From assembly GCA_021775005.1 (NCBI GenBank), contig JAJFIK010000080.1, positions 2,014 through 66,013 of the forward strand: 64,000 nt of DNA, written 5' to 3'. Under the pieces are notes generated by a model that was given only the letters and a program-made list of their open reading frames with translations, did no database searches and was not told where the DNA came from. The stretch comes from Rhodospirillales bacterium (lineage in GTDB: Bacteria; Pseudomonadota; Alphaproteobacteria; JAJFIK01). The position numbers were made by a program, and so were the translations under genes. Every line of letters begins with the position of its first letter. Within the stretch, counting starts at the first letter, position 1. Below are positions 1 through 64,000 of this stretch, in pieces.

Positions 1-684
1 CGACTGGAGGAGCGCCAAAGCCAGCTACGCATCGCCAATGCCGAGCGCGCTTCCGCTGCGGCAGCCCTTCAGCAAGCGAACAAAAACCTTGAAGACACGA
101 TGATAGGCGCGCCATTTCGCGGGGTTGTCACGGCCCGCTATGTGGATGAAGGGGTCTATATGTCAACGCGGATCGGCGGCGGCCTGGGTGGGGGCTCGGC
201 GGTTGTTCGTCTTCAACAGATCGATAGTGTAGCTGCGATCGTTCAAGTTCCCGAAATTTATCTTGCTCAATTGCGGTTGGGTATGCCGGGACGTCTCTAC
301 ATTGATGGATTGGATCAGGAGTTTGAATCAGAAATCCACATCCTGAATGATCGCATTGACCCACTAACCAGAACGGTCGAAATCCGCCTTGGTATTGCGA
401 ACGAGGACTACATTGTTCGGCCGGGATTGTTTGTTCGGGCTGAAGTTTACCCCGATGCCCGCAGTGCCCTTTTACTGCCGCGCCGAGCAGTCGCCGGGCC
501 CTCCAATTCGCCATATGTTTATCTGTTGAGTGACGGGTTGGCACACCGCCAGCCGATCACTCTCCGCGAGCATGACGCTGAGTTCATTGAGGTGCTCTCC
601 GGTCTTGCCCCTGATGATCTCGTCCTCATTGGGCCCAACCTACCGCGCCTTCGCGATAGATCAGCCGTGCAGGTGGAAGACTGA
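1..684 (+). CDS. RND efflux membrane-fusion (periplasmic adaptor, HlyD-like) protein, 5'-truncated by window edge
   Basis: Frame 1 is open from nt 1 (RLEERQSQLRIANAER...) and continuous with ORF 100..684. The C-terminal beta-barrel/MP-domain-like sequence sits immediately upstream of an AcrB-type permease, starting 2 nt after the stop. Confidence 0.8.
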   Translation, partial: RLEERQSQLRIANAERASAAAALQQANKNLEDTMIGAPFRGVVTARYVDEGVYMSTRIGGGLGGGSAVVRLQQIDSVAAIVQVPEIYLAQLRLGMPGRLYIDGLDQEFESEIHILNDRIDPLTRTVEIRLGIANEDYIVRPGLFVRAEVYPDARSALLLPRRAVAGPSNSPYVYLLSDGLAHRQPITLREHDAEFIEVLSGLAPDDLVLIGPNLPRLRDRSAVQVED

Positions 685-685
685 T

Positions 686-3600
686 ATGTGGATTTCAGAT
701 TTTTCCATTCGGCGTCCTGTCTTTGCGGTCATGCTCGTGACGGCGCTAATCTCGCTTGGTTACATTTCATTGGGGCGGCTGGGCGTTGATCTTTTTCCCA
801 ACGTTGAGTTTCCTTACATCGTGGTGACGTCTGTTCTGGAGGGCGCTGATCCTGAGACCATGGAGAGTGAGGTTTCAGACATTCTGGAAGAGAACATCAA
901 CACTATTTCCGGAATTGAATCTCTTCGCTCCATAAACACGGCGGGTGTTTCTCAAGTGCTCATCGAGTTCGCGCTGAGTGAAGATGTGGATGTGAAAGCG
1001 CAAGACGTCCGCGACCGCGTATCGCTGGCAATGGCCGATCTGCCGGACGATCTCAACCCGCCCATTGTCGAGAAGGTTGACCCCGACGGTGCGCCAATCA
1101 TGTCCGTGATGGTTTCCGGGGATTTGCCAATCGCAGAGCTGACCCAATTCGCAGACGATGTCGTGAAAGAAGCCCTTGAGCGATTGCCCGGAGTGGGCTC
1201 GGTGGCGTTGATCGGGGGCCGGGAGCGGGAAATACGAATTTGGCTCGATGCCAATCGCCTACGCAGTCTGGGGCTTACGGCCAATGACGTTGTGCGCGCA
1301 ATCCGGCGGGAGAATGCGCAAATCCCCGGGGGGCGCTTGGAAACCAGTGGCGCCATGCAGGAATTTGGCATTACCACTGAAGGTGAAGTGGGATCAGTTC
1401 AAGAATTTGAAAACCTTGTGGTTGCTTTCCGTGAGAACGGTGGACCTACATTGCTGCGGGATGTCGCCCGCGTCGAAGATGGGCTGGAAGACGAACGATC
1501 TTATGCCGAACTAAACGGAAGACTTGGCGTCTCCCTTGAAGTGCGCCGTCAGTCGGGGCGGAACACCGTGGAAGTGGCGCGCGCGGTACGAGAAGCTGTA
1601 GCCAACCTGTCGGAATCAGCGCCAGCCGGCATGGAGATGGTGATCGCGCGAGATGTATCGCGCTTTATTGAATCCTCCGCCCGTGACGTTGCCAAAGACA
1701 TGATGGTGGGCATCGTCCTTGTGGTGGTTGTAACGCTCATTTTTTTGATGAATTTTCGCGCAACAGTAATCGTTGCCATCGCGATACCTACCTCAGTTAT
1801 CTCGACCTTCTTCGCCTTTTACATTTTCGGTTTCACCATCAACACACTGACGCTTCTGGCCTTGTCCGTCGCGGTAGGGCTTTTGGTGGATGATGCCATT
1901 GTGGTTCTGGAAAGTATCCAGCGCAAGATTGATGAGGGATTGAAACCGCTTGAGGCCGCCTCCGCAGGAATCAAAAAGGTCGGTAGCGCGGTTTTGGCAG
2001 GGTCCATTTCGGTGTTGGCGGTGTTTATACCCATTGCCTTTATGGAAGGCATTGTCGGGCGTTTCTTCCTGCAATATGGCCTGACAATTGTTTTCTCTGT
2101 CATCGTATCCCTGACCGTTGCACTTACTCTTACACCGATGCTGTGCTCGCGCTTCTTAAGCGCCTCTAGCTCCAATCTGGCAATGTTCAATGGATTTGAG
2201 CGTGGGTATCAAAAGCTGGAAGCGGGATATAAAACCCTTCTGGGTTGGACCATCAGCTGGCGCTATGCGGTTTTAGCGCTCGCCGTTGTAAGTGTGTACA
2301 TCGGCGGCATTTTCGCTGGCGCGGTGCCCATGGGCTTTACATCCAAGGCAGACCGAAGCGAGTTTCTGGCCTCGATTGACCTTCCCCTTGGCACAGGCGT
2401 TTCGGGCTCACAGGAGATCGGAAATCGTGTTGCGCTGGCCCTTCTCGAGAACCCCGAAATCAACGACGTCTTCTTCACCGTTGGTGGTGGTTCAGAATCG
2501 CGAGTGGATCAAATCTCGTTCTATGCGGCGTTAACGCCAAAGCAGGACCGAGATATTGACCAAGTCATAATTATGGATCAGGCGCGGCAGACCATGCGGT
2601 CGGGTGCGCCAACAGCTCGAGATATTGTTGTTGCCGAAGTACCCTGGGTTTCAGGTGGAGGGTTGACTTCCTCCGACGTTGAACTGGTTCTTCAAGGCCC
2701 CGACCTTGTCGTCCTTGAGGACCTTTCTTTCCAGATCATGGATCAGATGCGGGCGCAGCGAGATTTTGTTGACATACAGTCGAGCTATGAATTTGGCCGC
2801 CCCGAGGTTCAGGTGGACATCCTACGACAACGCGCTGCCGATCTGGGCGTGCCGGTAACAGAGCTGGCCTCCGTCGTTCGCACCCTCTTTGGCGGAGTTG
2901 TGGCCACAACGTTCGAGGAAACGGGGAGCCGCTATGATGTTCGCGTTCAGCTTGAACCTGACCAGCGGGCTGGCATCAATGACTTCCGTCGCGCTCAGGT
3001 CCGCTCGGACCGGGGGATGTTGATCGATCTGGAGAACGTTGCAGATATTTCTATTGGGTCTGCCGCTGCCCGCATTGAGCGCCAGAACAGGACTCGAAAA
3101 ATATCGGTAAGCGCGAACACCTCCCCGGGCGTGGCGCTTGGAACGGCCACGGAATCGCTGGAAAGTATTCTCGAAGAGATTGAGTTTCCAACGGGCTACA
3201 CCATCCGGTTTGAAGGAATGGCCCGCCGGATGAAGGAATCCGCTGCCGCTATCGGTTTTGCATTTCTACTGGCCTTGATCGCGCTCTATATGATCCTCGC
3301 CAGCCAATTTAACAGTTTCTCCCAACCCATTCTGATTATGCTCACGGCACCGCTTTCATTCGTGGGGGCTTTTGCGGCCATCTATTTTGCGGGCTTGGAA
3401 ATGTCTCTCTTCGCACAGATCGGTCTGATCGCTTTGATGGGGCTGGTAATGAAGAACGGCATTCTTCTCATCGATCTAGCGAACCAAAATCGAATGACAG
3501 GAATGGCACCCCGTGATGCCATGAAGAATGCTGGCCCTGAACGCCTCCGCCCCGTCCTCATGACGGCGCTTTCAACCATCTTCGGAATGATCCCCGTGGC

Positions 3601-3796
3601 GCTCTCCGTTTCCGATGGGGCCGAATGGCGCAATGCCATGGGCTTTCTGGTGATCGGCGGCCTGACGTCATCCACCTTCTTGACGCTTCTGGTTATCCCC
3701 GCCGCCTATACAGTGGCAGGAGATATAAACTGGTTTTTCAAAGCGGTTCGAAAACGGATGGTGGGCTTTGTGAGCGCAATGAGACAGTCCAGTTAG
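686..3796 (+). CDS. RND (HAE1/AcrB-family) multidrug efflux permease
   Basis: ATG at 686 (MWISDFSIRRPVFAVMLV...) is a typical AcrB N-terminus. A 12-TM architecture with two large periplasmic loops can be read from the translation. The ~1036-aa length is canonical. The upstream ORF-track start at 530 overlaps the adaptor gene and was rejected. Confidence 0.9.
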   Translation: MWISDFSIRRPVFAVMLVTALISLGYISLGRLGVDLFPNVEFPYIVVTSVLEGADPETMESEVSDILEENINTISGIESLRSINTAGVSQVLIEFALSEDVDVKAQDVRDRVSLAMADLPDDLNPPIVEKVDPDGAPIMSVMVSGDLPIAELTQFADDVVKEALERLPGVGSVALIGGREREIRIWLDANRLRSLGLTANDVVRAIRRENAQIPGGRLETSGAMQEFGITTEGEVGSVQEFENLVVAFRENGGPTLLRDVARVEDGLEDERSYAELNGRLGVSLEVRRQSGRNTVEVARAVREAVANLSESAPAGMEMVIARDVSRFIESSARDVAKDMMVGIVLVVVVTLIFLMNFRATVIVAIAIPTSVISTFFAFYIFGFTINTLTLLALSVAVGLLVDDAIVVLESIQRKIDEGLKPLEAASAGIKKVGSAVLAGSISVLAVFIPIAFMEGIVGRFFLQYGLTIVFSVIVSLTVALTLTPMLCSRFLSASSSNLAMFNGFERGYQKLEAGYKTLLGWTISWRYAVLALAVVSVYIGGIFAGAVPMGFTSKADRSEFLASIDLPLGTGVSGSQEIGNRVALALLENPEINDVFFTVGGGSESRVDQISFYAALTPKQDRDIDQVIIMDQARQTMRSGAPTARDIVVAEVPWVSGGGLTSSDVELVLQGPDLVVLEDLSFQIMDQMRAQRDFVDIQSSYEFGRPEVQVDILRQRAADLGVPVTELASVVRTLFGGVVATTFEETGSRYDVRVQLEPDQRAGINDFRRAQVRSDRGMLIDLENVADISIGSAAARIERQNRTRKISVSANTSPGVALGTATESLESILEEIEFPTGYTIRFEGMARRMKESAAAIGFAFLLALIALYMILASQFNSFSQPILIMLTAPLSFVGAFAAIYFAGLEMSLFAQIGLIALMGLVMKNGILLIDLANQNRMTGMAPRDAMKNAGPERLRPVLMTALSTIFGMIPVALSVSDGAEWRNAMGFLVIGGLTSSTFLTLLVIPAAYTVAGDINWFFKAVRKRMVGFVSAMRQSS

Positions 3797-4103
3797 ACCG
3801 GGGTTTGCGGCGCGCTACGGGCTATTGCCACTATAATCACCCAGTACTCATCTTCATCCCGCCCGGTGCACCATTTTATATAAGCCATTGATTTTAGATG
3901 GTATATCATTTTGGCAATTTAGCTTCATTTCTAAGTACTGATACTATTGGACCTTGGTTCTAAGCACTGACAGGTACTTATGGTCATTGGAATTATTCCC
4001 GTACTGAGTTATGTAGCGACTATCTACGGGTGTTAATTTTTAAGGTCTGAAATTCGCCAATTGCGATCATTAGAACGCACCGCAAAGAACGACTGATTTT
4101 GCG

Positions 4104-4730
4104 TCAATCGTTGTCAAAAACATAACTGAATTTCTTAATAAGGATTGCATTTCTATTCGCCACTAGCATCTTTGTCTCTGTGTCATAGTAGCGAGCATAG
4201 TGATCGCGCTGAGACCGATTCACTTGCGGTAGTGGTGTTTCCAAATCAAAGGCATCGCGAAAGTCCTCCTCAAGGTTTTCAAAAGTGGCTATGGTATCAA
4301 CTTTGAAGTTGTAACCATTCGGATGCAAGTGTTCCCAAGGTGTAATCTGGGTGTGGTAAGCGACATAGGCCAACGGTGTGACGAACTTTGTTGGGTACTG
4401 GAGAATAGTCGCTCTTTGCCAATCACCTAAAACGAATTCTCGAAACGTTGGTGGATTTCTATACGCAGGCTTATTTTCTGCCACATGCAAATAGCTGGAA
4501 ACGGTCCAATCCCAAGGGTTTCTGACGAAAGCGACCGTGCGGTATTTGCGTAATGGCTTTTCGAGTTGTTTACTGAGTTGCGAAACGCAAGGTTCGGCCA
4601 CATTCATTTCCCGCACCGGATAGGCGACTGCATCCGGTTGCGATCGCAACAGCCTACTTATCGATCCACCAGCAGTTTTAGGGACGTGTACAAAAAGCAG
4701 ATTTCGATCTTTGAGCAGAATGCTGACCAT
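4104..4730 (-). CDS. Sulfotransferase family protein (PAPS-dependent, Sulfotransfer_2/3-like) on a low-GC islet
   Basis: N-terminal FVHVPKTAGGS motif (5'-PSB-like PKTGG) plus a downstream RNPWDW motif. The gene is about 47% GC against a window average of about 62%, and it has no clear Shine-Dalgarno. Confidence 0.6.
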   Translation of the reverse strand: MVSILLKDRNLLFVHVPKTAGGSISRLLRSQPDAVAYPVREMNVAEPCVSQLSKQLEKPLRKYRTVAFVRNPWDWTVSSYLHVAENKPAYRNPPTFREFVLGDWQRATILQYPTKFVTPLAYVAYHTQITPWEHLHPNGYNFKVDTIATFENLEEDFRDAFDLETPLPQVNRSQRDHYARYYDTETKMLVANRNAILIKKFSYVFDND

Positions 4731-5257
4731 GAATCGAATTATATCAGATTCTAGCTGCCAAAAATATTAGCCAAGTATTGTATGGGAACTCAAATCAACA
4801 TTAAGGTGTTTGCAGTAGAGCGGCATCTTCGGGCCAATTTTAGCGGTTTAACTCCCTAGCCCAAACCCCCATTTCATCCCAAACTTGGTTCAAATTCTTG
4901 TTGGGATAGGACACCATTTCGCCAAACATTTGATTTTTCTCAGCTATTTGACTTCTCAGTTTGGTTCGTGAACAGAATAATTTGTGTGTTGCTTTGATTT
5001 TGCTTTGTTTTCCTGGTTCTAATCTCTTTAGGCTTAGGTTTATTGGGAACCTTGGAGAAGATATTGATGGATAGAAATGAACCGCGGCGCGTTCTACTGA
5101 TGACAGAGAATTGGCGCGGAACCGAAGAAGAAAAGTTAGACTATTTGGAACTTCTTTGGTGAGTGATGCAACAACTTGTTGATGATGCCTTTAGTGGCGA
5201 GGGATCGTCCAGTAGGTAATTTGTGGTATCCCGTGAACAAGTGTTTCATTTATTGAG

Positions 5258-6457
5258 CTAATTGAAGGAAAACCTATCCCGATTGGCGAGCGTCAACATT
5301 AGTTCTTTAAGTGGCGTGATCCAGATACCATTTGGAATTTGATAGGGCTCATTGCCTGGATAGACTATGTACCTGTGCTTGATTTTGAGGTCATCACACG
5401 CAATATGAAACCCCTTTCCTGCCTTAGGTGCCGAGGCACGTTTGATCTCAATGGCAATCTCTGGTTTTCCTCCCCGCTCTAGTACCAGATCAATTTCCGC
5501 ACCACTCTGTGTGCGGTAAAAATACGGCCTGTATTGGTGAACATTGTTCTCATCAATTAGATTTTCGATGACAAACCCCTCCCAGCTATTGCCCAAGACC
5601 GGGTGGCTCAAGAGATTCTCAATGTTTGAAATTCCCAGGAGAGCATGTAACAGCCCGCTATCGCGTATGTAAACTTTGGGAGATTTTACAAGTCGTTTTC
5701 CAATATTTCCATGCCAGGGTTGCAGTCGCCTCACAAGGAGTAGATCAACGAGAATGTCTAAATATCGAGCAATGCTTTGGCCACTAACGCCCAACCCTTT
5801 TGCAAGCGATGCCGCGTTGAGAATAGAACCCTGGTGATGAGCAAGCATTGTCCAAAATCGTCTTAGCGTTTCAGCTGGTATTCTAAATCCAAACTGAGGA
5901 ACGTCTCTTTCCAAATAGCTTCGAATAAGATCATTGCGCCATTGCAGACTGATATTATCATTGCTGGCTACAAGGCTTTCTGGGAAGCCGCCGCGTACCC
6001 AGAGTGTTTGCTCATCAGTTAATTGATTTTTTTGAGTTTCAATTTCTAGCAAGTCGATTCCTGAAAGCTCGGCATATGCAATGCGTCCAGCCAAGCTCTC
6101 ACTTGTCTGGTTGAGGAGTTCCAGTGATGCCGATCCTAAAAAGAGAAATTGACCTGTTTTCTGACCTTTTCGTCTCCGTCGATCAATGATTCCGCGCAAG
6201 GGAGCAAAGAGTTCTGGAAGGCGTTGTACCTCATCCAATATGATGAGTTGATCAGGGTACTGATCTTGGAAGAGCTCAATGTCTCTTACCTGATCCAGGT
6301 CACGAGGGTTTTCTAGATCTCGATAGATTGCGTTCTTTTTTTCTGCGATTTCGAGGGCAAGTGTTGTTTTCCCAATTTGCCTCGGTCCCATCAGAGCTAC
6401 CGTGGCATTGGTCTCAAGTAGGTATTTCAGGTGGTTTTCTAGCCGTCTTGGTATCAT
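5258..6457 (-). CDS. AAA+ superfamily ATPase with C-terminal DUF4143 (COG1373-type)
   Basis: Walker A GPRQIGKTT and Walker B IILDEVQ are present. The length (399 aa) and C-terminal region are typical of AAA_14+DUF4143 proteins. GC is low, continuous with the sulfotransferase islet. Confidence 0.7.
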   Translation of the reverse strand: MIPRRLENHLKYLLETNATVALMGPRQIGKTTLALEIAEKKNAIYRDLENPRDLDQVRDIELFQDQYPDQLIILDEVQRLPELFAPLRGIIDRRRRKGQKTGQFLFLGSASLELLNQTSESLAGRIAYAELSGIDLLEIETQKNQLTDEQTLWVRGGFPESLVASNDNISLQWRNDLIRSYLERDVPQFGFRIPAETLRRFWTMLAHHQGSILNAASLAKGLGVSGQSIARYLDILVDLLLVRRLQPWHGNIGKRLVKSPKVYIRDSGLLHALLGISNIENLLSHPVLGNSWEGFVIENLIDENNVHQYRPYFYRTQSGAEIDLVLERGGKPEIAIEIKRASAPKAGKGFHIACDDLKIKHRYIVYPGNEPYQIPNGIWITPLKELMLTLANRDRFSFN

Positions 6458-6509
6458 CCTTGAAATTATACCATGTTATGGAAGAAATGCAAGGATAAAA
6501 TATTTTCTA

Positions 6510-7256
6510 TCAGTCCTTCGAGCCGCCGAACGGGAATATGCTGGGCACGCGCCGCGCATAGTCGCGATATTTGTCGCCGAAGGCGTGGAGCAGATCACGT
6601 TCCTCATAGCCCACACCCACAAAGATATAGGCGGTCCAGATGGCGGCGAACAGCAGGTGGCCCGTCGTCATCAAGGGTGTGGCCCAGAAGAAGATGATCA
6701 TGCCGAGATACAAGGGATGGCGAACGACCTTATAAAGCAGCGGCGTTCTGAACTCGGACTCGGCCTGCGGCTTGCCGGTGAAGCGCGCCCAGACCTGCGC
6801 AAGACCAAAGAGCTCAAAGTGATTAATGAGGAACGTTGAGAGCAAAACCATCCCAACGCCCACGAAGAAGAGCACGAGCATGATCGTGCTCCACATCCCT
6901 GTTATTTCCCAAACCATTCCGGGCATGGGGATCCAATAGGCATAAAGGGCGAAAAGGATGAGCGCGGTCACCAAGACATAGGTGCTGCGTTCCACATTTG
7001 GTGAAACGAGTTTCGTAAGCACGCGCTTGAACCCTTGTCGGGCCATGACCGAGTGCTGCAGGCCGAATAGGAGCAACAAGCCGATATTGACCAGCGCCGC
7101 TGGCGCGCCAGCGAGCGGGGAGCTGCCGCTGTCAACGCTCTTGAGGCCATCAACAAACGGAAGCGCATCGCCGCCCACAAACACCACTAGATAAAGAAAC
7201 GAGGCGAAGAACAGGACATAGCAGACAACTCCATAGACCAAAGCAATGAACCCCAT
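6510..7256 (-). CDS. Membrane methyltransferase of the ICMT/PEMT (isoprenylcysteine carboxyl / phospholipid methyltransferase) family
   Basis: The protein is multi-TM with a C-terminal RHPLYLG...EE..L...FG..Y..Y family signature. The start was moved to MGFIAL (7256) because a GGAGGA RBS lies 5 nt upstream; the longer ORF reads through that RBS. Confidence 0.6.
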   Translation of the reverse strand: MGFIALVYGVVCYVLFFASFLYLVVFVGGDALPFVDGLKSVDSGSSPLAGAPAALVNIGLLLLFGLQHSVMARQGFKRVLTKLVSPNVERSTYVLVTALILFALYAYWIPMPGMVWEITGMWSTIMLVLFFVGVGMVLLSTFLINHFELFGLAQVWARFTGKPQAESEFRTPLLYKVVRHPLYLGMIIFFWATPLMTTGHLLFAAIWTAYIFVGVGYEERDLLHAFGDKYRDYARRVPSIFPFGGSKD

Positions 7257-7433
7257 AACGTCCTCCAAATTTGTTGGCGGCAACACAACCGACGGCTGAT
7301 TCGCGTAATAGGTTATGACCGCAGGGGTAAAAGTGCACGCTGCACTGCATCAAACCTACAGCGCGAGTTTCGAGGCTCTACACGTTTTGAGTCGGAAATG
7401 AGGGCGCCGATGCGGGATTTGCTTTTGCTGGTA

Positions 7434-8531
7434 TTAATCGAGCGCGGCATCCATCACTTCATCGGCGATCCAGAACATAGCTGAACCTGTGCTGGGCAAG
7501 TGAAAGCCGTTGCCCAAAACCACGATGACGATGCGCTGATCGGGATAAGTGCCAACAGCCCCGTGGGCACCGGGCGTAAGCCCCGTATGGAAAATGAAGG
7601 GCGCACCGTTTCGCTCCCGCACATTGAAGCCCAGGCCGTAACCGCCGCCTTCTCCATCTGCGGGAATGACTTCAGTCCAGGCGAGGGTTCTTGAATGGTC
7701 TGAGATCAAAGCGCCTTGGGTGAGCAGGTCAAACCAATGAGCGAGATCTGTGGGGGAGCTTAGAAGCAGCCCTGCGGCGCCCACATGGCTCATGTCGACA
7801 TTCTCTGCGTGAAGAAAGACATCACCTTCCACTGCGTAATTCTGCGCGCGATGAGGCACGATATCGCGGCGGTCATCACTGGCGGAATGGGCCATGCCGA
7901 GCGCGGCAAAGACGTCTTGCTCCATATAGTCTGAGTAGCTCTTGCCTGAGAGTACTGAAAGCAAGTGCCCCAGCAGCGTATAGTTGAAGTTGCAGTACTC
8001 ATACTGCGCGCCGGGCTCGAAATTTGGCGGTGTCTCGCCATGCATCACAAGAATCTGCTCAAACGTCATACCGGACCGGATGAAGGGAATGATGCGCGCG
8101 TCAAACACATGATCGGCAAGCCCCGATGTGTGAGACATAAGCTGGCGTGCGGTGACGCGGCCCATATGCGCTGGCAAATCGGGCATGTAGGTGGAGACGG
8201 GTACATCAAGGTCAAGCGTGCCCCGCTCCGCAAGTTGAAGCAGCGCCACCGCGGTCAGCGGCTTTGAGATCGAGCCGAGTCGAAATGCTGTGAACTCATC
8301 ATTGGGAATGTCCCATTCAAGATTGGCAAAGCCGCGATTGATGACGAGTTGCGGCTCACCGCCAACGGAAATGAGAACCGAAACACCTGCGCCTTCATCG
8401 GGATAGCGGTCAGTGACATAGGCCTCAATGGCTGTGATCTGATCAGGGGTCAGCGCGGCGGCGCTGCTCGCGCAGGCCGAGAGGAGCGTGCCCACCAAGG
8501 CAAGTCCCAAAACGGGCAAGAAGTTACGCAT
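7434..8531 (-). CDS. Serine hydrolase / class C beta-lactamase-PBP family lipoprotein
   Basis: S-x-x-K motif (SISK) and a YxN-like region are present. The N-terminus carries a signal peptide with lipobox LSAC. The stop/start overlaps the upstream MarR gene. Confidence 0.8.
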   Translation of the reverse strand: MRNFLPVLGLALVGTLLSACASSAAALTPDQITAIEAYVTDRYPDEGAGVSVLISVGGEPQLVINRGFANLEWDIPNDEFTAFRLGSISKPLTAVALLQLAERGTLDLDVPVSTYMPDLPAHMGRVTARQLMSHTSGLADHVFDARIIPFIRSGMTFEQILVMHGETPPNFEPGAQYEYCNFNYTLLGHLLSVLSGKSYSDYMEQDVFAALGMAHSASDDRRDIVPHRAQNYAVEGDVFLHAENVDMSHVGAAGLLLSSPTDLAHWFDLLTQGALISDHSRTLAWTEVIPADGEGGGYGLGFNVRERNGAPFIFHTGLTPGAHGAVGTYPDQRIVIVVLGNGFHLPSTGSAMFWIADEVMDAALD

Positions 8532-9037
8532 CAGACCTTTTCCTTTTGTTTCTTGTACTTGGGGTGCACCTGGCAGAGCCGCTCGGTCAGTGAGGACCGT
8601 TCAAGGGCACGTTCCAACCGGGAGATGGCATCAGAAACATCCACTCCGATCTCTTCCCAAAGGGCGTCATAGACATCTTCGAAGTCCGTCATGACATCCA
8701 TGACCGCTGCAAAACTCAGCGCGTACGATTTGCTCAGGCGATAGAGCCGGCGGCGGGCATCTGCGGGGTCGACTTCTGATGTCACCTGGCCTGCATTTTC
8801 TAACTGCCGGATGCGGCTTTCCACCAGTTGGCGGGACAGGCCCGTTCGCCTGGCGAGCTCAGTTGACGTTGCCGCCTCAAGCTCCATCAGGCCAAGGATC
8901 ATAGAATTCAGCTTGGCATCCACCTTGATGCCCAAAGCGTCATAAGCATCGCGGCCCTGCTGCCCGGTGACATCGGCAAGGCGTTTGGCTTTCAGCCCGA
9001 ACATGCGGTCGAGGAGGGTGGCCATGGAAATTTCCAT
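8531..9037 (-). CDS. MarR-family transcriptional regulator
   Basis: Winged-HTH MarR pattern (ELARRTGLSRQLVESRIRQLENAG...RRRLYRLS). The gene ends within 1 nt of the serine-hydrolase gene start. The start is uncertain (ATG 9037 or 9025; the ORF track begins at TTG 9085). Confidence 0.7.
   Translation of the reverse strand: MEISMATLLDRMFGLKAKRLADVTGQQGRDAYDALGIKVDAKLNSMILGLMELEAATSTELARRTGLSRQLVESRIRQLENAGQVTSEVDPADARRRLYRLSKSYALSFAAVMDVMTDFEDVYDALWEEIGVDVSDAISRLERALERSSLTERLCQVHPKYKKQKEKV
9024..9037. promoter_or_regulatory. 14-bp perfect palindrome ATGGAAATTTCCAT overlapping the candidate MarR start codons (likely autoregulatory operator)
   Basis: Read directly from the sequence. MarR operators are typically palindromic and overlap their own promoter or start. 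It lies in the divergent region shared with the phosphatase gene. Confidence 0.4.
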
Positions 9038-9192
9038 TAAGAAAATATTTGCGCAAAAGATTGCATAATGGGCCATAGCCGTCAAGCGGGCAGCCGCCTT
9101 GCGCCGAGCGTGCCGGGCCGCTATGGGGTGCGTCCTTTAGTTTTTTGGACCAGCGGGCACCTTTTGAAACTCGGATTCAAGCATCGCAACGT

Positions 9193-9880
9193 GATGGATC
9201 GACTTTGGGCGGCCTTGCCTGAAAGCTGGCAAGGCCGGTTGACGCCGTTGGCGCGCCATCTCGACATGCTGTTTGTGGATCATGGCTTTATCCGCGCCAT
9301 GTATCTCAACCTCCATCCGCTTTCGGGTGAGCGTCAGATGTGGCGCAGCGCACAGCCCGCCCCCGCGCATATCAAGCGGCTCGCCGCGCGCGGCTTCAAG
9401 ACCATTGTGAACTTACGTGGCGCACGGGACTGCGGCTCCTATGCGTTGGAAGAAGAAGCCTGTCGCAAATATGGTGTGGCTTTGGTCAACTTCCCTGTGT
9501 CGTCTCGCGATACGCCAAAAGTGGAATGGCTCACGGGCGCTCGGGAAATTTTTGACAGCATCGAATATCCAGCTGTTATGCATTGCAAATCTGGCGCGGA
9601 CCGCGCGGGGCTTATGAGCGCGCTCTATCTGTTTGTGCATGAGCAAGTGCCGCTTGATGACGCCATGGGGCAGCTCTCCTTGCGCTATGGCCATGTCAAA
9701 CAAGCAAAAACGGGATTGATTGATTTCTTCTTTGAGAACTATGACGCTCGCAATAAGCGCGACCCCATTGAGTTCTATGAGTGGATTGATACCGAGTATG
9801 ATCGCGCGGAAATGAAAGGCCGCTTCATGGCCAAAGGCTGGGCGAACGTGTTGGTGGATTTCATCCTACGCCGAGAATAA
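9193..9880 (+). CDS. Protein-tyrosine/dual-specificity phosphatase-like protein (CX5R active site)
   Basis: HCKSGADRAG matches the HCxxGxxR(S/T) PTP-loop signature. It is divergent from MarR. Start chosen at MDRLWAAL (9193) to leave an intergenic promoter region; the ORF track's 9068 start would overlap MarR. Confidence 0.65.
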
Positions 9881-9883
9881 GGC

Positions 9884-11797
9884 TCAAGCGCTGGGCTGCG
9901 CCTTGCGCGGCAACGCATCTTCATCATCGCGGAATTGAAGTTTAGCGAGCTTGGCGTAAAGGCCGCCGCGCGCCGTCAGGGTTTCATGGGTGCCTTCTTC
10001 GACAATCTCGCCCGCTTCCATAACGCAGATGCGATCCGCTTTGCGCACCGTGGCAAGGCGGTGGGCAATGGCAATGGTGGTGCGGCCTTCTTCCAACTTT
10101 TCAAGCGCCGCCTGCACCAGCCGCTCAGACTCTGCATCCAGGGCGCTGGTGGCTTCATCGAGCAGCAATATTGGCGCGTCCTTTAAGATAGCGCGAGCGA
10201 GGGAGATACGTTGGCGCTCCCCCCCTGAAAGCTTAAACCCGCGGTCGCCCACAAGGGTGTCATAGCCATCTGGCATGGCAGAAATAAAATCATGGGCGGC
10301 GGCGGCCTTCGCGGCGTCTGCAATTTCCGCATCGCTCGCATCCATACGCCCAAAAGCGATATTGGCGCGCACCGTATCATCGAACAGCACCACGTCCTGG
10401 CTCACCATGGCGACTGCGCCGCGTAAAGAGTCGAGCGTCACATCGCGCAAGTCCTGTCCGTCAATGCGCACCGTGCCTTCGCTCACATCGAAAAGGCGCG
10501 GGATCATATTAAACACAGTGGACTTGCCGGCACCGGATCGCCCCACCAGGGCGATGAGCGTGCCTGCGGGAATATCCAATGTGAGGTTTTTGAGCGCCCG
10601 TGTGCCGTCCTCATAAGCAAACCCGACGCCGTCAAATTCCACATGCCCGCCGCTGAGCGCGAGCGGCTTGGCGTGGGCGGCATCGACGATGCCAGGCTCT
10701 TCATCAAGTAAATCGAATATGCGCTGGATGGCGGCAAGGGCTTCTTGCAAGATAGCGTTGAAATTACCCACCGCGCGAATGGACTGCGCCGCCATCAGCA
10801 ATGCTGTTATGAACCCGGCCAAAGCAGCAAGCGAGCCCTCGCCGGTGGAGATGCGGTAGAGCGCAATGAGTAACACCCCCGCAACGGCAATGCCGCCGAG
10901 CACTTCAAGCACAGGGTCAAGCACCGCTTTGTTGCGAATGGCTTTAACGCGCAAGCGACGGTTTTGTTCAAACGCTTCGCCCGCACGGGCAGCTTCATAG
11001 TCTTCCAGGCCATAGGTCTTGACCATGCGTGCGCCAGCCAGGCTTTCGGTCAGAAGCGCGGTGATGTTACCCATCTGCTTTTGTGTGCGTTTTGAAACGT
11101 CTCGCATACGTTGGCCAATGCGCACAATGGGATAGGCCGCGATGGGATAGACCAGCAGCACCACCAGTGACAGCACCCAGTCGAGCCAGAACATGATCGC
11201 CACCAGCCCCACCAGTTGTACCGCGTCTCGTGCGGTGGTGGAGATGGACGACGCCAGCCCATTGCGAATGGCGTTCACATCATTGGTAAAGCGTGAAACC
11301 AATTGCCCCGTAGCGTCCCGCCCCATGCGCGCCAGGTCCGCCGCGAGCAGGTGGGCGTGCATGGCCTTCTGGAGATCAGTGATGACCCGCAGCACTGTGG
11401 TATTGAGCAACAAATTCTGGGTGTAGAGCGCCAGTCCGCGCGCCGCGGCTACGATGACCAGGGCCAGCGGCACGAGCCAGAGATACTTCAGTGTCAAAAG
11501 TTCACTGTCGCCATCGCTGGCATCGATCACTTCGACATCAGTAGCGGATGACCCTGCGGCTGCATCTGCGCCTGCGTCTGTTGCCGCCATTAGCGTATTC
11601 ACCATGAGCGTGATCATGGCGGGGTAGGCTGCGGTGGTCGCTGCGACCATGAGCATGGCAAAGACCGCCAGAACCAGAACGCGCCAATGGGGCGCGACCC
11701 AGTCGCGGGCAAACCGGCTCACCAATGCCCGCGTCGAGGCGTCAAACTCGAGGGGTGCTTTCGCAGCTTTGGATTGGGTCGATGGCGTGTCGTTCAC
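9884..11797 (-). CDS. ABC exporter, fused permease/ATPase (ABCB/MsbA-like)
   Basis: N-terminal 6-TM domain. NBD with Walker A GRSGAGKST, signature LSGGERQRISLARA, Walker B LLLDEATSALD, and H-loop. Confidence 0.9.
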   Translation of the reverse strand: MNDTPSTQSKAAKAPLEFDASTRALVSRFARDWVAPHWRVLVLAVFAMLMVAATTAAYPAMITLMVNTLMAATDAGADAAAGSSATDVEVIDASDGDSELLTLKYLWLVPLALVIVAAARGLALYTQNLLLNTTVLRVITDLQKAMHAHLLAADLARMGRDATGQLVSRFTNDVNAIRNGLASSISTTARDAVQLVGLVAIMFWLDWVLSLVVLLVYPIAAYPIVRIGQRMRDVSKRTQKQMGNITALLTESLAGARMVKTYGLEDYEAARAGEAFEQNRRLRVKAIRNKAVLDPVLEVLGGIAVAGVLLIALYRISTGEGSLAALAGFITALLMAAQSIRAVGNFNAILQEALAAIQRIFDLLDEEPGIVDAAHAKPLALSGGHVEFDGVGFAYEDGTRALKNLTLDIPAGTLIALVGRSGAGKSTVFNMIPRLFDVSEGTVRIDGQDLRDVTLDSLRGAVAMVSQDVVLFDDTVRANIAFGRMDASDAEIADAAKAAAAHDFISAMPDGYDTLVGDRGFKLSGGERQRISLARAILKDAPILLLDEATSALDAESERLVQAALEKLEEGRTTIAIAHRLATVRKADRICVMEAGEIVEEGTHETLTARGGLYAKLAKLQFRDDEDALPRKAQPSA

Positions 11798-11894
11798 AAA
11801 TGCGTCCTGTGTTGCCGTGTCCCCGCAAAACTAAGGGGGCCAGCGCGCTGCGCCAAGCCCCCATATTAACTCAGATTAAGGTTTGAATTTCAGA

Positions 11895-13832
11895 CTATTC
11901 AGCCCCAAACAGTACTTGCTCCAGAAACAGGGCGATGGCCTGGTACTGGAAGTCCCGATTGGATTTCTTCCGGAAGCCGTGACCTTCATCTGTGGCGAGC
12001 AAATACCAGGCCTCGCCGCCATTGGCTCTCACAGCCGCCAGCATCTGATCTGCTTCCCCTGCAGGGACGCGCGGATCGTTGAGCCCCTGGATGATAAAGA
12101 GCGGGCGGGAGATTGCTGACGCATTCGTCAGCGGTGAAATGGCTTCCAAATGTGCTCGCATTTCCGGGTCACGTTCATCGCCATATTCAGTGCGGCGCAA
12201 GTTGCGACGATAGCCTTGGGTGTTCTCCAGGAAGGTGACGAAGTTGGAAATACCTACCACGTCGATCCCGGCAGCCAAGCGATCATTGTAATGGACCATA
12301 GACGCCAGCACCATATAGCCGCCGTAAGAGCCGCCATAGATCACCACACGATCTGAATCCAACTCGCTCTGATCATCAATCCAGTCGAGCAATGCGCCAA
12401 TGTCGCGTACGGAATCTTCCCGCGCAAAGCCGTTGTCCAGCCCCACATAGGTTTTGCCGTAACCTGATGAGCCGCGCACGTTGGGGGCAATAATGGCGAT
12501 GCCCATTTCGCTGGCCCAGTATTGGAAGTTGGATGAGAACCGAGGGCGGAATTGGCTTTCCGGTCCGCCGTGGGCATAGATCATCACCGGGTGCGGGCCA
12601 TCACCCTCGGGGCGATAAATAAATGCTGGAACCTCTAGCCCATCAAACGATGTGTAGCTGATCAGTTCCGGCTCAACGAAGGTCGCAGTATCAAGTCCGC
12701 CCACTTCACTGTCGGTCCATTGCGTAAGTGCGCCGGTGGCGACCTCATAAGACCAGGCGTTGTCCGGCGCGGTGGCGGCATCAACGGTAAAGCCAATGTT
12801 TGCGCCAGTTGCGTCATAGGTCAGTCCGCTAATAACGGCCACAGGCACATCTGGCGTGGCCACAGTGGTGCCATCGGCAAGGGAGATGACACGCACTTCT
12901 GAAAGCCCGCCCGCGTTCACGGAAATCACCGCATGTTCGCCATCGGGGGAGATGTCAAAACTCTCAACGTTCCAGGGAATATCGGCGGTGAGTACCGCCA
13001 TTTCGCCAGAAGCAATATTAAAGCGCACGAGATCAAAGAACTCATCATTTTCATCGGAGGTGAAATAGATCGCAGAACCGTCTGCGGCAAACGCCGCATT
13101 GTCATAGGAGATGACTTGATCAACAGGGTTGATGAGCATCACTTCGCCTTCGGCCAAATTAAGCAGCGCGATTTCGCCCTCCAGCGAGGAGACATAATGG
13201 ATGATGATGGCGGTGCCATTGTCTGGTGAGATGTCGATGGGATACCAAAACCCGTCAGCCTCATGGACGATGCGGCGGTTTTCCGGGTCGTCGAAATCGG
13301 CCATCCAAATATTGTAATTGCCTTCGTTGTCACGAGGGGCCATCCAAATAAGGCCCGAGCCGTCATCGGTCTGTACTGGCTCAATATTGCGCAACTCTGG
13401 ATCTGTGAGTTGTGTTTGCACCCCGGTTGCGAGGTCATAGAGATAGAGCTGATAGCGCTCATTCCCGCCCACATCTTTGGAGAAAATAATTTGGCTATCG
13501 TGCCCGTTGCGTGATCCTGCGCCGGCGATGGGCTCTGGGAAAAATGTGATCTGCCGCCGCATGCCCATGGGCGTGGCCACATGGTGCACTTGCGATGTTT
13601 CGCCAAAGCGCGTGGAAATTAAGATGCCGTTGCCGCCAGGGGCCCAATCGCTAAACGCAGCAATGCGCGCGTTTTGAAACTGATTGATGCGATCAATCAA
13701 CGAGGTCGGTATGTCCGGCACGCCTTCGATCACCAGATTGCCGCGCTCGATGCGCTCAGGCGCTTCTTGTGCGAATAAAGAGGGTGCAGCTAAAACTGCC
13801 GCCAGCCCCAGTACAATTGCCGAAAAACGCAT
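11895..13832 (-). CDS. S9-family serine peptidase (prolyl oligopeptidase/dipeptidyl aminopeptidase type) with N-terminal beta-propeller, secreted
   Basis: GGSYGGY nucleophile elbow plus a C-terminal D/H region. Signal peptide MRFSAIVLGLAAVLAAPSLFA with GGAG RBS. Start taken at codon 23 of the ORF-track ORF. Confidence 0.85.
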   Translation of the reverse strand: MRFSAIVLGLAAVLAAPSLFAQEAPERIERGNLVIEGVPDIPTSLIDRINQFQNARIAAFSDWAPGGNGILISTRFGETSQVHHVATPMGMRRQITFFPEPIAGAGSRNGHDSQIIFSKDVGGNERYQLYLYDLATGVQTQLTDPELRNIEPVQTDDGSGLIWMAPRDNEGNYNIWMADFDDPENRRIVHEADGFWYPIDISPDNGTAIIIHYVSSLEGEIALLNLAEGEVMLINPVDQVISYDNAAFAADGSAIYFTSDENDEFFDLVRFNIASGEMAVLTADIPWNVESFDISPDGEHAVISVNAGGLSEVRVISLADGTTVATPDVPVAVISGLTYDATGANIGFTVDAATAPDNAWSYEVATGALTQWTDSEVGGLDTATFVEPELISYTSFDGLEVPAFIYRPEGDGPHPVMIYAHGGPESQFRPRFSSNFQYWASEMGIAIIAPNVRGSSGYGKTYVGLDNGFAREDSVRDIGALLDWIDDQSELDSDRVVIYGGSYGGYMVLASMVHYNDRLAAGIDVVGISNFVTFLENTQGYRRNLRRTEYGDERDPEMRAHLEAISPLTNASAISRPLFIIQGLNDPRVPAGEADQMLAAVRANGGEAWYLLATDEGHGFRKKSNRDFQYQAIALFLEQVLFGAE

Positions 13833-13928
13833 ATTCATCTCCCTCATCCCATTGATGCGGCGGCACTGTGGGAGAGACCGCGCCCCAGCGCAAGTCACAA
13901 TGGGGGCAGAGCGCTGTGACTTGTGTGT

Positions 13929-14849
13929 TTAGGCCAAGCAGGCGGCAGCAAAGTTCGCGACCACTTGAATGGTACGATCTACATCGGCCTGAGAGGCGGC
14001 CAAGGCGGGGTTCACTTCAGCCAGGTCGAGCGCCACCAAGCGGCGGGTCTTGCTGACAAAATCAGCCAGCTCGTCAAGGTCCGCAATAGTAAGCCCGCCA
14101 GGGACCGGAACGCCGGTGGCGGGGGCGACCTCAGGATCGACCGAATCCACATCAAAGCTAATGTGAATCGGGTGGCGTCCTTCAGGATCAATATCACTGA
14201 GGGCCTTGCGCACCACAGCGCGCATGCCGAACTCGCGCACATCATCTGCGGAGTAATAAGGAATGCTGCGATCGTCGATGGCCAAAACCTCGCTTTGGTC
14301 CAAATCACGCACACCAATGAACGCGAGTTGATTGGGCCGCAGCCGCGCCCCGACAAAACCGATGCCGGGCACATCGCGCTGGCTGAATAATCCCAAGTGT
14401 GCCGCCAGCGGCATGCCGTGTAAATTTCCGCTGGGAGATGTTTCCGGCGTATTGATATCGCCATGGGCATCCACATACAAAATGCGCGCCTCTGGGTAGG
14501 TGCGCAAAACCCCTTCGATAGTGGAAAGCGCAATGGAATGATCACCGCCCAGGGTCAATACACGGCGATCGCGGCTAAGGCTGCGCTCGACTTCATCGGC
14601 AAGCATCGCAAGGGCTGGCAGGAGGCCGATTTCATGATCGGAAACAGTGATGCCGGCATCGGAGAGCAAATTGGCATTGCGCAAGTCTGCCTCAACCCCG
14701 CCGTGCCACAAATGTTCAGGGCCTTGTTCGACCCCGCCTTTGCGCTGGCCGCGGCCAACCTTTGCAAACAGGACCTCCAGCGGCTTTGAGGCGTGAGTGG
14801 GCAGGCCGGTGTTCAGACCTTTTGGCGTTTTATGCATGTCCATAGCCAT
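13929..14849 (-). CDS. rocF: Arginase
   Basis: Arginase/ureohydrolase Mn-binding motifs GGDHSIAL, DAHGDINTPETSPSGNLHGMP and SFDVDSVDP are present. Confidence 0.85.
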   Translation of the reverse strand: MAMDMHKTPKGLNTGLPTHASKPLEVLFAKVGRGQRKGGVEQGPEHLWHGGVEADLRNANLLSDAGITVSDHEIGLLPALAMLADEVERSLSRDRRVLTLGGDHSIALSTIEGVLRTYPEARILYVDAHGDINTPETSPSGNLHGMPLAAHLGLFSQRDVPGIGFVGARLRPNQLAFIGVRDLDQSEVLAIDDRSIPYYSADDVREFGMRAVVRKALSDIDPEGRHPIHISFDVDSVDPEVAPATGVPVPGGLTIADLDELADFVSKTRRLVALDLAEVNPALAASQADVDRTIQVVANFAAACLA

Positions 14850-14854
14850 TGCGC

Positions 14855-16099
14855 CTAACCTGCTTTCGCTTCGCCGGATTTCGGCAAAAGTTCATTTTCA
14901 AGTTCGCGAATGACAACGCGGAATTGCTCCACCCCCCAATCAAGATCATCTTCAGAGATCATCAATGGCGGCGCAAAGCGCACGACTGTTTCGTGGGTTT
15001 CTTTGGATAGAACCCCGCGCGCCATGAGCCGCTCGCACACGAGCCGCGCTGGAGCAAAGTTGGGGTCAATCTCAACGCCGACCCAAAGGCCAGCGCCGCG
15101 CACATCTTGTACCAGCGGCGAATTCATCGCGCGGAGTTTCTGTTTCATTTTTGCGCCCAACGTCGCGCTGCGCTCGGTGAGGTTTTCTTCCTCAATGACC
15201 ACGAGGGCTTCATGCGCCACCGCTGCGGCGAGGGGGTTACCGCCAAAGGTCGACCCGTGACTGCCCGGATCGAACATGTCCATGACCTCGTCTGTGGAAC
15301 AAAACGCCGATACAGGGAGCAAGCCCCCGCCGAGGGCTTTGCCAAGGATCAAACCGTCGGGTTTGATGTCTTCATATTGATGCGCAAACAATTTGCCGGT
15401 GCGGCCAAGGCCGGTCTGAATCTCATCAAGGATCATCAGGCAATTTTGTTCGGTGCAGAGGGCGCGCAGGTCTTTCAAAAAACCCTTGGGCGGCATCACG
15501 ATGCCGGCTTCGCCCTGGATCGGCTCCATAAGCACTGCTGCGGTGTTGGGGCCCATGGCCGCTTTCACCGCTTCGATGTCGCCGAAGGGCACGAGCTTGA
15601 ACCCAGCCGCGAAGGGGCCAAAATCTTCTTTGTATTCTTCGTCGGCTGAAAACCCGATCACCGTCGTGGTGCGACCATGGAAATTTCCCTCAGCAACGAT
15701 GATCTCAGCCTGGTCTTTGGGAATGCCTTTGACGCGATAGCCCCAACGCCGCGCGGCCTTGATGGCGGTTTCCACTGCTTCAACACCGGTATTCATGGGC
15801 AGCGCCCGCGGCAAGCCCGTCATATGGGTGAGTTTTTTGAGAAACGGCCCCAGGGGCTTGGCGTGAAAGGCGCGGCTGACGATGGCCAGCTCAGAGGCCT
15901 GATCGGCAAGGGCCTTCAGCAGCCGAGGGTGGCCATGACCGTGACTTACAGCGGAATAGGCACTCATCATATCGAGGTATTTATTGCCTGCGGTGTCCCA
16001 CAGCCAGGCACCTTCGCCGCGCGCGATGACCACTGGCAGCGGCAAATAATTCGCTGCGCCAAATTTGGTTTCTAGATCGATGAACGAGGTCTCGGACAT
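14855..16099 (-). CDS. rocD: Ornithine--oxo-acid aminotransferase (class III PLP aminotransferase)
   Basis: Class III aminotransferase with PLP-lysine region. The N-terminus and length (414 aa) are typical of ornithine aminotransferase. It lies 5 nt upstream of arginase in the same orientation. Confidence 0.8.
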   Translation of the reverse strand: MSETSFIDLETKFGAANYLPLPVVIARGEGAWLWDTAGNKYLDMMSAYSAVSHGHGHPRLLKALADQASELAIVSRAFHAKPLGPFLKKLTHMTGLPRALPMNTGVEAVETAIKAARRWGYRVKGIPKDQAEIIVAEGNFHGRTTTVIGFSADEEYKEDFGPFAAGFKLVPFGDIEAVKAAMGPNTAAVLMEPIQGEAGIVMPPKGFLKDLRALCTEQNCLMILDEIQTGLGRTGKLFAHQYEDIKPDGLILGKALGGGLLPVSAFCSTDEVMDMFDPGSHGSTFGGNPLAAAVAHEALVVIEEENLTERSATLGAKMKQKLRAMNSPLVQDVRGAGLWVGVEIDPNFAPARLVCERLMARGVLSKETHETVVRFAPPLMISEDDLDWGVEQFRVVIRELENELLPKSGEAKAG

Positions 16100-16234
16100 G
16101 GATGGGATCCCTGTGGAATTTAGATCAAAGCAAGGGCCGAATATGGCTGCCCTTTGCCAAAATGACTGTCCAAAGATACCCTCCTGAGCAGAAGAATATC
16201 CTTCAAATCACTATTTTTAAGGATGATTGTCTTA

Positions 16235-16717
16235 TTATTCAGAAGAATGTGCGGTTTGGGGCAAGGGGATGCCGGAATAGGGAAGCACATTCCGCATCAC
16301 TACATTACTCACAATCTGGCCGACCCCCAGCTCTGGATGGTCGATAAGTGCCTCAGTGAGAACCTGATAGGCCTCAATGTCTTGCGCCATAAAGCGCACC
16401 AGATAATCGTATTGGCCGCTCAGCTCAGCGCATTCCACCACTTCAGGCAGGGATTTGAGGTGCGCTTCAAAATCTCGCTGGCCCTGGCGGCCGTGGCGCT
16501 CCAGCGCAATGAGGGCGAAAACCGTTAGCGGCCGTCCAAGTTTTTCCGGTTTTAGCACCGCGCGATACCCGGTGATAAAGCCTTCTGATTCGAGCCGCCG
16601 CACGCGGGTGTGGCAAGCGCTCGCTGAGAGACCAACTCGATCTGCAAGTTTTTGATTGGTTAGTCGTCCTTCGGCTTGAAGGGCGCTTAGTATCTTTAGG
16701 TCGATGCCGTCCAGCAC
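16235..16717 (-). CDS. Lrp/AsnC-family transcriptional regulator
   Basis: N-terminal HTH (DLKILSALQAEGRLTNQKLADRVGLSASACHTRVRRLE) followed by an RAM domain. It sits upstream of the rocD-arginase unit. Confidence 0.85.
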   Translation of the reverse strand: MLDGIDLKILSALQAEGRLTNQKLADRVGLSASACHTRVRRLESEGFITGYRAVLKPEKLGRPLTVFALIALERHGRQGQRDFEAHLKSLPEVVECAELSGQYDYLVRFMAQDIEAYQVLTEALIDHPELGVGQIVSNVVMRNVLPYSGIPLPQTAHSSE

Positions 16718-16803
16718 AGGAAGCTCCGTTGCGAGTGCGAGCGAATACGATAGGGTCCAGCGATCATAGCAGCATTATGGGCATCAAGTATAAGGCATGG
16801 GGC

Positions 16804-18210
16804 ATGGCGAATCGGTCGCAAGTTTTAAAGGCGGCACTTAGGCAATTGGAGGCGGGCAAGCCCACAGGCGCGCTGGATTTGCTGGCCCCTTGGATCGAGG
16901 CCCATCCCGATGACGCGGATGCCCATGCCCTCAAGGGCCAAGCCTATTCCGCGCAAGGGGGCCTGGCTGAGGCCCTTAAAGCGTTTGAGGCCGCCGTGCG
17001 CCTTCGACCTGACCGCGCCGGGTTCAAATTCAACCTCGGCATGGCCTATCTCGCCGCGGGTCGAAACCAGGACGCTGCCGACACGCTTGCGTCCTTGGCG
17101 GATGATCAGAGCCAAGATGCTGCGCTCCTTGAAGCCCTTGGGACCGCTTATCTCGGCCTCCGCGATCCTGACACAGCAAAGGCCTATCTGAGCCGTGCCT
17201 TAGCAGTAGAGCCCAAAAGCCCCAGCGCGCTAACCCATCTGGGTGATGCCTTTCAACGCAGCGGGGACGGGGCCAAAGCGCAGGGGCTCTATCGCCAAGC
17301 ATTGGCGGTGGCTCCAACTTTTGTCCCCGCGCTGAACAATCTTGGTGCCGCGTTGACTGACGGCGGTGACTATGGCGAAGCCCAAACTTTGCTACAGCGC
17401 GCCGTGGGTGTTGATCCGCGTCATACCCGAGCGATCATCAATTTGGGTATGGCGCAGCTCCATATGGGCCGCTTGAAAGAAGCGCTTACGTGCTTTGAGA
17501 CCTGTTTGCGCCTTGATCCGCTCAATCGCTGGGGCATCGCCTATCGCGACTTGACGCGACTGCAACTGGGCCAGCTTAACCCGCAAACCTTTACCGAGCA
17601 GCTTGAGCCGCTCATAACCCAAGAAGATCTTGCCGCGCCCTATAGCTCTTTTGCGCAAGACTTGGCGGCAGAGGTCGTGGCCCATCCCAATCGGCGCTGG
17701 GATGTTTCAGGAACCGCCACAACGAACGGGTATGATGCGCTTGATCTCTTCGCCCACCAGGGGGCCGCACTGAAGGCGTTTGAAACCCTGCTCCGGGCGG
17801 CCATCGATCGGCGCATTTCCGCAATGCCGTTCGAGCGTGGCCATCCGCTAATGGGCTGGAAACCGGAAGACTATCGCCTCGATATATGGGCCACGTTTCT
17901 TCGTAACGGCGGCTATCAATATGCCCATATTCACCCCACGGGATGGCTCTCAGGGGTCTATTACGTGCAACTGCCCACCGCGGGCGGGGCAACTGCCATG
18001 GGGGCGGGCGGCGGCAACAAAGATCTTGCCGGGTGGATTGAATTTGGCCCACCGGACCAAGCGTTCCCGGCCCCCATTCAACCCGAACCCTTGCATTTTG
18101 AGCCGCGTGTAGGGCGACTCTTCCTTTTCCCCAGCTATGCCTATCATCGCACTATTCCTTTTACGGGGGACACGGACCGCATTTCCATCGCCTTTGATGT
18201 GCGCCCGTGA
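16804..18210 (+). CDS. TPR-repeat protein fused to a putative 2OG-Fe(II) oxygenase domain (PF13759-like)
   Basis: About six TPR units occupy the N-terminal 270 aa. The C-terminus carries HIHPTGWLSGVYYVQLP ... GRLFLFPSYAYHRTIPF ... RISIAFDV, which matches the 2OG-FeII_Oxy_5 signature. Start set to ATG at 16804 (AAGG RBS); the ORF track begins at a TTG 75 nt upstream. Confidence 0.6.
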   Translation: MANRSQVLKAALRQLEAGKPTGALDLLAPWIEAHPDDADAHALKGQAYSAQGGLAEALKAFEAAVRLRPDRAGFKFNLGMAYLAAGRNQDAADTLASLADDQSQDAALLEALGTAYLGLRDPDTAKAYLSRALAVEPKSPSALTHLGDAFQRSGDGAKAQGLYRQALAVAPTFVPALNNLGAALTDGGDYGEAQTLLQRAVGVDPRHTRAIINLGMAQLHMGRLKEALTCFETCLRLDPLNRWGIAYRDLTRLQLGQLNPQTFTEQLEPLITQEDLAAPYSSFAQDLAAEVVAHPNRRWDVSGTATTNGYDALDLFAHQGAALKAFETLLRAAIDRRISAMPFERGHPLMGWKPEDYRLDIWATFLRNGGYQYAHIHPTGWLSGVYYVQLPTAGGATAMGAGGGNKDLAGWIEFGPPDQAFPAPIQPEPLHFEPRVGRLFLFPSYAYHRTIPFTGDTDRISIAFDVRP

Positions 18211-18354
18211 ATGACTGCTGGGTTCCGCCACCCTCGGGTGTGGCAAATAAATAATGAATGCCTGTTGATCCGACCCGGAAAACCAAATAGATGCGGGCGC
18301 CTGAGCCGTGTCAACGACTCAGCTAGTGTCCACCGGACCGGAAAGTGGAAGCAG

Positions 18355-19035
18355 ATGTCTGGAAACAATCCGTTTACGAGTTTGTTTGGCCGATCTCCCT
18401 TCAAACCCATTCAAGAACATATGCGCACCGTCAATCAAAGTGTTGTCGAAGTCGGCACGTTGTTTGAAGCGCTGTGTGCTGGTGACCGGGAGACTCTGAA
18501 AGCGACCCAACAGAAAATTTTCAAGTTGGAAAGCGAAGCCGACACAATCAAAAATCAGTTGCGTGCTCACTTGCCCAAAAGCCTTTTCATGCCGGTTGAT
18601 CGGCGTGACCTGCTTGAAGTTCTTGACTTGCAAGATTCCATTGCTGACACGGCGCAGGATATTGCAGGCCTTTTGGTCGAACGGGATATGCAAGTCATGC
18701 CCGGCATGGCTGAGCCGCTTATGGCACTGGTTCGTCGCAATATTGACGCAAGTGCGCTTGCAACCAAAATCATTGAGCGACTTGATGAGTTGGTGGAAAC
18801 CGGGTTTCGCGGACCAGAGTCCGATGCGGTGATCCAGATGGTGGATCAGCTCAACAAAATTGAAACCGATACCGATCGCATGGGCCTGGAGCTGGCCCGC
18901 AGCCTTTTCCTGCATGAGGATGAGATGAAACCCGTTTCTGTGATGATGTGGTACGACCTCATCTCCATGATCGGGAACCTTGCTGATTATTCTGAAAAAG
19001 TCGGAAACCGTTTGCGGTTGATGCTCGCGCGCTAG
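18355..19035 (+). CDS. DUF47/TIGR00153-family protein (PhoU-like accessory protein of PiT transporters)
   Basis: The helical-bundle, PhoU-like sequence is characteristically located immediately upstream of a PiT gene. Start at MSGNNPF (codon 49 of the ORF-track ORF). Confidence 0.8.
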   Translation: MSGNNPFTSLFGRSPFKPIQEHMRTVNQSVVEVGTLFEALCAGDRETLKATQQKIFKLESEADTIKNQLRAHLPKSLFMPVDRRDLLEVLDLQDSIADTAQDIAGLLVERDMQVMPGMAEPLMALVRRNIDASALATKIIERLDELVETGFRGPESDAVIQMVDQLNKIETDTDRMGLELARSLFLHEDEMKPVSVMMWYDLISMIGNLADYSEKVGNRLRLMLAR

Positions 19036-19058
19036 GCGCCCTCCAAAGGGATTGGGTC

Positions 19059-20327
19059 ATGGAATTTATTCAAGAGCACGGAACGCTCCTCATCATCATT
19101 GCGGTTATCTTTGGCCTCTACATGACCTGGGGCATTGGCGCGAATGATGTTGCAAATGTCATGGGCACGTCAGTTGGGTCTGGCGCGATTACGGTAACGA
19201 CCGCGATCATGATAGCGGCGGTCTTCGAATTCGCCGGTGCGGCGCTGGCTGGCGGTCATGTCACCGATACGATCAGAAAAGGCATCATTGATTCAGGGCC
19301 GCTTGAAAGCGCGCCTGAAATTCTTGTGCTGGGCATGCTCGCTTCGCTGCTTGCGGCCGCCATTTGGTTGATGGTCGCGTCTATGCGTGGTTGGCCGGTG
19401 TCAACAACCCATTCGATCGTCGGCGCCATTGTCGGGTTTGCCCTCGCCGCCATTGGGCTTGAAGCCGTTGATTGGGGGAAGATCAGCCAGATTGTGGCGA
19501 GCTGGGTGGTTTCGCCTGTGCTGGGCGGGATCATTTCTTTTGCCTTGATGATCAGTATTCGGCAATTGATTTTGAACACAGACAATCCCTTTGCCTCTGC
19601 AAAACGATGGGGGCCGATTTATGTGTTTCTTGTGGGTTTCATCATTTCACTTGTCACCATCTTCAAGGGGTTAAAGCATCTTGATATCGAACTCAGTGCT
19701 GGTTCGAGTTTCATTTTCGCGACAATTTTTGGATTGGCGACAGCGCTGATCGGATATGCGTTGATTCGCCGGGTTCAGGTGGACCCCGAGGCGGATCGCG
19801 ACTTTCACTACGCGAGTGTTGAGCGCGTGTTTGTCCCGATGATGATTTTTACCGCCTGCGCCATGGCTTTCGCGCATGGGTCAAACGATGTGGCGAACGG
19901 TGTTGGCCCGATGGCCGCAGTGGTCGGCCTTGTGCAGTCGGGCGGCGAGGTTGCGCAAAGCTCCTCGTTGCCGTTGTGGATCTTGGTCTTGGGCGGCGTG
20001 GGGATCGTTGTGGGTTTGGCGACCTATGGCTATCGCGTGATGCGCACCATCGGGTCCAAAATTACGGAGCTGACCCCGACGCGCGGGTTCTGCGCTACGA
20101 TGGCGGCTGCGGTGACCGTTGTACTTGCGTCCCGAACCGGAATGCCGGTTTCCACAACCCACATTGCAGTGGGCGGCGTTATCGGCGTCGGCATGGCGCG
20201 CGGGATCGGGGCCATTGATCTTCGCGTGATCGGCGGGATTTTCATGTCGTGGATAACCACGCTACCCGTTTCAGGCGGTCTATCCGCGATCATCTATTTC
20301 ATCCTGTATGCGATCTTCCTAGGCTAG
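19059..20327 (+). CDS. pit: Inorganic phosphate transporter, PiT (PHO4) family
   Basis: Duplicated GANDVAN/GSNDVANG signature motifs are present. The protein is about 420 aa and multi-TM. Confidence 0.9.
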   Translation: MEFIQEHGTLLIIIAVIFGLYMTWGIGANDVANVMGTSVGSGAITVTTAIMIAAVFEFAGAALAGGHVTDTIRKGIIDSGPLESAPEILVLGMLASLLAAAIWLMVASMRGWPVSTTHSIVGAIVGFALAAIGLEAVDWGKISQIVASWVVSPVLGGIISFALMISIRQLILNTDNPFASAKRWGPIYVFLVGFIISLVTIFKGLKHLDIELSAGSSFIFATIFGLATALIGYALIRRVQVDPEADRDFHYASVERVFVPMMIFTACAMAFAHGSNDVANGVGPMAAVVGLVQSGGEVAQSSSLPLWILVLGGVGIVVGLATYGYRVMRTIGSKITELTPTRGFCATMAAAVTVVLASRTGMPVSTTHIAVGGVIGVGMARGIGAIDLRVIGGIFMSWITTLPVSGGLSAIIYFILYAIFLG

Positions 20328-20341
20328 ACCGGGAGCTGCGT

Positions 20342-22396
20342 TCAGAGCTCGACCGTCTGATTGATGTATTTAAGGGCGGGTTCGGGGACGAATTCCAGCG
20401 GTGTCGCGCGCCCGGCCTTGACCACCATGGCGCCAAAGCGATGGGTGTAGGCGGAATAGATCACGTGATGACCTTTGATCCCTCCGGCGTCCCACCACAC
20501 GGTCTCATCCACAGATAGGGGTGTGTGTCCGACGATGAACGGTGCCTTTTTGGGAAGCCCCAAGGTGCTCCGGAAGCGTTTAACGCTGCCCTTGAAATAT
20601 CCCGCTGGACGATTGCTCTGGCGCAACCGGTTCCAAATAATCTCATGCTGAATCCCTGGGTAGCGATTGATATTGACCAGCATTTTGCGATCAACGCGAG
20701 ATCGAACCGGCGCGCCATGGCAAGCGGCAAACCCATTTCCTTCCACGATGTATGCCAAGCCATCAAAAAGCTTTTCAACCTCTTCAGCGTATTCCTCACC
20801 TCTTCGTTTCTCGAGGTGTTTTTTGAGAAGCAGGCCCTGGGGCACGCCGCTCTTGCCGACGGCATATGAGAATGTTTCGTGATTGCCACGAACGTAGAAG
20901 ACGTTTTTTGGGAAGCGCTGTTTCAGCATGCAGAAGAAATCGAGCATGAAGAGTGTGGGCTCCATTTCCTCGATTTGATCCGGTTCCTCAGAGTGAACCA
21001 TGTCACCTAGAAAAACGAGACAGGCTTTACCTTCCTCCAATTGTGAAAGCGTCCCGCCTTCACCGAGGACACGAAGGACATTGTCGACTTGGGCATGGGT
21101 ATCCCCAAGCAGGACGACGGTGGCGTCATCGGGCAATTTGATGATGCCGCCCGGTCGACCGTCGTCGCCCCATTCGCGGTGGGCTTCATCGGCAATGATG
21201 GCATTGGTCGCAACGATGGCCTTCAGCGCTTCATCCGTTCCAAAAGTCACCAACGGGCAACCCAGTATTTTGGGAATGCGCATAAGGGTTTCATGCCGGG
21301 CGACCCAAGCCGCCCGCGGCAGGCTTAATGTCGACAGTGTAGTTGAGTGCGCGTGGTCGAGGGGGTGGATGGTCAACTCGCCCCGCCGGTTGGTAATCCG
21401 CACGTGGCGTTCCGCAACGGAATCGTTAAAGCCAAGTGTGCTTCGGTACGCCCCCTTGCTGTTACCAAGAATGATGGTCTTGCCCGCGGGTACCCTGATG
21501 AAACGGGGAACGTCCTCATAAAACGCGTTGCCGGAGTGGATTATCCATTCGCGGTCACCGACAAGAGGCGCTCCTGTCAGGGACCGGTCTGGATGAAATT
21601 CTATAGCCACGCCCCCAAGGCGCATTTGAAAGGGCTCCCCCGACCAGCCTATGCGGCATGGCCCGGCCAGCGTTTGCGGCGCGGCGGCGGGTTGGATCAA
21701 CTCCCCTTCGCGCGCGTGACGCACGACGGCGTCCAATCGCGCAAGCAGGGTGGGCTTCACCGCAGAAAGCGGCGGCGGCGCCTTGCGACATTCAATGATA
21801 TTCATGGGCGGGCCATCGCGCTGGGTCCGCACATAGACATTCATACCCGACAGCCAAAAGTACCAAGCGATGGTCCGATAAAAATCAATCTGGGCGCGCA
21901 CCAGGTCGAGCGAGACACCTTCGTCATGGGGAAAGAGACCGGTTTTGGCGCGGCGTTGCCGATCTTCAAAAACTTCCTCGGCCGGCGGCAAGATCATGTC
22001 GAAGGTGTATCTTGTGCGCCAGTTAACACCGAACAACCACTTTTTCTGCGGCGGGATGGCGACCCGGTCAAAATCCATTTCAAGTGAGGCGAAATTCGCT
22101 TTCCATTCGCTGTCAATGACAGCAAGGGATTGACGCTCCCCTTTGAACGGCGCGCCAAGGTGAACCTCGCGCGGCCTGAATGTAAGCTCCCGCATCAACC
22201 ACCAGTGCGGCAGGGTGAGGTCGATATAGGCCTCATACGGCCAGCCGCGCATTTTAGCGACAAGCGTGCTTTTTCCTGCGCCAGGCGGTCCTGTGATCAG
22301 AAACTGGCGGTATCTTGTTTCCTTCGGGAATTGCACCCCGTGGATAAGCCGCAGGTCCGCGATAGGCGCAAGGATCATGTCTTCCGCTGAGATCAT
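20342..22396 (-). CDS. Uncharacterised three-domain protein: N-terminal P-loop NTPase (kinase-like), central FHA-like segment, C-terminal calcineurin-like (PPP-family) metallophosphoesterase
   Basis: Walker A ITGPPGAGKST. Central FHA-like pattern IILGNSKGAYRSTLGFNDSVAERHVRITNRRGELTIHPLDHAHSTTLS. C-terminal LGDTHAQ / FLGDMVHSE / RGNHE / GHTP motifs match the GDxHG-GDxxDRG-GNHE phosphoesterase signature. An AGGG RBS precedes the ATG at 22396. Confidence 0.6.
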   Translation of the reverse strand: MISAEDMILAPIADLRLIHGVQFPKETRYRQFLITGPPGAGKSTLVAKMRGWPYEAYIDLTLPHWWLMRELTFRPREVHLGAPFKGERQSLAVIDSEWKANFASLEMDFDRVAIPPQKKWLFGVNWRTRYTFDMILPPAEEVFEDRQRRAKTGLFPHDEGVSLDLVRAQIDFYRTIAWYFWLSGMNVYVRTQRDGPPMNIIECRKAPPPLSAVKPTLLARLDAVVRHAREGELIQPAAAPQTLAGPCRIGWSGEPFQMRLGGVAIEFHPDRSLTGAPLVGDREWIIHSGNAFYEDVPRFIRVPAGKTIILGNSKGAYRSTLGFNDSVAERHVRITNRRGELTIHPLDHAHSTTLSTLSLPRAAWVARHETLMRIPKILGCPLVTFGTDEALKAIVATNAIIADEAHREWGDDGRPGGIIKLPDDATVVLLGDTHAQVDNVLRVLGEGGTLSQLEEGKACLVFLGDMVHSEEPDQIEEMEPTLFMLDFFCMLKQRFPKNVFYVRGNHETFSYAVGKSGVPQGLLLKKHLEKRRGEEYAEEVEKLFDGLAYIVEGNGFAACHGAPVRSRVDRKMLVNINRYPGIQHEIIWNRLRQSNRPAGYFKGSVKRFRSTLGLPKKAPFIVGHTPLSVDETVWWDAGGIKGHHVIYSAYTHRFGAMVVKAGRATPLEFVPEPALKYINQTVEL

Positions 22397-22407
22397 GCAT
22401 CCGCCCT

Positions 22408-22445
22408 AAAGCAAAACGGAGCGGTGAACAATCCGTTCCCGCTCC
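22408..22445 (-). terminator. Putative intrinsic terminator downstream of gcrA
   Basis: On the minus strand GGAGCGG...CCGCUCC forms a 7-bp stem, with an inner GAAC/GUUC pairing. It is followed by GUUUUGCUUU. Confidence 0.45.
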
Positions 22446-22450
22446 CTGCG

Positions 22451-22897
22451 TTAAAGGATGCGGACCTTGCGCTTTTCGCGGCGGGCTTGTGCCGGCTGAA
22501 ATGCCATCCGGGCATGGCCCTCGCAATAAGGTGAGCCTGCGTTGGATGGGCGACCGCAAAACCGGAAGTCGGGCTGGGTCGGATCACCGATGGGCCACTT
22601 ACACATGCTTTCGGTCACCGTCATCACAGTGGCGTATTGACCGTTTTCAAGCACCACAGGTTCTTCAACCACGATGGGCTTGGTCATCACCGGCTTGGCC
22701 TGGGGCTTTGGCATGGTGATGCGTTTGGGCCGGTCAGCCCGTGATGGTGAGCCGCGGCCCGAGAGGCCCAGACGGTGCACTTTGCCGATCACTGCATTGC
22801 GCGTGACCCCGCCCAATTGGCGCGCGATCTGACTGGCGCTGAGCCCTTCGGCCCAAAGTTTTTTAAGTTCCGCTACCCTGTCGTCGGTCCAGCTCAT
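22451..22897 (-). CDS. gcrA: Cell-cycle transcriptional regulator GcrA
   Basis: N-terminus MSWTDDRVAELKKLWAEGLSASQIARQLGGVTRNAVIGKVHRLGL is the conserved GcrA DNA-binding domain. The C-terminus has the conserved CxxPxxxGxPYCxxH segment. Length is 148 aa. Confidence 0.85.
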   Translation of the reverse strand: MSWTDDRVAELKKLWAEGLSASQIARQLGGVTRNAVIGKVHRLGLSGRGSPSRADRPKRITMPKPQAKPVMTKPIVVEEPVVLENGQYATVMTVTESMCKWPIGDPTQPDFRFCGRPSNAGSPYCEGHARMAFQPAQARREKRKVRIL

Positions 22898-23198
22898 GAC
22901 CTCACCCCTTTTTGTCGTTCCTATTCCCGATCAGCACCTCTTTTTTGAGGCCGAATCCCGCAGAAAACCTGACCAAATCGACGGGAAACCGCATATCTTG
23001 TGCCTAACAAGCTGCTGACTACTAGATATCGTACCAGAGGGGGCTGGCGAATCAAGATGCTTGGTAAATATTTGTTAAGACCCCCACATATTGTGGTCGA
23101 ACCTGTACCGATTCGCATAGGTGAGTCGCGGAAAAAGCATTTGCCGGGGGGGCAGGCGGCGCTTAAGTTGCTGCGCTCATTTCAAAGGATTTTCTGCC

Positions 23199-24005
23199 AT
23201 GGCGGCCGATTTTACGGCCTGGGGCGAGCGACGCTTCGGGCAATTCAACTATCTTGGCGTTTGGACGCTCTACAAAAAAGAAGTACTGCGCTTTGTGAAG
23301 GTGCTGAGCCAAACCATTTTTGCGCCGGTCATCACGTCGTTGCTCTTTTTGTTCATCTTCACGACCGCCCTTGGCAGCTATCGGCCAGATGTGAACGGCA
23401 TTCCCTTCCCTGCATTTATGGCACCGGGGTTGATCATGATGCAGATCATCCAAAACGCGTTTGCCAATACCGCTTCCTCGCTTTTGGTCTCAAAAGTTCA
23501 AGGCAATATTGTTGATTTTCTCATGCCGCCTTTGTCTGCCAGCGAGTTGACGTTTGCCTTTGCGCTCGGCGGCGCGACAAGAGGCATGGCGGTCGCTCTT
23601 GCGGCCTGGGTGATCATGTATTGGTTTGCGCCACTTCAGATAGCTCATCTCGGTGCCGTGCTGTTCTTTGCTTTCGGCGCATCCTTGATGTTGTCCTTTG
23701 TGGGAATATTGGGCGGCATATGGGCTGAAAAATTTGACCACCTCGCAACGGTGACCAACTTCTTCATCATGCCGGCGGCATTTCTTTCCGGTACCTTTTA
23801 TTCCGTTGACGTGCTTCCGGGCATTTGGAACACCATCAGCCACTGGAACCCCATGTTCTATCTCATTGACGGGTTTCGCTACGGCTTTACGGGAACCACC
23901 GACGGGGACATGCGCATCGGGATTGCGTTGGTCATCGGCATGAACCTTGTGTTGGCCCTTTGGTGTCATGCGCTGTTCAAACGCGGCTACAATCTTAAAG
24001 CATAA
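23199..24005 (+). CDS. ABC-2 family transporter permease (NodJ/YadH-like); no cognate ATPase gene adjacent
   Basis: A 6-TM ABC-2 permease pattern begins MAADFTAWGERRFGQFNYLGVWTLYKKEV. The ORF-track start at 23121 was rejected. The upstream neighbour is divergent gcrA. Confidence 0.75.
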   Translation: MAADFTAWGERRFGQFNYLGVWTLYKKEVLRFVKVLSQTIFAPVITSLLFLFIFTTALGSYRPDVNGIPFPAFMAPGLIMMQIIQNAFANTASSLLVSKVQGNIVDFLMPPLSASELTFAFALGGATRGMAVALAAWVIMYWFAPLQIAHLGAVLFFAFGASLMLSFVGILGGIWAEKFDHLATVTNFFIMPAAFLSGTFYSVDVLPGIWNTISHWNPMFYLIDGFRYGFTGTTDGDMRIGIALVIGMNLVLALWCHALFKRGYNLKA

Positions 24006-24014
24006 GATTAAGTC

Positions 24015-24980
24015 ATGACGGAAAGTGTGAGCAGTGAGCTGAGCGACGATCTTGTATTGCCGTTTCAAATAGAAACCACCGGCGTGCGGGGTCGTGTGGC
24101 TCGGCTCGGGCCGTTGGTCGAGGACATTCTAACCCGCCACGCCTATCCCGACCCCGTTGCGCGCCTTTTGGGCGAAGCGTTGGCTCTTGTAGCATTGCTG
24201 GGTGTTTCGCTTAAGTTCAATGGCACCCTGGTGCTGCAAACCCAATGCGATGGCCCCGTCTCATTGCTTGTGGCGAGTTTCACGTCGCCGGGGGGCATCC
24301 GTGGGTTTGCCCAATTTGACGAAGCCGCGCTCAAAGCTTTGGAGGACGACGCGCAAGGCGCGGGTCGACTTCTTGGCAACGGCCATTTGGCGCTCACCAT
24401 TGATCCGGGCGGTGAGATGGATCGCTATCAGGGCATTGTTGCACTCAAGGGCCAAAGTCTTGCCGACGCCGCCCATGAATATTTCCGGCAATCAGAACAG
24501 ATCGCCACTGCCATCAAGCTTTCCGTCGGCAGCGTCGCCACTAGCGATGGCCAAGCCTGGCGCGCGGGCGGGATCATGATCCAACACCTGGCGGTGGAGG
24601 GCGGTATTATCGATGAGCGCGAACGCGCCGCGCGCGCTGAGGCTGAAGGCGGCGTCAATACCGATGCAGAAGAAGCCTGGGGTCGCGCCGTCGCGTTACT
24701 TCAAACCACCGAAGATCATGAGCTTCTTGATCCCACCCTCACGCCGCAAGAGCTACTCTATCGCCTGTTTCATGAAGACGGCGTGCGCGTTTTTGAAGCG
24801 CACCCGGTCGCTCGCGTTTGTCGTTGTTCAGTTTCACGCAGCCGCGGTATCTTGAAAAGTTTTCCGGCGGAAGAAAAAAGCGACATGATCGAAGAGGGGT
24901 TGCTGCGTGTGCGCTGCGAGTTCTGCAATTCCGAATATTGCTTTGACCCCGATACGCTAGAGCCGGTCGCTCAGGACTAG
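24015..24980 (+). CDS. hslO: Redox-regulated chaperone Hsp33
   Basis: C-terminal zinc centre CRCS...(27 aa)...CEFCNSEYCF (CxC...CxxC). The N-terminal domain is Hsp33-like. Confidence 0.85.
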   Translation: MTESVSSELSDDLVLPFQIETTGVRGRVARLGPLVEDILTRHAYPDPVARLLGEALALVALLGVSLKFNGTLVLQTQCDGPVSLLVASFTSPGGIRGFAQFDEAALKALEDDAQGAGRLLGNGHLALTIDPGGEMDRYQGIVALKGQSLADAAHEYFRQSEQIATAIKLSVGSVATSDGQAWRAGGIMIQHLAVEGGIIDERERAARAEAEGGVNTDAEEAWGRAVALLQTTEDHELLDPTLTPQELLYRLFHEDGVRVFEAHPVARVCRCSVSRSRGILKSFPAEEKSDMIEEGLLRVRCEFCNSEYCFDPDTLEPVAQD

Positions 24981-26140
24981 GCGCAAACTTCATCCATCAA
25001 TTTGCGGAAGAAAATAACGCTCATTTCAACTTGCTCCAGAGTAACGAACTCGTTCGGCTTATGCGCCTGCTCTATAGACCCCGGCCCGCAAATAACCGAA
25101 GGCAATCCGGCATCTGTAAATATGCCAGCTTCAGCTGCGTAAGATACCGTTTCAGCGCGATTGGCACCGGTTAGTTTCAATGCAAGCTCTTCGGCGGGGT
25201 TACCGCTTTTGCCAAGCAGTCCGGGCACGCGCACAAAATCTTCTGTGATGATCGAGGCATCCTCACCGGCTTCGACTCTCAAGCGCGGCAGCACGATCGT
25301 GTCAGCGTGGGTAATGAATTCATCACGCAGGTTGTCCACGTCTTCCTGCGGCAGGGGGCGATATTCCCAGTCAAACGAGCACTCGCGCGGCACGATGTTG
25401 ATGGCGGTGCCGCCATTGATCAGACCAATGGACATAGTGGTGTGCGGTGGATCGAAGCGACCTGAACTGTCACCTTTGTCGATCATCTCTTGCTTGAGCA
25501 TAGAAATATGATTGATCAACTCAGTGGCATAGAGGATAGCGCTTGCGCCGTTGGCGGGCAGGCTGGAATGGCTTTCTTTGCCGGTCACAGTGGTGCGAAA
25601 AACCCGCATGCCCTTGTTGGCGCTGATCACTTTCATATCCGTTGGCTCACCAACAATCACGCAGCGGGGCGAAGGGATTGCACCGGGCAATTGCGCCACA
25701 AGGCCGTGCACGCCGATGCAGCCAATTTCTTCATCATAGGAAAGCGCGAAATGTAACGGCACCTGCAAATCGCGCTCAATAAATTCTGGAACAAGCGCAA
25801 GGGCGATGGCGCTAAAGGCCTTCATGTCACATGTGCCGCGGCCATAAAGCTTGCCGTCCTTTTCAACAATACTGAAGGGGTCGGTCTTCCAGTCTTGTCC
25901 ATCTACGGGCACCACATCTGTGTGGCCGGACAGAATGATGCCGCCTTCCACATCAGGACCGATGCTGGCAATCAGGTTCGCTTTGGTGCCGTCATCGTTG
26001 TAGACTCGCGTGCACCTTGCGCCATAGGGGGCAAGATAGTCTTCGACGAAGGAAATCAATTCCAAATTGGAATTGCGGCTGGTGGTGTCAAAGCTCACCA
26101 GTTTTTCGATCATCTGTCGGGGAGTAACGCGTTCAGACAT
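24977..26140 (-). CDS. argE: M20-family peptidase, acetylornithine deacetylase-like
   Basis: M20 metal-binding motifs (GHTDVVP, GRGTCDMK) and a dimerisation domain. ArgE-like N-terminus. Confidence 0.7.
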   Translation of the reverse strand: MSERVTPRQMIEKLVSFDTTSRNSNLELISFVEDYLAPYGARCTRVYNDDGTKANLIASIGPDVEGGIILSGHTDVVPVDGQDWKTDPFSIVEKDGKLYGRGTCDMKAFSAIALALVPEFIERDLQVPLHFALSYDEEIGCIGVHGLVAQLPGAIPSPRCVIVGEPTDMKVISANKGMRVFRTTVTGKESHSSLPANGASAILYATELINHISMLKQEMIDKGDSSGRFDPPHTTMSIGLINGGTAINIVPRECSFDWEYRPLPQEDVDNLRDEFITHADTIVLPRLRVEAGEDASIITEDFVRVPGLLGKSGNPAEELALKLTGANRAETVSYAAEAGIFTDAGLPSVICGPGSIEQAHKPNEFVTLEQVEMSVIFFRKLMDEVCA

Positions 26141-26173
26141 TGCAAGGGTTCCTGAATTTCTTGGCGTGCACGG

Positions 26174-27676
26174 CTAGCTGCGCCAGAAGCTGGGAAGAAA
26201 TAGAACGAGTACAGTGAAAAGTTCAAGCCGCCCCAACAACATGGCGGCAGAAAGGGTAATTTTAGCTTCATCCGGCAAAGTCGCGAATGATCCCGAAGGG
26301 CCGATGGTTTCGCCCAATCCCGGACCAACATTGGCAAGCGCGGTTCCCGCCGCCGACCACGCGGTGATGGAATCCAGTCCAAAAAGCGAAAGTAAGATGG
26401 CGGTGCCTGCAAAGATCACCATGAAGAGAAAGAAAAAACTCATCACCGATGCGCTCACGCTCATGGGAACGGGGCGTTTGTTATAGCGCGGGGTAAAAAC
26501 CCCATGGGGGTGGATCATGCGTAGCACATGGGTTCGCGCCACCGCTTCGATCACTTGAAAGCGGAAGATCTTGATGCCGCAGCTGGTGGACCCGGCGCAG
26601 CCGCCAATGAACATGGCAAAAAACAATATGGCAATCGCAAACGGTCCCCAGGCATTGTAGTCAGTGGTGACGTACCCGGTGCCGGTCAATACAGAGATGC
26701 CATTGAAGGCGGCGGAACGAAACGCACTTTCGCCGCTATCGATACCGCCAAGGCCTTGGTAGGCCAGTAAGGCACCAACCACGATGGCAACCAAAAGAAA
26801 GAAGCCACGCACCTGAGCATCGCGCGTGATCACCGACCACCGCAATGGAAACGCTTGCAGATAAAGCACAAAGGGAAGGCTGCTTAAGAGCATGAACACA
26901 ATGCCGGTGTAGTGGACCCCCGGCGAGATCCAGTTGCCCAACGAGTTATCCGAAGTTGAGAACCCGCCGGTGGCGACGGTGGTCATGGCGTGAGCGATGG
27001 CGTGGGCGGGTGCCATGCCAAAGGCCCAATAGCTCACCGCGCATGCAAACGTCAGCGCGGCATAAAGCAGTACAATGGACCCCACAATCTGTTGCGCGCG
27101 AGGTAGAATTTTCTCGGAAGTGTCCGAAGACTCCATACGGAAGATCTGCATCCCGCCGACTTGCAGCATGGGCAAAACGGCAATGGCCATAACGATGATC
27201 CCCACGCCGCCAAGCCATTGCAGAATGGCGCGCCATGCCAGAACCCCGGGGGGTGCGCTATCAAGACCAACAATCACTGTTGATCCGGTGGTGGTGAGCC
27301 CGGACATGGCCTCAAAAAAAGCATCCACATAGGAGAGTGACACCCCCGGCGCGATGGCGAGGGGGATGGCTGCGAAGATCACCAGAACGGTCCAGCTCGC
27401 CGTTGTGAGGACGAAGGCTTGCTTTAGTGTCAGATCGCCGCGGAAGCCGCGCATGGTCAGCCAAAGTGAAACCCCAACGAACAGGGTTCCAGCGCCAGAC
27501 CCGGCGAACACAAGCCAATCAGGGTTGCCAACATTGAGATCAATCAGCGCCGGGATCATCATGGCGATCCCAAGCGTCGTCAGCAAAATGCCGAGCACCA
27601 ATAAAATCGGCCTGAGATTGAGCAATGCAGTAGCACCTGAGCCAATTGCGAGACCTATAGCGCTACCCCGTGTCAC
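26174..27676 (-). CDS. trkH: TrkH-family potassium uptake protein
   Basis: About 500 aa and multi-TM with repeated M-P-M pore-loop units. Typical TrkH N-terminus (NLRPILLVLGILL). Confidence 0.85.
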   Translation of the reverse strand: MTRGSAIGLAIGSGATALLNLRPILLVLGILLTTLGIAMMIPALIDLNVGNPDWLVFAGSGAGTLFVGVSLWLTMRGFRGDLTLKQAFVLTTASWTVLVIFAAIPLAIAPGVSLSYVDAFFEAMSGLTTTGSTVIVGLDSAPPGVLAWRAILQWLGGVGIIVMAIAVLPMLQVGGMQIFRMESSDTSEKILPRAQQIVGSIVLLYAALTFACAVSYWAFGMAPAHAIAHAMTTVATGGFSTSDNSLGNWISPGVHYTGIVFMLLSSLPFVLYLQAFPLRWSVITRDAQVRGFFLLVAIVVGALLAYQGLGGIDSGESAFRSAAFNGISVLTGTGYVTTDYNAWGPFAIAILFFAMFIGGCAGSTSCGIKIFRFQVIEAVARTHVLRMIHPHGVFTPRYNKRPVPMSVSASVMSFFFLFMVIFAGTAILLSLFGLDSITAWSAAGTALANVGPGLGETIGPSGSFATLPDEAKITLSAAMLLGRLELFTVLVLFLPSFWRS

Positions 27677-27707
27677 GGGGCGCGGTCAATCAAAGGGCGT
27701 ATTTGCG

Positions 27708-28172
27708 CTAATTGATGGTGCGGCGACCAAAGGGACTGTCCAGGGAAAAGGCGGGGATTGTCACATCCAGCATGGTGCCGTCATCGGTACTCATCTGATA
27801 GATGCCAGCCATGATACCTGATGGCGTCTGAAGCGGTGCGCCGGAAGTATATTCAAAACGCTCCCCGGGATTGAGAACAGGTTGTTCTCCCACGACACCC
27901 TCACCATGGACTTCCTGGGTCTTGCCCGCCGCATCGGTAATGCGCCAATGCCGATGGTGCAGTTTCACTGTCGATCCGCTCTGATTCTCAATCACCACCC
28001 GATAGGACCAAACGTAATAGTCGTCCTCTGGTGAGGACTGGTCGTCAAGGTAATTAGGCTCCACGGCAACGCGGATGGAATGGGTCGTGGCGTCGTACAC
28101 TGTGCGGCCTCCAGAGGCCCGCTCAGCGGGTCTCAATTTATGATTGTAATTGCTCGAAATGGTGCGGCGCAT
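27708..28172 (-). CDS. apaG: ApaG (DUF525) protein
   Basis: ApaG-family sequence (IRVAVEP..YL...S.PE...[12 protein letters not shown]...V.L..RHWRITD..G). Start at MRRTISS, where an AGAGGGG RBS lies 5 nt upstream. Confidence 0.75.
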
Positions 28173-28479
28173 TCGGCCCCTCTGTCTAGTGGATTTGTGC
28201 CACGGGGCGAGGGAAACTGATAGCATTGGTTAAGCGCGAGATAGGGTCAGGATGGGCCAAGATCGCCCGCCGCGTGTTATACAACCTAGCCTTGGTCGCC
28301 CTTTGGCTGCTCGTTGGATTAATGGGCGGCGCTCCCGGTACCGAATCGTGCAAAATTTGGCGCGGGTGGACGGAAATTGGGGTGAGGTCTCTTGAGGGCG
28401 GCCCGCCCGCCTGTGATAAGAGGTTCTCGCAAAATTTAATCCGGCGAGGGGCGGGGCATGGCGCGCCGGCAGAAAAGGG

Positions 28480-29628
28480 TTGGCACGAGTGGCCTTATTT
28501 GACGATTTGACGAGCGAACCAGCGAGCGACACCAGTGCCGCGCGCAAGACATCAGGTGTGCTGCCTTCGCAAGACCTCCGTGCGCTCATCGCCGACAAAT
28601 CCCTCACCGCGACAACGCCCATTGCGAAAGCGCAGCTCCAACCTGCAAGTCTTGATCTGCGGCTCGGCAATAAGGCCTACCGCATGCGTGCCAGTTTTCT
28701 GCCGGGGCCCAATCGCTTGGTGCAAGACGCTATTCGCGATCTGGTCATGCATGAGATCGATATCTCCGCAGGGGCAGTGCTTGAAACCGGCTGCGTTTAT
28801 CTGGTGCCGCTGATGGAACACGCCAATCTGTCAGCGAAAATCTCTGGTGCCGCGAACCCCAAAAGTTCCACCGGCCGTATAGATGTGTTCACGCGGTTGA
28901 TTTGCGACAATGCGGCCGCGTTTGATCGCGTGGAGGCGGGCTATAAGGGTCCGCTCTATGCGGAAATAAGTCCCAAGACATTCAGCGTGCTTGTGCGCGC
29001 GGGCAGCCGCCTTAACCAGTTGCGTTTACGCCGCGGCAGCCCCAAGACGTCCGACACGCTGCTGCGCCGCCTGCATGAAGAAGTGGGCTTGGTGGACGCG
29101 GTGGGCGACATCGATCAAGGCATCGCCTTTACCATCGATCTTAAGGGTGATGCGGTGTCTGGTCTGGTGGGTTACCGCGCCAAGCGTCATGCGGGCGTGA
29201 TTGATGTGGACAATTCGGGGGGCTATGACGCCGCTGATTTCTGGGAACCCCTCATTGCGCGAAAAAGCTCAACCCTGATCCTCGACCCCGACGAGTTTTA
29301 TATCTTGGCTTCCCGAGAAGCGGTGACGGTGCCGCCGAATTATGCAGCGGAGATGGTGCCATTCAATCCGCTTGTGGGCGAGTTTCGCGTTCACTATGCG
29401 GGCTTTTTTGATCCGGGGTTTGGTCATTCTGAGTCTGGTGGAGCGGGAAGTCGCGGCGTGTTGGAAGTGCGCAGCCACGAAGTGCCGTTCATCCTGGATG
29501 ACGGGCAGATCGTCGGGCGTCTCATTTATGAACCGTTAACGGCGGTTCCTGATGTGATCTATGGAGCCGGCATCGGATCGAACTATCAACGCCAAGGCCT
29601 CAAACTATCCAAGCATTTCCGCAGTTAA
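28480..29628 (+). CDS. dcd: 2'-deoxycytidine 5'-triphosphate deaminase, long (about 370 aa) alphaproteobacterial form
   Basis: The N-terminus GVLPSQDLRALI and a tandem dCTP-deaminase/dUTPase-like beta-barrel organisation resemble the long-form Dcd family. The start is uncertain (ATG 28480 or a TTG about 27 nt downstream). Confidence 0.65.
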   Translation: MARVALFDDLTSEPASDTSAARKTSGVLPSQDLRALIADKSLTATTPIAKAQLQPASLDLRLGNKAYRMRASFLPGPNRLVQDAIRDLVMHEIDISAGAVLETGCVYLVPLMEHANLSAKISGAANPKSSTGRIDVFTRLICDNAAAFDRVEAGYKGPLYAEISPKTFSVLVRAGSRLNQLRLRRGSPKTSDTLLRRLHEEVGLVDAVGDIDQGIAFTIDLKGDAVSGLVGYRAKRHAGVIDVDNSGGYDAADFWEPLIARKSSTLILDPDEFYILASREAVTVPPNYAAEMVPFNPLVGEFRVHYAGFFDPGFGHSESGGAGSRGVLEVRSHEVPFILDDGQIVGRLIYEPLTAVPDVIYGAGIGSNYQRQGLKLSKHFRS

Positions 29629-29655
29629 CGTCCTTAACAACAGGTAAATCGCTAT

Positions 29656-29684
29656 ACCGCCTCTGAGCGGTTTTCGTTTCATTT
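29656..29684 (+). terminator. Possible intrinsic terminator after dcd
   Basis: ACCGC-ctctga-GCGGT stem-loop (5 bp) followed by UUUCGUUUCAUUU. Confidence 0.35.
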
Positions 29685-29719
29685 CGGGACGAGACAAGTT
29701 GGCATGGGCCTTGCGACCC

Positions 29720-29760
29720 GTTTGGGCGATGCGAGCGAAATATCGCTGCGCGACCCAAAC
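29720..29760 (+). promoter_or_regulatory. Extended hairpin in the 5' leader of the first repeat-protein gene
   Basis: GUUUGGG...CCCAAAC forms an outer 7-bp stem that encloses a GCG-A-GCGA/UCGC-UG-CGC inner stem. It ends 20 nt before the AAGGA RBS and ATG at 29781. Confidence 0.3.
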
Positions 29761-29780
29761 AGAATGTAAGGACGAAACCA

Positions 29781-30443
29781 ATGAAGCGCATTCTTTTCAG
29801 CACCGCCGCGCTGATTGCGGTAATCGCAGCGGCCCCTGCCTTGGCGCAGGACAACAACAATATCATTAACGGCCAGATCAATCTGGGCGATGTCTGGGCC
29901 GGCATGGACATGGCGGTTTATGATGCCGGGTATGTGGAAGGCACCGCAGCGGCCATCGGCAATAGTTTCTCTGCTGAACTTGGCGGCGATAGCGGCGTTT
30001 GGACAAACCAACGCACCACCGGCGCGATCGAATCCAGCCTCAATGCCACGGTTGACTGGACAGAGGATGTCACTCTGACCTCCGCTGCGGTTGGCAACAC
30101 CGTATCGATCCTTAGCGAACCTTATCTTGATTGCGGCGTGGACGATTGTCCTTACGACGACGCGAGCCTTGAGCTCGATAACCGTCAGTATGTGAATTAT
30201 GACCCCACCGCGACCCTGACAATTTGGGCCAACGGTGTTGGCCATCTGAACGGCACCGCCGCGGCCATTGGCAACAGCCTGTCGGTTGAAGCATGGAACC
30301 ACGAAAACAATATCGATACACGCCAAGTGGTGAATGACGATGTGAACTCCTATGTTGGCGCAGCTGTGTCTGGCGCGGACAGCGTCACCCTGACGTCGGC
30401 TGCCGTTGGCAATACGGTCTCCATCGACAACTTGATGGACTAA
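29781..30443 (+). CDS. Secreted repeat protein, paralog 1 (alternating GTAAAIGNS(F/L)S and TSAAVGNTVSI units; curlin/adhesin-like)
   Basis: Sec signal peptide MKRILFSTAALIAVIAAAPALA|QDNN with AAGGA RBS. It has two ~100-aa internal repeat units. It is rich in G/N/S/T/A, consistent with an extracellular beta-rich protein. Confidence 0.75.
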   Translation: MKRILFSTAALIAVIAAAPALAQDNNNIINGQINLGDVWAGMDMAVYDAGYVEGTAAAIGNSFSAELGGDSGVWTNQRTTGAIESSLNATVDWTEDVTLTSAAVGNTVSILSEPYLDCGVDDCPYDDASLELDNRQYVNYDPTATLTIWANGVGHLNGTAAAIGNSLSVEAWNHENNIDTRQVVNDDVNSYVGAAVSGADSVTLTSAAVGNTVSIDNLMD

Positions 30444-30503
30444 GGACAAACAGGTGGGGCGCGAGTTGAATTGCGCCCTACCGTTTTGCTGCAAGGGCAC
30501 CCC

Positions 30504-31193
30504 ATGATGAAACGCAAATCTGTCTCCATCTTCTGCATAGGGGCGCTATTGTCCTCAATGGTTAGCGGTGTTGCATTTGCCGCAGACGACAATGACATTA
30601 TCAATGGTCAATTGAATCTTTCGCAAATCTCAGCGGGTATGGACATGATTGTCTATGACGCTGATGGGTATGTTTCCGGCACCTCCGCCGCCATCGGCAA
30701 TAGTTTCAGTGGTGAACTGGGCGGCTTTTCCCATGTGGTGAATAACCAGCGAACCGTTGGTGCCATTGACGCCAAGCTGGATTTCACCGGCGGCAATATT
30801 GAGGGAATGACGTTAATCTCGGCTGCGGTGGGCAACACGGCGTCCATCGTCTCTGACGCGCGTATCCCGAGCCCGGATAACAAGGTCGTTGAATGCCCTG
30901 AAAAATTTTACGGCATTGATGTACACAATCGTCAGGTGGTGGAAGTGGACCCAACAGCGACGCTGTATTTCAACGTTTCCGGTGTTGGATATACGGACGG
31001 CATCGCCGCCGCCATCGGTAACAGCCTCTCTATTGAAGGTTATGGCCATACCAATTTAGTTGATACGACGCAGATTGTGCGTGACCGGGTCAGCTCATAT
31101 GTGGGGGCAACGGTGTCTGGGGCCGCTGGGGTCAGCGCCACGTCTGCAGCTGTGGGCAATACGGTATCAATAGACAATTTGATCAATAATTAG
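30504..31193 (+). CDS. Secreted repeat protein, paralog 2 (same repeat architecture)
   Basis: Signal peptide MMKRKSVSIFCIGALLSSMVSGVAFA|ADDND. It is collinear with paralog 1 and shows roughly 45-55% identity by eye (IINGQ[IL]NL, AAAIGNSFS, SAAVGNT, DPTATL, AAAIGNSLS, SYVGA.VSGA, TSAAVGNTVSIDNL). Confidence 0.75.
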   Translation: MMKRKSVSIFCIGALLSSMVSGVAFAADDNDIINGQLNLSQISAGMDMIVYDADGYVSGTSAAIGNSFSGELGGFSHVVNNQRTVGAIDAKLDFTGGNIEGMTLISAAVGNTASIVSDARIPSPDNKVVECPEKFYGIDVHNRQVVEVDPTATLYFNVSGVGYTDGIAAAIGNSLSIEGYGHTNLVDTTQIVRDRVSSYVGATVSGAAGVSATSAAVGNTVSIDNLINN

Positions 31194-31230
31194 AAACACC
31201 TGCGCGTCGCAACACGGGCAAGGCAATGAA

Positions 31231-31263
31231 GGGGCGGATGGCCAAACATCCGCCTCTTTTTTT
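31231..31263 (+). terminator. Rho-independent terminator after the paralog pair
   Basis: GGGGCGGAUG-gccaaa-CAUCCGCC stem followed by UCUUUUUUUGG. Confidence 0.75.
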
Positions 31264-31312
31264 GGTTCAATTGCCGGGGCGAAGTTAAACCAAGTTGCAA
31301 CAGGTCGATTAA

Positions 31313-31723
31313 ATGAAATTACCAATAACAGGCTCATGCCTATGCGGGCAGGTGAGTTACACTTCTAAGTCGGCGCCTCTGTGGTCCGCAAATTGTTATT
31401 GCAGGAGTTGTAGGATTTGGAGCGGCGCGCCCCATACAACCTCTTTCAGTGTACCGAGCCAGGCTTTAAGCGTTGTTGGGGCTCTGTCGTATTTCCAACG
31501 TGACGCTGCCAGCGGCGGCAGGGTAACATGGGCGCGGTGTACGAATTGCGCTACGGCCATATGGGGCAGGAGTACATCTAATCCTGATCTTACTGGTGTT
31601 TTTGCGGCGACATTGGATGACGACACAGGCTTTGCGCCCATCTCCAATGTTTATGTTTCGGATGCGGTCCATTGGGCCGTCCCGGACCCCGGCATTGTGT
31701 CGTTCGAAAAAATGCCAAGCTGA
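31313..31723 (+). CDS. GFA-family (glutathione-dependent formaldehyde-activating / CENP-V-like) protein
   Basis: GSCLCGQVSY zinc-binding motif plus a second Cys cluster (CYCRSC, CTNCAT). Length is 136 aa. Confidence 0.8.
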   Translation: MKLPITGSCLCGQVSYTSKSAPLWSANCYCRSCRIWSGAPHTTSFSVPSQALSVVGALSYFQRDAASGGRVTWARCTNCATAIWGRSTSNPDLTGVFAATLDDDTGFAPISNVYVSDAVHWAVPDPGIVSFEKMPS

Positions 31724-31736
31724 CAATAGAATGAAA

Positions 31737-31768
31737 GGACGGATACCGAAGTATCCGCCCTTTTGTTT
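31737..31768. terminator. Stem-loop terminator between convergent genes (possibly bidirectional)
   Basis: GGACGGAUAC-cgaa-GUAUCCGCCC with one mismatch, followed by UUUUGUUUG on the plus strand. Confidence 0.5.
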
Positions 31769-31770
31769 GA

Positions 31771-32274
31771 TTACATACCGCCGTGGGAGACCGCTAACAT
31801 GCAATAGAGCATGGGGATCGACAGCAGCGTGTTGATGCGGCTGAACAGCATGGCTGTGCGTGCCGCCTTTGGCTTTGCGTCAGCTTCTGCTTCCACAAGG
31901 CCAAGCGCGATCTTCTGGTTCGGCCAGATGACCATCCAGACGTTAAACGCCATGATGATGCCGAACCACATGCCGATGCCGATATAGGTGATGGCAACGG
32001 AGCCGCCACCAATGCCCAACATCAACGCGCTGCCGATATAGCCCTGCATGTAACCGAGTAGCAGCCCGAAGACGAGCGTTGAGAGTGCCGCCCAGCGGAA
32101 CCAGAACAGCGCCGCCGGGGCGATATGCTTGCCGATGGCAGGTTTCAAATCGTCCGGAATTTTGGGCATGGTCGGGATCTGCACAAAGTTGAAATACCAA
32201 AGCAGTCCAATCCACATCACGCCTGACGCAACGTGGAGCCAGCGGACAATCAGGTTCAGGTCAAAAAATTCCAT
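31771..32274 (-). CDS. Integral membrane protein (4 TM). Its N-terminus resembles the membrane domain of urate hydroxylase PuuD / HemJ-type proteins.
   Basis: MEFFDLNLIVRWLHVASGVMWIGLLWYFNFVQ... is an HxxxG..WIG..FYF-type segment. The assignment is tentative. Confidence 0.5.
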   Translation of the reverse strand: MEFFDLNLIVRWLHVASGVMWIGLLWYFNFVQIPTMPKIPDDLKPAIGKHIAPAALFWFRWAALSTLVFGLLLGYMQGYIGSALMLGIGGGSVAITYIGIGMWFGIIMAFNVWMVIWPNQKIALGLVEAEADAKPKAARTAMLFSRINTLLSIPMLYCMLAVSHGGM

Positions 32275-32287
32275 GTGACGTCTCCCC

Positions 32288-32383
32288 TCAACCTGCGATC
32301 ATTGGTGCAACAAGAATGACAATCACAGTGAGCACCAGTCCGGCGATCACCGTGTATTTCAAGTCAGTCAGAACGACATCCAT
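32288..32383 (-). CDS. Small (31-aa) single-TM protein upstream of the membrane protein
   Basis: ATG preceded by an AAGGGGAA Shine-Dalgarno. The sequence is MDVVLTDLKYTVIAGLVLTVIVILVAPMIAG, and the rest of the 70-aa ORF-track ORF looks like a non-coding extension. Confidence 0.4.
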   Translation of the reverse strand: MDVVLTDLKYTVIAGLVLTVIVILVAPMIAG

Positions 32384-32480
32384 CTGGAAAGTTCCCCTTG
32401 GTTGGTCAGATTTGAATCGCCCCAAAGCACCACAATTTGGGTGATTCGGCAATGACGAGCTCTTGTGCAGTGCCGAATCT

Positions 32481-33620
32481 CTAATCAGCAAACCGCGCAA
32501 GGGTTAGAAAGCCCGCATCGGGGTTAGGGTCTTTGTCAAGGGCGAGCTCGGCCAGCAACGTGCCGATGATAGGCGCGAACTTAAATCCGTGCCCGGACAA
32601 TCCGGCGGCAAACGAAACCCGGTCACTTGAAGGGTGCCGATCAATGATGAAGTCTCCGTCAGGGCTCATCTCATAAAGACATGTTTCTTCGCGGGTTATT
32701 TCCGGTCGCAGATTGGGTATATATTTGGTGACGAAATTTACCGCCGCACCGCGCTCTTCATCGGTGGCATACCCTAATCGCGCTTCGGGGGCGGAAATTT
32801 CGCGGCCCCCGGTGTGCTCAGCCAATTTGATCCCGCTGCGATCTATAGCTGGAAAGCCATAGAAAAACCGCTCGTCAGGTTCCTCTACGGCAAAGCTGGT
32901 GAAAGACCCGCTCATATGAAGCGCGTCCTCCCCCGGTGCAAACCAGAACAGCGGTTTCTCAAGGGTGCGAAGGGGCGCGGCGGTGCCCAGGAGTTCTGGT
33001 GCCCAAATGCCGGTGGCGACCACAAGCCGATCAACATCGTATGTCGTTACCTCAGAGCGCAGGCGGATGCCGCCGCCTCGCTCGGTCCACTCAAGTACGC
33101 GCTCGGAAGGATGCAGCACCGCGCCGCTCGCCTGCGCCAGATCGACTTGTGCGGTGAGCACCCGATTGGCGAGCAAAAACCCTGCTTCGGTTTCAAACAC
33201 CGCCTCCATGCTCTCGCCGAGATGAAACCAAGGCCAACGGGCCTGCATGGTTTGCGGCGAAAGGGACTCAAGTTTAAGGCCGTGCGCGTCTGCGGCCGCC
33301 CGAACGCCTGCGAGCAGCGGCCCATCTGGCAAGCCCGCTTCCATTACGCCGGTGCGCACAAACAACTGCTCGTCGGCGGCGTTCTCAAGCGCGGCCCAGC
33401 TCTCAAGCGCGCAGCGCAAAAGCGGGACATAGTTTGGGTTTTCAAAATACGCCAATCGAAAAAGCCGCGTGGGCCCATGGCTGCTGCCATAGGCGTGATG
33501 AAAGGGATGTTGATCAAAGAGGTGCACTTCCGCCCCTGCACGCACTAGGGCAAGCGCGACCGCCGACCCCGCAACACCGGCACCGACAACGGCAACTTTT
33601 GGCATGCGCTTCATCTGCAA
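32481..33620 (-). CDS. FAD-dependent oxidoreductase of the monomeric sarcosine oxidase / N-methyltryptophan oxidase (MSOX/SolA) family
   Basis: N-terminal dinucleotide-binding VAVVGAGVAGSAVALAL motif. Length is about 375 aa, with an MSOX-like C-terminal region. Confidence 0.75.
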   Translation of the reverse strand: MQMKRMPKVAVVGAGVAGSAVALALVRAGAEVHLFDQHPFHHAYGSSHGPTRLFRLAYFENPNYVPLLRCALESWAALENAADEQLFVRTGVMEAGLPDGPLLAGVRAAADAHGLKLESLSPQTMQARWPWFHLGESMEAVFETEAGFLLANRVLTAQVDLAQASGAVLHPSERVLEWTERGGGIRLRSEVTTYDVDRLVVATGIWAPELLGTAAPLRTLEKPLFWFAPGEDALHMSGSFTSFAVEEPDERFFYGFPAIDRSGIKLAEHTGGREISAPEARLGYATDEERGAAVNFVTKYIPNLRPEITREETCLYEMSPDGDFIIDRHPSSDRVSFAAGLSGHGFKFAPIIGTLLAELALDKDPNPDAGFLTLARFAD

Positions 33621-33922
33621 TCCTCAAGCAGCGGTCAGACATTGGGAAACAACAACCAGGGACATTACGAGCGAAAGGTGGATTAGGACGTGTTCAGACG
33701 CGGCCATAGCTTGCTCGTCAATGGGAGCGCCAATCTAAGGATTGATTCGGCAAGGTCAGAACCTTGCCGCAATGCTCGGCATCATCTTGCTGTTTGTGAA
33801 TACCAAACCACATAAGAGTTAAGCTCGCGCTCGTCATTGGATGGTAAATCAATGTCATTGGAGGTATTGTGGTGGGGGCGTCCCCAGGCCGAGTACGCGC
33901 CTGAAAACAGTCTAGAACGGGA

Positions 33923-34690
33923 GTGATCTCAATGAATATGCTGGGATCATGGGTCAAACGTTTTGCGCTACTATTTGGCTATGAAATTCGCAGTTTGTCT
34001 AAAAGCCCTTACCCTTATGGATATGAGCTTTGGCAGGACGCTGTGAGGTTGAGTGCCATTTTGAATTGGCCGGTAGAGGTCGTCTTCGATGTCGGTGCGA
34101 ATAACGGCTCAACGACTCAAGTGGTTTTGGACAAATTCCCCGAGGCGAATGTGTTCGCGTTTGAGCCCAATCCGCCCACCTTTGCGCGGCTGCTGAAAGC
34201 TGTGCCGGACAAAAGAGCTACCCAACTGCCAATCGCATTGAGTGACACCAGTGGCGCGCTGCCGTTCTATGATTACGCAGAAAGCGATCTGATCGGAAGC
34301 CTTGCCGCAAATGCGGGCTATTCAAAGGGAAGCGGCTTCAAGCCGAGGGAAATAACCGTCGACTGCTCGACCGTCGATCAAGTTTGCAGGGATCACGACA
34401 TTGATCGGATCAGTGTTCTAAAAATTGATGCAGAGGGTGCAGATTTTGCGGTGCTTCGCGGGGCTGAACGAATGCTGCGTAACGCAGCTATTGATTTTGT
34501 CTATTTTGAGTTCAACGATTATGCCACGCCGCCTGATATAGACGGCGGAGGGCTTGGCGAAATCTGCGAGTGGCTTCACGGTTTTGGATTTAGGCTTGTC
34601 GCAACCTACACAGATCGTATCGATTATACGGACGATGAGTTGTTTGTTATTTCAAACGCGCTCATGGTTCGTCCCAACCGGCTGAGTTAA
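33923..34690 (+). CDS. FkbM-family methyltransferase (lower GC)
   Basis: VVFDVGANNGSTT SAM-binding motif and an FkbM-like C-terminus. The gene is about 50% GC against a local background of about 62%. Confidence 0.8.
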   Translation: MISMNMLGSWVKRFALLFGYEIRSLSKSPYPYGYELWQDAVRLSAILNWPVEVVFDVGANNGSTTQVVLDKFPEANVFAFEPNPPTFARLLKAVPDKRATQLPIALSDTSGALPFYDYAESDLIGSLAANAGYSKGSGFKPREITVDCSTVDQVCRDHDIDRISVLKIDAEGADFAVLRGAERMLRNAAIDFVYFEFNDYATPPDIDGGGLGEICEWLHGFGFRLVATYTDRIDYTDDELFVISNALMVRPNRLS

Positions 34691-34767
34691 GTTCATTTAG
34701 ACGCCTGATCCGGCAAAGGGCACACTCTAGACTGGGTCCCTGATTTCAGGCATATCTCCCCCTCAAG

Positions 34768-34842
34768 GCGGGTGTAGCTCAGTGGTAGAGCATCAGCTTC
34801 CCAAGCTGAGGGCCGTGGGTTCGATCCCCATCACCCGCTCCA
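34768..34842 (+). tRNA. tRNA-Gly (anticodon CCC)
   Basis: Cloverleaf read from the sequence: acceptor GCGGGUG/CACCCGC, D-arm GCUC...GAGC, anticodon stem UCAGC/GCUGA with loop UUCCCAA, T-loop UUCGAUC, and an encoded 3' CCA. Confidence 0.9.
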
Positions 34843-34877
34843 AATCTCTCAAATGCATTGATTGTTGGAAACCGCAA

Positions 34878-36464
34878 TTAGCTTGCGGCTAACCGGGCCT
34901 GACCAGCGGCGGAGGGCTGGGCTGCGACGTCAGAGGCGGTGCTTTGGTCCACCGCATTGACAATCAAGCGGATCAGCTGCGCCCCATTGATGGGCTTGGC
35001 TAGATGATAGTCCATCCCGGCCTCCAGGCATTCCTGCACCTGCGTATCCAGTGTATTGGCTGTGACAGCGATGATGGGCACCGGCGCCCGGCCCTCCGAC
35101 TTCTCATCCTTGCGAATCTGTTTGGTGGCTTCAATGCCGGACATCACAGGCATGCGCACATCCATCAAGATCGCATCAAAACGCTTTTCTCCTGCCGCGG
35201 CACAGGCCCTTTGCCCATCACCTACAAACGTGATGTTGCGCGTGAGTGGTGCCAGAAGCGCGGCAACGACGCGGCAGTTGGTCTCATCATCCTCGGCGCA
35301 AAGAAGCGAGAGCGCATTTGGGTCGTGGGTGCCGCTCGTGTCCTTGCCCGCCGCCCGGCCCTTGAGGGGCAATGTGACGGTGAACCTTGTACCTTGCCCG
35401 GGCGCGCTTTTCACATCAATGAAGCCATCCATCTGCCGCACCAGCCGATCGACGATGGCAAGGCCAAGGCCCACGCCATCAATCACTTCACCTGCCTGCG
35501 GTTGCACCCGGTGGAAGGGTTCGAAAATCTGTTCCAGATCCGCGTCGTCAATACCTCGGCCCGTATCGGTGACGGTAAAGGTGAGTTGATTTTCGGTGCC
35601 GTCGGCTGAGGCGACCAGGCTGACTTTCCCGGTCGCGGTGAATTTGATTCCGTTGCACAGCAAATTGTGCAGGATCTGCCGTATGCGAGCCTCGTCGCCG
35701 AAGTAGGAAGGCAAGACGGCATCGTCCACGGTCAGATCCAACTCAACGCCTTTGTCTTTCGCCTGGCCGGAAACCGTGTCGCGCATTCCTGCAAAAAGGT
35801 TGTCCACTTCAAACCAATCCTCGTGAAGATCGAGCCGGTCCACATCGTCGCGGGCTATATCGAGAACGTTGGTAATGAGTTCCAGCAGATGTTTGCCGGC
35901 GTCCTCAATCGTATCAATAAGGCCCAGGTGCTGATCGGGTAGGTCCTGCAACTTTGCAATCTGTGCCATACCAAGGATTGCGTTCAGCGGGGTGCGGAGT
36001 TCATGGCTCATGGTTGCCAGGAATTCCGACTTCCGCGCCGCCTCGTCGCGCGAGGCCCTGGCGTCGCGCTGCGCAGACTTCTCACGTGAGATGTCGCGGA
36101 TCACGCCAACAAGACCCGGGCGTCCGCCTGGAAGGGTAAAAGGGGATTTCATGGTCCGCGCCGTAATGGTGCGAATACCGGCGGTAATTGTTTCCTCGTT
36201 TTCGATGGTTTCGCCACCAAAGACGATACGGTCATCAATGTCCCAAAAGGCCTTTACTTCATCAGCCGGAAAAACGGCGCTGTCATCTTTCATCAGGAAG
36301 TTGGCTTCGCCATCTTCACCAAGGATGCGCCAAAAGGCAGGGTTGCCATAGACCCAGCGGTGATGCTCGTCTTTGACAAATATCGGATCAGCAATGCTGT
36401 CCAGCAGCGCGCGCAGGAAGTCTGCGTCGGACTTCAGCACGTTATTCGGCTGTTCTATTGCCAT
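34878..36464 (-). CDS. Hybrid sensor histidine kinase/response regulator (PAS - HisKA - HATPase_c - REC)
   Basis: H-box MSHELRTPLNAILGMAQI, N/G1/G2 ATP-lid motifs, and a C-terminal receiver (LMDVRMPVMSGIE). N-terminal PAS-like region. Confidence 0.85.
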   Translation of the reverse strand: MAIEQPNNVLKSDADFLRALLDSIADPIFVKDEHHRWVYGNPAFWRILGEDGEANFLMKDDSAVFPADEVKAFWDIDDRIVFGGETIENEETITAGIRTITARTMKSPFTLPGGRPGLVGVIRDISREKSAQRDARASRDEAARKSEFLATMSHELRTPLNAILGMAQIAKLQDLPDQHLGLIDTIEDAGKHLLELITNVLDIARDDVDRLDLHEDWFEVDNLFAGMRDTVSGQAKDKGVELDLTVDDAVLPSYFGDEARIRQILHNLLCNGIKFTATGKVSLVASADGTENQLTFTVTDTGRGIDDADLEQIFEPFHRVQPQAGEVIDGVGLGLAIVDRLVRQMDGFIDVKSAPGQGTRFTVTLPLKGRAAGKDTSGTHDPNALSLLCAEDDETNCRVVAALLAPLTRNITFVGDGQRACAAAGEKRFDAILMDVRMPVMSGIEATKQIRKDEKSEGRAPVPIIAVTANTLDTQVQECLEAGMDYHLAKPINGAQLIRLIVNAVDQSTASDVAAQPSAAGQARLAAS

Positions 36465-36610
36465 CGTCCTGCCCTTCCAAATAAGCCAGTGTCTCCGCCA
36501 AATTCAACGTTTCCTGAAACGATCAACTCTAGGGATATCTAGCTAATGTCCGGTAAAGGCTGGCGCTGAAGCATAGAAGCCGTTATCCACAGGCGGTTTT
36601 CGGAACAGCA

Positions 36611-37315
36611 ATGGTTAACACTTTGGAAATTCAGCTTTTCAGTTTCCCGTCAGGCGCGGCCAAGGCCACGGGCGCCACCATCATCATTGATGTTTTTCGC
36701 GCCTTCACCACGGCGACCTATGCCTTTGCGTCGGGGGCGAGCGAGATCATCATGGTGGGTGAGCTTGATGAGGCGCTGGCGTTGAAAACATCAGGCCGCG
36801 TTGATTTCAGTATTGGCGAGCGCGAGGGGCTGATGCCCCCTGGCTTTGACTTTGGAAACTCGCCGACCGCCATGCGGGACGCGGATTTCTCAGGCCAACG
36901 CCTGGCGCTGACCACCTCTAATGGGACCAAAGCCATGCTGGCTGCCACGGCGGCGGCGCGGCGCTTCACCGGCGCGCTGGTCAATTTAACCGCAACCGTC
37001 AATGCCGCCGGCGTGAGGGCCGAGGCGCTGTCCATTGTCGCTGCGGGCCGCAAGGGCACCATCAAAGCGGATGAAGATGAGCTCTGCGCCGGTCTTATGC
37101 GCAATCATGCCCTGGGTCTTGAGATGGACCACCCCGCGGTTCGCGCGCATTTGCAGGCGCATTTCCTCAATGAGGCTTTTTTGGCCTCGCGGGCGAAGTT
37201 TGGCCCCTCCAGTGATTGGGAGCTTGCGTGCGACGTTGACAGGTTTGACTTTGCCATTGAGGTCCGCCAAGAGGGGGGCCTTCTGGTGGCGCGCGCAGAT
37301 TGCGCCCATTTTTGA
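36611..37315 (+). CDS. comB: 2-phosphosulfolactate phosphatase (ComB family)
   Basis: 2-phosphosulfolactate phosphatase family pattern (IIIDVFRAFTTATYAFASGA). Length is 234 aa. It lies immediately upstream of a ComA homolog. Confidence 0.7.
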   Translation: MVNTLEIQLFSFPSGAAKATGATIIIDVFRAFTTATYAFASGASEIIMVGELDEALALKTSGRVDFSIGEREGLMPPGFDFGNSPTAMRDADFSGQRLALTTSNGTKAMLAATAAARRFTGALVNLTATVNAAGVRAEALSIVAAGRKGTIKADEDELCAGLMRNHALGLEMDHPAVRAHLQAHFLNEAFLASRAKFGPSSDWELACDVDRFDFAIEVRQEGGLLVARADCAHF

Positions 37316-37335
37316 TTGCGTAGAAGGTAAGGGTT

Positions 37336-38142
37336 ATGCCGTCCATTCCGTTTGATTTGCCGCCGCGGAGCCAAAAGCCGCGCTCCAAAGGCTTCACCAA
37401 CGCGCTTGATAGCGGGCTTGGGGTGCGCGCCATTGAAGACACGCTGGAGGTTTGCGCCGCGTACACAGACGTTGTGAAACTGGGCTGGGGCACGGCGCAG
37501 CTGACGCCAAATCTTGCTGAAAAACTTGCGGTCTATCACCGCTTTGATGTGGCCACCTGTCCTGGGGGGCTGATGTTTGAGCTATCCTATTGGCAGAACA
37601 AGACAGATGCCTACGCAAGTTTCGCCGCCGACATGGGCTTTTCCTATGTGGAGGTCTCCAACGGCTCGCTCCCGATCCCGGAACTTGAGAAATGCCGCCA
37701 GGTGGAAGCGCTGACGAGCAAGGGCTTTAAGGTCCTCTCCGAAGTGGGGAGCAAGGATGCCGATTTTGTCATGGCCCCCGATGCATGGGTATCAGCAATC
37801 AAGGATGATCTCAGCGCAGGGGCGTTCAAAGTCATTGTCGAAGGGCGCGCAGATGCCAGCGCTGGGATCTATGGCGCTGACGGCAAGGTACGCGGCGATG
37901 CCATCGACGCCATCTTGAGTTCAGGTATCGATCCAGATCGGTTGATCTTTGAGGCGCCGTTTAAGCCGCAGATGATTTTCTTTGTCACCAAGCTGGGGCC
38001 GGACGTGAATGTGGGCAATGTGGCGCTGGGTGAGGTGTTAAATCTTGAGACACTGCGGCTTGGGTTGCGCGGTCACACCGTGGAGCATTTCTTTGCCCCT
38101 GATCACAAATCTGCCCACGAAGCAACAGCGATACAGACCTAG
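37336..38142 (+). CDS. comA: (2R)-phospho-3-sulfolactate synthase (ComA family)
   Basis: Strong collinear similarity to archaeal ComA as I recall it (GWGT, PGG.LFE, VE.S.GS, VIVEGRAD/ESG, LETLRLGLRGHT). Length is 268 aa. Confidence 0.85.
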   Translation: MPSIPFDLPPRSQKPRSKGFTNALDSGLGVRAIEDTLEVCAAYTDVVKLGWGTAQLTPNLAEKLAVYHRFDVATCPGGLMFELSYWQNKTDAYASFAADMGFSYVEVSNGSLPIPELEKCRQVEALTSKGFKVLSEVGSKDADFVMAPDAWVSAIKDDLSAGAFKVIVEGRADASAGIYGADGKVRGDAIDAILSSGIDPDRLIFEAPFKPQMIFFVTKLGPDVNVGNVALGEVLNLETLRLGLRGHTVEHFFAPDHKSAHEATAIQT

Positions 38143-38351
38143 AGCTGCCGTCCGCCGCCAACATCAACGCCATAGAGCGAAAACAGCCGCACCAGCATCA
38201 ATATGCCGATGAACGTTGCTGTGAACATGATGATGTTCCACGGAATATAGCGGTTCTTGCCTGGCTCATAGGTCTTGTTGGTCTGGTATCGCCCCAGGGC
38301 AATGACGCACATGGATACGAACAAAATCGTGGTGGTGGTGATCCAACCCAT
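38139..38351 (-). CDS. Small (70-aa) two-TM membrane protein
   Basis: ATG with a GGAGAT RBS 5 nt upstream. Two clear hydrophobic helices. It is the C-terminal part of a 242-aa ORF-track ORF, whose remainder overlaps the GNAT gene on the other strand. Its 3' end overlaps the comA stop by 4 nt (convergent). Confidence 0.45.
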   Translation of the reverse strand: MGWITTTTILFVSMCVIALGRYQTNKTYEPGKNRYIPWNIIMFTATFIGILMLVRLFSLYGVDVGGGRQL

Positions 38352-38606
38352 TACATATCTCCAACGCAGATAACTCTCGAAATTTGGCGGGTAATCTAGG
38401 CATCTGCGTGCGGTCCGTCTACTGCTGAACGTTAACTGAACGAACTGTTGGCGGCGGACTTGCTGACTGTGTTGTGATTTCCTTCCCACAATAGCCTCAA
38501 TTCGGATCGTCGGTTGCCCAAATTGGCAACTATTTTCGGTCATAGTGAAAGGAATGGTGGGGTGCCCCCGACAGGCCAAGGCCTGTGAAAGAGAAAGGGC
38601 AAGACG

Positions 38607-39149
38607 ATGATTACGGTGCGCAAGGCCGAACAAGGCGATGCGGCAGCCATGGGCCGCGTTTATGTGGATGCATGGCGAGACGCTTATCCGGGCCTTTTGG
38701 CAGACGCTGGCCTTTTGGCCATGTCGCCAGAGCGGCAAGCCTTTGCCTGGGCACGTACTATTTCCCGCCAATCGGACGACAATTTTGTGCTGGTGGCAGA
38801 ACGCAGCCGCTACGGCATTGTTGGGCTGGCCTCTGGCGGGCGCTGCCGCGACCGGGATGCGCGCCACGATGGCGAAGTCTACGCATTATATATTGACCCA
38901 AATCACCAACGGGGCGGCGCTGGCCGCGCCCTGCTTGAGGGGATGTTTGCCGCTCTGCGCGAGGCAGGTTGCCGTGATGGCATTATCTGGGCGCTGGCAG
39001 GTAATCCGGCCCGCACGTTTTATGAGCAGATCGGGGGCATTGAAGTGGCGCACCGCTCAGCGGAAACATTTGGTGAATGCCATGAGGAAGTAGGATTTGA
39101 ATTTCCTGAACTCTGTCTGCTCCAATCAGAAAGTGTTCTGCGCTCCTAA
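38607..39149 (+). CDS. GNAT-family N-acetyltransferase
   Basis: Acetyl-CoA-binding motif Q/RxxGxG/A (HQRGGAGRALLE). Length is 180 aa. Confidence 0.8.
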   Translation: MITVRKAEQGDAAAMGRVYVDAWRDAYPGLLADAGLLAMSPERQAFAWARTISRQSDDNFVLVAERSRYGIVGLASGGRCRDRDARHDGEVYALYIDPNHQRGGAGRALLEGMFAALREAGCRDGIIWALAGNPARTFYEQIGGIEVAHRSAETFGECHEEVGFEFPELCLLQSESVLRS

Positions 39150-39154
39150 ATTGC

Positions 39155-40444
39155 TCAGCTCGCCAGCATCCGCGCTTGGCTCTGATCCCCAACACTCCGC
39201 ACGCGGAAATATGGCAAACACATTTCAATGCAGGCACCAGGCTCGTCGTTGTCCGCGAGGGTTAGGCGGCCGCCATGGGCTTCCACCAACCGGGTGACCA
39301 CACAAAGGCCAATACCCAGGCCATCGTTTCGTGTATCATTGAGGTCACCGATCTTCTGAAATGACTGACAGGCCAATTTGAATTCCGGATTGGAAAGGCC
39401 TGGGCCTTCATCGGCCACAGTGATGGTGAGGTTGTCTTCACCATCAAGTCCAACAGAAAGCCGCACTGTGCCGCCATCGGGGGTCACCTTGATGGCGTTG
39501 TCGAGCAGTTGTGAGATCATCTGCTCTGTATGAAGGCGGTCAGCATGGATGAGCAGGTCATCCTCGCAGTTTTTTTGAACGTGAAGCGCGAGTTTGCGAT
39601 TGGGCCGCAACAATTGCACGCGCTGTTCCACCTGCGTGATCATTTCAAAAATATCGAATGTTTCTTCATTCAAGCGCACTTCGCCAGTTTCCAGCTGGCT
39701 GTAGGTGAGAACAGACTCGATGATCCGCTCTAGTGATTTCCCAGCTGAAAAGATGCAGTTGGCATAGTCTTCTATCGCGTTAAGGGACATCTTGCCGCCC
39801 CGCATGATTTCGGAAAAACCAAGTATGGCGTTGAGCGGCGTCCGTAGCTCGTGATTGGCAATCGTCAACACCCGTCGCCGCGCCTTCTCCGCCGCGTCGC
39901 CGCCACCGCCCCCTTCGACATCGGCTAGGCGCTCGCTCATTTGCAGAAGGCTTTTGCGCGCTATCAAGGCCGACATGGCCTGCGCAGCTAAATCCTTCAA
40001 CATCTGGCGTTCCTCCTCGCTGAAAGAAGCACGCGGCTCAAAACCAAAAATGCAGAGCGTTCCCAGGCGCACCCCCGGCGCTGCCATCAACGGTGCTCCG
40101 ACATAGAACCGCACATGAGGTTCATTGACGACCAGTGCGTGCTGGGCAAACCGCGGGTCTTTGTGCGTATCAAGAATGACTAGTGGTTCGTCCTGCATAA
40201 TCGCATAGGCGCAGAAGGCATGCTGCCGCGACGACTCGCAAAATTCCACACCGACCGTCGACTTAAACCAGTTTCGCGATGTGTCCATCATGGTCAGCAG
40301 CGCAGCCGGTACACCGAAGTGAGACGAGGCGAAACGCGTCAGGCGGTCGAACTCTGGCTCTGGCGGTGTGTCCAGAATTTGAAGATCGTGAACGACCGAC
40401 AAGCGGTATTCTTCATTGGTGGGGATGGGGAAATTTTCGTCCAT
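39155..40444 (-). CDS. GAF-domain sensor histidine kinase
   Basis: N-terminal GAF domain, H-box ANHELRTPLNAILGFSEIM, and a HATPase_c domain with G-boxes. No TM segments, so it is cytoplasmic. Confidence 0.85.
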   Translation of the reverse strand: MDENFPIPTNEEYRLSVVHDLQILDTPPEPEFDRLTRFASSHFGVPAALLTMMDTSRNWFKSTVGVEFCESSRQHAFCAYAIMQDEPLVILDTHKDPRFAQHALVVNEPHVRFYVGAPLMAAPGVRLGTLCIFGFEPRASFSEEERQMLKDLAAQAMSALIARKSLLQMSERLADVEGGGGGDAAEKARRRVLTIANHELRTPLNAILGFSEIMRGGKMSLNAIEDYANCIFSAGKSLERIIESVLTYSQLETGEVRLNEETFDIFEMITQVEQRVQLLRPNRKLALHVQKNCEDDLLIHADRLHTEQMISQLLDNAIKVTPDGGTVRLSVGLDGEDNLTITVADEGPGLSNPEFKLACQSFQKIGDLNDTRNDGLGIGLCVVTRLVEAHGGRLTLADNDEPGACIEMCLPYFRVRSVGDQSQARMLAS

Positions 40445-40590
40445 TGTTTCGTTCCGTCTTAGATTTCAAGCCATCGATATCGTTGGCATATAGAATACGG
40501 ACAAATAGAGTGATTGGATTTCCATTCCATCAATAGATTGCGAAACACTGTGGTTAGGGTAAACGAATGGTAAAGAGCCGCGCCGCGGTA

Positions 40591-41094
40591 CTAAATCACC
40601 AGCAGTTTTGGGAAGATCAGGTCGACGACGTCGCCTGCGTGCGGTTTGACTGCACGCCACGTCTCCGCATCAAAATCGATGACAGCCAGTGCGCCGGCGG
40701 GAAATTTGTCAGGCGCGGCCGCGTCCCGTTTGGCCAGGATATCAATCAGTTCTGCAAGGCCAGGATTGTGCGCAATCAACATCAGGGAATTCGCCCCCGC
40801 ATCCGCATCACGAATGCGGTCCAGCAACACATCCGGGCTGGCATGATAAAGCTCTGCTTCCATGCTCATTGCAATGTCTATCCCGAACTCGGGTGTCATG
40901 AGAGCCAGGGTCTCCCGCGTCCGCTTGGCGGTGGAACATAGGATCATGTCTGGCAGGTAATCACGGAACTTGAGCTCTGCCCCCATGCGCTTGGCAGCGT
41001 CCTTGCCGCGCTTATTCAGCGGGCGGTCGTGATCCTTCATGCCTTCTTCGCTCCAGCTCGATTTGGCATGCCGCATCAGATAAACGCGCTTCAT
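40591..41094 (-). CDS. sixA: Phosphohistidine phosphatase SixA-like (histidine phosphatase superfamily)
   Basis: LMRHAKS catalytic RHG-type motif at the N-terminus. About 167 aa from MKRVYL. The start codon overlaps the upstream gene's stop (ATGA). Confidence 0.75.
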   Translation of the reverse strand: MKRVYLMRHAKSSWSEEGMKDHDRPLNKRGKDAAKRMGAELKFRDYLPDMILCSTAKRTRETLALMTPEFGIDIAMSMEAELYHASPDVLLDRIRDADAGANSLMLIAHNPGLAELIDILAKRDAAAPDKFPAGALAVIDFDAETWRAVKPHAGDVVDLIFPKLLVI

Positions 41095-41921
41095 TCGGAA
41101 TGACCTTCTTTTCGCCTGGCGGATTCGCCAATAGGATACCATAGCAACCAAAGGAAATTGCCAACAGGTCGTTTTCGAGTACTTGCAAGCCCCAGTTCCA
41201 TGTTTGCATGGCCATCCTGGGGTTCAGTGGTGTAGGTGCCAAATAGCCTGTCCCAAAGCGATAGATTAAATCCGTAATTGGAATCGCACTCGCGCAAATG
41301 CACAGAGTGGTGGATGCGGTGCATATCGGGTGTGACAACGGCAAAGCGTAAGCCCCGATCCGCCCAGATCGGCAGGCGCAAGTTTGAGTGATTGAAAAGG
41401 GCCATGCCGCTCAACACGACTTCAAACAAGATGATGGCCGCTGCCGAAGGACCGATCATCGCAACCGCAACAATTTTGATCGCCATTGAGACCAGGATTT
41501 CAAAAGGATGAAATCTCAGTGCCGTGGTTGCGTCCAGGTCGCGGTCAGTATGATGCACCCGATGCAGACGCCAAAGCAGCGGGAATTTGTGCATGGCAAC
41601 ATGTTGCGCCCAAATAAGCGCATCAAGCAGCAGCAGCGCGATGACGAATTCTGCAATCCATGGGAGATCCACAAGATTTAGTACGCCATATCCTTGGGCT
41701 TGCGCCCACAGCGCAACGCCCACCGCCAGAACGGGCACAACAAACCGCAACACAAGCGTGTTGACGACAGTGAGTCCCAAATTGACGCTCCAGCGCGTCA
41801 AACGTGACATGGTGCGCGCCTTGCGAGGCAGCAGCGCCTCAAGTGCCGCGAAGCCAATCAAAAATCCAATAAAGGCCGCCAGCCGCAGGGTCGGCTCATT
41901 GGCAATCAAATACTCGTTCAT
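41091..41921 (-). CDS. Sterol desaturase / fatty-acid hydroxylase superfamily membrane protein
   Basis: Histidine boxes HKFPLLWRLHRVHH and HRIHHS are present, and the protein is multi-TM. Confidence 0.8.
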   Translation of the reverse strand: MNEYLIANEPTLRLAAFIGFLIGFAALEALLPRKARTMSRLTRWSVNLGLTVVNTLVLRFVVPVLAVGVALWAQAQGYGVLNLVDLPWIAEFVIALLLLDALIWAQHVAMHKFPLLWRLHRVHHTDRDLDATTALRFHPFEILVSMAIKIVAVAMIGPSAAAIILFEVVLSGMALFNHSNLRLPIWADRGLRFAVVTPDMHRIHHSVHLRECDSNYGFNLSLWDRLFGTYTTEPQDGHANMELGLASTRKRPVGNFLWLLWYPIGESARRKEGHSE

Positions 41922-41998
41922 GGTCCCGAAACTGGGCTGGTTTCAGGTTGCGATCAAGCGCTTGTTTGCCCGCCGCGGTTACGCCTAGGCTTGGGCCT

Positions 41999-42619
41999 AT
42001 GGAATTGCTTGTAGATGGGCCCAACAATGCCGCACTGACCATCGTGCTCGCGCACGGGGCGGGGGTTGGTATGGACGCCACCTTTATGGCACAGGTGGCT
42101 GCCGGGCTGGTGGCGGGCGGTCATCGGGTGGTCCGTTTTGAGTTTCCCTATATGGCGCGACGACGAGAAACCGGCAAACGCGGTCCGCCAGATCGCGCGC
42201 CGAAATTGATCGAAAGTTTTTCTCAGGCTATCGCCGCGGCAGAGCCGCAAGGACCCCTTGTGCTCGCGGGCAAAAGCATGGGCGGGCGCCTGGCAACAAT
42301 GATAGCCACCGACCAAAAGGCAGCGGGGGTGGTGGTGTTTGGCTATCCGTTTCATCCGCCCGCCAAGCCCGAAAACTTGCGCACCGACCATCTAGGTGAT
42401 CTGAAGGTGCCCACACTCTTTTGCCAAGGGGAACGTGATCCCTTCGGCACTAAAGCTGAAGTGCCAAGCTTTAAGCTCTCAAACCACATTGAATTTTGCT
42501 GGTTGCCAGATGGCGATCATGATTTCAAACCGCGCAAGGCAAGCGGGCATAGCCACGACGGCAATATTGCCGCCGCGCTTGAAACGTCGTTAAGCTTCTT
42601 GAAGCGAATTGGCGTTTAA
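41999..42619 (+). CDS. Alpha/beta-hydrolase (dienelactone hydrolase/KANL3-Tex30-like)
   Basis: GKSMGGR nucleophile elbow and LAHGAG oxyanion region. Start placed at MELLVDGP; the ORF track begins at a TTG 51 nt upstream. Confidence 0.7.
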   Translation: MELLVDGPNNAALTIVLAHGAGVGMDATFMAQVAAGLVAGGHRVVRFEFPYMARRRETGKRGPPDRAPKLIESFSQAIAAAEPQGPLVLAGKSMGGRLATMIATDQKAAGVVVFGYPFHPPAKPENLRTDHLGDLKVPTLFCQGERDPFGTKAEVPSFKLSNHIEFCWLPDGDHDFKPRKASGHSHDGNIAAALETSLSFLKRIGV

Positions 42620-43032
42620 AGCGTCATATGCCGCGCGCGTGCCGACCATTCGATCGCACCTGAATGCAATCGGCTGAGCCGCAGTGTGTCGCGAATCATC
42701 TCAAGCACGCGCAACTCTTCCTGATCGACGCTTTCGTCTGCCGCGGCAATTTCAATGGCGCAAGCATAGGCGGTTTCATAAAGGCGCTCAGGCAGAACTT
42801 CCTCAACAATGTTTAGAACGCTTTGCAGGCCATCTTCGTCAGCGGCCAGAAGAGTGCCGCATTCTTCAGCGACGGATACCAGTTGATTGGAATCGAAATC
42901 CTTAAACACCGGAAATTTGCGCACGATCTCGCCAATGGTCATCAACTCCGCATCGGTCATGTCTGCATCGGCAGCTGAAACAACGACCATCAAATAGATC
43001 AATGCCTTGTGAGGGTTCAGGTCCTGGTTCAT
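42616..43032 (-). CDS. TerB-like (tellurite-resistance TerB domain) protein
   Basis: TerB-family helical pattern (ALIYLMVVVSAADADMTDAELMTIGEIV ... ACAIEIAAADESVDQEEL). Alternative start GTG 43095 would give a GTGA overlap with the DinG-like gene stop. Confidence 0.55.
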   Translation of the reverse strand: MNQDLNPHKALIYLMVVVSAADADMTDAELMTIGEIVRKFPVFKDFDSNQLVSVAEECGTLLAADEDGLQSVLNIVEEVLPERLYETAYACAIEIAAADESVDQEELRVLEMIRDTLRLSRLHSGAIEWSARARHMTL

Positions 43033-43091
43033 TGGTTCTGGTTCCAAGTCTTTGATTGAGGGGGTCACATATCGCGCGGGACCATAGAGGC

Positions 43092-45866
43092 TCACCTGCA
43101 GGAGGGCAAGAAGTCCCGTACCCGGCTGATGGCGTCCGCAAGGCCGATCCGCTCTACCTCAACGCCTTCGGGAAATGCCGTCAGCAGCCGCGTGGGGGTT
43201 GCGGCATCCAACATGACAAAGATACCGCGGTCATCTTTCTTGCGGATCAGCCGCCCAAAAGCTTGCTTCAGGCGCAATCTGGTCAATACATCGTCATAGC
43301 GCCGACCAAAGCGCTGCCGGCGGGCCTTATGCAAGATGTCGGGCCGAGGCCAGGGCACCCGATCAAAGACAATGAGCCGAAGGGAATCCCCCGGCACATC
43401 GATACCGTCTCGCACTGCGTCAGTGCCGAGAAGGCAGGCATGGCGATCAGCCCGGAAAATATCCACAAGTGTGCCGGCGTCCATGGCGTCCACATGCTGG
43501 GCATAAAGCGGCAGGCCCCCGGCCTCCAAAGGCTCAGCAATCAGGTCATAGGTCGCGCGCAAACGCTGAATGGCGGTAAAAAGACCCAAGGCGCCGCCCC
43601 CCGCAGCGCAAAAGAGTTCTCGGAACGCGGCGCTGGTCTGGCTGGCGTCGTTTTTGTTGAGGTCATTGACGACAATGACCCGGGTATTGGCCGCGTAGTC
43701 AAAAGGACTTTGAAAGTGACCGCGCGCGGCAGCGCCCACCATATGATTTGCCCCGGTGCGAATTTCCGCGCTTTCCCAGCCATCGTCATCAGGGGCAATG
43801 TCGCGAAGGGTTGCTGAGGTGATGAGCGTGCCTTGGGCACGGTCCAGCACATTAAGGGCAAATGGCTCCGTCGGGTCGATCCAATGGCGATGCATGCCCA
43901 CATCAAAGAGCCGCCCATATTGATGCTCGAGCGAAAACCAATCGACAAACGTGTCCGTCTTGGGGGCGTGCAATGCTGCCAACATGTCGCGCCACGCGGG
44001 GATAAGAAGATGCGCGCGGCGTTCAATACCCCGCGCAACGCTTTCGATACGGGCGCGGGCGGGGCTATCGAGATCTTCCGCTTCGGTATCAAGGCGCTGG
44101 CGCAATTCCTTCGCGAGAATTTGCAAAGGTTTCGCCAGGCCCTGTAGCGCGCTATCGAATGATATTGCGGCATCTAAAATGCCATCCATCAAGGGCTCTG
44201 CTGTGGCTTCAAGGGCGTAGGAGGTGTAGCGCGCGTTCTTGTTCTGAGCGGCAACATGAAGGCGCACAAGGGCAAATAAGTCCTCGGCGGGCCCTTGCGG
44301 TGTGCCGTCGATCACGCGCGTTGTCCAACCATCAAGGGGTAATGAGCGGGCTGCGGCAACAGCGGCTTCAAGGGCTTCCTGCGCTACCACTTCGGTGGTG
44401 AGCTCGCCAGCGCGCTCTAACAACCCGCGGGCACGGCTGCCACGGCGTCCCTCGGGCCCTCGAATCCAGCGCCGCAGCTCAGAGGTTTCCAGCGCCGTCA
44501 GATGGGCAGAAAAAGCCGAGTCGGCGGCATCAAAGAGATGGTGGCCTTCGTCAAAGATATATCTCGCGCGGCGATCAGATAGATCTTCCTGGCTGCTCTC
44601 GTGGGCCGGCGTAAGGGCGCGGTCGAGGGCTGCTTGGGTCAGCACCAATGCGTGGTTGGCGACCACCAATCGGGCGTGACGCGCCTTGCGCACGGATTTT
44701 TCGATAACGCAACGGCGATAGTGCGGGCACGCGGAATAGATGCACTCCCCCCGCCGGTCGGTAAGCTGATACTCAAGGCCTGTCTCAAGCCAGGCGGGAT
44801 AGTCGCCGCCAATCATGTCACCGTCGCGACTTGCGAGGGCCCAACGTGCGATGAGCGCCATCTCAATCTGGCCAAGGCCGCGCAGAGCGGTGCTGGCGCG
44901 CATGGCCGCCTCCTGGAAATTCAACAGGCAGAGGTAATTTTCGCGACCCTTTCGGATCGCCGTCCAGCGCGCTTTTTCGGCAGGATCGGGATAGACCCGC
45001 GAGAGCTCTTGATTGATCTGCCGTTGCAGGTTCTTGGTATAGGTGGAGATCCAGATGCCGGGACCATTTTTCTCTGACCACACGCTGGCGGGCGCAAGGT
45101 AACCCAGCGTCTTGCCAAGACCGGTTCCCGCCTCAGCCAAAATGACACTGGTGTTGCCGTCAGGTCCAGGTGCCAGTGCCGTGGCCGCGAGTTGGGCATA
45201 GTCCTTTTGAACCTCGCGCGCTTCTCCACCCGTGCCCACAAGGGCTGCGAGGCGTGATGCGGTTTCTTCAGGTGCGACGCCCTGTGTGCCCGGCGGGGGC
45301 GCTGGCCCGCGTTCTTCCCATTCAGGTAGCCGCATCCAGACATCAAGACCTGAGCCTTGCGCGCCCATTTCCGCCATCTTGGGGCCAAAAGCCCCTGCTA
45401 CATGGGGCCCCCAGGCCCAGCCCGCCCGCGCCAAAGTGCGGGTAAGGGCAATGGCTTGGTCAATGCTGTTGGTGTTCCCGCCCCCAAGATCAGACAACAG
45501 CATACGCGCGGCGTGATGCAGCGCCGCTGCTTCGGCGACCGGCCCGTGCGGCGTTTCAAGACCGGCGATCTGCGCCAAACCGGCCGGGGTTGGCACGCAG
45601 AATTCGGCGGGGCGGACAAAGGCAAACAACTCCAAAATATCAAACAAGCTCTCGCGCGCTGGCGGACGCTTGGCACCCAGGCGCCGCGCCGAAAACCCTT
45701 TGTGGCAGATAAGTACCTCGCCGCGCTCGAACAGCTCGCGTGCGGCATTGGCATCAAGGGACTTGATCTCACCCCCCTCGGCGGCAACAAAAGCTGCCCC
45801 AGCGTGCACAATGAGCGCAGGCGGAAGATCATTGGATGTGAGAGAAGACTCAGCTGACACGGACAT
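43092..45866 (-). CDS. ATP-dependent DNA helicase, DinG/Rad3-like (superfamily 2, DEAH/DEGH box) with an N-terminal extension of about 230 aa
   Basis: Walker A EAGTGLGKTLGYL, DEAH-type FDEGHHL box, motif VI region, and 924 aa. Confidence 0.8.
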   Translation of the reverse strand: MSVSAESSLTSNDLPPALIVHAGAAFVAAEGGEIKSLDANAARELFERGEVLICHKGFSARRLGAKRPPARESLFDILELFAFVRPAEFCVPTPAGLAQIAGLETPHGPVAEAAALHHAARMLLSDLGGGNTNSIDQAIALTRTLARAGWAWGPHVAGAFGPKMAEMGAQGSGLDVWMRLPEWEERGPAPPPGTQGVAPEETASRLAALVGTGGEAREVQKDYAQLAATALAPGPDGNTSVILAEAGTGLGKTLGYLAPASVWSEKNGPGIWISTYTKNLQRQINQELSRVYPDPAEKARWTAIRKGRENYLCLLNFQEAAMRASTALRGLGQIEMALIARWALASRDGDMIGGDYPAWLETGLEYQLTDRRGECIYSACPHYRRCVIEKSVRKARHARLVVANHALVLTQAALDRALTPAHESSQEDLSDRRARYIFDEGHHLFDAADSAFSAHLTALETSELRRWIRGPEGRRGSRARGLLERAGELTTEVVAQEALEAAVAAARSLPLDGWTTRVIDGTPQGPAEDLFALVRLHVAAQNKNARYTSYALEATAEPLMDGILDAAISFDSALQGLAKPLQILAKELRQRLDTEAEDLDSPARARIESVARGIERRAHLLIPAWRDMLAALHAPKTDTFVDWFSLEHQYGRLFDVGMHRHWIDPTEPFALNVLDRAQGTLITSATLRDIAPDDDGWESAEIRTGANHMVGAAARGHFQSPFDYAANTRVIVVNDLNKNDASQTSAAFRELFCAAGGGALGLFTAIQRLRATYDLIAEPLEAGGLPLYAQHVDAMDAGTLVDIFRADRHACLLGTDAVRDGIDVPGDSLRLIVFDRVPWPRPDILHKARRQRFGRRYDDVLTRLRLKQAFGRLIRKKDDRGIFVMLDAATPTRLLTAFPEGVEVERIGLADAISRVRDFLPSCR

Positions 45867-45909
45867 CGCGCAAAACTAGCACGATCACAATGATCGTACA
45901 GCGTCGGAT

Positions 45910-48207
45910 TTATCCGGCCTTAAGGGCCCCGACGGCTTTGCGGGCCTCATCTACAGCGCCGGTGAAACTTGTGTGGCCCGCCGCCAAGGCTGCGCTGTCT
46001 TCGGAATTTGCCGCACGCATAAGCTCTCGCGCTGCGGCCTCCAGGGCCACAAAGCCGAGATTGGCAGACGCTCCGGCAAGGCTGTGGGATAGCGATGCAG
46101 CTCTAGCGTGGTCGCTGGCATCCACCGCTGATGCAAGATCAACGGTCATTTTATCCATATCGGCAATGTAGGTTTCGATCAGATCGGAAAAGGCAGAGGT
46201 GCCGAGAATGTCCAAAATGCCTTTGAGACGCGACAGGTCGACGGCGGTTCCATCCTGATCCATACCGCTCAATCGCACAGCAGCGGATGTGGTCACATCG
46301 ATAGCGCGGTACAATTGATCGGGCATAATGGGTTTGGCAAGCGCACCATCAAACACCCCGGCATATTCCTTTGGAATAATAAGCGAGCCGTCTTCGCGCA
46401 CTTCTGAGTAAGAAAGGTCAGCCGTAAGTGCCAGGATCGGCAACCGATTGGCAGGTGACGGCAAGGCACGAATTTCTTGGGCCGCTTCAGGGCCAGAGAG
46501 CCGCGGCATGCGAATGTCCATCAGGATCAAATCAGGAAGTCTTGTGCCGTCAGCAAGCCGTGATGAAATAAACTCAACCGCCGCAGCACCATCCCTGACT
46601 CGGACGACGTCATGATTTTGTTGCTTCAAAAGTGCTTCGGCAACCAATGCGTTCACATCATTGTCTTCGGCAAGAAGAATAAAACGCCCTGCCGTTGTGG
46701 ATTTTTCTTCGGCGATCATATTGTCATTGTCAGTATTTTCAGCAGTGCCGCGCGCTGCGGGCAGGCAGAACCAAAAAACACTGCCAACACCTTCGTTCGA
46801 CATGCCGCCGATGCGCCCGCCCATGAGCTCCACCAAGCGCTTGGAGATCGCAAGCCCAAGTCCCGTGCCGCCATAGCGGCGTGTGGTGGATTGGTCCGCT
46901 TGCGTGAAGGGATGAAATAATTGCTCCAACCGGTCGGGGGCGACACCGATGCCGGTGTCTGTGACCGCGACAACAATGTGGTCCGGCGGCAAATCACTCG
47001 GTAAACCGTCGGGTAGAAGGGCTGAGCCAACGGGGGCCAGGCAAACAGCGATTTCACCGCGCTCGGTGAATTTTATGGCGTTGCCAACGAGGTTGAGCAG
47101 CACTTGCCGCGTGCGATGATCATCGGCGCGCGCATAAGCGGCTTTAGAAGGGTCTGTGTGCACTTCCAGCTCAACGCCCTTTGAATCCGCATTGGATTTA
47201 AACAGGCGCAAAACACCGCTGATAACAGGCAAAACTTCAAATGACTCAGAGGAGACATCAAAGCGCCCGGCCTCTAGCTTTGAGAGGTCGAGAATATCAT
47301 TGAGAACCGTCTGCAAGGTTTCGCCGGACTCAACAATCACATCGATATGCTCCTTTTGCTCCTTGTCGAGATCGGAGGTCTGAAGAATATGCGCCATCCC
47401 CATAATGCCATTGAGCGGCGTGCGAACCTCGTGGCTCATGGTGGTGAGAAATTCTGTCTTGGCACGATTTCCAGCTTCGGCCTGGCGTTTTGCTTCCAGT
47501 GCAGTGGCGCGCTCTTGCTTAAGTGAGGACACCAAAGAGTCGTTTTGAAAGCGAAGCGCGATGGACTCAAGTTGTGATTGATTGACAGACTTGGACCACT
47601 CCAAAAGGCCGGTGAGAAATATCAGGCCAAGCACAGCCATCATCATACCAAACGGTGCTGCCGTAATTGCGAGGGCAATCACGATCGGCGCCCCAGACGG
47701 AATGGCGAATGAGATCATCGATGGTTTGTGCATTGCCCGTGAAATAGCGGAGGACGCATTGACGCCCAAAATGACCAGGGCCACTACAGCCTGGTTCTCG
47801 GTATTACCGGGGTCAAACCAGGCGACGCTGCCCATGCCCCAGGCAATTCCCGTGAATAATGAGGCAACGGCAAAGCGGCGGGACCAACTCTCCGGCGCGT
47901 CTGCGCGATCTGCGTCTCCCATGAATGAGAATTGGAGGCCATGGAGGTAAACCCAGCTGGCGCAATAGACGGCAAAGGCGGCCCACGGCATAGGCGTGCC
48001 AAAGTCACTTAGGAGCACAGTTGCGATCAGAAACACCAACACCGGCATGAACCCCGAGCCGCGGTCCATTTCAAATAGTAGTTCGGTTTGGGCTGCAGCT
48101 ACTTTTCGCAATGTGGCGGGGTCCGATGCCACGCTATCGGCTTTGTTGGTTATCAACAAAGGCGACACAGCGACGGTGCCAAGCCAATCAGATAGAGTCT
48201 TCAGCAT
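45910..48207 (-). CDS. Membrane-bound hybrid sensor histidine kinase (TM - HisKA - HATPase_c - REC - Hpt)
   Basis: Multi-TM N-terminus. H-box [19 protein letters not shown]. Receiver [14 protein letters not shown]-terminal Hpt-like helix ([15 protein letters not shown]). Confidence 0.85.
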
Positions 48208-48333
48208 TTCGCCGCCACCGTTCCTATGCCCCCAATGGTGTCTTCATTGACGCGGGGTGAGGTGAACTCTAGCTTTCGAACACGAAAAACTCGTAAACAA
48301 GTCAAACTAGCAACTTAATGAAAGCCTAACCTT

Positions 48334-49932
48334 ATGACCGCCGCTCCAACCCCGCATGTGCGCGTAGAAGCACTGACCTCAAAGGCCTGGCCCTTCGAGG
48401 AAGCTCGAAAGGTGTTAGCGCGCGTGGAACGGCAAGGCGGTGTTGAGCAGGTCATATTTGAAACTGGATTTGGCCCATCTGGACCGCCTCATATTGGGAC
48501 ATTTGGCGAGGTCGCGCGCACATCAATGGTGCGCCATGCCTTTTCAGTTCTGTCCGACATTCCGACGAAGCTCATCTGTTTCTCAGATGATATGGATGGC
48601 ATGCGCAAAGTGCCCGGCGGTGTGCCCAATCAGGAACTCTTGGCCCAGCATTTGGAACGCTCCTTGACGTCAGTGCCCGACCCTTGGGGCGAGCACGAGA
48701 GTTTTGGCCACCACAACAATGCACGGCTAAAGGCATTTCTCGATCGATTCGGATTTGAATACGAATTTCTAAGCGCCACGGCGTGCTACAAATCTGGGCG
48801 CTTTAATGATGCGCTGCGCCGGGTGCTCGAAGTCTATGACGACGTTATGGACATTGTCTTACCCACATTGGGGGAGGAGCGGCGCCAGACATACAGCCCC
48901 TTTTTGCCGGTGGAGCCTGAATCAGAGCGGGTGCTTCAGGTGCCCGTTATTGATCGCGACCCGGTGCGCGGCACAATTTTGTATCGCGACGAAATGGGGC
49001 GTGAAGTGGAAACCTCGGTGATGAACGGCCATTGCAAGATGCAGTGGAAGGCCGACTGGGCCATGCGCTGGTTTGCCCTTGGTGTTGACTATGAAATGTC
49101 CGGCAAAGACCTTTATGAGTCTGTTAAAATCTCCTCGCGCATCGTCAAAGCTATGGGGGGCAAGGTGCCGGAGGGTTTCAACTATGAACTTTTTCTGGAT
49201 GAGAAAGGCGCACGAATCTCAAAGACCAAAGGCAATGAATCTATTCGCGTGGATGATTGGCTGCGTTATGCGCCCAATGAGAGCCTTGGCTATTACATGT
49301 TTCAAAAACCCAAACAGGCCAAGCGACTTTACTTTGATGTGATCCCCAAAGCGGTAGATGAATACATCACGTTCCTCGCCAAGTATCCTGAGCAAGACGT
49401 GAAAGAACGCCTCGGCAATCCCGTGTGGCATATCCATAATGGGGAGCCGCCGGCAGAGCAGATCCCCGTGAGCTTCAATTTACTGCTCAATCTCGTGAGT
49501 GCGAGCAATGCACAAGACCGGGAGATTCTGTGGGGCTTTATCAATCGGTATGACCCAGACGCCTCAGCTGAGCGGCATCCGATGCTCGACCAGCTGGTGG
49601 GCTATGCGATCAATTATTACCATGACTTTGTTGAACCGGCGAAAACGTTTCGCGCCGCAACGGATATGGAGCGTGCCGCGTTAGAAGATCTGAAAACCCG
49701 TCTAAGCGCCCTTGTAGGCAGCGATGCGGATGGTACGGCGATTCAGAGCGAGGTCTATGCCGTCGGCAAAGCGCATGAGTTTGAGCCCTTGCGTGCCTGG
49801 TTTTCGACCCTTTACGAAACCCTTCTGGGGCAAACCCAAGGGCCGCGCTTTGGGTCCTTCGCTGCGATTTACGGCATTGAGGAAACCATCGCCTTGATCG
49901 ACAAAGCGCTATCCGGTGAGCTGGCAAATTAA
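48334..49932 (+). CDS. lysK: Lysine--tRNA ligase, class I
   Basis: PSGPPHIGTFGE (HIGH-type) motif and RISKTKGN (KMSKS-type) motif. 532 aa. Class I LysRS is typical of many Alphaproteobacteria. Confidence 0.85.
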   Translation: MTAAPTPHVRVEALTSKAWPFEEARKVLARVERQGGVEQVIFETGFGPSGPPHIGTFGEVARTSMVRHAFSVLSDIPTKLICFSDDMDGMRKVPGGVPNQELLAQHLERSLTSVPDPWGEHESFGHHNNARLKAFLDRFGFEYEFLSATACYKSGRFNDALRRVLEVYDDVMDIVLPTLGEERRQTYSPFLPVEPESERVLQVPVIDRDPVRGTILYRDEMGREVETSVMNGHCKMQWKADWAMRWFALGVDYEMSGKDLYESVKISSRIVKAMGGKVPEGFNYELFLDEKGARISKTKGNESIRVDDWLRYAPNESLGYYMFQKPKQAKRLYFDVIPKAVDEYITFLAKYPEQDVKERLGNPVWHIHNGEPPAEQIPVSFNLLLNLVSASNAQDREILWGFINRYDPDASAERHPMLDQLVGYAINYYHDFVEPAKTFRAATDMERAALEDLKTRLSALVGSDADGTAIQSEVYAVGKAHEFEPLRAWFSTLYETLLGQTQGPRFGSFAAIYGIEETIALIDKALSGELAN

Positions 49933-49933
49933 G

Positions 49934-50569
49934 TTATTGGCTTGCCCAAAGGATGCGCGCAATCCACGCCACGTCAGACATGGCGAGGCTGCGATTTTCA
50001 AATTCGGGATTGAGCGATAGCAATTCAATACGCCGCGCGGTTTGTCTGACCAATACTTTGGCCATGACTTCACCCTCATTTGTTTTGAGCACCACGCGGT
50101 CGCCGCGTCGCACACTTGCCTGGGGCGAAACAATGATGATGTCACCGTCGCGATAAAGTGGCTGCATAGAATCGCCGCTGATCTCCAATGCATAAGCGTT
50201 TTCGTCGCCAATCTCGGGAAACGCCACTTCATCCCAACCAGTCCCGGCAGGAAAACCGCCATCATCGAAAAAACCGTTGTCGCCGGCTTGGGCAAATCCG
50301 ATGAGAGGCACATATTTTCGGATGAACCTTTGCCCTGCGCCGCGGTCCATCAGACTGACAAAGGTATCCATGGAGATCCCCGTGGCCTCCAATATCTTTG
50401 CGATGCTTTCAGTTGAGGGCCAGCGCAATTTGCCGTTTGCACCTTGCCGCTTGGAGCGGTTAAAGGTGGTGGGGTCCAGTCCTGATTGGCGGGCCAATCC
50501 AGACGGCGAAAGCCCTCGTTGATCGGCAAGCCGGTCGATGGCACTCCATATTTGTTTGTGGGTCAGCAT
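49934..50569 (-). CDS. S24-family (LexA/cI-like) autocleavable HTH repressor
   Basis: N-terminal HTH and a C-terminal peptidase S24 domain with the GDSMQP Ser motif and a downstream Lys (KVLV region). Confidence 0.75.
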   Translation of the reverse strand: MLTHKQIWSAIDRLADQRGLSPSGLARQSGLDPTTFNRSKRQGANGKLRWPSTESIAKILEATGISMDTFVSLMDRGAGQRFIRKYVPLIGFAQAGDNGFFDDGGFPAGTGWDEVAFPEIGDENAYALEISGDSMQPLYRDGDIIIVSPQASVRRGDRVVLKTNEGEVMAKVLVRQTARRIELLSLNPEFENRSLAMSDVAWIARILWASQ

Positions 50570-50574
50570 CTTAT

Positions 50575-51048
50575 ATGGTCACCGCCCGGTTTGCGGCAGA
50601 ATCGGCTTTCGTTCCTATGGATAGGAATTATACCTTATCGCCGCCTTGGGTCCAGCCGCAAGGCCCAGTGGCGAACCGGAGGCAAAGAGTGGCGAAATCT
50701 GGGGCGATTTATAAGGTTTGTAGGGGGTCTGAATGGGCTGAGGTGACGGTCGCTGGGCTCTGGCAAGGGGCCGCCGTTGATCGGGCGGATGGATTTATCC
50801 ACTTTTCTACCGCCGTTCAGGTGCCGGAAACCGTTGCCCGCCATTTCGCCGGCCTACCCAATTTGGTCTTGGTGGAATTTGCAGCGGCAGCCCTTGGAGC
50901 CGCGCTAAAGTGGGAGCCCTCTCGCGGCGGGGATTTGTTTCCTCATCTTTATGGCCCCCTAGACCCCGCCCTGGCGACGCAAACTTGGGCGCTGCCCATG
51001 GGTAGCGATGGTGTCCATATTTATCCAGAAGGCTTGAAGTTTGACTGA
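50575..51048 (+). CDS. DUF952-family protein
   Basis: Conserved DGFIHFSTA...ARHFAG...LKWEPSRGG.LFPHLYGPL pattern. The start may be GTG 50689. Confidence 0.6.
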   Translation: MVTARFAAESAFVPMDRNYTLSPPWVQPQGPVANRRQRVAKSGAIYKVCRGSEWAEVTVAGLWQGAAVDRADGFIHFSTAVQVPETVARHFAGLPNLVLVEFAAAALGAALKWEPSRGGDLFPHLYGPLDPALATQTWALPMGSDGVHIYPEGLKFD

Positions 51049-52099
51049 CCTTTTTCCCCTCGCGCGACCATTGTTCCAAAGTATCGATCCTGAGAAGGCT
51101 CACGATTTGACACTTGTCTCATTACGCATGGGATTAGGCGGCGTCGATAAAACGCCTGATGATCCGGTTCTCGCCACTGCCGCGTTGGGACTTTCATTTT
51201 CAAACCCCCTTGGCATTGCCGCGGGCTTCGACAAGAACGCAGCTGTCCCTGTTGCTATGCACGGGCTTGGTCTTGGGTTTGCTGAGGTCGGCTCCATCAC
51301 GCCGCGTGCCCAACGAGGCAATCCGCGACCGCGGGTGTTTCGCCTCAAGAAAGACAAGGCTGTGATCAATCGGCTTGGCTTCAATAATCGCGGGCTAAAT
51401 GTAGCGGAATTGCGCCTTGCGTCTTTGCCTGCCAAGCGGCGTGTGGTTGGGGTCAACCTCGGCGCCAACAAGGCCTCCAAAGATCGAATTGCGGACTACG
51501 AGACTGGCCTTAAGCGCCTTTACGCCTATGGCGATTACTTTGCCGTCAATATCTCGTCCCCCAACACGCCGGGGCTTCGGGACTTGCAAGGCAAAGCGGC
51601 GCTTGAGGATTTGCTTGGACGTCTTAACGCCGTGCGCGACGGCATGAGCGGCCCGCGCAAACCTCTGTTGCTCAAAGTGGCACCGGATCTTAATGCCAAA
51701 GACATTCAGGACATCGCCGACGCGGTGCTCGCCGGCGGCATTGAAGGGATGATCGTCTCCAACACCACATTGGCGCGACCTGATGATCTGAAATCATCAC
51801 GCCGGGATGAAGCGGGCGGCCTTTCCGGTGTGCCGCTTTATGAGCCGTCGACAAAAGTGCTTGCTGCATTTCGGCGCATTATGGGCACGAAACTAACCTT
51901 GATCGGCGTTGGCGGCGTACATGATGGGCGCACCGCTTACGGCAAGATCCAAGCCGGCGCGAGCTTGGTACAACTTTACTCGGCACTGACTTATGGGGGC
52001 CCCCCGCTCATCCGCCACATCAAGCAAGAGCTGGCGGACCTTTTGAAAGCCGACGGCCATGCCCATGTGGCCGATGCCGTTGGCACCAAACTGCCATGA
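51041..52099 (+). CDS. pyrD: Dihydroorotate dehydrogenase (quinone), class 2
   Basis: Class-2 N-terminal membrane-association helix region. FMN-binding motifs GFDKN, NRLGFNN, NISSPNTPGLR, and a catalytic Ser region. 352 aa. Confidence 0.9.
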   Translation: MTDLFPLARPLFQSIDPEKAHDLTLVSLRMGLGGVDKTPDDPVLATAALGLSFSNPLGIAAGFDKNAAVPVAMHGLGLGFAEVGSITPRAQRGNPRPRVFRLKKDKAVINRLGFNNRGLNVAELRLASLPAKRRVVGVNLGANKASKDRIADYETGLKRLYAYGDYFAVNISSPNTPGLRDLQGKAALEDLLGRLNAVRDGMSGPRKPLLLKVAPDLNAKDIQDIADAVLAGGIEGMIVSNTTLARPDDLKSSRRDEAGGLSGVPLYEPSTKVLAAFRRIMGTKLTLIGVGGVHDGRTAYGKIQAGASLVQLYSALTYGGPPLIRHIKQELADLLKADGHAHVADAVGTKLP

Positions 52100-52109
52100 G
52101 GAGCATCAA

Positions 52110-52457
52110 GTGACAGCTACAATCTATCACAACCCCCGCTGTTCAAAGTCCCGCGCAACGTTGGCGCTGCTTGAGGACCGCGGGCTGCAACCTGTCGTCA
52201 TAGACTATCTCAAGACGCCGCCATCTGCGGCAGAGCTCGACCGTATTTTATCGCTGCTCCATATGGAGCCCCTTGAATTGATGCGCAAAGGCGAAGAGGC
52301 GTTCAAGGCGCTCGGTTTGGATGATGGCACAAAATCACGCGATGATTTGATCCAGGCCATGGTGGACAATCCTGCGCTTATTGAACGCCCTATCGTTGTG
52401 CACGGGGCCAAGGCCGCCATCGGTCGTCCGCCGGAATCAGTTTTGGGTATTTTCTAA
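52110..52457 (+). CDS. ArsC/Spx-family protein (YffB-like arsenate-reductase fold)
   Basis: IYHNPRCSKSR CxxS/CxxxR motif. GTG start with a GAGGAG RBS 5 nt upstream. 115 aa. Confidence 0.8.
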   Translation: MTATIYHNPRCSKSRATLALLEDRGLQPVVIDYLKTPPSAAELDRILSLLHMEPLELMRKGEEAFKALGLDDGTKSRDDLIQAMVDNPALIERPIVVHGAKAAIGRPPESVLGIF

Positions 52458-53779
52458 AATTGTAATGCGGCTTTGCGGGCAAGCACAGGATAGGCGAGCC
52501 CCATAGTGAGCCCCCGCGCGGCGAGGAAGATCACAAAAGCAGTCCAGAGGCCGTAATTGGCAAAGGGCGGTGTCAGCACCCACCAGGCGAAAACGAATAT
52601 GGCGAAAGACAAGGCCATGGCATTGCGCATGGCCGCCGTCCACGTGGCTCCAATAAAAATGCCGTCGAACTGAAACGCCCAAACCCCGATTATGGGGTAG
52701 ATCACGGCAAACCAGAACACGGCCGTTGCAGCGCCTCGCACACTCGGGTCTGTGCTTAACCCGGCGATTGCTAAGGGCCCCAGCAGAAATGTTGCGACTG
52801 CCAAAAGCACAGCGGTTCCCAATGCCCACTCAGTTGACTTGCGTACTGCTTGGCGCAGGCGTTCAGTATTCTTTGCGCCCACGGCTTCCCCAACAAGGGC
52901 CTCAACGGCAAAGGCAAAGCCATCGAGGAAGAAAGCACCGAAGCCAATGAACTGCAGCAAAATATGATTGGCGGCCAATGTGATATCGCCAAGGCGGGCA
53001 CTCTCCCATTGGAACAAAGCAAAGCCCCCGAGGAGCGCCAAAGTGCGCAGGAATATGTCGCGATTGACCGCGATCATACGCAACAGCGGCGCAGGGTCGC
53101 GCAGGCGTTCCCATTCAAACCGCCAGCCGCAACGATGGAGCTTGCGCCAGATCAATAAAGCGGCGGTAAACGCCATGACCCACTCAGCAATAACAGTGCC
53201 CCACGCAACCCCCGCAACGCCCCAATCAAACCCGGCCACAAACAAAACATCGAGCCCCACATTGAGACCGTTGAGTAGCAGTTGCAGCACAAGAACGTAA
53301 CTTGAGCGTTTAAGTCCGATGAACCAGCCCAAACACGAAAAGCCAAATAGCGCCGCCGGTGCCCCCCAGATGCGGATGAGGAAATACGTCTTTGCGGCTT
53401 CTTCAACCGCCGCGCTGCCCTGGAACACCAATGTGATCAGGGCGGCTAGGGGGACTTGCAGCACGAGAAGGCAAAGCGAGATGGCGCCGGCCATCAACGC
53501 GGCGCGGCCGAAGGTGGCGGTAATCTCACCCACATCATCTGCGCCAAGCGCTTGGGCGGTAAGGCCCGTTGTGCCCATGCGCAGAAACCCAAAGCCCCAA
53601 TAAATAATATTGAAAAGAAGCGCACCGATAGCCAAGCCACCGAGGCCCGTGGTGGTGTCAAAATTTCCAATGACCGCAGTGTCGGCAATGCCGAGCAGCG
53701 GTACCGCCGCATTGGCCAATATGATGGGCCAAGCGATGCGAAAAACATGGCCGTGCGTGATGGGGGGTGGGCTCGTCAT
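52454..53779 (-). CDS. MATE-family efflux transporter
   Basis: 12-TM protein of 441 aa with MATE-type repeats (e.g. NorM/DinF-like). Confidence 0.85.
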   Translation of the reverse strand: MTSPPPITHGHVFRIAWPIILANAAVPLLGIADTAVIGNFDTTTGLGGLAIGALLFNIIYWGFGFLRMGTTGLTAQALGADDVGEITATFGRAALMAGAISLCLLVLQVPLAALITLVFQGSAAVEEAAKTYFLIRIWGAPAALFGFSCLGWFIGLKRSSYVLVLQLLLNGLNVGLDVLFVAGFDWGVAGVAWGTVIAEWVMAFTAALLIWRKLHRCGWRFEWERLRDPAPLLRMIAVNRDIFLRTLALLGGFALFQWESARLGDITLAANHILLQFIGFGAFFLDGFAFAVEALVGEAVGAKNTERLRQAVRKSTEWALGTAVLLAVATFLLGPLAIAGLSTDPSVRGAATAVFWFAVIYPIIGVWAFQFDGIFIGATWTAAMRNAMALSFAIFVFAWWVLTPPFANYGLWTAFVIFLAARGLTMGLAYPVLARKAALQF

Positions 53780-53812
53780 CTGGCGCGTCGCCTATTGGGA
53801 GAGAGCCGCAAT

Positions 53813-54265
53813 TTAGCCGCCCGCGGCGTCGCGCCGAGCCAGCAGAAAGTGCCCCTGCAGCGTCGCGATGGGCCGGGTTTTGTCGGCCTGCCAGGCTTCC
53901 GCATGCACGTTGGCAACGCGCCGCCCTTGCTTGGTGATGACAGCGCGCGCGTAGGTATTCACCGGCTTGGCAGAGCGTAAGTAGTCAATGCTGATGTTGA
54001 TGGGCTTGGGCAAATGGTCCGCCTCGATGTCGCAAATGAGCTGAAGGATGGCGACAGTTTCAAGAAACGCACTCACCACACCGCCATGGAGCGCGGGCAG
54101 GGAGGGATTGCCAATGAGCATATCCTTAAATGGCAGCTTGCATGTGAGTTCACCGCCCGCCATTTGAACTTCCACGCCAATAAACTTGGCGTAAGGAATC
54201 TGATCTGCAAAACTTTGTAATGAGCTTTGGTCTAGCTTGCTCAGAAGGCCAGTGGGCGCGCTCAT
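53813..54265 (-). CDS. Hotdog-fold thioesterase (PaaI/4HBT family), paralog A
   Basis: PaaI-type HGG motif (LHGGVVSAFLE) and a length of about 150 aa. Confidence 0.75.
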   Translation of the reverse strand: MSAPTGLLSKLDQSSLQSFADQIPYAKFIGVEVQMAGGELTCKLPFKDMLIGNPSLPALHGGVVSAFLETVAILQLICDIEADHLPKPINISIDYLRSAKPVNTYARAVITKQGRRVANVHAEAWQADKTRPIATLQGHFLLARRDAAGG

Positions 54266-54753
54266 AATTTGGCCTCGCTCAAATTCGCGCCGGGTTTGCG
54301 GGTGCCGTCAGACCCCATCATAAAAGCCCCGGCAGAGGTGGCAATGGGGTCCTCGATATCATCATCATAAGCAACGCCGCGGACGAATGCGACATTGCGC
54401 GTAAGTTTGTAGCAATGGGCGTGGCCCGTGATGTCTTTGCCCGGCGTCGCGGCGCGCATGTAGTCAATGCGTAGGTCTAGTGTTGCGATGGAGGTGAGCT
54501 CCTCGATGGCGCAAAACACCGCCACACCGGAAACATTATCAAGCAGCGTTGTAACCGCCCCGCCATGGACCACCCCGGTTTCCGGATTGCCAATGATCTG
54601 TTCGTTGTAGGGCAGTTTCACCACCGCATTGGCGTAGAAAATATCCACGAGCTCCAACCCCAGCGCCTTGGCATGAGGGATAGCATCAAGGAGCAGATCG
54701 CGGTGGGCGCCCAAAAGATCAAGCAGCGGGGGCATGCGGGTTTCGTCAGTCAT
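54262..54753 (-). CDS. Hotdog-fold thioesterase (PaaI/4HBT family), paralog B
   Basis: VHGGAVTTLLD motif. It overlaps paralog A by 4 nt. Confidence 0.75.
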   Translation of the reverse strand: MTDETRMPPLLDLLGAHRDLLLDAIPHAKALGLELVDIFYANAVVKLPYNEQIIGNPETGVVHGGAVTTLLDNVSGVAVFCAIEELTSIATLDLRIDYMRAATPGKDITGHAHCYKLTRNVAFVRGVAYDDDIEDPIATSAGAFMMGSDGTRKPGANLSEAKL

Positions 54754-54885
54754 TTCCTGAGTAAGCGGTGCTGCCTATGGCCTGTCAACGGTCCCCTCAG
54801 GGAAAGACAGCTTGTCAGTTAATAAAATTGACGCATCGTCACCTTTCTCTAAACTACCGCGCAAGACTCAGATACACGGACGATA

Positions 54886-55512
54886 ATGACCCAGCTTGAA
54901 GCACAAGACCCAGCGCGTCTGGGCAAACGCGAAAAGACCAAGGCAGCGAACCAGCAGGCCATCTTGGATGCCGCGCGCAAAGTTTTTGCCGAGCTTGGCT
55001 ATGGCGCAACCACCGTGCGTGACATCATCCGCGGCACGGGCCTCGCCAGCGGCACGTTCTACAATTATTTCAAATCAAAAGAAGAAGTCTTTCAGGCGTT
55101 GATGGATGAGAGCGCGTTGCGCGTGCGACCAGCTTTGATCCAGGAGCGCTTGAAGGCCACCACCTTTGAAGAATTTCTGCGCGGTATGTTTCTTGTCTTT
55201 TTCTCTTATGTGGTGGACGACAATCGCGCTTACACGATGATGCGCGCAAACTCTGGGCAAATCCGGGTGCGCATGGATACGCCGGAAGTTATTGCGGGGT
55301 TTGACGAACTTCGCGTCGATATTGACGACGGTATTGAGCGCGGTGTGGTTCCCAATGTGGACCCTGAGTACCTTACAGCCGCGCTTATCGGCATTGCCTT
55401 TGAGATGGCTGACCGCATGGTGCAGCGGGATGATCCGGACCCCATCGCGGCGGCCGATTTCGCCACCGCGCTTGTGGTCGGCGGAATCGACTTGGTGCCT
55501 CACAAGAAATGA
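54886..55512 (+). CDS. TetR/AcrR-family transcriptional regulator
   Basis: N-terminal TetR HTH (ILDAARKVFAELGYGATTVRDIIRGTGLASGTFYNYF). Confidence 0.85.
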   Translation: MTQLEAQDPARLGKREKTKAANQQAILDAARKVFAELGYGATTVRDIIRGTGLASGTFYNYFKSKEEVFQALMDESALRVRPALIQERLKATTFEEFLRGMFLVFFSYVVDDNRAYTMMRANSGQIRVRMDTPEVIAGFDELRVDIDDGIERGVVPNVDPEYLTAALIGIAFEMADRMVQRDDPDPIAAADFATALVVGGIDLVPHKK

Positions 55513-56513
55513 CGGGCAGAACGAAGGCATTTGTGGTCCGTGAACTAACGGACGATCTTTCCGGTTGCGCCATTGACGCCGTGGAGCTGGGTGATCCAGG
55601 CCCGGGCGAAGTGCAGGTTGCTATGCGCGCCGTTGCCATCGGCTTTCCTGACCTGCTTATGACGCGCGGTGGTTATCAGCTAAAGCCGCCACTTCCCTAT
55701 GTGCCGGGCATGGAAGGGGCGGGGGATGTCATCGCCTGCGGTGCGGGCGTTGAGGGCATCAATGAAGGGGATCAGGTCATGTTCGGTGGGCTCGGGGGTC
55801 CTGGCCTTTTGGCTGAACGCGCTAACGTTCCCGCCGCCAACGTGCGCTCTCTGCCGGAGCAATTTAGCTACGCCCAAGGAGCCGCCTTCGTCGCAGCTTA
55901 TCTCACCGCTTATGTGGGCCTCGTGCGCGGGGCGGGCGGCATCGCCTTTCGCGAAACCCTGTTGGTGCATGGCGCCGCAGGGGGTGTGGGTCTTGCCGCC
56001 GTGGAACTTGGTAAGCACTTGGGCGCACGGGTGATCGCCACTGCGTCCACGCCGGAAAAACGCGCGCTCGCTACGGCCAAGGGTGCGGACCTGGTGCTTG
56101 ACCCCGCCGAGGGCTTTCGCGAAAAAGTCAAAGCACTCACCGATGGGCGCGGCGCCGATGTGATCTTTGATCCTGTGGGTGGCGACATTTTTGACGAGAG
56201 TCTTCGTTGCATAGCTTGGGGCGGCAGGTTTCTCGTCATTGGTTTTGCCAGCGGCCGCATCGGGCAGGTGGCCGCGAACATTCCCCTCATCAAAGGGTTT
56301 TCACTCATCGGCGTGCGCGCAGGGGAATACGGTCGCCGCGACCCGGCGAAAGGGGCAGAAAATATTTCAGCGCTCATGGAACTTGCCCGCCATGGCCACC
56401 TTAAGCCCCATATTGGGGCGGCGTTTGATCTTGATGACGCGCGCCAGGCGTTTCAGCTGTTGGCGGATCGTGGCGCCCTGGGGCGCATTGTGGTGCAAAT
56501 GGGCGCGGCTTAG
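55509..56513 (+). CDS. NADPH:quinone oxidoreductase / zinc-type medium-chain dehydrogenase (Qor-like)
   Basis: GroES-like N-domain and Rossmann motif HGAAGGVGLAAVEL. Start overlaps the TetR stop (ATGA). Confidence 0.85.
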   Translation: MTGRTKAFVVRELTDDLSGCAIDAVELGDPGPGEVQVAMRAVAIGFPDLLMTRGGYQLKPPLPYVPGMEGAGDVIACGAGVEGINEGDQVMFGGLGGPGLLAERANVPAANVRSLPEQFSYAQGAAFVAAYLTAYVGLVRGAGGIAFRETLLVHGAAGGVGLAAVELGKHLGARVIATASTPEKRALATAKGADLVLDPAEGFREKVKALTDGRGADVIFDPVGGDIFDESLRCIAWGGRFLVIGFASGRIGQVAANIPLIKGFSLIGVRAGEYGRRDPAKGAENISALMELARHGHLKPHIGAAFDLDDARQAFQLLADRGALGRIVVQMGAA

Positions 56514-56974
56514 AGCGCGAGCTCCATATAGACAACATCGTCGAGGGGATTGTCGTAATAGGCAGGAATTTCTCCAAACCCGAGGCTTTTGTACAGCGTG
56601 ACCGCGGGCGTCATCGATCTGAGCGTATCAAGCCGCATGGCGCGATAGCCGCGTGCGCGCGCTTCTTCAATCAAGCGTAAAGACAAGTCCCGGCCAAGCC
56701 CCTTGCCCTTCATCACGTCCTGCACATAAAGCCGCTTCATCTCGCAATAGCCGTCGCCCATATCTTTCAGCGCACAGGCACCAACAGGCGCGCCATGGTG
56801 CTTTGCAATAAGTAAGAAGTCATAGCGCGAAGGCCAGGTCGCCAGCTCCTCATCAAAGGCCTGGAAGTGAAGGTCATGACCCAACCAGTTGGCGTATTCA
56901 ATGAAGAGATCCTTGACGGCAGCCACATCTTCCTTTGTCTCAGCGATGTGAATATCAGCAGCCGCCGAGCTCAT
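56510..56974 (-). CDS. GNAT-family N-acetyltransferase
   Basis: Acetyl-CoA-binding motif KGKGLGRDL. Confidence 0.8.
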   Translation of the reverse strand: MSSAAADIHIAETKEDVAAVKDLFIEYANWLGHDLHFQAFDEELATWPSRYDFLLIAKHHGAPVGACALKDMGDGYCEMKRLYVQDVMKGKGLGRDLSLRLIEEARARGYRAMRLDTLRSMTPAVTLYKSLGFGEIPAYYDNPLDDVVYMELAL

Positions 56975-57855
56975 ACTGTGCGCGCCGCCTTGTCTTTTTC
57001 ATTGGCGCCGCGAATGGCGTTGCGGGCAGCTTCCCACATCTCATCAGTCCAGGTGTGCAAGTTGTAGAAGTTCCCCCCGGTGGCCTGATACATGGCGCCA
57101 TCAATGGCGATGGTCTGCCCGGTCAGATACTCGCAGCCATCGGCCATCAGGAAGGTGGCGAGATTGGCAAGCTCCGCCATGTCGCCCACGCGGCCCATGG
57201 GGTTGGTGGCAAAGCGATCCTCTTCCATGCCCTCATTCGTGCTTTCAGGGTTGAGCCGGTCCCACGCGCCTTTGGTGGGGAAGGGGCCGGGGCAGATGGC
57301 ATTGATGCGAATGCCGTAATGGCCCCATTCAGCGGCAAGGGAGTCCGTCATGGCTTTCACCCCGGTTTTTGACATGGCAGATGGCACCACATAGGGCGAG
57401 CCGTTCCACACCCACGTAGTCAAAATGGAAATGATGCTGCCTTTGCGGCCAGCGGCGATCCAGCGCTTGCCCACCGCATGGGTCATGTAAAACGTACCGT
57501 GGAAGGCAATGGATGCGATGGCATCAAAGCCGCGCGGGGACAGGTCTTCCGTGCGGGAGATGAAGTTGCCTGCAGCGTTATTGACGAGGCCATCCAGGGG
57601 GCCTTCGTCGAAGATGGATTGCACCAGCTCCTCCACCGCGCCCGCATTGCGAATGTCGCAGGCCCGCGCTGTGACCTTGCCGCCATGGGCCGCCATCATC
57701 TCGCCCGCGGCTTCCTCCAGCACCGCGCCCCGCCGCCCGCAGATGTAGATCTCTGCGCCGAGCTTCAGGTATTCTTCCGCCATCACGCGGCCAAGGCCGG
57801 TGCCGCCGCCGGTGACGAGTATTCGTTTTCCTTTGAGCAGTCCGTCCTTGAACAT
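56971..57855 (-). CDS. SDR-family oxidoreductase (2,4-dienoyl-CoA reductase-like)
   Basis: TGGGTGLG cofactor motif plus a catalytic S...YxxxK-type region. Confidence 0.85.
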   Translation of the reverse strand: MFKDGLLKGKRILVTGGGTGLGRVMAEEYLKLGAEIYICGRRGAVLEEAAGEMMAAHGGKVTARACDIRNAGAVEELVQSIFDEGPLDGLVNNAAGNFISRTEDLSPRGFDAIASIAFHGTFYMTHAVGKRWIAAGRKGSIISILTTWVWNGSPYVVPSAMSKTGVKAMTDSLAAEWGHYGIRINAICPGPFPTKGAWDRLNPESTNEGMEEDRFATNPMGRVGDMAELANLATFLMADGCEYLTGQTIAIDGAMYQATGGNFYNLHTWTDEMWEAARNAIRGANEKDKAARTV

Positions 57856-57870
57856 GTGATGTCTCCGCGC

Positions 57871-58701
57871 TTATGCGCTCTTGGTGTAAACCGTGCGTGT
57901 GGGGAAGGGAATGTCGATGCCGTTCGCGTCCAGCGCTTCTTTCAGGGATTTTGTCAGGTCAAACTTGACCGGCCAATAGTCGGAACCGTTGACCCACAGG
58001 CGGATGACAATGTCGACTGAACTATCGCCCAAGTTAACAACGCCCTGAAAAGGTTCAGGGTCGGACAGAACGCGGCTGTCTTTACTCCAGGTGTCTTTCA
58101 GAACCGCCAGCGCTTTGTTGATGTCAGAGCCATAGGAAATCCCCATGGTGATATCGCAGCGGCGGGTCGGGTGGCCATTGTAGTTTTTGACCGAGTCGCC
58201 CCAGACCGCGCTGTTGGGAACAATGATTTGCACATTGTCCGGCGTGGCCAGTTCCGTGGTGAACAGGGAGATGGCTTTTACGGTTCCTGAATGCCCGGCG
58301 ACTTCAATAAAATTGCCCAGCCTGAAGGGTCGGAACATAAGCAGCATGATGCCAGCCGCCACATTAGAAAGGGTGCCTTGCATCGCTAGGCCGATAGCCA
58401 GGCCCGCAGCACCAAGCACGGCAATCAGGCTGGTGGTTTCCACGCCGAAGCGGTCGAGCACCGCCAGGATGGTGATGATGACGATCAGATAGCGCGCAAT
58501 ACTGGCCAGGAAGTTTGCCACGGCCTCGTCAAAGTTCGGCATCCGGTCGAGGGCCTTTTTGACCCATCTGCTGATGCGACTGGCAAACCAGAAACCGACA
58601 ATCAGGACCAGAATGGCCAGCAACAGATTGACCCCGACTGTCATGGCCAGCGGAATGGCCGCATCGATAATTTGTTGCGTGAGTGTTGAGGCGTCTTCCA
58701 T
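57871..58701 (-). CDS. Small-conductance mechanosensitive channel (MscS family)
   Basis: Three TM helices followed by the MscS beta-domain signature (GNFIEVAGHSGTVKAISLFTTEL). Confidence 0.85.
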   Translation of the reverse strand: MEDASTLTQQIIDAAIPLAMTVGVNLLLAILVLIVGFWFASRISRWVKKALDRMPNFDEAVANFLASIARYLIVIITILAVLDRFGVETTSLIAVLGAAGLAIGLAMQGTLSNVAAGIMLLMFRPFRLGNFIEVAGHSGTVKAISLFTTELATPDNVQIIVPNSAVWGDSVKNYNGHPTRRCDITMGISYGSDINKALAVLKDTWSKDSRVLSDPEPFQGVVNLGDSSVDIVIRLWVNGSDYWPVKFDLTKSLKEALDANGIDIPFPTRTVYTKSA

Positions 58702-58789
58702 TTTCCCCTCCGAGGGTGGTGATGGCGAGTTTGGCCCTTCGATTAATCCATGCGGTGCAGAAGGGCAACTGATGGGGTTATAGTTCTTT

Positions 58790-61267
58790 ATGATTTTGGC
58801 CCCTCAAGAAGATTTGGCGTTGCCGGAAACCTTCCAGTCCTGGTTCAAGGGCCGCGGCTGGCAGCCGCGCGCGCACCAGCTGGATTTGCTGGCCAAGGCG
58901 CAGGCCGGTCGCTCCGCCCTACTGATCGCCCCTACAGGCGGGGGCAAGACCCTGGCAGGGTTTCTGCCTACATTGATTGAGCTGAGCGCTCTTGGTCCGC
59001 GCAAGCCTGGGCGGCCGCGCGGGGTGCATACGCTTTATATCTCGCCGCTGAAAGCGCTGGCGGTGGACATCGCCCGCAACCTGGAAGCGCCGATTGCGGA
59101 AATGGGCCTGCCCATCAAGGTGGAAACCCGCACTGGCGACACCCCCGCAAGCCGTCGCCAGCGGCAGAAAACATCGCCGCCGGACATCTTGCTAACCACA
59201 CCCGAGCAACTGGCACTGCTTCTTGCCTATAAAGATGCGCGGCGCTTCTTTGAGTCACTCAAGTACATTGTGCTGGATGAACTCCATGCATTAGTCACCT
59301 CCAAACGCGGGGACTTGCTGGCGCTCGACTTGGCACGGGTGGAGGCGCTTGTGCCGGGGGTCAGACGCATCGGCCTTTCTGCAACGGTGAAAGATCCTGA
59401 TCACTTGCAGCGCTATCTGGTACCGCAACGAACAGGGGATGAGCGCGCAGCGCTGGTGCTCGGTAAACCCGGCCAGCCGCCGCAGGTTACAGTGCTCGCC
59501 AGTGAAGCGCATATTCCCTGGTCCGGCCATTCCACGCGCCACGCCATTCCGGAGGTTTACAACGCCATTCAGGCGGCCAACCTGACGCTGATTTTCGTGA
59601 ATACGCGCAGTCAGGCGGAACTTGTGTTTCAGGAGCTTTGGCGCATCAACGAGGAAAGCCTGCCCATTGCACTTCATCATGGCTCTCTTGTGGTTGAGCA
59701 GCGCCGCAAAGTGGAAGCCGCTATGGCGGGGGGCAAACTGAAAGCCGTTGTGTGTACGTCCACTCTTGACCTTGGCATTGACTGGGGCGACGTGGATCTG
59801 GTCATCCAATTGGGCGCGCCGAAGGGGGCAAGCCGCCTTTTGCAGCGCATTGGCCGCGCCAATCACCGCATGGATGAACCAAGCTGCGCGCTGTTGGTGC
59901 CCTCCAACCGCTTTGAGGTGATGGAATGCACAGCGGCCAAGGAAGCTGCAGAACACAACATCCTGGATGGGGAGCTGGAACGCACCGGGGCGCTGGATGT
60001 GCTGGCGCAACATGTGCTCGGCGTGGCCTGCGCGGAACCGTTTAATCTGGCAAAGCTATACGATGAGGTGTGCACCGCCGCGCCCTATGCAGAACTTGCC
60101 TATGAGGACTTCGAAGCGGTGGTGGATTTTGTCGCTACTGGCGGCTATGCGCTGCGCAGCTATGATCGTTTTCGCCGCATTGTGAAAACGCCCGAAGGCA
60201 AATACCGCATTGCCAATCCCAGGGTGGCGCAGCGCTATCGCATGAATGTGGGCACCATTGTTGAGTCGCCCATGCTGAAAGTGCGCCTGCGCAAGTCCGT
60301 CAAGGCGCGCGGCGGGCGCGTGCTGGGGGAAGTGGAAGAATCTTTGGTCGATCAAATGGTTCCCGGCGACACGTTTTTGTTCGCCGGCGAAGTGCTGCGC
60401 TTTGAGGGCCTGCATGAGACCGAAGTGGCGGTGACGCGCACTATGGATGAAAATCCCATGATCCCGTCTTACAACGGCGGCAAGTTTCCCCTTTCGACCT
60501 ATCTGGCAGCGCGGGTGCGGGAGATTGTCTCCACGCCTGAGGAATGGCAAGCGTTGCCAACCCAAGTGGCAGAGTGGCTTGAGATTCAACGTTTCAGATC
60601 GGTGCTTCCCAAGCCGGGGGAGCTGTTGGTGGAAACTTTTCCCCGCGGCGGTAAAAACTATTTGGTCTGTTATCCGTTTGAAGGGCGGCTCGCCCATCAG
60701 ACATTGGGTATGTTGCTCACGCGCCGTCTTGAGCGGCAAAATTTCCACCCCTTGGGGTTTGTCGCTAGTGAATATGCCATGGCCATTTGGAGCCTTGAGG
60801 ACATGAGCCCGCTCAAAATGTCAGCGTTATTTGATCAGGACATGCTGGGGGATGATCTTGAAGCCTGGCTGGCGGAAAGTGCTCTGCTCAAACGCACCTT
60901 TCGGCAATGTGCGGTCATTGGCGGTCTTATTGAGCGGCGCTTCCCGGGGCAGGAGAAATCTGGCCGCCAGGTCACATTCTCATCGGATCTCATCTACGAT
61001 GTGCTTCGCGAACACGAGCCCGATCATATTCTATTGCGCGCCACGCAAATCGATGCAGCGCGGGGGCTTTTGGATATTGAGCGTTTGGGCGCCATGCTTG
61101 AGCGGATCAAGGGCCACATTGTGCATCGTAAATTGCCGCGAATCTCGCCGCTTGCGGTGCCGGTGATGCTGGAGATTGGCAAAGAACCGATCTACGGTGA
61201 GGCGAACGAAGTGCTGCTGCGGGAAACCGAAGCTACTCTAGTGCAAGAGGCCATGCGCCGTGACTGA
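58790..61267 (+). CDS. Ligase-associated DNA-damage-response DEXH-box helicase (Lhr-core-like)
   Basis: Walker A APTGGGKT, DEAH-type VLDELH, and helicase C domain. The N-terminus FQSWFKGRGWQPRAHQ and the ~825-aa size are typical of the ligase-associated helicase. Confidence 0.85.
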   Translation: MILAPQEDLALPETFQSWFKGRGWQPRAHQLDLLAKAQAGRSALLIAPTGGGKTLAGFLPTLIELSALGPRKPGRPRGVHTLYISPLKALAVDIARNLEAPIAEMGLPIKVETRTGDTPASRRQRQKTSPPDILLTTPEQLALLLAYKDARRFFESLKYIVLDELHALVTSKRGDLLALDLARVEALVPGVRRIGLSATVKDPDHLQRYLVPQRTGDERAALVLGKPGQPPQVTVLASEAHIPWSGHSTRHAIPEVYNAIQAANLTLIFVNTRSQAELVFQELWRINEESLPIALHHGSLVVEQRRKVEAAMAGGKLKAVVCTSTLDLGIDWGDVDLVIQLGAPKGASRLLQRIGRANHRMDEPSCALLVPSNRFEVMECTAAKEAAEHNILDGELERTGALDVLAQHVLGVACAEPFNLAKLYDEVCTAAPYAELAYEDFEAVVDFVATGGYALRSYDRFRRIVKTPEGKYRIANPRVAQRYRMNVGTIVESPMLKVRLRKSVKARGGRVLGEVEESLVDQMVPGDTFLFAGEVLRFEGLHETEVAVTRTMDENPMIPSYNGGKFPLSTYLAARVREIVSTPEEWQALPTQVAEWLEIQRFRSVLPKPGELLVETFPRGGKNYLVCYPFEGRLAHQTLGMLLTRRLERQNFHPLGFVASEYAMAIWSLEDMSPLKMSALFDQDMLGDDLEAWLAESALLKRTFRQCAVIGGLIERRFPGQEKSGRQVTFSSDLIYDVLREHEPDHILLRATQIDAARGLLDIERLGAMLERIKGHIVHRKLPRISPLAVPVMLEIGKEPIYGEANEVLLRETEATLVQEAMRRD

Positions 61268-61949
61268 TGAGACGTGTCAATTTGAGGTGGCAGGAGAGGT
61301 GGTGATTGCCCATCCAAGCGGGGCGGCATTTGTGCCCAGCCAGAACACCTTGATCGTTTCAGACCTCCACTTTGAGAAAGGGTCTTTCTTTGCCGCAAAA
61401 GGGCAATTCCTCCCGCCCTATGACACCCGCGCAACCCTGTCTCGATTGCAAACGGCAATAGACCGCTTTCAGCCCGTCCGTGTCATCGCGCTGGGGGATT
61501 CATTTCATGATGGCGCCGCCGACACGCGGATCGCGGGCGATGATTGGCAATCGATCCAGACGCTCTCAGCGCGATTTGATTGGACCTGGATCACCGGCAA
61601 TCACGATGAGACATTGCCCGCTGGCATCGGCGGAACGATTTGTGCGGAGCTTAAACTTGGGCCCCTTACCCTGCGTCATGAACCGACGGCGGCACCGGCG
61701 CGCGGGGAAGTCGCCGGCCATTTGCACCCTTGCGCGCGGGTGCAAACGAGCTCGCGATCCTTGCGGCGGCGATGCTTCGTTGGCGACGGGGATCGGCTGA
61801 TTATGCCCGCCTTTGGCGCATTTACGGGCGGGCTCGACATTGCGGACAAGGCCTATGACGGGCTCTTTGATGGGTCCGTGACGGCTTGGGTGCTGGGCAG
61901 GTCGCGCGTCTACACCATTCCCGCGAAGGGACTCGCCGGTGTTTCCTAG
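61260..61949 (+). CDS. pdeM: Ligase-associated DNA-damage-response metallophosphoesterase PdeM
   Basis: DLHFEKG, GDSFHD, and GNHD metallophosphoesterase motifs. 229 aa. It overlaps the helicase stop by 8 nt. Confidence 0.75.
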   Translation: MTDETCQFEVAGEVVIAHPSGAAFVPSQNTLIVSDLHFEKGSFFAAKGQFLPPYDTRATLSRLQTAIDRFQPVRVIALGDSFHDGAADTRIAGDDWQSIQTLSARFDWTWITGNHDETLPAGIGGTICAELKLGPLTLRHEPTAAPARGEVAGHLHPCARVQTSSRSLRRRCFVGDGDRLIMPAFGAFTGGLDIADKAYDGLFDGSVTAWVLGRSRVYTIPAKGLAGVS

Positions 61950-62713
61950 TTTTGGCGGAACATTAAGGTTGAACCCCAGCCCACGCCAAACGCCATGATC
62001 AAAGCTAAAATGCCATAGAGAAATGGCTGCTCGTGCGCCAGTGCCGTTAGTTGACCCTCGATGCCTACTTTCTCAATCGTAAGCGGCGCGGATACCGCCG
62101 CCACGTTGATGCCATCCTCAAAGAGATAAAAAGATACTGTGTAAGTGCCTTCAGGCACCGTCGGCGGCATGGGGATGCGGGCGCGAAATAGTCGGTCACT
62201 TCGGAACACAACACCGCTTTCGTTTTGCACCACTGTACCCCCTGCAGCGCGAATATTGATCAGCTGTTGGCGGAATGTTTCATAGACGGCAATTTCCACA
62301 GTGCTTTCAAATATATCTGGCAGCCCTAAGACATCGGTGCCGATATGAAATTCATCCCGCAAGCTTGATGACGTTATGTCGATGAGGGGCGCACTGCTGG
62401 CAACATAGTAAAATGATGGAATATCCTCGATGATCACGGATGTACCATTGATCCAGATACCTGAAGCATGGCGTTCTTTGCGGCGCACGGTGACGTCTGA
62501 AGGAGCCCCGCTTACGGTAACCACTACATGAGGGCTGAGACGTTCAGGGTCGAGCTCGCCTTCAATAGACCCAAAGACGATTATTTCCGTTCCCGTAAAG
62601 TTTGAGCTTAGCGAGATGTGACGCTCGGAAAGGTCCGCCGCAAGACGTTGCCCTGCCGCAGGTGTTAGCGATGCAGCAAGCGCAAAGGTGATTATGAGCG
62701 TGCTCAATCGCAT
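61946..62713 (-). CDS. TIGR02186-family secreted/membrane protein (partner of DUF81 transporters)
   Basis: Start moved to MRLSTLIITFALAASLTPAAG (signal peptide). The start codon overlaps the TauE stop (TAATG). It has a C-terminal TM helix. Confidence 0.65.
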   Translation of the reverse strand: MRLSTLIITFALAASLTPAAGQRLAADLSERHISLSSNFTGTEIIVFGSIEGELDPERLSPHVVVTVSGAPSDVTVRRKERHASGIWINGTSVIIEDIPSFYYVASSAPLIDITSSSLRDEFHIGTDVLGLPDIFESTVEIAVYETFRQQLINIRAAGGTVVQNESGVVFRSDRLFRARIPMPPTVPEGTYTVSFYLFEDGINVAAVSAPLTIEKVGIEGQLTALAHEQPFLYGILALIMAFGVGWGSTLMFRQN

Positions 62714-63627
62714 TATGGATGTCCAATCGCCAGTGAAAACGGGTTGAGCGGCGGTGCGAAGAGGCCATAACCAAGGCGCAGACACACCCCTAGCACGAGG
62801 AGCGCCAGAAGCGCGCGTAGTTGCTCGCTGCGCAAGCGCGCGCCAACGCGGACACCAAGCTGTACCCCCACAACGCCGCCAACAAGAAGAAAAAAGGCGA
62901 GCACCACATCAACGGTTTGGTTTGCCACCGCATGAAGCATTGTAACCACAGCCGTCACGAACAGAATTTGGAACAAAGATGTTCCCACAACGATATTGGT
63001 GGGCATACGCAAGAGATAAATCATCGCCGGTACCATAATGAAGCCGCCGCCCACGCCCATGATCGCTGCAAGCAATCCCACAACAAATCCGATCCCCAGG
63101 GGCGGGAGTGCGCTGACATAGAGTTTTGAGCGTCTGAACCGCATTTTGAACGGCAGACCATGGACCCAATTATGGCGCACACCTGATTTTGTGCTCTGAC
63201 CCGCGCGCACTTTGAACAGGGTTTGCAAAGACTCAGCAAGCATCAAGCTGCCGATCCCCCCAAGAAAGACCACATAGGCGAGCGAAATCAGCAGATCCAC
63301 TTGGCCGATTTCTCGCAAGTACCGAAAGATCCACACGCCGAAGAAGGATCCCACGATACCGCCGGTGAGCAGCACTGCTCCCATTTTAAAATCTACGGTC
63401 TTGCGGCGCCAGTGCGCCAGGACACCGGCAGTGGATGAGGCAACAATTTGATTGGCTTCCGTGGCAACTGCGACCGCAGGCGGGATACCGGCAAAAATGA
63501 GTAAAGGGGTCATCAAGAAACCACCGCCCACGCCAAACATGCCCGATAAAAACCCGACGCCCCCGCCCATGGCGATGAGCAGAAGGACGTTCACGGACAT
63601 TTCGGCGATCGGCAGATAGACCTGCAT
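62713..63627 (-). CDS. TauE/SafE (DUF81) family sulfite/anion exporter
   Basis: Duplicated 4-TM units with G-rich motifs (GGGVGFLSGMFGVGGGFLMTP). Confidence 0.85.
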   Translation of the reverse strand: MQVYLPIAEMSVNVLLLIAMGGGVGFLSGMFGVGGGFLMTPLLIFAGIPPAVAVATEANQIVASSTAGVLAHWRRKTVDFKMGAVLLTGGIVGSFFGVWIFRYLREIGQVDLLISLAYVVFLGGIGSLMLAESLQTLFKVRAGQSTKSGVRHNWVHGLPFKMRFRRSKLYVSALPPLGIGFVVGLLAAIMGVGGGFIMVPAMIYLLRMPTNIVVGTSLFQILFVTAVVTMLHAVANQTVDVVLAFFLLVGGVVGVQLGVRVGARLRSEQLRALLALLVLGVCLRLGYGLFAPPLNPFSLAIGHP

Positions 63628-63713
63628 AGATCACTCTTGGTCGAGGAGGTTGCCTTCTCGCAGGAAGGTGGCCCCCGTAAGTTCGGTTTGGTCCGAACTC
63701 GAACCCTCGCGCT

Positions 63714-64000
63714 CTAGTTTGCGCTTACCGCAGCTTCAAGACGCGACAATAACGCGGTGGATACGCGTCCGGTGACGGATAGCCCCACACGTTGCTCAAA
63801 CAATCGAATAGCTTCCGCTGTTCGCGGCCCCATGATGCCGTCCGGCGGCCCGGCCGTGAAGCCCAAACGGTTTAGAAATTCTTGTGCCAGGGCAACTTCA
63901 TTAGGGCTTGCGCCGAGGGGCTGTGAAATGGAGAGCCGCCCGTTGGCTTCAGGGTTGGCGGTACGGGGCTGCCAATCACGCACCGCGGAATCGATTTGGC
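63714..64000 (-). CDS. Peptidoglycan-binding (PG_binding_1) domain protein, 3' portion only (N-terminus beyond window edge)
   Basis: C-terminal LNRLGFTAGPPDGIMGPRTAEAIRLFEQRVGLSVTG is a PG_binding_1 motif. The frame is open through the window end. Confidence 0.6.
   Translation of the reverse strand, partial: QIDSAVRDWQPRTANPEANGRLSISQPLGASPNEVALAQEFLNRLGFTAGPPDGIMGPRTAEAIRLFEQRVGLSVTGRVSTALLSRLEAAVSAN

Follow-up and report, generated by a model that had tools for sequence, protein, structure and literature searches.

The window analyzed here, a 64,000-nt stretch of a Rhodospirillales contig, carries on its minus strand a three-module gene (P-loop, FHA-like, and PPP phosphatase; 20342..22396) that reads from an ATG start to a stop codon at 20342..20344 and encodes a protein of 684 amino acids, as recognized from the open reading frame, its homologs, and an AlphaFold (AF2) model. 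Full-length homologs of 35% to 76% identity (E=0 to 1e-122) and a mean pLDDT of 90.3 for the model argue that this gene is real and not a chance open reading frame. Convergent with it on the plus strand lie pitR (18355..19035; 226 aa; Pfam PF01865, E=9e-52), encoding a PhoU_div/DUF47 accessory regulator of Pit, and pitA (19059..20327; Pfam PF01384, E=3e-119), encoding a low-affinity phosphate transporter of the PHO4 family, with 14 nt between the stop codons of pitA and the three-module gene. The longest open reading frame of pitR begins at 18211; the start at 18355 is the one that fits its homologs and the Pfam match. The upstream neighbor on the minus strand is gcrA (22451..22897; Pfam PF07750 (GcrA), E=7e-51).

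The spacer between gcrA and the three-module gene contains a hairpin and a U-rich tract (22408..22445, minus strand) that look like an intrinsic terminator or attenuator: a bulged stem of 11 bp (22418..22445; −22.9 kcal/mol, z=−3.3 versus shuffles) is followed by GUUUUGCUUU, with the U-rich tract at 22408..22417. A simple terminator scan did not list this hairpin although folding found it, probably because the stem is bulged. A Shine-Dalgarno-like AGGG follows on the same strand (22404..22407), 7 nt 5' of the ATG. The hairpin with its U-tract and the AGGG ribosome binding site had been described in the initial annotation and are borne out by sequence and folding, as is the position of the gene closely downstream of gcrA; the strand of the gene had not been given there. 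The spacer measures 54 nt (22397..22450). A consensus scan found no promoter. A search of the window for PhoB boxes (CTGTCAT-N4-CTGTCAT, up to 3 mismatches) gave 2 matches, both distant from the genes and below the number expected by chance, and thus no evidence for Pho-regulon control.

The N-terminal P-loop module of kinase class (aa 1 to 207; 21776..22396, minus strand) carries the Walker A motif ITGPPGAGKST at aa 34 to 44, which matches GxxxxGK[ST] and in which G36, G41, and K42 of G36-P-P-G-A-G41-K42-S43 are invariant among 25 diverse sequences. Invariant in the family are also W52, D59, W65-W66, P75, E77, and H79 (the latter three in the acidic/Arg motif RPRExH), P115, and R149; R146 is nearly invariant and sits together with R149 in a lid-like helix. 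This conservation of K42, D59, E77, H79, R149, and R146 speaks for catalytic competence. The fold is that of a kinase-type P-loop as opposed to GTPase, AAA+, or ABC proteins, and the nearest structural neighbors are dNK, TMPK, AK, the Pnkp kinase, and PPK2; HprK/P and other known P-loop protein kinases are absent among the 60 structural matches listed. Identification by sequence-only searches (Pfam, NCBIfam, PADLOC, PDB phmmer, and profile hmmsearch) was tried and yielded Walker A alone: what Pfam, NCBIfam, and PDB sequence searches returned stayed below cutoff and spanned no more than the length of this motif, anti-phage defence models of PADLOC matched only at its level (E>=0.011), and no named family (PPK2 PF03976, dNK, TMPK, Zeta, AAA_33, or others) came up in Pfam, NCBIfam, or PDB searches. 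Lacking a Pfam or NCBIfam family, the module could define a new family of P-loop kinases. A second homolog search with its profile returned fused or standalone forms and no new informative fusion among the 120 matches listed; in other relatives, the module is joined to GAF sensor domains.

The middle module (aa ~228 to 366; 21299..21715, minus strand) contains the pattern LGN...DSVAERHVRI...LTIHPLDHAHSTTLS at aa 310 to 355, and the AF2 model is all-beta in this part, with a short helix besides 10 beta strands between aa 232 and 356 (pLDDT about 87 to 94); FHA domains are beta-sandwiches of eleven strands. The Pfam FHA model (PF00498) scores the window protein below its gathering cutoff (13.5 versus 20.7 bits, E=0.1), and this failure of single-sequence detection called for profile–profile comparison with the true FHA domains of related proteins. 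An hhalign comparison of the middle-module profile to FHA segments of P0181, P0173, and P0195 gave 93.9% (E=1.5e-7, 69 columns), the top PDB profile match is an FHA domain (1uht, E=0.29), and Pfam FHA matches at E<10 occur in 6/16 family members (best E=0.0025). On these profile comparisons, the module is a homolog of genuine FHA domains, albeit a degenerate one from which the canonical phosphothreonine contacts are gone. The structural FHA residues G311, H331, and L341 are retained, but the positions that would contact phosphothreonine hold N312 (for the Arg of GR), A328 (for the Ser of SxxH), and H350 (for the Asn of NG). Across the family, the GR position is Arg in 26 of 47 sequences, the SxxH position is Ala in 37 and Ser in only 3 of the 47, and the NG position is variable. 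Since the Ser and Asn that bind phosphothreonine are gone, and the window protein lacks the Arg as well, a classical reading of phospho-epitopes is unlikely. Related phosphatase modules bear Pfam-significant FHA domains, which in P0181 lie directly upstream of the phosphatase in the same order, so that FHA-PPP is a recurring supermodule; this recurrence and the GAF-fused P-loop variants point to signaling. Of two functions suggested in the initial annotation, the phospho-Ser/Thr signaling module is the closer one, but reading of epitopes through the FHA domain is at odds with the lost residues.

The C-terminal part (aa ~367 to 684; 20345..21298, minus strand) consists of a helical linker and a PPP-type metallophosphatase module with the motifs LGDTHAQ (430 to 436), FLGDMVHSE (462 to 470), RGNHE (503 to 507), and GHTP (623 to 626). 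Pfam PF00149 matches at aa 426 to 594 with 38.6 bits (cutoff 21.5 bits; E=2e-9), and the module has the fold of a PPP catalytic core, closest to eukaryotic-type (PP1/PP5-like) protein phosphatases. D432, H434, D465, N505, H506, H560, and H624 occur without exception in the 46 sequences covering this region. The catalytic His506 and all six metal ligands of PPP enzymes thus show no variation in the family, and the catalytic centre is intact. Motif II, aligned to GDYVDRG, reads GD(M/A/L)VH468-S469-E470 and not GDxVDRG; H468 does not vary, and Arg never occurs at position 469 (S in 32/46). K602 occupies the inferred position of PP1 R221, and the stretch R590 to R609 forms a basic loop on the substrate side. 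The loss of the DRG arginine and this basic loop would also suit a polyanionic nonprotein substrate, e.g., polyphosphate. All motifs on which the initial annotation had based its three modules are found in the translation, and each module was verified: the P-loop kinase-like module by Walker A and its kinase-type fold, the FHA-like segment by hhalign to genuine FHA domains, and the calcineurin-like phosphoesterase by PF00149, the metal-ligand motifs, and the PPP core fold. The family, whose order of modules the initial annotation did not recognize as described, is unnamed, and a full-text search of the literature found no description of it; a preprint on Accumulibacter dark matter mentions only PhoU-like Pit accessory proteins.

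The family comprises about 1,000 protein clusters and occurs in 322 species genomes, with members in Alphaproteobacteria, Desulfobulbia, and Gammaproteobacteria. Many carriers belong to sediment sulfur-cycling lineages, and the system may thus be relevant to phosphorus cycling in the environment. At 61 of 86 loci, the P-loop module and FHA-PPP form one fused protein, and at the other 25 the P-loop module is encoded by a separate adjacent gene (with a 4-nt overlap of the two genes in L001), so that the two are fused or adjacent throughout (86/86) and their coupling is obligate. Such a pattern of fusion and fission is typical of parts that work together.

Linkage to pitR-pitA is near-universal and extends across bacterial phyla. 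Among the 60 of 86 loci that retain 3 kb or more of sequence to either side, pitA lies within 2.5 kb of the target gene in 59 and pitR in 58; the single flanked locus without Pit (L024) shows high-GC ORF noise. The target gene is convergent with pitR-pitA in Alphaproteobacteria, Desulfobulbia have target>pitR>pitA, Gammaproteobacteria have pitR>pitA>P-loop>FHA-PPP, and three distant relatives (29% to 32% identity) keep the four-gene unit in three further orders. One apparent operon in L090 has pitR-pitA in the middle and the genes for FHA-PPP and P-loop on either side. Glutamate-synthase-like, PBP1A, and MutL neighbors in Desulfobulbia were considered and judged to be housekeeping synteny. Experiments support PitR as an accessory regulator that functions only with its cognate PitA (PMC13170248), which makes a further regulatory layer on the pair plausible. 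These data are best explained if the functional partners of the three-module gene are the convergent pitR-pitA rather than gcrA.

The reading that we tentatively prefer is a kinase/phosphatase switch on Pit-dependent phosphate and polyphosphate homeostasis that would dock to PitR/PitA via the FHA-derived module. The three-module protein would reside in the cytoplasm, where its P-loop kinase-class module would use ATP to phosphorylate a target and the PP1/PP5-like binuclear-metal phosphatase would take the same phosphate off again. Docking would fall to the FHA-derived module, which would recruit the phosphatase to a protein partner, probably independently of phosphorylation given that the classical phosphothreonine pocket is lost; the most plausible partner would be PitR or the side of PitA that faces the cytoplasm. 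The phosphorylation state could then gate Pit-mediated flux of Pi (metal-phosphate) or signaling by PitR and set the balance between free Pi and polyphosphate. We infer that both catalytic modules act on one substrate in opposite senses and that this substrate belongs to the proteins of the Pit system; which way regulation would run is conjectural in the same way. Points for such a switch are the identities of the modules, their invariant catalytic residues, their coupling, and the Pit linkage in varied gene orders. Against a protein-directed switch, the structural neighbors of the N-terminal module are kinases of small molecules, nucleotides, polynucleotides, and polyphosphate; linkage to three unrelated polyphosphate synthases (PPK1, PPK2, and VTC) suits a metabolic role equally well, and the PhoB-box search of the window gave no match near the genes.

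The likeliest alternative is an enzyme of polyphosphate or phosphoanhydrides whose PPP module would be a polyphosphatase and whose P-loop module would be a polyphosphate- or nucleotide-directed phosphotransferase (PPK2/adenylate-kinase-like), with the released Pi and metal passing PitA under control of PitR; we consider it rather unlikely. At 15 alphaproteobacterial loci, the target gene is preceded on its own strand, by about 100 nt, by a PPK1 gene (within 2.5 kb at 16/25), a position comparable to that of ppx next to ppk in the E. coli ppk-ppx operon; the window itself has no ppk1 anywhere in its 64 kb. PPK2 is found near the target gene at 11/25 alphaproteobacterial and 1/6 gammaproteobacterial loci, the L090 operon also holds a VTC-domain and DUF4956 pair and a phosphate porin, and genes for Na/Pi cotransporters and CNNM/CorC (Mg2+) are often nearby, with Na/Pi-PhoU transporter genes likewise adjoining family genes in Gammaproteobacteria. 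The strongly basic substrate-side loop, the missing protein-phosphatase arginine of DRG, and the largely sediment sulfur-cycling carriers fit this explanation, and yeast Ppn2, a Zn2+-dependent endopolyphosphatase of the PPP superfamily, is a precedent (PMC7381174). However, none of 53 Desulfobulbia loci has a polyphosphate kinase within 8 kb, leaving pitR-pitA alone as the constant neighbors. It is also not evident why a polyphosphate-degrading enzyme should need an obligately coupled kinase or an FHA-derived domain for docking to proteins, the phosphatase fold is nearest to eukaryotic-type protein phosphatases, and the N-terminal module is without Pfam PPK2 signal. By analogy to PPIP5K/Vip1-SPX logic, the modules might alternatively make and destroy a phospho-metabolite that reports Pi or energy status and is read by PitR/PitA or, via PitR, by PhoR. 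The likeness of the N-terminal module to nucleoside and nucleotide kinases (with Walker A, RPRExH, and the lid-like R146/R149), its GAF-fused variants, and the strict coupling to a PhoU-like regulator and its transporter would agree with this, and a kinase and phosphatase on one polypeptide are typical of futile-cycle signal generators (PFK2/FBPase2 and PPIP5K). Given that proteins are the substrates suggested by the FHA-derived domain and by the PP1/PP5-like fold, we nevertheless regard such a messenger as very unlikely.

The initial annotation had also proposed a nucleic-acid repair enzyme, i.e., a 5'-OH polynucleotide kinase with 2',3'-cyclic/3'-phosphoesterase that heals ends like bacterial Pnkp or mammalian PNKP, and this is not supported. 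The three modules fill all 684 residues and leave no ligase/adenylyltransferase, no Hen1 or ligase neighbor was seen among the loci inspected, the conserved neighbors are phosphate transport and polyphosphate genes, and PADLOC gave no match, which together make end healing highly improbable. Compared to C. thermocellum Pnkp (kinase-phosphatase-ligase), the window protein has neither a ligase domain nor a Hen1 partner; it has an FHA-like insert between its modules, a phosphatase much nearer to PP5/PP1, and a phosphate transport context. The phosphatase of mammalian PNKP is of HAD and not PPP type, and its order is FHA–HAD phosphatase–kinase, whereas here it is kinase–FHA-like–PPP phosphatase. 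We give almost no credence to a cell-cycle-linked signaling module co-regulated with gcrA. It would draw on gcrA lying 54 nt upstream on the same strand in the window and likewise in L002/L003 and L006, but a survey of homolog loci found this adjacency at only 4/86, all from close relatives (64% to 68% identity), and found no gcrA within 8 kb at any of the loci from Desulfobulbia and Gammaproteobacteria. The adjacency is therefore lineage specific and lies outside the conserved unit, the strong hairpin and U-tract part the two genes, and the regulatory context earlier drawn from gcrA fails.

Returning to the putative kinase/phosphatase switch on the Pit system, its closest parallels in logic come from protein phosphorylation. 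The threonine-phosphorylation pathway of type VI secretion (PpkA/Fha1/PppA; reviewed in PMC10482370) is a kinase–FHA–phosphatase control of a membrane machine, and the present family similarly couples a predicted kinase, an FHA module, and a putatively opposing phosphatase genetically to a membrane system. Unlike that pathway, it has a P-loop and not a Hanks kinase, a PPP and not a PP2C phosphatase, and an FHA module without phosphothreonine pocket, often all on one polypeptide, and the system that would be controlled here is a phosphate transporter. HprK/P, AceK, and the PPDK/PEPS regulatory proteins combine opposing phosphotransfer in one protein to control the state of one target, and both HprK/P and PSRP use P-loops for it; the likeness to these bifunctional regulators lies in the putative opposing activities within one protein. 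Compared to eukaryotic-type PPP phosphatases (PP5, PP1, PP2A, and calcineurin; PF00149), which have GDxVDRG, the window protein holds H-S-E in place of DRG, so that it lacks both the Arg that binds phosphate and the Asp that pairs with the catalytic His, with Lys at the inferred R221 and a basic loop instead of the acidic WSDP region of PP1. Its phosphatase module is moreover bacterial, fused to FHA-like and P-loop modules, and linked to pitR-pitA. Like Ppn2, this module is of the PPP superfamily; Ppn2 mobilizes polyphosphate/Pi, and the three-module family is repeatedly linked to polyphosphate synthases, but Ppn2 is vacuolar, eukaryotic, and without kinase or FHA module.

PhoU-type accessory proteins are known to be essential for bacterial sensing and limiting of cytoplasmic phosphate, and PitR has been recognized only recently as a Pit-specific regulator (PMC13170248). 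The three-module protein shares the functional neighborhood of PhoU-Pst, PitR-PitA, and the NptA-PhoU domain treated there, yet it has no PhoU-like helical bundle and would be an extra catalytic component that the same work does not mention. Its encoding with pitR-pitA in hundreds of species suggests a post-translational or enzymatic control of Pit flux that is missing from current models. More broadly, we think it quite unlikely that a dedicated kinase/phosphatase device in the Pit-PitR unit of several phyla writes and erases a phospho-signal on PitR/PitA or a small-molecule messenger and so sets phosphate and polyphosphate levels. If true, prokaryotes would have their own version of the PPIP5K/SPX logic of eukaryotes, assembled from P-loop kinases of a new family, an FHA module blind to phosphorylation, and a eukaryotic-like PPP phosphatase. 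Since the carriers include the cultured Desulfopila aestuarii DSM 18488 and Desulforhopalus singaporensis DSM 12130, the hypothesis is directly testable.

The gene at 20342..22396 (minus strand), which starts with ATG, is supported by its open reading frame, its homologs and an AlphaFold2 model. Full-length homologs of 35-76% identity (E=0 to 1e-122) and the model, which was built from an alignment of 47 sequences and reaches a mean pLDDT of 90.3, show that this ORF is a real gene. Its 684-aa product is modelled as three modules joined by short linkers, with pLDDT below 50 only at residues 210-215, and every motif that the initial annotation quoted was found in the translation at the position given. 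Homologs were collected by a word-indexed search (47 clusters), an exhaustive search (615 representatives at 50% identity) and a profile search with the N-terminal module (976 clusters at 90% identity). Among 185,579 species-representative genomes, 322 encode relatives, with carriers in Alphaproteobacteria (including Rhodospirillales, Hyphomicrobiales, Methyloligellaceae and Geminicoccales), Desulfobulbia (including Desulfocapsa, Desulforhopalus and Desulfopila) and sulfur-oxidising Gammaproteobacteria (Sedimenticolaceae, Chromatiaceae and one tubeworm symbiont), plus one relative from Acidobacteriota. Their public names are just "hypothetical protein", "metallophosphoesterase", "predicted phosphodiesterase" or "serine/threonine protein phosphatase". 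We found no counterpart of this architecture and of its linkage to the phosphate transport genes described below in Pfam, NCBIfam, PADLOC or the literature that could be searched. The family is indeed undescribed, as was first suggested; it combines known kinds of parts in a new way and is not categorically new.

The N-terminal module (residues 1-207), modelled by itself with pLDDT 95.6 and pTM 0.91, is a kinase-class P-loop domain outside all named families. Across 25 diverse members, G36, G41, K42, W52, D59, W65, W66, P75, E77, H79, P83, P115 and R149 are invariant, and R146 and D158 nearly so. By position, D59 at the end of the strand following the P-loop helix, the RPRExH motif and the Arg-rich helix 139-152 appear to resemble the acidic residue, DR(Y/H/S) motif and LID arginines of the kinase class, and this likeness suggests that the module probably catalyses phosphotransfer. 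The same module is also found fused to a C-terminal GAF domain with a hydrophobic tail or to an N-terminal DnaJ domain (proteins P0146, P0164 and P0171, assigned to locus L086; P0152, P0167 and P0170, assigned to L089). None of these fusions has pitR-pitA nearby in the two contexts seen, so the module is apparently reused in other settings, sensory or chaperone-linked.

The middle module (residues ~228-366) is all-beta in the AlphaFold2 model. Taken as a single sequence, that of the window scores below the Pfam FHA cutoff (13.5 versus 20.7 bits); Pfam FHA is matched by 6 of 16 family members, with no rival families. The best PDB profile match is an FHA domain (1uht), and comparison of the module profile with genuine, Pfam-significant FHA segments of related proteins gave 93.9% probability (E=1.5e-7). 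In the register of the profile alignment to true FHA domains, the structural residues Gly311 and His331 are kept and the phosphothreonine contacts are not: among 47 sequences, the SxxH Ser is replaced by Ala in 37, the NG Asn position is variable, and the GR Arg is kept in just 26, being Asn in the window protein. These comparisons identify the module as an FHA homolog, yet one that neither reaches the Pfam cutoff nor passes the test for phosphothreonine-binding residues.

The C-terminal module (residues ~367-684) matches Pfam Metallophos above cutoff, and the best 50 Foldseek matches listed are all PP1, PP2A, PP5, PPZ or calcineurin; judged from the model, it is a PPP phosphatase at fold level. 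The six metal ligands show no variation, nor does the catalytic His506. In motif II, an invariant His468 and then Ser-Glu stand where PPP enzymes have DRG, and the tail thus fails the PPP-specific GDxVDRG test. Later motifs were matched to PP1 by manual alignment, which places Lys602 at the inferred position of PP1 R221; the WSDP-region loop, acidic in PP1, is strongly basic here (R590, R592, R596, K602, K606, R607 and R609). Homologs of this module also lie within very long multidomain proteins (P0139 with 7186 aa, P0172, P0173, P0181, P0190 and P0195) that also bear true FHA domains, Peptidase_M48, HATPase_c or UPF0489; P0139 matches it in five separate stretches, and in P0181 an FHA domain immediately precedes the phosphatase, which is also the order in the window protein.

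P-loop and FHA-phosphatase (FHA-PPP) modules are separable. They are fused in 61 of 86 loci, and in the other 25 a P-loop gene (~205-230 aa) lies immediately upstream of an FHA-PPP gene (~485-500 aa), the two overlapping by 4 nt in one locus (L001). Neither occurs without the other in any of the 86 loci.

Their constant neighbours are pitR (18355..19035, plus strand), encoding a PhoU_div (DUF47) regulator, and pitA (19059..20327, plus strand), encoding a PHO4-family low-affinity phosphate transporter. Both flanks reach 3 kb or more in 60 loci. Pit lies within 2.5 kb in 59 of these and PitR in 58; the only one without pitR-pitA beside the fused gene is a Thalassospiraceae MAG (L024; gene at 4979..7030) of high GC and noisy ORF calls. 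In Alphaproteobacteria the gene is convergent with pitR-pitA, in Desulfobulbia it precedes pitR and pitA on one strand, and in Gammaproteobacteria the order is pitR, pitA, P-loop, FHA-PPP. The four-gene unit is also present, in other orders again, in three relatives of just 29-32% identity: FHA-PPP convergent with P-loop, pitA, pitR and CNNM (L092); pitA, pitA, P-loop, FHA-PPP, pitR, pitA (L094); and Porin_O_P, VTC domain, DUF4956, FHA-PPP, pitR, pitA, P-loop (L090). That the linkage has outlasted repeated rearrangements in several phyla strongly supports a functional tie between the protein and Pit-type phosphate transport. In contrast, gcrA (22451..22897, minus strand; Pfam GcrA E=7e-51), which the initial annotation had taken as its anchor, adjoins the gene only in the window, L002/L003 and L006, which are closely related and make up 4 of 86 loci. 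The 54-nt spacer between the two holds a bulged 11-bp hairpin (predicted -22.9 kcal/mol, z=-3.3 versus shuffles), followed by GUUUUGCUUU and then AGGG 7 nt before the ATG. At the other end the gene converges on pitA, with 14 nt (20328..20341) between the two stop codons. No classical terminator for either was detected there; a short inverted repeat is present, GAGCT...AGCTC, which overlaps the gene's own stop codon.

The protein is more loosely tied to polyphosphate metabolism. PPK1 is encoded ~100 nt ahead of the gene, on its strand, in 15 alphaproteobacterial loci (within 2.5 kb in 16 of 25), and PPK2 is nearby in 11 alphaproteobacterial loci and one gammaproteobacterial locus; none of the 53 Desulfobulbia loci has a polyphosphate kinase gene within 8 kb. 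Na/Pi cotransporters, some with PhoU domains, occur in 6 of 6 gammaproteobacterial and 7 of 25 alphaproteobacterial loci, and tandem CNNM/CorC genes in 13 loci.

PitR is an experimentally established accessory regulator; it controls the Pho response and cellular Pi, but solely together with its cognate PitA (PMC13170248). To judge by sequence, the kinase-class and phosphatase modules have intact catalytic residues, the phosphatase being closest to protein phosphatases; together with the FHA-derived docking domain and obligate coupling to pitR-pitA, they would make up what a switch based on reversible phosphorylation typically consists of. We therefore propose, at somewhat less than even confidence, that the protein may set the phosphorylation state of a Pit-system component, which would tune Pi flux and the Pi/polyP balance.

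The main rival, a distinctly weaker prospect, is that the phosphatase is a polyphosphatase and the P-loop module a polyP or nucleotide phosphotransferase. The PPP-superfamily endopolyphosphatase Ppn2 offers a precedent (PMC7381174). Links to PPK1, PPK2 and VTC, a location after ppk1 like that of ppx, a substrate loop rich in basic residues, the loss of the DRG arginine and the small-molecule kinases among the nearest structural matches of the N-terminal module all point this way; however, the Desulfobulbia loci lack any polyP gene, and the FHA domain and obligate kinase are left without a reason. A small-molecule messenger cycle read out by PitR seems improbable. Neither nucleic-acid end healing nor a gcrA or cell-cycle role is supported. 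Of the first reading, the three-module structure stands, and its repair and gcrA framing should give way to phosphate and polyphosphate homeostasis with PitR-PitA. The family is widespread, uncharacterised and open to testing, in a field with open mechanistic questions; its substrate and activity are inferred.

Several loci carry further neighbours. In L090 (3020..10196), the gene of a distant relative shares an apparent operon with genes for DUF4956, a bacterial VTC-domain protein and the phosphate-selective porin Porin_O_P. Eukaryotic polyphosphate polymerase has a catalytic domain of the VTC type, and the locus resembles a bacterial polyP module of this type combined with the Pit, PitR, FHA-PPP and P-loop genes. 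Sedimenticolaceae/Chromatiaceae loci (L034, 1166..14844; L052) form a phosphate island of two CNNM/CorC genes, PPK2, pitR, pitA, P-loop, FHA-PPP, a Na/Pi cotransporter, Usp and a Na/Pi-PhoU fusion; upstream, L052 also has a gene resembling cofactor-independent phosphoglycerate mutase and one for a protein with an ATP-cone and a P-loop. At L004/L005 5037..5704, the Desulfobulbia homolog is preceded by an ABC1/UbiB kinase and by small genes that match PapZ_C (PF22740) and, weakly, Phasin. In the window, a 493-aa TPR protein with a C-terminal putative 2OG-Fe(II) oxygenase domain (PF13759; 16729..18210, plus strand) lies between an AsnC-type regulator (16235..16717, minus strand) and pitR; since these two are just ~315 nt apart in the syntenic L002, this ORF looks like a lineage-specific insertion. 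The longest pitR ORF runs from 18211 (274 aa), homologs have 226 aa, and Pfam PhoU_div begins 9 residues past the Met at 18355, which is probably the true start and would leave a 144-nt leader (18211..18354) after the oxygenase gene.

Follow-up and report, generated by a model that had tools for sequence, protein, structure and literature searches.

A pair of tandem genes, P1 and P2, on the + strand of the 64-kb window (the whole stretch of DNA analyzed here) encodes two repeat proteins that, by profile comparison, are distant, short, and divergent members of the HfaD superfamily and constitute a subfamily of HfaD. Both are real genes under strong purifying selection. We consider it somewhat probable (roughly 0.55) that their products are surface amyloid-like anchor or adhesin subunits, which would be exported via a CsgG/HfaB-type channel encoded elsewhere. 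The interpretation given in an earlier note, made from the sequence alone, was partly supported, and the pair is a real yet fairly ordinary addition to a known adhesion-protein family.

P1 occupies 29781..30443 (+; 220 aa) and is preceded by the ribosome-binding site AAGGA 8-12 nt upstream on the same strand. P2, a 229-aa HfaD-like paralog, occupies 30504..31193 (+) with an ATG start at 30504; its mechanically called ORF opens at a TTG at 30471, within a stretch covered by the intergenic hairpin. The sequence of P2 is identical to that of P0007. Both ORFs lie where the earlier note had placed two adjacent genes of these lengths. P1 and P2 share 56% identity from end to end (E 6e-79) and are real tandem paralogs with internal repeats, in line with the tandem gene duplication proposed in that note. 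An antisense ORF of 273 aa (29679-30500) was rejected as a shadow ORF. One tRNA is the only RNA gene within the window.

Signal peptides were called by sequence reading (basic n-region, hydrophobic core, and AxA site), conservation, and low pLDDT. In P1, the Sec signal peptide covers residues 1-22 (29781..29846, +) and reads MKR followed by a hydrophobic core, with predicted cleavage between ALA and QD. In P2, it covers residues 1-26 (30504-30581, +) and reads MMKRK followed by a core, with predicted cleavage between AFA and AD. The alanines at -3 and -1 are almost invariant in an alignment of 103 homologs, and pLDDT values below 50 are limited to the segments of residues 1-21/22 in both AlphaFold models. 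Sequence reading found no lipobox in either signal peptide. The Sec signal peptides claimed in the earlier note were thus borne out, and an extracellular location of P1 and P2 is suggested.

Selection analysis gave P1 a dN/dS of 0.07 against the sister genome L058, where dcd and apaG each gave 0.05; for P2 in the same comparison, pN was 0.17 and pS was saturated. At least four genomes carry intact ORFs. The promoter element, ribosome-binding site, and terminators of the pair are conserved as well. A sigma-54-type -24/-12 element, TGGCAT-N5-TTGCG, lies at 29700..29715 (+), 65 nt before the start codon of P1. This is the sole TGGCAY-N5-TTGCR match in the window, yet at least one match occurred in 41 of 100 shuffles, so the match alone is not significant. 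The element is an invariant block of the aligned upstream regions of four genomes, however, and precedes each of the seven paralogs in the window and in L058, L002, and L007. Across all fetched loci, 17 of the 78 sigma-54-type sites fall just upstream of HfaD/HfaA-like ORFs, compared with 1.5 expected. We found no such element in the 60-nt spacer between P1 and P2. The C. crescentus hfaA promoter may carry a sigma-54-like sequence; in the literature covered, a search on the hfaA promoter and sigma-54 found nothing.

Three hairpins, all on the + strand, flank or divide the pair. A weak terminator-like hairpin with a T-rich tail after dcd (29656..29680; stem 29656-29671, tail TTTTCGTTT) separates the two genes from this upstream neighbor. 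An intercistronic hairpin at 30453..30492, consisting of a 12-bp stem followed by GTTTTGCTGC, probably works as a leaky terminator, or else as an attenuator, between the two genes; a hairpin and T-run occupy the same position in L058, L002, and L007 with differing stem sequences. The two-gene unit is closed by a strong intrinsic terminator at 31228..31266, a 13-bp stem followed by TTTTTTTGG.

Apart from their signal peptides, both chains are imperfect repeats throughout, and neither end bears a capping domain. The sequence fits best with four units of ∼45 aa that follow the pattern N-x-Q ... T-A-A-(I/V)-G-N-(S/T)-x-S. The earlier note had described two internal repeats of ∼100 aa. Its halves do match each other (41% identity over 88 aa, E 2.6e-16 in P1; 40% over 62 aa, E 8e-11 in P2), but because a second, offset self-match is present (E 3.5e-5), each half consists of two related units, and the halves reflect an A-B-A-B pairing of the shorter ones. 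Consistent with this reading, the motif [TI][AS]AA[IV]GN[ST] occurs four times in each protein, with spacings of 45/59/46 in P1 and 45/62/46 in P2. In P1, the repeat region (29853..30440, +) is made up of unit 1 (residues 25-69, 29853-29987), unit 2 (residues 70-113, 29988-30119), a Cys-x4-Cys acidic linker (residues 114-129, 30120-30167), unit 3 (residues 130-175, 30168-30305), and unit 4 (residues 176-220, 30306-30440). The corresponding features of P2, also on the + strand, are unit 1 (residues 30-74, 30591-30725), unit 2 (residues 75-118, 30726-30857), the linker (residues 119-136, 30858-30911), unit 3 (residues 137-182, 30912-31049), and unit 4 (residues 183-229, 31050-31190). Each P1 unit contributes one invariant Asn from the GN motif (N61, N106, N165, and N211 in the alignments) and one Gln, of which Q32, Q77, and Q182 are invariant in the alignment and Q136 was assigned by position. 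DPTATL and SYVGAxVSGA, which had been listed as recurring motifs, each occur once per protein. The claim that the chains have almost no charged stretches missed a strong acidity: mature P1 has 28 Asp/Glu and 3 Lys/Arg residues (net -25), and mature P2 is at net -14. Within the clade to which the window belongs, net charge runs from -11 to -34 (family median, -8), and the Cys-containing acidic linker is specific to this clade. The DNA copies of the repeat are just 60-80% identical, which led us to reject repeats that are recent or still recombining at the DNA level.

Of the curated models, only those for HfaD match the pair, which vindicates a holdfast-anchor hunch in the earlier note and places in a named family what it had taken for a small, uncharacterized one. 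NF037936 (HfaD) is the only matching NCBIfam model, at 27.7 bits for P1 (E 1.6e-6) and 24.3 bits for P2 (E 1.7e-5). Neither protein reaches its equivalog cutoff of 100 bits; canonical HfaD proteins of 410-412 aa score 140-249 bits. Precomputed matches to Pfam PF27277 (HfaD) were found for P1 and P2 (faint or weak) and for 111 of 111 homologs. Our own Pfam-A scan of both proteins (E<=10) yielded noise alone (TMEM65 and GH109_C) because PF27277 and PF27294 postdate the Pfam release scanned. A profile of the P1/P2 family retrieved 495 representatives and picks up bona fide HfaD with E values of ∼1e-21 to 1e-23; P0328 (249 bits), P0353 (173 bits), and P0323 (140 bits) are among the representatives and score above the equivalog cutoff. 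Pairwise, the likeness of P1 and P2 to canonical HfaD is at the motif level only (E 0.015), and a PDB sequence search with the two proteins gave no match at E<=10. Assignment to HfaA (PF27294), whose members are small (∼120-160 aa), end in a single unit, and are encoded upstream of hfaB, was rejected: the pair has four units per protein and lacks an hfaB neighbor, an HMM built from nine HfaA proteins matched the repeated motif alone (17 and 12 bits), and P2 orthologs show only a faint PF27294 match. A trimeric autotransporter of the YadA type was likewise set aside, given that no Hep_Hag or YadA_head Pfam match appears at E<=10 and that the chains stop right after unit 4. The absence of a C-terminal aromatic residue and structural neighbors that are all solenoids ruled out an outer-membrane beta-barrel.

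AlphaFold models of P1 (pLDDT 87.1, pTM 0.79) and P2 (pLDDT 85.5, pTM 0.77) predict four-rung beta-solenoids with three strands per rung, in keeping with the beta-solenoid that the earlier note had envisaged. DSSP strings and Foldseek hit lists are the basis for this geometry: P1 shows four successive sets of 10-, 10-, and 17-residue strands, P2 repeats this four-by-three pattern, and every top Foldseek match of either model is a beta-helix or solenoid. The invariant Asn of TAAxGNS and the invariant Gln, one of each per rung, are predicted to be aligned in register. For both models, the top PDB match is the FapC amyloid (PDB 9u4u), a weak match that was the only reproducible one (E 1.8e-3, prob 0.21 for P1; E 6.8e-5, prob 0.80 for P2). 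Since the TM-scores are 0.15-0.25 and the rmsd is 17-21 Å, this likeness is one of local 3Di states and not of a superposable fold. The CsgA fibril is also among the matches.

In four genomes, the genes of the window clade are flanked by dcd and a Urate_ox_N gene, and housekeeping proteins of these genomes are only 62-95% identical. Neither CsgG/HfaB nor HfaA was found in the window by tblastn or Pfam annotation of its genes, and CsgG and HfaA were not found within 10 kb of the pair in three sister genomes (L002, L007, and L058), in agreement with the earlier note, which saw no adjacent secretion gene of this type. The window also lacks csgEFG and fapF-like genes. Across the family, a CsgG gene lies within ∼2 kb at ∼38 of 48 genome loci bearing a homolog. 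The nearest relatives outside the clade (216-219 aa, four units, 38-41% identity) are encoded in hfaA-csgG(hfaB)-hfaD operons; in the tree, the window clade is monophyletic and apart from CsgG-linked forms, with P0047/L057 and P0057/L056 as the nearest outgroup. Unlinked HfaD-like paralog loci exist beside an HfaB-linked locus in Geminicoccaceae 1502E (L025, L036, and L049) and in Marinimicrococcus (L038, L041, and L051). In the GTDB representative OFTM99, a motif scan built on an alignment smaller than the 103-sequence one, which was too diverse, revealed no additional HfaD-like locus. The family extends over Geminicoccaceae, Micropepsaceae, one Sphingomonas, one Rhodobacterales genome, and one Myxococcales MAG, with CsgG nearly always present.

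In the reading that we favor, P1 and P2 would follow Sec export by passing unfolded through the outer membrane via a CsgG-like HfaB channel encoded elsewhere. At the cell surface, end-to-end stacking would turn them into amyloid-like polymers that resist SDS, either P1 homopolymers or P1/P2 heteropolymers in which P2, made by read-through of the intercistronic hairpin, would be present at a lower level. Such polymers may bind an adhesive polysaccharide or tether it to the envelope, as HfaA and HfaD do in the Caulobacter holdfast; the polysaccharide is possibly partly deacetylated and would therefore be cationic. Expression through sigma-54 and an enhancer-binding protein would tie the pair to a developmental or surface program.

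A tentative alternative, to which we give distinctly lower weight, is that P1 and P2 have become separated from the hfa system and act alone as an HfaB-independent envelope protein, be it a periplasmic or outer-membrane-associated acidic beta-solenoid with, for example, a cation-binding or structural role, or a protein with another export route and a role unrelated to the holdfast. The unlinked placement kept across four diverged genomes, the monophyly of the clade, its Cys-containing acidic linker and high negative charge, and the OFTM99 scan all speak for it. Against it, the full-length four-unit architecture matches that of operon-encoded HfaD, the hfa-type sigma-54 element is kept, solenoids with uncapped ends would tend to aggregate in the periplasm, and other genomes combine an HfaB locus with HfaD-like paralogs that are unlinked to it. 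Doubtful, in our view, is a further proposal that P1 and P2 form a self-contained functional amyloid of two subunits, driven by sigma-54, that has moved out of the hfaA/hfaB operon and is exported and assembled without HfaB in a lineage that may build no classical holdfast. P1 would be its major stacking subunit and P2 a read-through nucleator or cap, comparable to CsgB for CsgA or HfaA for HfaD. Were this true, bacterial functional amyloids would gain a third architecture in addition to curli and Fap, an acidic four-rung solenoid with 45 residues per layer.

The G-N and Q motifs of P1 and P2 resemble curlin repeats, and with FapC topping the PDB matches and the CsgA fibril listed too, we weighed whether they are curli-type (CsgA/CsgB) or Fap-type (FapC/FapB) subunits in the strict sense. 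This is largely refuted: Curlin_rpt went unmatched even at E<=10, contrary to the curlin suggestion in the earlier note, the PDB sequence search was empty, the units measure 45 aa instead of ∼22 aa, the export genes of either system are missing from the window, and TM-scores stay at or below 0.25. It is hardly plausible that the pair encodes secreted beta-helical proteins of an ice-binding or a carbohydrate-active (lyase-like) kind; ice-binding proteins, pectate lyases, and tapirins do appear in the Foldseek lists, but all such matches are weak (E>0.1, prob <=0.03, TM <0.15), no catalytic or ice-binding family was matched, and homology points to HfaD. That the genes are decaying or silent duplicates without function has nothing in its favor beyond the absence of partner genes nearby and can be practically dismissed, as it is refuted by the selection analysis, the intact ORFs, and the conserved expression signals described above.

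The pair bears on the structure of the holdfast anchor and on the way in which HfaA and HfaD polymerize and retain polysaccharide (PMC6707917; bioRxiv 10.1101/2022.07.20.500906). P1 and P2 provide a minimal, tractable form of the HfaD repeat that is short, regular, and confidently modeled, and they offer a testable picture in which each ∼45-aa unit would form one cross-beta layer, with Asn/Gln ladders and uncapped ends. The HfaD family is broader than Caulobacterales, and the orphan duplicated pair is a natural test of whether HfaD-type subunits can work away from hfaAB. We regard this as an advance in annotation that also offers some structural leads; current understanding stands.

Among known systems, the curlins CsgA and CsgB share the G-N/Q flavor of P1 and P2 and depend on CsgG for export; they differ in their ∼22-aa strand-turn-strand repeats, and their Pfam model misses the pair. 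FapC of Pseudomonas is secreted, consists of imperfect repeats of ∼45-50 aa with Asn and Gln in each layer, and lacks capping domains, as predicted for P1 and P2. One ∼50-aa imperfect repeat forms each of its cross-beta layers, which conserved Asn and Gln residues hold together (PMC12392863), so the ∼50-aa spacing that the earlier note had treated as an anomaly is the FapC arrangement. FapC differs in that no sequence homology was detected and TM is at most 0.25, in its five-strand Greek key (three strands per layer in the P1/P2 model), in its three layers joined by long linkers (four contiguous layers in the model), and in its system's export via FapF instead of CsgG. The HfaA encoded beside CsgG at fetched loci has one copy of the P1/P2-type unit (TAAAIGNSVxI...NxTIIINQxNTG), a lone unit behind a non-repetitive N-terminal part, compared with four in P1 and P2.

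Closest in form are P0047/L057 and P0057/L056 from Micropepsaceae and other uncultured Alphaproteobacteria, which match P1 and P2 in length and in the order of their four units and are 38-41% identical to them along the whole chain. Their genes occur in single copy or as a pair with that of a 311-325-aa paralog and directly adjoin HfaA and CsgG/HfaB, whereas those of the window clade are unlinked. HfaD itself is a cell-surface protein that forms HfaB-dependent, heat- and SDS-resistant multimers with HfaA, and holdfast shedding on deletion is an experimental property of HfaD and the holdfast anchor system (bioRxiv 10.1101/2022.07.20.500906; PMC6707917). At ∼410 aa with roughly eight or nine degenerate units, it is longer than P1 and P2 with their 220-229 aa and four regular units, and it differs from them in that the pair lies outside the hfaA-hfaB-hfaD operon as a tandem duplicate, is far more acidic, and carries a Cys-containing linker. 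HfaD of Caulobacter crescentus and Hirschia baltica nevertheless has in common with P1 and P2 profile-level homology, a Sec signal peptide, ∼45-aa units with an A-A-x-G-N-S core, and, at many fetched hfa loci, an upstream sigma-54-type element like that before P1; by analogy, function as a surface multimer is presumably common to both.

P1 and P2, the tandem HfaD-like genes of the window, in all probability (about 0.85) encode secreted solenoid proteins of the superfamily of HfaD, the Caulobacter holdfast anchor protein D. Both ORFs are present where the earlier note had placed them: P1 (29781-30443, + strand) encodes 220 aa and P2 (30504-31193, + strand) 229 aa when counted from its ATG. The mechanical ORF of P2 opens earlier, at a TTG (30471) within an intergenic hairpin. 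The two proteins are indeed paralogs (56% identity, E 6e-79), and the internal duplication proposed for each was borne out, as the halves of P1 (41% identity across 88 aa, E 2.6e-16) and of P2 (40% across 62 aa, E 8e-11) align significantly. A weaker offset self-match indicates that every half consists of two related units. Each protein has four copies of the motif [TI][AS]AA[IV]GN[ST], spaced 45, 59-62 and 46 residues apart, and this count and spacing give the order signal peptide, units 1-2, a short acidic Cys-containing linker, and units 3-4. The internal repeats are therefore real, but the two ~100-aa repeats originally described are an A-B-A-B view of four ~45-aa units.

As had been read from sequence, both proteins carry a textbook Sec signal peptide (P1, MKR...ALA with cleavage predicted before QD; P2, MMKRK...AFA with cleavage predicted before AD). 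Neither N-terminus contains a lipobox, and the AxA positions are almost invariant in an alignment of 103 homologs. Using the sister genome L058 (GCA_025450675.1) for a selection test, we obtained a dN/dS of 0.07 for P1, with the neighbours dcd and apaG in a like range; for P2, pN was 0.17 and synonymous sites were saturated. P1 and P2 are functional genes. A 273-aa ORF antisense over all of P1 (29679-30500, - strand) was rejected as a shadow of the Ala/Gly-rich coding strand. Since the repeats compared as DNA are only 60-80% identical, the duplications are old. The composition was not, as first thought, nearly free of charge: mature P1 has 28 acidic versus 3 basic residues (net -25), P2 has a net charge of -14, and acidity is higher across the whole window clade than in the wider family.

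A local Pfam-A scan of P1 and P2 gave no family match, with Curlin_rpt absent even at E<=10, which dismisses the curlin idea; a PDB sequence search with both also gave no match. The sole NCBIfam match for each protein was HfaD (NF037936; E 1.6e-6 and 1.7e-5, 27.7 and 24.3 bits against an equivalog cutoff of 100). In a large protein collection we found 111 homologs at E<=1e-3; all 111 have a precomputed match to PF27277 (named HfaD) and part of them also bear PF27294 (named HfaA), the PF27277 match on P1 and P2 being graded "faint" or "weak". The family profile, made from an alignment of 103 sequences, retrieved only 495 proteins of ~200 to ~1100 aa from 1.84 billion representatives at E<=1e-3 (299 at E<=1e-10), and these include canonical-type proteins of 410-412 aa that exceed the curated HfaD cutoff (P0328, 249 bits; P0353, 173; P0323, 140). 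Pairwise, P1 and canonical HfaD share motif-level similarity only (E 0.015). The weak scores and the reach of the profile to canonical HfaD place P1 and P2 in the HfaD superfamily but not among HfaD equivalogs. With NF037936 and PF27277 as the matching families, the earlier hunch of a holdfast anchor was correct and that of an unnamed family was not; what is new is a divergent, operon-less, duplicated member of the known small HfaD family.

AlphaFold2 models built with family alignments reached a pLDDT of 87.1 and pTM of 0.79 for P1 and 85.5 and 0.77 for P2, with low confidence confined to the signal peptide and inter-half linker. The two all-beta models share one pattern: each of the four units consists of a pair of strands of ~10 residues and a longer, ~17-residue strand bearing TAAxGNSxS, and units are connected via turns of 1-4 residues. 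Because the mature chain starts and finishes in repeat strands, it has no cap. Foldseek against the PDB returned nothing but parallel beta-helices and solenoids, which agrees with the solenoid first suggested for these proteins. The top match of both models was the FapC functional amyloid fibril 9u4u_A (P1, E 1.8e-3, prob 0.21; P2, E 6.8e-5, prob 0.80), and the CsgA fibril was likewise found; TM-scores of just 0.15-0.25 mean that no known fold superposes. Every imperfect repeat of FapC, ~50 aa long, makes up one cross-beta layer held by conserved Asn and Gln (PMC12392863). In P1 and P2, each unit has a single invariant Asn and a single invariant Gln. The DSSP strings and match lists lead us to infer a solenoid of four rungs, in which every unit makes up one rung, Asn and Gln residues form ladders, and the open ends are sticky.

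Scanning one genome per species gave 48 loci from Maricaulis, Oceanicaulis, Caulobacter, Brevundimonas, Geminicoccaceae, Micropepsaceae, a Sphingomonas, Alkalilacustris and a Myxococcales MAG. The co-occurrence with secretion genes that the earlier note proposed to survey is seen at ~38 of the 48, where the HfaD-like gene has a CsgG-family gene no more than ~2 kb away, but not in the window: tblastn over its 64 kb found no CsgG or HfaA homolog, so the earlier remark that no CsgG/HfaB gene is adjacent stands. The short HfaD proteins of L057 and L056, the nearest outgroup, resemble P1 and P2 in length, four units and 38-41% identity; unlike the window clade, they sit in an hfaA-CsgG(hfaB)-hfaD arrangement. 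The family often has paralogs in tandem, 2-4 of them at L011, L015, L025, L034 and L049. Three to four tandem HfaD-like genes of ~600-800 aa each occur at L025 (9131-17945) and L049 (3489-11668, plasmid-borne), both of Geminicoccaceae bacterium 1502E, and at L034 (5039-9287), the last in the Myxococcales MAG and thus outside Alphaproteobacteria. L025 and L049 have no CsgG within 10 kb, and a CsgG-linked locus (L036) lies elsewhere in the same genome.

The window and its sister genomes L058, L002 and L007 share the gene order Hsp33-(M20 peptidase)-TrkH-ApaG-dcd-[2-3 HfaD-like]-Urate_ox_N membrane protein, with neighbour proteins at 62-95% identity and HfaD-like proteins at 47-86%. In a neighbor-joining tree without bootstrap support, to be weighed lightly, the window clade is monophyletic relative to CsgG-linked short forms, and P1-type and P2-type proteins are sister groups inside the window's sub-lineage. 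In L002 (10869-11756) and L007 (9563-10606), the final paralog has a very acidic Gly/Asp low-complexity spacer of up to ~120 aa between signal peptide and four-unit domain, (GDG)n in one and (DGQDGA)n in the other. An FkbM-family methyltransferase is kept a few kb 3' of the HfaD-like genes in three genomes (window 33923-34690, L002 12906-14589, L058 17177-17938), adjoined in L002 by a GT2 glycosyltransferase, a faint hint of a linked glycan-modification function. Virtually every window gene has a Pfam annotation of ordinary chromosomal function, with no secretion gene, holdfast-synthesis gene or sigma-54 activator among them. Elsewhere in the window, 4001-6500 has a G+C of 0.44 versus ~0.56 and may be a small acquired island (sulfotransferase-family gene, 4104-4730; AAA_14/DUF4143 ATPase, 5258-6457). 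A comB-like (2-phosphosulfolactate phosphatase) gene adjoins a comA-like (phosphosulfolactate synthase) gene at 36611-38142, implying that an alphaproteobacterium performs chemistry of the sulfolactate or coenzyme-M type. The sole Rfam match is a single tRNA gene (34768-34839, + strand), flanked by the genes for the FkbM-type methyltransferase and for a hybrid histidine kinase.

The four genomes show poor conservation 5' of the first paralog except for a TGGCA[CT]-N5-TTGCGA block, the sigma-54 -24/-12 consensus. The window copy occupies 29700-29715, 65 nt 5' of the P1 ATG, and is the sole consensus match in 64 kb; a single match per window is not significant on its own. The element agrees with the Caulobacter RpoN motif GGCNC-N4-CTTGC (PMC4287350). 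The paralogs of L002 and L007 are each preceded by a separate copy, located past a hairpin and T-run. Of the 78 near-consensus sites counted over the fetched loci, 17 fall at most ~115 nt upstream of an HfaD- or HfaA-like ORF and share its strand, versus 1.5 expected (binomial P ~1e-13, generous as the loci are related). These include hfaA or hfaD starts of Maricaulis, Oceanicaulis, Caulobacter and uncultured lineages; sites directly 5' of hfaA/hfaD are, among others, L012 9927-9941, L015 9840-9854, L032 5587-5601, L042 9941-9955, L047 9586-9600 (-), L029 3941-3955 (-) and L050 9946-9960. This pattern suggests that holdfast-anchor genes are widely controlled by RpoN. The 60-nt P1-P2 spacer of the window and L058 contains only a hairpin (30453-30482) and weak T-tail, and a strong terminator (31228-31259) follows P2, suggesting one sigma-54-dependent transcript partly terminated past P1. 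P1 is thus likely produced in excess over P2.

HfaA and HfaD are mutually dependent cell-surface proteins brought there by the CsgG-like lipoprotein HfaB; their heat- and SDS-resistant multimers hold the holdfast polysaccharide, and anchoring requires polysaccharide deacetylation (bioRxiv 10.1101/2022.07.20.500906; PMC6707917). By analogy, P1 and P2 would be exported by Sec, cross via an HfaB-type channel encoded elsewhere, form surface homo- or heteropolymers by end-to-end stacking, and bind an adhesive, possibly partly cationic polysaccharide through their highly acidic surface. We give this HfaB-dependent anchor mechanism roughly even odds. The main rival is that the window clade is now independent of both HfaB and the holdfast, which we find rather doubtful; Geminicoccaceae 1502E and Marinimicrococcus have both HfaB-linked and unlinked HfaD-like loci, a precedent for HfaB being used in trans.

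Where HfaA is encoded beside CsgG/HfaB, its N-terminal part is non-repetitive and is followed by exactly one HfaD unit, …TAAAIGNSVxI…NxTIIINQxNTG… (L057 8442-8897; L056 9189-9659 (-); L047 9118-9570 (-); L012 9009-9503 (-); L005 8577-8975; and others), so that the homology of HfaA and HfaD lies in the unit. HfaA could accordingly act as a template or cap for the stacking of HfaD, much as CsgB does for CsgA, and this would account for their reported mutual dependence.
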